931 bases of DNA from Escherichia coli (GTDB lineage: Bacteria; Pseudomonadota; Gammaproteobacteria; Enterobacterales; Enterobacteriaceae). Shown here in pieces: positions 1 to 931 of this stretch. The position numbers were made by a program, and so were the translations under genes. The stretch lies in NCBI RefSeq assembly GCF_003334255.1, contig NZ_QOWU01000183.1; one strand, given 5' to 3'. Numbering within the stretch: position 1 is the stretch's first letter; every line of letters starts with the position of its first letter. The notes under the pieces are model-generated. The model worked only from the letters and a program-made list of their open reading frames with translations. It was not told the DNA's origin and made no database searches.

Positions 1-2
1 CG

Positions 3-931
3 ATGGCAATGATGGCGGATCGCTACTTCACCACCAAAAAGGACGGCAAAACTTACTACATTAAACTTCATGATCCGCGCCTGATGCGTGCGATGAAGAA
101 CATGGGGCCGGAAACCAGTAACGCCGTAATCCGTACGCTGGGGAAAGTTAACCGCTTCCTGGCAACGGTGAACACGTCGTATAACCCGGAATTTCTGGTC
201 AGTAACTTCATCCGTGACGTGCAGACTGCGGTGATGAACCTGAAGGCTGAGCAGGGAAGGAGCGACGGTAAACTGAAAGAGCTGGATAACTTATCCGCGC
301 TGGCTGTGGTGAAAGACAGCCGTTCCGCCATGTCAGCCGTATACGCCAGTCTGCGGGGTAAAACCCTCACGGGCAAAGGCGCACAGTGGCAGAAAGTGTG
401 GAAAGAGTTTGTTGAGGACGGAGGTAAAACCGGCTGGTTTAACATGGGTGACCTTGAGGGCCAGCAGAAGGAAATGGATCGCCTTGTGTCGCTGGCGAAG
501 GGCGGATGGAAAGGCCAGAGTATCGGTGCATGGCATTCGTTCCTGAACCTGGTCGAGGATGCCAACGGCGCGGTTGAAAACGCTCTGCGTCTTTCTGCCT
601 ATAAACACGCCCGTGATGCCGGTTTGTCACGCCAGCAGGCGGCGTCTCTTGCCAAAAACATGACGGTGAACTTTAACCGTCGTGGTGAGCAGGGGATGCT
701 GATGAACTCGCTGTACATGTTTGCCAACGCCAGCATTCAGGGGACCGCAAACCTGGTGAGAACGCTCGGACATCTTAATGGCGACGGGCCGTTACCGGAG
801 CGCCTTCGCTGGAAGAATCTCAATGTACCGCAGAAAATCGTGCTTGCAGCTGTGGGAGCGGGTTATCTGCTTGGCTCGCTTAACCGCAGTGTGGCGGGTG
901 AGGATGATGACGGGGTTAACTGGTACGACAA
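3..931 (+). CDS. Partial CDS for a hypothetical protein of unknown function (309 codons visible; 3' end truncated by the window, 5' end undetermined). Translation begins MAMMADRYFTTKKDGKTYYIKLHDPRLMRAMKNMGPETSNAVIRTLGKVNRFLATVNTSYNPEFLVSNFIRDVQTAVMNLKAEQGRSDGKLKELDNLSALAVVKDSRSAMSAVYASLRGKTLTGKGAQWQKVWKEFVEDGGKTGWFNMGDLEGQQKEMDRLVSLAKGGWKGQSIGAWHSFLNLVEDANGAVENALRLSAYKHARDAGLSRQQAASLAKNMTVNFNRRGEQGMLMNSLYMFANASIQGTANLVRTLGHLNGDGPLPERLRWKNLNVPQKIVLAAVGAGYLLGSLNRSVAGEDDDGVNWYD...
   Basis: Seen in sequence: + frame 3 is open from nt 3 to the window end with no stop, while + frame 1 stops at nt 10-12 (tga) and + frame 2 stops within the first ~90 nt (taa). Codon choice is typical of highly used enterobacterial codons, and the translated protein has a plausible globular composition. 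The supplied ORF track omits it, presumably because it has no stop inside the window. Function is not assigned: I cannot run a homology search and do not recognise a diagnostic motif. Confidence 0.85.
   Translation, partial: MAMMADRYFTTKKDGKTYYIKLHDPRLMRAMKNMGPETSNAVIRTLGKVNRFLATVNTSYNPEFLVSNFIRDVQTAVMNLKAEQGRSDGKLKELDNLSALAVVKDSRSAMSAVYASLRGKTLTGKGAQWQKVWKEFVEDGGKTGWFNMGDLEGQQKEMDRLVSLAKGGWKGQSIGAWHSFLNLVEDANGAVENALRLSAYKHARDAGLSRQQAASLAKNMTVNFNRRGEQGMLMNSLYMFANASIQGTANLVRTLGHLNGDGPLPERLRWKNLNVPQKIVLAAVGAGYLLGSLNRSVAGEDDDGVNWYD

Follow-up and report, generated by a model that had tools for sequence, protein, structure and literature searches.

The 931-nt window is an internal segment of the giant polyvalent virion-protein gene of a Sepvirinae-type Escherichia coli prophage

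The window, i.e. the whole 931-nt stretch of E. coli DNA analysed here, is an ordinary internal coding part of a very large virion-protein gene that has already been catalogued. The plus-strand frame starting at base 3 runs uninterrupted across all 931 nt, with 309 codons and no stop, and the remaining two plus-strand frames contain many stops. The list of open reading frames (ORFs) in the window held only short ORFs and one antisense ORF of 165 aa. The segment belongs to an 8,385-nt gene, and includes neither its start nor its stop codon. The features of the window, with residues numbered along the 2,794-aa protein and model residues along the AlphaFold2 model of its C-terminal module, are the following:

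1–931, plus strand: internal coding segment, residues 2172–2480 of 2,794, from the open frame and the 100% match to L001 20001–20931 of strain SCU-104
24–68, plus strand: last two strands of a five-stranded β-sheet subdomain, from the AlphaFold2 model (E300–305 and E308–314)
68–565, minus strand: antisense shadow ORF of 165 aa, not a gene, judged by shared wobble positions, more non-synonymous changes and composition
171–251, plus strand: motif NTSYNPEF..SNF.RD.QTA..NL..E (positions with at least 90% identity in 40 sequences), helical in the AlphaFold2 model
555–602, plus strand: motif ED.N.A.EN..RLS.Y, within a long helix (model residues 461–497)
639–752, plus strand: block AASLAKN.TVNFNR.GE.G...N.LY.F.NA..QGTAN, the most conserved of the entire module
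825–893, plus strand: Gly/Ala-rich, moderately hydrophobic helix VPQKIVLAAVGAGYLLGSLNRSV (aa 2446–2468), predicted at model residues 567–590
918–931, plus strand: first four residues of the LPD38 match (aa 2477–2682), the remainder of which lies downstream, from Pfam scans of C-terminal fragments

Compared with three relatives, namely an Stx2a phage, an EDL933 copy and PhiR5_2 (all counts in this order), the window differs mainly at third codon positions, which hold 33 of 40, 45 of 55 and 15 of 20 substitutions; the ratios of synonymous to non-synonymous changes are 32:7, 41:10 and 15:4. The position-3 bias and the synonymous excess therefore indicate that the plus frame is under purifying selection. 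Codon-position counts alone cannot separate the two strands, as their wobble positions coincide; the strand was decided by the comparison of synonymous and non-synonymous changes in addition to protein homology. The antisense ORF is open in all three relatives, and encodes a Ser/Leu/Arg/Pro-rich product. Over positions 68–565 it shows 6, 12 and 4 non-synonymous changes, compared to 3, 5 and 1 in the plus frame. It was rejected as a gene because it shares the wobble positions of the plus frame and has more non-synonymous changes; the same coincidence, via codon bias, keeps it open.

Searches for non-coding signals gave a similarly plain picture of the window. ARAGORN found no tRNA or tmRNA, Tandem Repeats Finder found no tandem array even at score 30, and no sigma-70-like promoter was found against 0.4 expected. 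One terminator-like site, a minus-strand hairpin at 681–662, compares with 1.0 expected in shuffles. A search of Rfam at E≤1 yielded no family at gathering score; the sole match, the archaeal snoRNA model sR2, scored 16.7 bits (E 0.45), below its gathering score of 42, and was rejected. The direct and inverted repeats are two-copy and imperfect, 10–17 nt long with copies hundreds of bases apart, and none rises above chance. The GC content is even throughout (0.51–0.58). RNA folding of the entire window gave z = -2.49 over 20 shuffles, which we regard as weak and unspecific for a GC3-rich coding sequence. The idea that the coding sequence harbors an antisense gene or a non-coding element has thus hardly any probability: the open antisense frame, the minus-strand hairpin and the folding score could be cited in its favor, but the first is held open by codon bias while accumulating more non-synonymous changes, the terminator count equals the chance expectation, and Rfam, tRNA and repeat signals are absent. 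In other words, the original prediction correctly described the window as wholly coding, free of spacer, promoter, terminator, repeat, CRISPR-like or tRNA signals.

The window is 100% identical to segments of the E. coli chromosomes SCU-104, UCPROB-001 and UCPROB-002 and of phage GER2. In SCU-104, it lies within the coding sequence L001 13490–21874, the product of which (WP_174147770.1, 2,794 aa) is named “LPD38 domain-containing protein”. RefSeq naming of near-identical copies is inconsistent, being either “LPD38” or “LPD5” domain-containing protein. In total, 427 E. coli records match the window, mostly at 90–99% identity; they represent 426 of 5,426 complete genomes. The segment is thus carried by ~8% of complete E. 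coli genomes, some of which have two or three copies. A further 186 matching records are phages, all of the Stx-type/Sepvirinae, at 90–100% identity. Four matches are labelled as plasmids and may represent phage-plasmids or assembly artefacts; one of these is a 212-kb “plasmid” of an EDL933 assembly.

In GER2 (MG710528), the giant gene is split into two ORFs (L002 10793–14791 and 17522–21874) by an IS66-family element, the transposase ORF of which lies on the minus strand at L002 14818–16389 (E 1.4e-141). The window might accordingly stem from a copy disrupted as in GER2, a 3′ pseudogene remnant from which no full-length protein is expressed. The identity to GER2 over the window would fit this reading; however, the intact 8,385-nt gene is equally 100% identical in the three E. 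coli chromosomes, and we consider a remnant unlikely. In the GER2 record, the whole giant-gene region L002 10793–21874 is without annotation. Moreover, five more phage genes lie downstream of its “attR” feature, and the prophage boundary as deposited seems to be in the wrong place.

The intact gene of SCU-104 resides in a prophage of 61.9 kb between argW and yfdC. A 25-nt exact repeat, the att core TTATATCCATTTAACTAAGAGGACA, bounds the ~61.9-kb element on both sides. Of the late genes, the giant gene is the last one ahead of attR, with its stop codon at L001 21874. The flanking features are as follows:

L001 12142–13404: gene of a 420-aa hypothetical protein, directly upstream of the giant gene
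L001 21997–22021: att core copy 1, exact repeat, 122 nt past the stop codon of the giant gene
L003 17240–21263: interval from Q to the lysis genes, with HsdM, an intact HsdS, a fragmentary HsdS, a YXWGXW-repeat protein and a Hok/Gef toxin
L003 42138–42162: att core copy 2, in the 5′ part of tRNA-Arg (argW), beside the integrase gene

Tail-fibre genes, Ail/Lom, Hok/Gef and four small genes are found upstream of the giant gene, followed by the 420-aa gene. Judged by its position, we take the 420-aa gene to be the counterpart of Sp5 ORF79 (421 aa; essential, tail formation). In phage JC1, the 510-aa virion-associated gp68 precedes the giant gene. It is possible that the 420-aa protein here and gp68 in JC1 represent a conserved upstream partner of the giant protein. 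Farther upstream are the gene of an N4-gp56-family major capsid protein, a lysis cassette, the antiterminator Q and replication genes, as well as genes of a Cro/CI-type regulator and a LexA-family repressor, recombination genes, toxin-antitoxin pairs and an MT-A70 methylase. Just 3′ of the stop codon of the giant gene and outside the window, a GC-rich hairpin GCCCCGTACGGAAGTGCGGGGC at L001 ~21881–21905 is likely the transcription terminator of the late operon.

Stx phages carry stx between Q and the lysis genes. The SCU-104 argW prophage has no stx, and its Q-to-lysis interval bears the hsd genes listed above; the HsdM encoded there is the methylase of a type I restriction-modification system. 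The prophage is an stx-negative Sepvirinae element (933W/Sp5/phi24B-like) with defence cargo. According to the original prediction, any assignment to a prophage, a defence island or another system would depend on flanking sequence; it had proposed a search of the flanks for integrases, attachment sites, phage structural modules or defence genes, and a comparison of GC content and codon usage with the host. Information from outside the window was indeed needed, and the flanks of the 100% match place the gene in a prophage. Flanks as such were not strictly required, as the window itself matches the 186 Stx-type/Sepvirinae records. The search of the flanks found all four kinds of feature: a tyrosine integrase adjoining tRNA-Arg (argW) at the prophage end opposite the giant gene, the argW att site, a podophage structural module, and the defence or addiction genes HsdM/HsdS, RelE/ParE-HigA and Hok/Gef. 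In composition, the GC content amounts to 0.549 for the window and 0.543 for the giant gene, as opposed to 0.486 for the adjacent host DNA; the GC3 of the window is 0.654, and that of the adjacent host genes 0.512.

The giant protein contains the following domains and motifs:

aa 1051–1200: LPD5 (Pfam, 1.3e-44)
aa ~1182–1440: zincin-like HEWFH/LPD1 region
aa 1284 and 1551: HExxH motifs
aa 1361–1440: LPD1 (Pfam, 2.9e-23)
aa 1750–1840: MuF_C/PBECR (Pfam MuF_C, 9.5e-18)
aa 2477–2682: LPD38 (Pfam, 9.4e-49)

With several effector and LPD domains including LPD38 in one polypeptide, the product is a phage-type polyvalent protein. It is collinear over the full length with PHROG 616 (residues 1–2794 against profile 1–2793), a PHROG without assigned function. 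This collinearity, the nucleotide identity of 90–100% and the position as last gene assign it to the giant late proteins of Sepvirinae. The window gene hence encodes the giant polyvalent virion protein of an Stx-type (Sepvirinae) phage or prophage with a short tail, and is an orthologue of Sp5 ORF80/ECs1242 and phi24B gp47. Scans of all 2,794 residues against Pfam and NCBIfam found no methyltransferase or helicase domain, and no AAA+ or P-loop family appeared among the Pfam and NCBIfam matches. A COG1483 AAA+ ATPase domain was reported for Sp5 ORF80 in 2016. The NCBIfam model CLCA_X matched aa 1182–1437, in the zincin region and outside the window; its 152 bits fall short of the cut-off of 260, and no name was taken from it. 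For the window translation alone, no Pfam family was matched; the only hit, WXG100 at E 0.22, was treated as noise. The window protein matched none of the PADLOC families of anti-phage defence; a DruE/SNF2 match of 15.2 bits (E 6.8e-4) was likewise treated as noise.

Compared to the copy analysed here, Sp5 ORF80, the “LPD38 domain-containing protein” of 933W/EDL933 and phi24B gp47 are orthologues with 94–98% nucleotide identity over the window, near-equal in length, encoded by the last late gene before attR, and equipped with LPD5, LPD1, MuF_C and LPD38. They differ by a few percent, mostly at synonymous sites, and in context: the present copy is located in an stx-negative argW–yfdC prophage with HsdM/HsdS at the moron position. 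Published data on these orthologues and on more distant homologues place the protein in virions, and demonstrate that it is essential in two phages. Sp5 ORF80 (ECs1242, 2,793 aa) is essential, and its deletion is non-infective, with DNA-filled heads to which the tail-fibre antibody does not bind (PMC5155283). The gp47 of phi24B (2,811 aa, with the same domains) was abundant in virions by proteomics, yet not visible in the cryo-EM map or the portal-tail-fibre model, and the authors of that study proposed that it is carried inside the capsid as an ejection protein (bioRxiv 10.64898/2026.04.10.717836). Among the homologues, JC1 gp69, a 4,515-aa protein with LPD38 at 4195–4401 and a lytic-transglycosylase-like N-terminus, was detected in virions by mass spectrometry (PMC9144972), and PTXU04 gp25 is needed for plaque formation (PMC11879866). 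The cryo-EM preprint on PhiXacm4-11 mentions no comparable giant protein.

The Sp5 phenotype was read by its authors as a tail-assembly defect, and ORF80 was classed with the tail-formation genes (PMC5155283). Accordingly, the giant protein including its C-terminal module might be a tail-assembly or tail-structural factor that builds or attaches the short tail and is not ejected, and the gene order, with the giant gene following the tail-fibre genes in the late region, would agree with this. Against it stand the presence of phi24B gp47 in virions despite its absence from the resolved portal-tail-fibre model, and a content of zincin, PBECR/MuF_C and LPD domains typical of delivered effector proteins (PMC5512222). 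Moreover, the failure of tail attachment could be secondary to the loss of an internal, portal-proximal protein. On balance, we consider a tail factor rather improbable.

The window lies within ~600 residues of the protein that are covered by no Pfam family. A word-indexed search for homologues returned only fragments shorter than 550 aa, which are uninformative on architecture; an exhaustive search of the 309-aa window segment against 1.84 billion representative proteins (50%-identity clusters) was used instead. It found 7,797 matching clusters at E≤1e-3, of which 1,542 reached E≤1e-30. The best 150 of the 7,797 include fragments as short as ~220 aa as well as proteins of 650–5,181 aa; where these 150 matches are full-length, the window-like segment ends ~310 aa before the C-terminus. 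We aligned residues 1880–2794 with 39 homologues of 35–56% identity. In all 40 sequences, LPD38 follows the window-like segment, whereas the N-terminal domains vary, including InPase, ART-PolyVal, PBECR3, GGDEF and LPD1/5; a 4,494-aa homologue has RadC in its N-terminal part. Altogether, a constant C-terminal module is placed behind variable enzymatic heads. This module is a conserved, mostly helical unit of ~900 residues (aa ~1880–2794) ending in LPD38, and the window forms its middle third.

AlphaFold2 prediction on the module alignment yielded one confident fold over 915 residues, with a mean pLDDT of 84.4 and a pTM of 0.82. Helices make up most of the model (md11684440685), which has a single small five-stranded sheet, and the window corresponds to model residues 293–601. 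Ten of the 15 invariant positions in the 40-sequence alignment fall within the window. They include G2186 (nt 45–47), N2239 and D2243 in the motif at 171–251, N2359, E2363 and R2367 in the motif at 555–602, and N2394, N2396 and G2399 in the block at 639–752. Mean column identity reaches the maximum of the module, 0.70–0.78, in the model blocks at 481–540. The helix at residues 2446–2468, one of only two moderately hydrophobic segments of this kind in the 2,794-aa protein, has a 19-residue Kyte-Doolittle mean of 1.35, below the usual transmembrane cut-off of 1.6; it is a candidate membrane-active element.

Structural similarity search of the model against BFVD revealed end-to-end matches with TM-scores of 0.6–0.86 to the C-terminal pieces of numerous polyvalent proteins of phages, at identities down to 13–15% and including those of PTXU04 and Ralstonia phage Alix. 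One match is a 955-aa protein with little beyond the module itself. No solved structure resembling the module was found by sequence or fold. Among isolated phages, tblastn located the segment in Sepvirinae, many Vibrio phages, Ralstonia phages including GP4, Bcep22-like Burkholderia phages, PTXU04 and Bacillus phage Pony. The giant protein thus has the ~900-aa LPD38-ending module in common with Bcep22 gp75, JC1 gp69, the “DarB-like” protein of Ralstonia phage GP4 and PTXU04 gp25. Iyer et al. (2017) described LPD38 as a domain found in phage-type polyvalent proteins only, and did not settle its function (PMC5512222). Across these homologues, the module has the same fold, with 24–40% identity over the window by tblastn. 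Phage-type polyvalent proteins are encoded in the virion modules of ~60-kb podophages, and are virion-associated (JC1) or essential (PTXU04). Their N-terminal cargo differs, being a lytic transglycosylase, a methylase and a helicase in JC1, and ART, InPase, RelA/SpoT, GGDEF or RadC in other homologues.

Similar to the giant protein, DarB of phage P1 is a large protein; it is packaged in the virion, injected, and protects the incoming DNA, and its name has been passed on to LPD38-bearing proteins. In another reading, the giant protein would be a pure counter-defence carrier of the DarB type, and the window a scaffold or an uncharacterised enzyme domain without a role in assembly or DNA delivery. 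In its support, PHROG 10089 (“DarB-like antirestriction”) matches the protein, the homologues of Bcep22-like and Ralstonia phages are annotated as DarB-like, and the invariant polar residues of the window (N, D, E and R) are of an enzyme-like kind. However, P1 DarB is defined by an N6-adenine methyltransferase and a superfamily-2 helicase domain, whereas the giant protein has neither and is not a member of the DarB family. The match to PHROG 10089 is restricted to aa 2355–2682, and the DarB label travels with the common C-terminal module only. Moreover, the essentiality in two different phages in the laboratory is unexpected for a pure anti-defence factor. We therefore find a pure counter-defence carrier quite improbable.

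As background, the podophage ejection proteins T7 gp14–gp16 and P22 gp7/gp20/gp16 and the N4 virion RNA polymerase are stored in the head, exit through the short tail, and bridge the envelope or enter the cell. An N-terminal lytic transglycosylase occurs in T7 gp16 and in some LPD38 proteins. The mode of action that we propose for the giant protein is alike, and this prophage has a capsid protein of the N4-gp56 family. No similarity by sequence or fold was found to T7 gp14–16 or P22 gp7/16/20, nor to any other solved structure, and the parallel is one of analogy only.

The best explanation overall, which we hold with good confidence, is that the window is an internal piece of a giant Sepvirinae polyvalent gene. 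For the C-terminal module of the encoded protein, the most probable role would be that of an encapsidation and ejection chassis. The detailed role of the module, a constant chassis for packaging into the head, exit through the tail, and bridging of or entry through the envelope, has in our estimate about an even chance of being correct. In this scheme, the module would get the giant protein packed into the head near the portal. On infection, it would leave via the tail, either together with the DNA or before it; once outside the virion, it might contribute to building or anchoring a trans-envelope conduit, and it would bring the variable enzymatic domains of the N-terminal part into the cell. 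The polar motifs conserved in the window may provide the core contacts of the module, and the helix at residues 2446–2468 would be the candidate membrane-active element. Against the chassis speak the hydrophobicity of this helix, below the usual transmembrane threshold, the lack of similarity to the T7 and P22 ejection proteins, and the published reading of the Sp5 phenotype as a tail-assembly defect; the invariant Asn, Asp, Glu and Arg residues could equally mark an unrecognised enzyme site. More broadly, we tentatively propose, at slightly less than even probability, that the ~900-aa fold is a previously undefined encapsidation and ejection module, the invariant chassis of thousands of phage polyvalent proteins. 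If true, this would account for the loading of giant effectors into the heads of 933W-, GP4- and Bcep22-type podophages, as well as for their essentiality.

The gene itself is already known, as it is annotated in hundreds of genomes and studied in close relatives, and the window contains no boundary, regulatory signal or new system. The original statement on the absence of such signals is correct but of little consequence. The window nevertheless covers a highly conserved part of a phage module that is very widespread and lacks both a family model and a solved structure. The giant protein to which this module belongs is essential in medically important Stx phages. Defining the module would sharpen an annotation that now alternates between “LPD38”, “LPD5”, “DarB-like” and “hypothetical”, and would guide work on how short-tailed Stx phages deliver their DNA.

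Follow-up and report, generated by a model that had tools for sequence, protein, structure and literature searches.

The N4-type virion RNA polymerase of the Schitoviridae is a protein of more than 3,000 aa that is packaged in a podovirus head and ejected (Iyer et al. 2017). A giant protein of the short-tailed Shiga-toxin (Stx) phage phi24B, gp47, was detected in purified virions by proteomics and proposed to be an ejection protein (bioRxiv 10.64898/2026.04.10.717836). The same preprint reports that gp47 was not resolved in either the symmetric or the asymmetric cryo-EM maps of phi24B and that the internal tail contents are lost on ejection. In the Escherichia phage PTXU04, knock-down of a protein with the LPD38 domain blocks efficient infection (bioRxiv 10.1101/2023.09.18.558157). 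Our literature search found no statement about the giant protein in earlier virion proteomics of 933W-type phages, and no report of its delivery into the cell.

The DNA analysed here, which we call the window, is a stretch of 931 nucleotides from Escherichia coli. Translation of the window in frame +3 gave 309 sense codons at positions 3..929 and no stop. At a GC content of 0.55 and a stop probability of 0.044 per codon, an open run of this length has a chance of about 1e-6, and none of 20,000 shuffles of the window kept the frame open. The GC content of the three codon positions (0.59/0.41/0.65) is typical of coding sequence, and 83 of the 95 columns that vary among eight compared alleles fall on codon position 3 of the + frame. 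The ORF list for the window (entries of at least 60 aa) holds only minus-strand frames, at 68-565, 333-608 and 439-630; the lister omits ORFs that are open at either end of the source, and the + frame is open at both. The original prediction, that the real gene is an unlisted + strand frame filling the window and that only minus-strand ORFs had been listed, was thus correct on both points.

The longest entry in that mechanical list is a frame of 165 aa on the minus strand (68..565). Its third codon positions take 44 of 49 substitutions, and it matches a single PHROG family, phrog_23348 (E = 2e-78). The codon-position test (83/95 against 44/49) does not discriminate between the strands because the antisense frame shares the wobble positions of the gene, so that the third-position pattern of the minus ORF is inherited. 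The frames were therefore separated by synonymous and non-synonymous counts and by frame integrity in distant homologues. Over the same columns the ratio of synonymous to non-synonymous changes was 15:12 for the minus ORF and 19:5 for the + frame. In homologues from Vibrio, Bacillus and Pelagibacter phages stops divide the antisense frame into stretches of at most 80 aa, whereas the + frame is open with 25-40% protein identity; the 165-aa ORF is not the conserved one, the outcome that would have refuted the original prediction. A 53-aa antisense match to a Vibrio phage (E = 2.5e-8) reflects, on the opposite strand, a motif of the + frame that is strongly conserved. The phrog_23348 profile has 129 positions, the same length as the antisense ORF-29c (129 aa) annotated inside the giant gene, and the family appears to consist of antisense ORFs over-annotated within that gene in old records. 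With the + frame running on for 2,794 codons, we see virtually no prospect that the minus ORF is the real gene and the + frame open by chance. The breakage in distant homologues refutes it as a gene, and we classify it as a shadow ORF. The annotation is thereby settled: the gene lies in the + frame, and each of the three minus-strand ORFs on the list is a shadow.

The window is 100% identical at the nucleotide level to an intact 8,385-nt CDS of E. coli SCU-104 (WP_174147770.1, 2,794 aa). The match lies at 12001-12931 of locus L001, inside the CDS at 5490-13874, and encodes residues 2172-2480. RefSeq names the SCU-104 protein 'LPD38 domain-containing protein'. Positions 3..929 (+ strand) are thus an internal coding segment, codons 2172-2480 of a gene of about 2,794 codons for a giant polyvalent/virion protein. 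Bases 1-2 and 930-931 are parts of the flanking codons in the same frame and strand. The ATG at 3-5 is the internal Met2172; the intact gene has 2,171 codons upstream and 314 codons downstream of the window. As predicted, the window thus covers an inner part of a longer protein, whose 3' end is indeed absent; the claim that at least the 3' end is missing was incomplete, since the 5' end is absent too. The window matches phrog_616 (E = 6e-214) over profile positions 2171-2479 of 2793, and its counterpart in phi24B, vb_24B_48 (ADN68472.1), shows 97.4% identity in the window region and 92% overall. We take vb_24B_48 here to be gp47 of the 2026 preprint. All 186 near-identical matches in the phage collection were to Stx-type or related Escherichia/Shigella phages, and distant protein homologues of the window were found in Vibrio, Ralstonia, Bacillus and Pelagibacter phages. 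Judged by these sequence matches, the window gene is the giant late-operon protein of the short-tailed Shiga-toxin phages (Sepvirinae; PHROG 616; RefSeq 'LPD38/LPD5 domain-containing protein'). In both the SCU-104 prophage and phi24B it closes the late/structural region, preceded by lom and five small conserved ORFs. The gene is already known, being annotated in RefSeq and discussed in two papers. Rfam and repeat scans of the window gave nothing meaningful.

The Escherichia prophage GER2 (MG710528.1) is also 100% identical to the window, and no other record in the phage collection reaches 99% identity; no feature is annotated over the match. GER2 is a prophage delimited by PHAST, not a demonstrated infectious phage (PMC6113874). 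Its copy of the giant frame is split into ORFs of 1,332 and 1,450 aa around a 523-aa IS66 transposase (E = 1.4e-141), corresponding to an insertion of about 2.7 kb at about codon 1334 of the intact gene, and the window falls in the 3' remnant. If GER2 is the source of the window, the gene would be a dead fragment in the window's genome, split by the IS66-family element and making nothing functional. The uniqueness of the GER2 match and its interrupted frame make this a serious possibility, but we lean against it: three E. coli genomes (SCU-104, UCPROB-001 and UCPROB-002) have intact copies that match the window just as perfectly, with 100% identity. Moreover, this reading bears on the condition of a single copy and leaves the coding content of the window sequence untouched.

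Pfam places four domains in the intact protein: LPD5 at 1051-1200, LPD1 at 1361-1440, MuF_C at 1750-1840 and LPD38 at 2477-2682. LPD38 (PF18857) was found with E = 1.1e-48 at 683-888 of a C-terminal chunk of 1,000 aa that starts at residue 1795. HExxH motifs are present at residues 1284 and 1551, and an NCBIfam scan of the whole protein detected a CLCA_X-like zincin region at 1182-1437, outside the window and below the curated cut-off. The protein thus combines several effector-type/LPD domains (LPD5, LPD1, MuF_C, LPD38 and the two HExxH motifs) in one polypeptide, as is characteristic of polyvalent proteins. MuF-C is the PBECR, an RNase-like domain, in the naming of Iyer et al. 2017. No Phage_Mu_F match to the portal-associated N-terminal domain of MuF was obtained, MuF_C (PF18819) at 1750-1840 being the sole MuF match and lying outside the window; membership in the MuF/SPP1 gp7 head protein family is thus not supported.

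The protein divides into two parts. The N-terminal 1,890 residues or so are variable and hold LPD5, the zincin-like HExxH region with LPD1, the second HExxH motif and MuF-C. The C-terminal 900 or so (about 1890-2794) are constant, and the window is their mostly helical middle third. Of 148 representatives, 12-50 cover the sequence before residue ~1890 and about 140 the sequence from there on. An exhaustive search of representative proteins matched the window to 7,797 of them, with lengths from roughly 650 to 5,181 aa, and the match always stops about 310 aa short of the C terminus. The architecture was taken from this search; a separate search for homologous proteins returned only fragments of at most 540 aa. 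An alignment of 28 sequences, termed A1, was the basis of the conservation lists given below. LPD38 occurs in all 28 aligned members, and their N termini differ (InPase, ART-PolyVal, LPD1, LPD5). Structural matches in BFVD span the whole module with TM scores of 0.6-0.85, to proteins named LT_GEWL, RelA/SpoT and methylase. The constant unit is therefore carried by thousands of phage 'polyvalent' proteins with varying N-terminal domains. The window alone has no Pfam match, LPD38 beginning at its last four codons, and Pfam models nothing over two-thirds of the 900-aa unit. No solved structure in the PDB resembles the window or the constant unit.

In the AF2 model 203 of the 309 window residues, about two-thirds, are in predicted helices. 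Together with the 186 near-identical phage matches, this bears out an initial weak impression of a large helical protein from a phage or other mobile element. The features that follow all lie on the + strand. At 24..68, YFTTKKDGKTYYIKL forms the last two strands of the small β-sheet insertion of the constant unit (AF2 strands at module positions 296-300 and 303-309); the Gly at nt 45-47 of this sequence is invariant and is G302 in the alignment. Conserved motif 1, NTSYNPEFLVSNFIRDVQTA...E (171..251), contains the invariant or near-invariant window residues P62, F64, N68, R71, D72, A76 and E83. Motif 2, N-x-AVENALRLSAY (564..602), lies inside the long helix at 507-617, with N188, E192 and R196 as its invariant or near-invariant residues. 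Motifs 3 and 4, AASLAKNMTVNFNRRGE and LYMFANASIQGT, occupy 639..746; the C-terminal end of the 'DarB-like' family phrog_10089 also has its match here.

A conserved, moderately hydrophobic helix, QK-IVLAAVGAGYLLGSL-NR, follows at 831..887 and corresponds to the AF2 helix at module positions 562-585. It is one of only two hydrophobic peaks on the Kyte-Doolittle scale in the 2,794-aa protein. Its family-mean Kyte-Doolittle value is 1.15, exceeding 1.2 in 14 of the 28 sequences, and the pattern is kept in all 28. Judged by this profile, the helix is a candidate membrane-inserting or buried helix. Directly after it comes the nearly invariant acidic motif GEDDDG (897..914), whose D588 is near-invariant in the alignment. 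The window closes with the start of LPD38 at 918..931 (protein residues 2477-2682), of which about four residues lie within the window and most lie beyond it.

We consider it probable that the giant Stx-phage protein of which the window is a segment is packed in the capsid and ejected, with the C-terminal unit as carrier and the N-terminal domains as cargo. That the window might encode part of a structural or injected phage protein had been put forward in the original prediction, and it agrees with the virion proteomics of phi24B, whose protein is 97% identical over the window. The giant protein would be packed inside the capsid and would leave through the tail at infection, probably injected with the DNA. 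The constant unit would supply the shared functions: it would take the protein into the head and out again, and would probably touch or cross the cell envelope, with the hydrophobic helix as its candidate membrane element. The N-terminal domains would be a cargo that can be exchanged and that works on the host soon after infection begins. The coding frame, the identity of the gene, the place of the window in the protein, the domain layout, the constant nature of the unit and its predicted fold are shown by the present analysis; the literature contributes the virion presence of the 97%-identical orthologue and the need of a distant family member for infection. That the protein is ejected, that the unit acts in packaging and as a carrier, and that the helix works at the membrane are inferences. 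Also in favor are the structural relation to the PTXU04 protein, the position of the gene at the end of the late region and the gp16 slot of the Pelagibacter phage homologue.

A protein that is in the virion yet unresolved in the symmetric and asymmetric maps, and that is large and helical, could also be an internal head protein of the inner-body or DNA-organising type, which would stay in the capsid to aid genome packaging or pressure management. We think this improbable. The N-terminal domains are enzyme-like and variable among relatives, and such domains must reach the host to make sense; the reported loss of internal tail contents on ejection also argues against retention.

Ejection as a carrier with cargo has a second competitor, in which the protein chiefly serves counter-defence, as an accessory effector of the type of DarB of phage P1, and its C-terminal unit is only a capsid-targeting or packaging tag, with no conduit and no crossing of the envelope. 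The family phrog_10089, 'DarB-like antirestriction', matches residues 183-262 of the window with its C-terminal end (E = 4.6e-12), Iyer et al. 2017 read polyvalent proteins as early-phase counter-defence effectors, and relatives carry ART, RelA/SpoT, methylase and InPase domains. This view is unlikely in our judgment. Pfam and NCBIfam scans of the whole Stx-phage protein showed neither a helicase nor a methyltransferase domain, and assignment to the DarB-like antirestriction family was rejected because the phrog_10089 match covers the shared C-terminal unit only. A highly conserved, structured unit of 900 aa is more than a simple tag should require. Efficient infection of a laboratory host depends on the PTXU04 member, a dependence that is unusual for a purely anti-defence accessory, and in a T7-like phage the slot of gp16 is taken by a homologue.

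A stronger form of the carrier reading is that the ~900-aa unit is a previously undescribed ejection/translocation device of podoviruses, with a fold unrelated to the T7 gp14-16, P22 and N4 systems. It would open the route through the envelope by means of the hydrophobic helix and GEDDDG and would be a universal carrier for swapped N-terminal effectors, comparable on the viral side to the delivery of polymorphic toxins. We offer this tentatively, as a possibility that we rate well below the general carrier reading; the invariant polar residues of the window could then be the catalytic or gating site of such a device. If the unit does act as an ejection/carrier device, it would explain how DNA and effector domains cross the cell envelope in the Sepvirinae, GP4-like and many marine podophages, and would point to a way of checking the spread of Stx phages. 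The Shiga-toxin-converting phages that carry the gene are the most widespread ones, and the gene family has thousands of representatives.

The closest relatives of the window's protein are the Sepvirinae orthologues (phi24B vb_24B_48, Stx2 phage I ORF-30, PHROG 616), which are the same gene in the same order at the end of the late region and have the domains LPD5, LPD1, MuF_C and LPD38 in common with it. The differences are allelic only, apart from the interruption of the GER2 copy by the IS66-family element. As to the N4-type virion RNA polymerase, no RNA polymerase domain and no similarity to that protein was seen in any search. The P1 DarB-like proteins (phrog_10089) are a giant, virion-delivered family, but share with the Stx-phage protein only the C-terminal unit and not the helicase/methyltransferase domains.

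T7 gp16 (internal virion protein D, an ejection protein) is also large and internal in the virion. It has an N-terminal lytic transglycosylase according to its record annotation, as do some relatives of the module by their BFVD names; the Stx-phage protein, unlike gp16, has no such domain. Alignment A1 gave hhalign probabilities of 0.05% against gp16 and 0.4% against gp15, phmmer and hmmsearch runs against the PDB returned nothing, and no fold similarity to solved ejection-protein structures was found. In the T7-like Pelagibacter phage Lederberg, nevertheless, the genes before the homologue encode an internal virion protein of gp14 type and a 589-aa protein, and the gene after it is that of the tail fibre; this position is the gp16 slot. 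This gp16-type gene position is seen in the Pelagibacter phage homologue; in the Stx phages the giant gene instead lies downstream of the tail fibre and lom genes.

Among the LPD38 polyvalent proteins described by Iyer, Burroughs, Anand, de Souza and Aravind (2017), PTXU04_00025 is likewise giant and multi-domain, with a C-terminal LPD38 and virion genes adjoining. The N-terminal domains of this group differ from member to member. Pfam and the 2017 description cover about 190 residues (LPD38) of the ~900-aa unit, and the 300 residues encoded by the window are without a named domain. The whole ~900-aa C-terminal unit is structurally conserved between PTXU04_00025 and the Stx-phage protein (TMq 0.64, E = 1.4e-22).

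Translation of the + strand from window position 3 to 929 gave 309 sense codons and no stops, the uninterrupted frame put forward in the original prediction. A frame of this length would stay open by chance with a probability of about 1e-6 at the window's GC of 0.55 (per-codon stop probability 0.044), and it was closed in every one of 20,000 shuffles. GC content by codon position in the frame is 0.59/0.41/0.65. The list of ORFs of at least 60 aa contains minus-strand entries only, at 68-565 (165 aa), 333-608 (91 aa) and 439-630 (63 aa); the real frame is missing from that track because the ORF lister omits ORFs that run off either end of the source. Scans of the window for repeats and Rfam families were negative, without a family close to threshold.

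The window shows 100% identity to Escherichia phage GER2 (MG710528.1, 81044-81974), in which no feature is annotated at the match, and 92-98% identity to a further 185 Stx-type phage records in the phage collection. Of the 5,426 complete E. coli genomes, 426 carry a match, and RefSeq, among the matches listed, names the product 'LPD38 (or LPD5) domain-containing protein'. The gene is intact in E. coli SCU-104, where it has 8,385 nt and 2,794 codons and is the last of a prophage adjoining yfdC. The window encodes residues 2172-2480 of this giant protein, so both protein ends lie outside it. Hence the earlier description as an internal piece of a larger protein holds, but the 5' end is missing as well as the 3' end, and the ATG at window 3-5 is an internal methionine. 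The translation aligned with positions 2171-2479 of the 2,793-position profile of PHROG 616, a family of unknown function (E=6e-214). That the window is part of a giant phage gene is almost certain. The gene falls into both the Sepvirinae giant late proteins (PHROG 616) and the phage-type LPD38 polyvalent proteins, the testable defining features of each being present. It is not a new gene: RefSeq annotates identical proteins, a description of the family dates from 2017, and work of 2026 detected an orthologue in virions.

The 165-aa minus-strand ORF at 68-565 matches phrog_23348 (129 positions, 'unknown function'). In the old Stx-phage record AP004402 the giant ORF-30 is annotated together with small overlapping ORFs. 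The antisense ORF-29c of that record (L003 554-943) has 129 aa, the exact profile length of phrog_23348, and similar antisense ORFs, 50c-52c, occur in the phi24B record (L015 32192-35769). On these grounds phrog_23348 appears to consist of over-annotated antisense shadow ORFs inside the giant gene of early Stx-phage records, and is probably not a real protein family. Among 8 alleles, variable columns fall on codon position 3 at 83 of 95 for the + frame and at 44 of 49 for the minus ORF, counts that cannot separate the two since the antisense frame has the same wobble positions. Over the same columns, the ratio of synonymous to non-synonymous changes is 19:5 for the + frame versus 15:12 for the minus frame. 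The + frame is also open in distant homologues from Vibrio, Ralstonia, Bacillus and a Pelagibacter phage (40, 33, 26 and 25% protein identity, respectively). The antisense frame is broken into pieces of at most 80 aa in three of these four; the exception is the Ralstonia phage, in which several frames are free of stops. It is the + frame that is conserved, not the 165-aa ORF as the original prediction had allowed for; the latter is a shadow ORF, and the substitution counts together with the broken antisense frame leave practically no room for its being the gene.

A Pfam scan of the giant protein in three overlapping chunks located LPD5 at residues 1051-1200, LPD1 at 1361-1440, MuF_C at 1750-1840 and LPD38 at 2477-2682. 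Metallopeptidase activity has been assigned to MuF-C in a phi24B preprint (10.64898/2026.04.10.717836), and the same domain has been read as the RNase-like PBECR domain (PMC5512222). A sub-threshold NCBIfam match to the zincin-like CLCA_X covers residues 1182-1437. Two zincin-type HExxH motifs, both in the variable N-terminal part, were also observed: one at residue 1284, within the CLCA_X-like region (about 9339-9353 of L001, the SCU-104 prophage region), and one at residue 1551 (L001 about 10140-10154), in a region common to about 50 of 148 relatives. The window follows MuF_C and precedes LPD38, reaching the latter with its last four codons only, and a Pfam scan of the window alone gave no match.

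When the window was searched exhaustively against 1.84 billion cluster representatives, 7,797 proteins matched at E<=1e-3, including 1,542 at E<=1e-30. These proteins range from roughly 650 to 5,181 aa, and in nearly all of them the match stops about 310 residues short of the C-terminus. By BLAST, residues 1-1850 of the Stx-phage protein are covered by only 1-50 of the best 148 representatives, and residue ~1890 to the end by about 140-148 of them. In an alignment of 28 homologues of this C-terminal part, LPD38 is present in all 28 and no member has a Pfam family over the window-equivalent region, while the N-terminal domains differ (InPase, ART-PolyVal, LPD1, LPD5). From the jump in coverage and this domain layout, the protein contains a constant unit of ~900 aa that is inherited as a block (L001 11142-13871), of which LPD38 makes up about one-fifth and the window the middle third. 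The LPD38 model (189 positions) covers residues 2477-2682 only, and the ~590 residues upstream of it, including the whole window, have no domain model. Invariant or near-invariant window residues, several of them polar, include N68, R71, D72, E83, N188, E192, R196, R226, N242 and Q246.

An AlphaFold2 model of residues 1885-2794, built from the 28-sequence alignment, had a mean pLDDT of 80.2 and a pTM of 0.77. It is mostly α-helical with one small β-sheet, and 203 of the 309 window residues are predicted to be helical. With the Stx-type phage matches, this bears out a weak initial impression of a large helical protein from a phage or other mobile element. PDB sequence and profile searches with the unit were empty, and no solved structure resembled it (best Foldseek E-value 0.27). 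Among predicted viral structures there were 70 significant matches over the whole unit (TM 0.6-0.85), including a polyvalent protein of phage PTXU04; others carry the names LT_GEWL, RelA/SpoT or methylase, which derive from their N-terminal domains.

The 2,794-aa protein has only two hydrophobic peaks, at residues 180-207 and 2446-2468. The latter, inside the window, is a predicted 24-residue helix. Its pattern (window 831-914) is Q-K/R, ~18 small or hydrophobic residues and N-R, followed by a nearly invariant acidic G-E-D-D-D-G. Most of the 28 aligned sequences preserve the pattern, the most distant ones in degenerate form; it is conserved between E. coli and Vibrio phages and degenerate in the homologues of the Ralstonia, Bacillus and Pelagibacter phages. 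The family mean Kyte-Doolittle value of the helix is moderate, at 1.15. The helix and GEDDDG could serve in membrane insertion, in metal binding or as a processing site. Together with the ~900-aa extent of the unit and its lack of a fold relative in the PDB, this family-wide element goes modestly beyond existing annotation.

In GER2 (L002) a ~2.7-kb IS66-family element (L002 about 6789-9484; transposase ORF 6818-8389 on the minus strand, E=1.4e-141) interrupts the giant gene near codon 1334, leaving ORFs of 1,332 and 1,450 aa, with no CDS annotated over the gene in MG710528.1. A stretch of about 14 bases from the intact gene (L001 9487-9500) aligns to both flanks of the insertion. GER2 was delimited as a prophage by PHAST rather than demonstrated to be an infectious phage (PMC6113874), and it is quite conceivable, though not the favored view, that the window sequence is a dead fragment in its source genome. 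Against this, intact copies identical over the window occur in three E. coli genomes; a dead fragment would in any case be compatible with the main explanation. The GER2 'attR' (L002 57-68) is placed upstream of phage genes clearly of the late region, and the record extends ~5 kb beyond the giant gene (L002 13875-19071); the PHAST-derived boundaries probably differ from the true prophage ends. In SCU-104, the tail fibre genes are separated from the giant-gene cluster by genes for an outer-membrane protein of the Ail/Lom family and a toxin of the Hok/Gef family (L001 1107-2213). Ahead of the giant gene are five small conserved ORFs (133, 218, 148, 83 and 420 aa), one with a weak match to the 'virion structural protein' phrog_8003 (E=7.6e-9).

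Polyvalent proteins were defined in 2017 as proteins of several domains for which packaging together with the DNA, and delivery with it, is predicted; LPD38 was found in phage-type members only (PMC5512222). The phi24B protein gp47 (2,811 aa; LPD5, LPD1, LPD38 and MuF-C) was found by proteomics in purified virions, is not visible in cryo-EM maps, and was proposed to be packed in the capsid and to act as an ejection protein (10.64898/2026.04.10.717836). We take vb_24B_48, annotated with 2,807 aa in GenBank, to be gp47, because no other protein in the phi24B record is of that size; it has 97.4% identity to the window translation, 92% identity overall and the same gene order. CRISPRi-ART knock-down of the PTXU04 LPD38 protein (2,198 aa), which has the same fold as the constant unit by structure match, impairs infection (10.1101/2023.09.18.558157).

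We consider it fairly probable that the window belongs to a giant protein that is made late, incorporated into the capsid and, we infer, exits through the tail at infection. The constant unit, window included, would supply the shared functions of incorporation, exit and envelope interaction or passage, with the hydrophobic helix and acidic motif as a candidate membrane-active element, and the variable N-terminal domains would be carried as cargo acting on the host. Our analysis contributes the gene identity, the position in the protein, the modular constancy, the predicted helical fold and the helix conservation; the literature contributes the orthologue in virions and the distant member required for infection. 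An internal head protein that is not ejected seems very improbable.

In the T7-like Pelagibacter phage Lederberg (L013 4483-10464), tail tubular A and B are followed in turn by a small ORF, a phrog_418 internal virion protein resembling gp14, a protein of 589 aa, a 1,254-aa homologue of the unit and the tail fibre. This order corresponds to gp11, gp12, gp13, gp14, gp15, gp16 and gp17 of T7 (L014 1729-8552), which places the homologue in the gp16 slot. Such synteny speaks, with the size and conservation of the unit and the PTXU04 phenotype, against a pure anti-defence effector whose C-terminal unit is only a packaging tag. A partial match to a 'DarB-like' PHROG and the effector-type domains of relatives point toward that alternative, but the helicase and methylase domains that define DarB are absent, and we regard it as unlikely. 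Membership in the DarB family was rejected for the same absence, and membership in the MuF family for want of the N-terminal domain. Profile comparison with T7 gp16 and gp15 gave no similarity, and membership in the gp16 family was rejected on sequence and fold tests. Tentatively, the constant unit could be a podovirus device of a new type that combines ejection with a carrier function, and the giant protein may work like T7 gp16.

What the first reader, a model, noticed from the sequence alone, without database searches (positions are those of the whole stretch)
897..914. Acidic patch GEDDDG immediately after the hydrophobic segment
Three consecutive Asp preceded by Glu (ggt gag gat gat gac ggg) sit just downstream of the hydrophobic stretch. 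This could be a flexible acidic linker or a metal-binding loop, though the window ends too soon to see its context.
Basis: seen in the sequence. Interest (0 to 1): 0.15.

Follow-up and report, generated by a model that had tools for sequence, protein, structure and literature searches.

The report
Conserved acidic turn in giant phage protein
The GEDDDG patch is real and strongly conserved: it is an ordered acidic turn in the shared tail-end module of a giant protein that Shiga-toxin-type phages carry inside their heads, not a floppy linker, but what it does is still untested.

Summary
Bases 897-914 read ggt gag gat gat gac ggg in the true reading frame. They encode residues 2470-2475 of a 2,794-aa "LPD38 domain-containing" polyvalent protein of a 933W/phi24B-like prophage. 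This protein is the ortholog of 933W L0134 and of phi24B gp47, which is found in virions.

Composition alone does not make the patch remarkable: a run of four or more acidic residues appears in 58% of shuffles of the whole protein. Conservation does. In 151 sequences at 37-74% identity to the query:
- D2472 is Asp in 95% and D2474 in 97%.
- Positions 2471 and 2473 are acidic in 91% and 98%.
- G2475 is Gly in 84%.

G-x-D-D-[DE] persists in Vibrio, Bacillus, Ralstonia, Burkholderia and Bacteroides phages at 22-39% identity. It decays only at the family fringe.

AlphaFold2 models it as a confident tight loop (pLDDT 90-94) after a helix, two residues before the Pfam LPD38 boundary. So "flexible linker" is rejected. 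"Metal-binding loop" stays plausible but unproven: the strict Dx[DN]xDG calcium motif is not met here and is met in only 22% of relatives. The preceding hydrophobic stretch is not of transmembrane grade. The module has no solved structural relative. This is a known, annotated family, so interest is modest.

The parts
3..931 (+). Internal fragment (residues 2172-2480) of a 2,794-aa virion-associated polyvalent protein gene (WP_174147770, 'LPD38 domain-containing protein'; ortholog of 933W L0134 and phi24B gp47).
   Evidence: Frame 3 is open throughout. The DNA is 100% identical to phage GER2 and to the E. coli SCU-104 prophage. The annotated CDS is L001:5490-13874.
174..230 (+). Motif TSYNPEF...NFIRDVQTA (residues 2229-2247), containing the invariant N2239 and D2243. 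It lies in the part of the C-terminal module that Pfam does not annotate.
   Evidence: These are the most conserved columns in the 151-sequence alignment and are invariant.
573..602 (+). Motif VENALRLSAY (residues 2362-2371) with the invariant E2363 and R2367.
663..752 (+). Motifs TVNFNRRGE (residues 2392-2400) and FANASIQGTAN (residues 2411-2421). These were the peptide patterns that recovered 526 viral-contig relatives.
825..896 (+). Predicted alpha-helix 2446-2469 (VPQKIVLAAVGAGYLLGSLNRSVA). Its uncharged core is only 15 residues long, bracketed by the conserved Q-K and N-R pairs.
   Evidence: AF2 helix with pLDDT 85-94. Kyte-Doolittle 1.35 over 19 aa. Hessa sum +5.8 kcal/mol for the best 19-mer, so it is not of transmembrane grade.
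897..914 (+). Acidic turn G2470-E-D-D-D-G2475. The family consensus is [GDE]-[ED]-D-[DE]-D-G.
   Evidence: Sequence. Conservation. Ordered loop closed by an E2471...N2477 bridge, pLDDT 90-94.
918..931 (+). First residues (NWYD, then a partial K codon) of the Pfam LPD38 match (residues 2477-2682). They begin the conserved [WFY][YWF]-D-K-[VI]-P...K-E-R-N continuation of the motif.
   Evidence: Pfam LPD38, E 1.5e-48, model positions 2-189. Conservation.

Best explanation
SHOWN.
- The patch is an ordered, strongly conserved acidic turn. It joins a long Ala/Gly-rich helix (2446-2469) to the start of the LPD38 region.
- It sits inside a C-terminal module of about 900 aa (roughly residues 1885-2794).
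- That module is the one part shared by thousands of otherwise variable giant polyvalent proteins of podophages, and it always lies at their C-terminus.
- The protein is orthologous to phi24B gp47, which is present in virions and has been proposed to be an ejection protein.

INFERRED.
- A cluster of four negative charges is kept on a rigid exposed loop. Asp is specifically required at 2472 and 2474 and Gly at 2475. Conserved acidic residues follow downstream (D2480, E2488).
- Such a site most likely holds a divalent cation (Ca2+ or Mg2+), working like a Dx[DN]xDG-type loop.
- The cation would lock the helix onto the following beta-hairpin and stabilise, or trigger, the folded state of the delivery module when the protein leaves the capsid.

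The patch is not a linker, and the preceding helix is a packed core helix rather than a membrane anchor.
For: Identity and context:
- Searches place the window in the giant CDS.
- Searches give the architecture LPD5, LPD1, MuF_C, LPD38.
- (bioRxiv 10.64898/2026.04.10.717836) reports phi24B gp47 in virions by proteomics. One search shows 98.4% identity between this C-terminal 623 aa and phi24B.
- One search finds 8,840 representative clusters at E<=1e-3; in the 150 listed (37-74% identity) the match ends at the C-terminus of the protein.

Conservation:
- D2472 95%, D2474 97%, acidic at 2471 in 91% and at 2473 in 98%, G2475 84%.
- G-x-D-D-[DE] is invariant in five distant phages (22-39% identity).
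- an independent set of 76 IMG/VR loci gives the same picture (D2472 in 68 of 77).

Order:
- Searches are two AF2 models (pLDDT 83.6 and 86.4; pTM 0.77 and 0.84). Both show helix, then a 5-residue loop closed by a bridge, with local pLDDT 90-94.

Metal-like pattern:
- Asp rather than Glu is demanded at the alternate positions, followed by Gly.
- 33 of 151 relatives carry the full Dx[DN]xDG motif in this register.
- Rigden et al. 2011 (PMC3123361) state that such motifs lie in ordered regions, take a further acidic ligand from later in the sequence, and can act in folding.
Against: - The strict Dx[DN]xDG motif is not met in this protein or in 78% of relatives (position 1 is Gly).
- No Pfam metal-binding family matches.
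- Some subclades delete the D-G turn and keep only an acidic run (DEEE, GEDE) or carry EENPxTG. One locus and Bacillus phage Page lose the patch altogether. What is universal is therefore negative charge, not a particular chelating geometry.
- Hints of covariation with conserved basic residues (D2472A with K2487L/T; R2466Q with D2480S) suggest salt bridges could do the job without a metal.
- AF2 does not model ions.
Confidence: 0.45

Rival explanations
1. A purely electrostatic, structural clasp with no metal. The acidic loop forms salt bridges and Asx-turn hydrogen bonds with the conserved basic residues around it (R2466, K2481, K2487, R2489), or it docks onto a basic partner surface such as the portal, capsid interior or another subunit.
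For: - The segment 2465-2490 holds 4 conserved basic and 6 conserved acidic residues.
- Covariation hints: all 4 sequences with D2472A also differ in the K-E-R triad, with K2487 changed to L or T in 3 of them. R2466Q goes with D2480S in about 10 sequences.
- Subclades keep the charge but not the D-G turn.
Against: - The covarying sequences probably form one or two clades, so they represent few independent events.
- A specific requirement for Asp over Glu at 2472 and 2474 is more typical of chelation or tight turns than of surface salt bridges.
- Four adjacent acidic residues outnumber the nearby basic residues.
Confidence: 0.3
2. A juxtamembrane acidic patch. On this reading the hydrophobic helix is a (latent) membrane-inserting segment of the ejected protein, and the acidic turn sets its topology or acts as a pH/cation trigger for insertion, as in colicin or diphtheria-toxin T domains.
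For: - The protein has been proposed to be an ejection protein forming a trans-periplasmic conduit.
- The LPD38 region holds several low-charge, Gly/Ala-rich helices (2446-2469, 2515-2528, 2534-2548, 2560-2581).
- The module is all-alpha and has no solved relative.
Against: - The uncharged core is only 15 residues in this protein and is bracketed by the conserved K2449 and N2465-R2466.
- The best 19-mer gives a Hessa sum of +5.8 kcal/mol and a Kyte-Doolittle value of 1.35, both below transmembrane thresholds.
- AF2 packs the helix confidently inside a globular model with pTM 0.84.
- The next hydrophobic helix is about 45 residues away, so this is not a hairpin.
Confidence: 0.1
3. Catalytic acidic residues of an unrecognised Mg2+-dependent enzyme (DxD-type site) within the C-terminal module.
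For: - Invariant polar residues are spread through the module (N2239, D2243, E2363, R2367, N2394, N2490).
- The DxD pattern is strongly conserved.
Against: - Iyer et al. 2017 list seven LPDs as potentially enzymatic, and LPD38 is not one of them.
- No enzyme family is found by Pfam, NCBIfam, PHROGs, PDB sequence search or fold search.
- The motif is lost or shortened in some subclades while the rest of the module is kept.
- The module is the constant part of proteins whose effector domains vary, which fits a delivery or structural role better.
Confidence: 0.06
4. A flexible acidic linker between domains, or a chance acidic run.
For: - It sits exactly at the N-terminal edge of the Pfam LPD38 match.
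- An acidic run of this length is expected by chance in a protein this long (58% of shuffles).
Against: - Position-specific conservation of 95-97% across 151 plus 76 diverged sequences.
- No length variation in the main clade.
- pLDDT 90-94 with a defined turn in two models.
- The flanking residues on both sides (N-R before; W-Y-D-K-V-P and K-E-R-N after) are equally conserved.
Confidence: 0.03

Closest known systems
phi24B gp47 (vb_24B_48) and 933W L0134, the giant virion protein of Stx-converting Traversvirus phages
   Same: Orthologs. They are 97.4-98.4% identical over the C-terminal 623 aa, and the GEDDDG codons are identical. They share the same Pfam architecture of LPD5, LPD1, MuF_C and LPD38. 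The gene holds the same position after the tail-fibre region; in this E. coli prophage it is the last gene before the host gene yfdC.
   Different: Nothing material. The window comes from a GER2-like prophage variant, and there is one V/A difference in the preceding helix. No paper read here mentions the acidic motif.
Pfam LPD38 (PF18857), defined by Iyer et al. 2017 for phage-type polyvalent proteins
   Same: The protein matches LPD38 at E 1.5e-48 over residues 2477-2682. [quoted passage not shown]
   Different: The acidic turn and its helix lie just outside the Pfam boundary (the model starts at residue 2477), yet they are as conserved as the domain itself. The approximately 590 aa upstream (about 1885-2476) are conserved together with it and have no Pfam family.
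Bcep22 gp75, JC1 gp69 and Ralstonia phage 'DarB-like antirestriction' giant proteins
   Same: They share the same C-terminal module at 26-29% identity, with G-M-D-D-D-K in place of G-E-D-D-D-G. JC1 gp69 was found in virions by mass spectrometry (PMC9144972). PHROG 10089 'DarB-like' matches residues 2355-2682.
   Different: The N-terminal effector arrays differ. The 'DarB-like' label comes from domains that were not detected in this protein. The label says nothing about the C-terminal module.
Dx[DN]xDG calcium-binding loops (EF-hand-like linear motif; Rigden et al. 2011, PMC3123361)
   Same: Shared features are Asp at alternate positions followed by Gly, an ordered loop, and conserved acidic residues later in the chain. 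22% of family members carry the full motif in this register.
   Different: Position 1 is Gly here and in 66% of relatives. Positions 2 and 4 are also constrained to be acidic, which the calcium motif does not need. No bound metal has been shown, and there is no Pfam EF-hand, dockerin or Excalibur match.
Podovirus ejection (internal core) proteins such as T7 gp14/gp15/gp16 and P22 gp7/gp16/gp20
   Same: The proposed role is similar: packaged in the head and released ahead of, or with, the DNA (own knowledge for T7 and P22). The module is mostly alpha-helical.
   Different: No sequence or fold similarity was detected to any solved structure, phage ejection proteins included. This is an analogy only.

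Membership tests
Phage-type polyvalent protein with LPD38 (Iyer et al. 2017; Pfam PF18857) | Significant match to the LPD38 profile | tested here: met
   PF18857, E 1.5e-48, model positions 2-189 of 189, residues 2477-2682.
Phage-type polyvalent protein with LPD38 (Iyer et al. 2017; Pfam PF18857) | Several unrelated domains in one very large polypeptide | tested here: met
   The protein is 2,794 aa with LPD5 (1051-1200), LPD1 (1361-1440), MuF_C (1750-1839) and LPD38. It also has two HExxH motifs.
Phage-type polyvalent protein with LPD38 (Iyer et al. 2017; Pfam PF18857) | Encoded among late/virion genes of a (pro)phage | tested here: met
   The gene follows the tail-fibre gene and is the last prophage gene before host yfdC. 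It holds the same position in PhiR5_2, Bcep22 and Gamede.
Phage-type polyvalent protein with LPD38 (Iyer et al. 2017; Pfam PF18857) | Packaged in the virion and delivered to the host | not testable with these tools
   The orthologs phi24B gp47 and JC1 gp69 were detected in virions by proteomics. Delivery into the host has not been shown for any member.
Dx[DN]xDG calcium-binding loop | Linear motif D-x-[DNST]-x-[DN]-G | tested here: not met
   The window protein reads G-E-D-D-D-G, and no register within 2467-2482 fits. The motif is met in 33 of 151 relatives.
Dx[DN]xDG calcium-binding loop | Ordered loop with Gly at position 6 and a further acidic ligand later in the sequence | tested here: inconclusive
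   pLDDT is 90-94 and the loop is closed by a bridge. G2475 is 84% conserved, D2480 87% and E2488 96%.
Dx[DN]xDG calcium-binding loop | Bound Ca2+ | not testable with these tools
   This needs ITC, crystallography or structure prediction with ions.
Transmembrane helix with charged flank | About 19 or more consecutive uncharged hydrophobic residues with favourable insertion energy | tested here: not met
   The uncharged core is 15 residues. Kyte-Doolittle over 19 aa is 1.35. The Hessa sum is +5.8 kcal/mol, and the median over the family for the 15-mer core is +0.94.
Intrinsically disordered acidic linker | Low positional conservation, variable length, low model confidence | tested here: not met
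   Searches show the opposite on all three counts in the main clade.
P1 DarB antirestriction protein | Methyltransferase and helicase domains (own knowledge of P1 DarB) | tested here: not met
   No such Pfam domains appear anywhere in the 2,794 aa. Only the PHROG label 'DarB-like' matches, and it does so through the shared C-terminal module.

The most novel reading that the evidence does not exclude
The C-terminal module of about 900 aa (the Pfam-blank region plus LPD38) would be a previously unrecognised, fold-novel translocation or 'ejectosome' domain common to thousands of podophage giant proteins. Its conserved acidic turn would be a Ca2+ or pH switch. In the capsid or tail channel the module would be unfolded or held. 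On reaching the cation-rich periplasm the turn would bind Ca2+ and drive refolding or membrane engagement, in the way RTX toxins fold on meeting calcium.
Probability: 0.1. Interest if true: 0.6.

Novelty: already known. Interest (0 to 1): 0.22.

Why it matters
The giant polyvalent protein takes up about 14% of the genome of the commonest Shiga-toxin-converting phages, and its organisation in the capsid is an open question. Its C-terminal module is the only constant part across thousands of such proteins. It has no known function and no solved structural relative. A short, invariant, surface-type acidic turn gives a precise and cheap handle for mutagenesis (D2472A/D2474A). That experiment would ask whether the module is needed for packaging, ejection or folding, and whether cations control it. 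The patch itself is a small feature of an already annotated family, so the finding refines annotation rather than revealing a new system. It also shows that the Pfam LPD38 boundary cuts through a conserved motif, and that a conserved domain upstream is unannotated.

Tried and rejected
- Chance: shuffling shows the run is unremarkable by composition at protein scale. The case therefore rests on conservation.
- PDB by sequence, with a single sequence and with a profile: nothing significant.
- NCBIfam: only CLCA_X, below its cutoff and elsewhere in the protein. PHROGs: families of unknown function, plus a 'DarB-like' label.
- Transmembrane reading of the hydrophobic stretch: rejected on length and insertion energy.
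- Strict Dx[DN]xDG membership: rejected for this protein.
- DNA-level purifying selection among close Stx phages: uninformative. The patch codons are identical and only the flanks vary.
- RNA family scan and repeat scan of the window: nothing found.
- The phiXacm4-11 preprint does not mention a giant protein.
- The search for related loci with the most divergent alignment (A5) failed for lack of conserved stretches. Alignment A2 worked.
- I could not obtain model coordinates. Solvent exposure, side-chain geometry and contacts of the loop were therefore not examined.

Full report
**1. Observation**

The window reads ggt gag gat gat gac ggg at bases 897-914. Frame 3 is open across all 931 bases, while the other five frames hold only short ORFs. 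The window is 100% identical to Escherichia phage GER2 and to prophages in several E. coli genomes. It is 90-98% identical to 185 other phage records, mostly Stx-converting.

In E. coli SCU-104 the window lies inside an 8,385-nt CDS (L001:5490-13874). This CDS is annotated 'LPD38 domain-containing protein' and is 2,794 aa long. The window encodes residues 2172-2480, and GEDDDG is residues 2470-2475.

**2. Is it more than chance?**

EDDD is the only run of three or more acidic residues in the protein. However, with 13.8% Asp+Glu, a run of four or more acidic residues turns up in 58% of shuffles of the whole protein and in 2% of shuffles of the window's residues. Composition alone therefore proves nothing.

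**3.

A full HMMER search of 1.84 billion representatives with residues 2172-2794 found 8,840 proteins at E<=1e-3 and 4,172 at E<=1e-30. In the 150 best (37-74% identity) the match always ends at the C-terminus of a protein of up to 5,181 aa. Aligning them gives:

| Position | Residue in window | Conservation in 151 sequences |
|---|---|---|
| 2470 | G | Gly 66%, Asp 25%, Glu 7% |
| 2471 | E | acidic 91% |
| 2472 | D | Asp 95% |
| 2473 | D | acidic 98% |
| 2474 | D | Asp 97% |
| 2475 | G | Gly 84% |

Both flanks are conserved too:
- Q2448-K before the helix and N2465-R2466 after it.
- Then [WFY][YWF]-D2480-K2481-[VI]-P2483, followed by K2487-E2488-R2489-N2490.

More distant relatives were checked in three further sets.
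- Five phage homologs at 22-39% identity keep G-x-D-D-[DE] without exception. They are Vibrio 252E42.2, Bacillus Dartukuta, Ralstonia Gamede, Burkholderia Bcep22 gp75 and Bacteroides BF1-TP2.
- An independent set of 76 IMG/VR viral contigs (31-98% identity) agrees: Asp at 2472 in 68 of 77 and Asp at 2474 in 59 of 77.
- At the fringe the motif erodes:
  - One subclade reads EENPxTG.
  - Another deletes six residues but keeps DEEE or GEDE.
  - Vibrio phage 1.232.O has NDDREE.
  - Bacillus phage Page and locus L081 have lost the patch.

So negative charge is the most universal property, and the D-x-D-G turn characterises the main clade.

**4. Structure**

AlphaFold2 was run on residues 2172-2794 (46-sequence alignment; mean pLDDT 83.6, pTM 0.77). 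It was run again on the whole module, residues 1870-2794 (51 sequences; pLDDT 86.4, pTM 0.84). The two models give the same local picture:
- a helix over 2446-2469;
- then a five-residue loop D-D-D-G-V closed by a bridge between E2471 and N2477;
- then a short helix and a beta-hairpin.

The 10-residue blocks covering the patch have pLDDT 90-94. This is not a disordered linker.

The helix in front has an uncharged core of only 15 residues. Its best 19-mer Kyte-Doolittle value is 1.35 and its Hessa sum is +5.8 kcal/mol. By the usual criteria it is a packed Ala/Gly-rich core helix, not a transmembrane segment.

**5. What the protein is**

Pfam finds LPD5 (1051-1200), LPD1 (1361-1440), MuF_C (1750-1839) and LPD38 (2477-2682). 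The acidic turn therefore sits two residues before the Pfam LPD38 boundary.

PHROG profiles and the consensus of my alignments show that conservation starts near residue 1885. The roughly 590 residues upstream of LPD38 hold the most invariant residues of all (N2239, D2243, E2363, R2367, N2394) and have no Pfam family.

Published context:
- Iyer et al. [quoted passage not shown] It is not among the seven LPDs they thought enzymatic.
- A 2026 preprint detected the ortholog phi24B gp47 in virions by proteomics. The authors could not see it in cryo-EM maps and proposed that it is an ejection protein.
- JC1 gp69, a Bcep22-type relative, was also detected in virions.

No solved structure resembles the module by sequence or by fold.

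**6. Mechanism**

*Shown:* the patch is a conserved, ordered acidic turn in the constant C-terminal module of a virion-associated giant protein.

*Inferred:* four adjacent negative charges on a rigid loop point to a cation site working like a Dx[DN]xDG calcium loop. The supporting features are Asp (not Glu) demanded at alternate positions, a following Gly, and conserved acidic residues downstream. According to Rigden et al. 2011, such loops occur in ordered regions, take an extra acidic ligand from later in the chain, and can govern folding.

*Membership fails:* the strict motif is absent from this protein and from 78% of relatives, and no Pfam metal-binding family matches.

*Main rival:* a metal-free salt-bridge clasp or a docking surface. 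It is supported by covariation hints (D2472A with K2487L/T; R2466Q with D2480S) and by the subclades that keep only the charge. These hints may reflect only one or two evolutionary events.

*Minor rivals:* a juxtamembrane trigger and a catalytic DxD site are possible but less likely. Linker and chance are rejected.

**7. Novelty and verdict**

The gene, its family and its Pfam domains are already in the databases and the literature, and the window is identical to annotated sequences. What is added here is small but concrete:
- The acidic run is a conserved, structured motif.
- It lies just outside the Pfam LPD38 boundary.
- The hydrophobic stretch is not a membrane anchor.
- The flexible-linker reading is wrong.

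The function remains untested. I rate the interest as low to modest.

Noticed in passing
window 174-230, 573-602, 663-752 (residues 2229-2421); whole region about L001:11142-12917: The most invariant residues of the C-terminal module (N2239, D2243, E2363, R2367, N2394; motifs TSYNPEF/NFIRDVQTA, VENALRLSAY, TVNFNRxGE, FxNASIQG) lie in about 590 aa upstream of LPD38 that have no Pfam family. This is a widespread conserved domain that appears undescribed, and its predicted fold has no PDB relative.
   Followed up: partly
L001:9339-9353 and L001:10140-10154 (residues 1284-1288 and 1551-1555 of the giant protein): There are two HExxH zincin-like motifs (HEWFH and HEIIH). The first lies in the region that matches NCBIfam CLCA_X below its cutoff (152 against 260 bits). 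They may be the processing peptidases that Iyer et al. postulate for polyvalent proteins.
   Followed up: no
L001:8130-8159 (residues 881-890): A perfect (Pro-Val)x5 repeat, PVPVPVPVPV, sits in a low-complexity stretch between the N-terminal region and LPD5. It is probably a rigid spacer.
   Followed up: no
Residues 1750-1839 of the giant protein (MuF_C, PF18819): The phi24B preprint calls MuF-C a metallopeptidase domain that degrades peptidoglycan. Iyer et al. 2017 describe MuF-C as a PBECR (RNase-like) domain. The two sources disagree, and the peptidoglycan role looks unsupported.
   Followed up: partly
L001:1107-2213: An Ail/Lom-family outer-membrane protein gene and a Hok/Gef toxin gene sit between the tail-fibre genes and the giant gene. 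These are moron-type cargo within the late region.
   Followed up: no
records MG710528 (GER2) and LC616031-LC616078; RefSeq E. coli genomes: The gene is not annotated at all in GER2 or in many Stx2a phage records. In RefSeq, near-identical proteins are named either 'LPD38 domain-containing' or 'LPD5 domain-containing'. In Min27 the CDS annotated over this region starts about 5.7 kb later than in 933W. In phi24B a small antisense ORF (vb_24B_52c) is annotated inside it.
   Followed up: no
Loci L044, L046, L048, L049 (loop deletion); L039-L041, L045, L092 (EENPxTG); L081 and phage Page L011 (patch lost): Subclades of the family have remodelled or lost the D-G turn while keeping the rest of the module. 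They are natural variants that could be used to test what the turn is for.
   Followed up: partly
Residues 2466/2480 and 2472/2487 (window 885-887, 927-929, 903-905; residue 2487 lies beyond the window): Apparent covariation: R2466Q goes with D2480S, and D2472A goes with K2487L/T. This hints at salt bridges around the acidic turn. Phylogenetic independence was not assessed.
   Followed up: partly
window 68-565, minus strand: A 165-aa TTG-initiated ORF runs antisense to the giant CDS. Nothing supports it as a gene, and it is most likely an artefact of the long open frame opposite.
   Followed up: no
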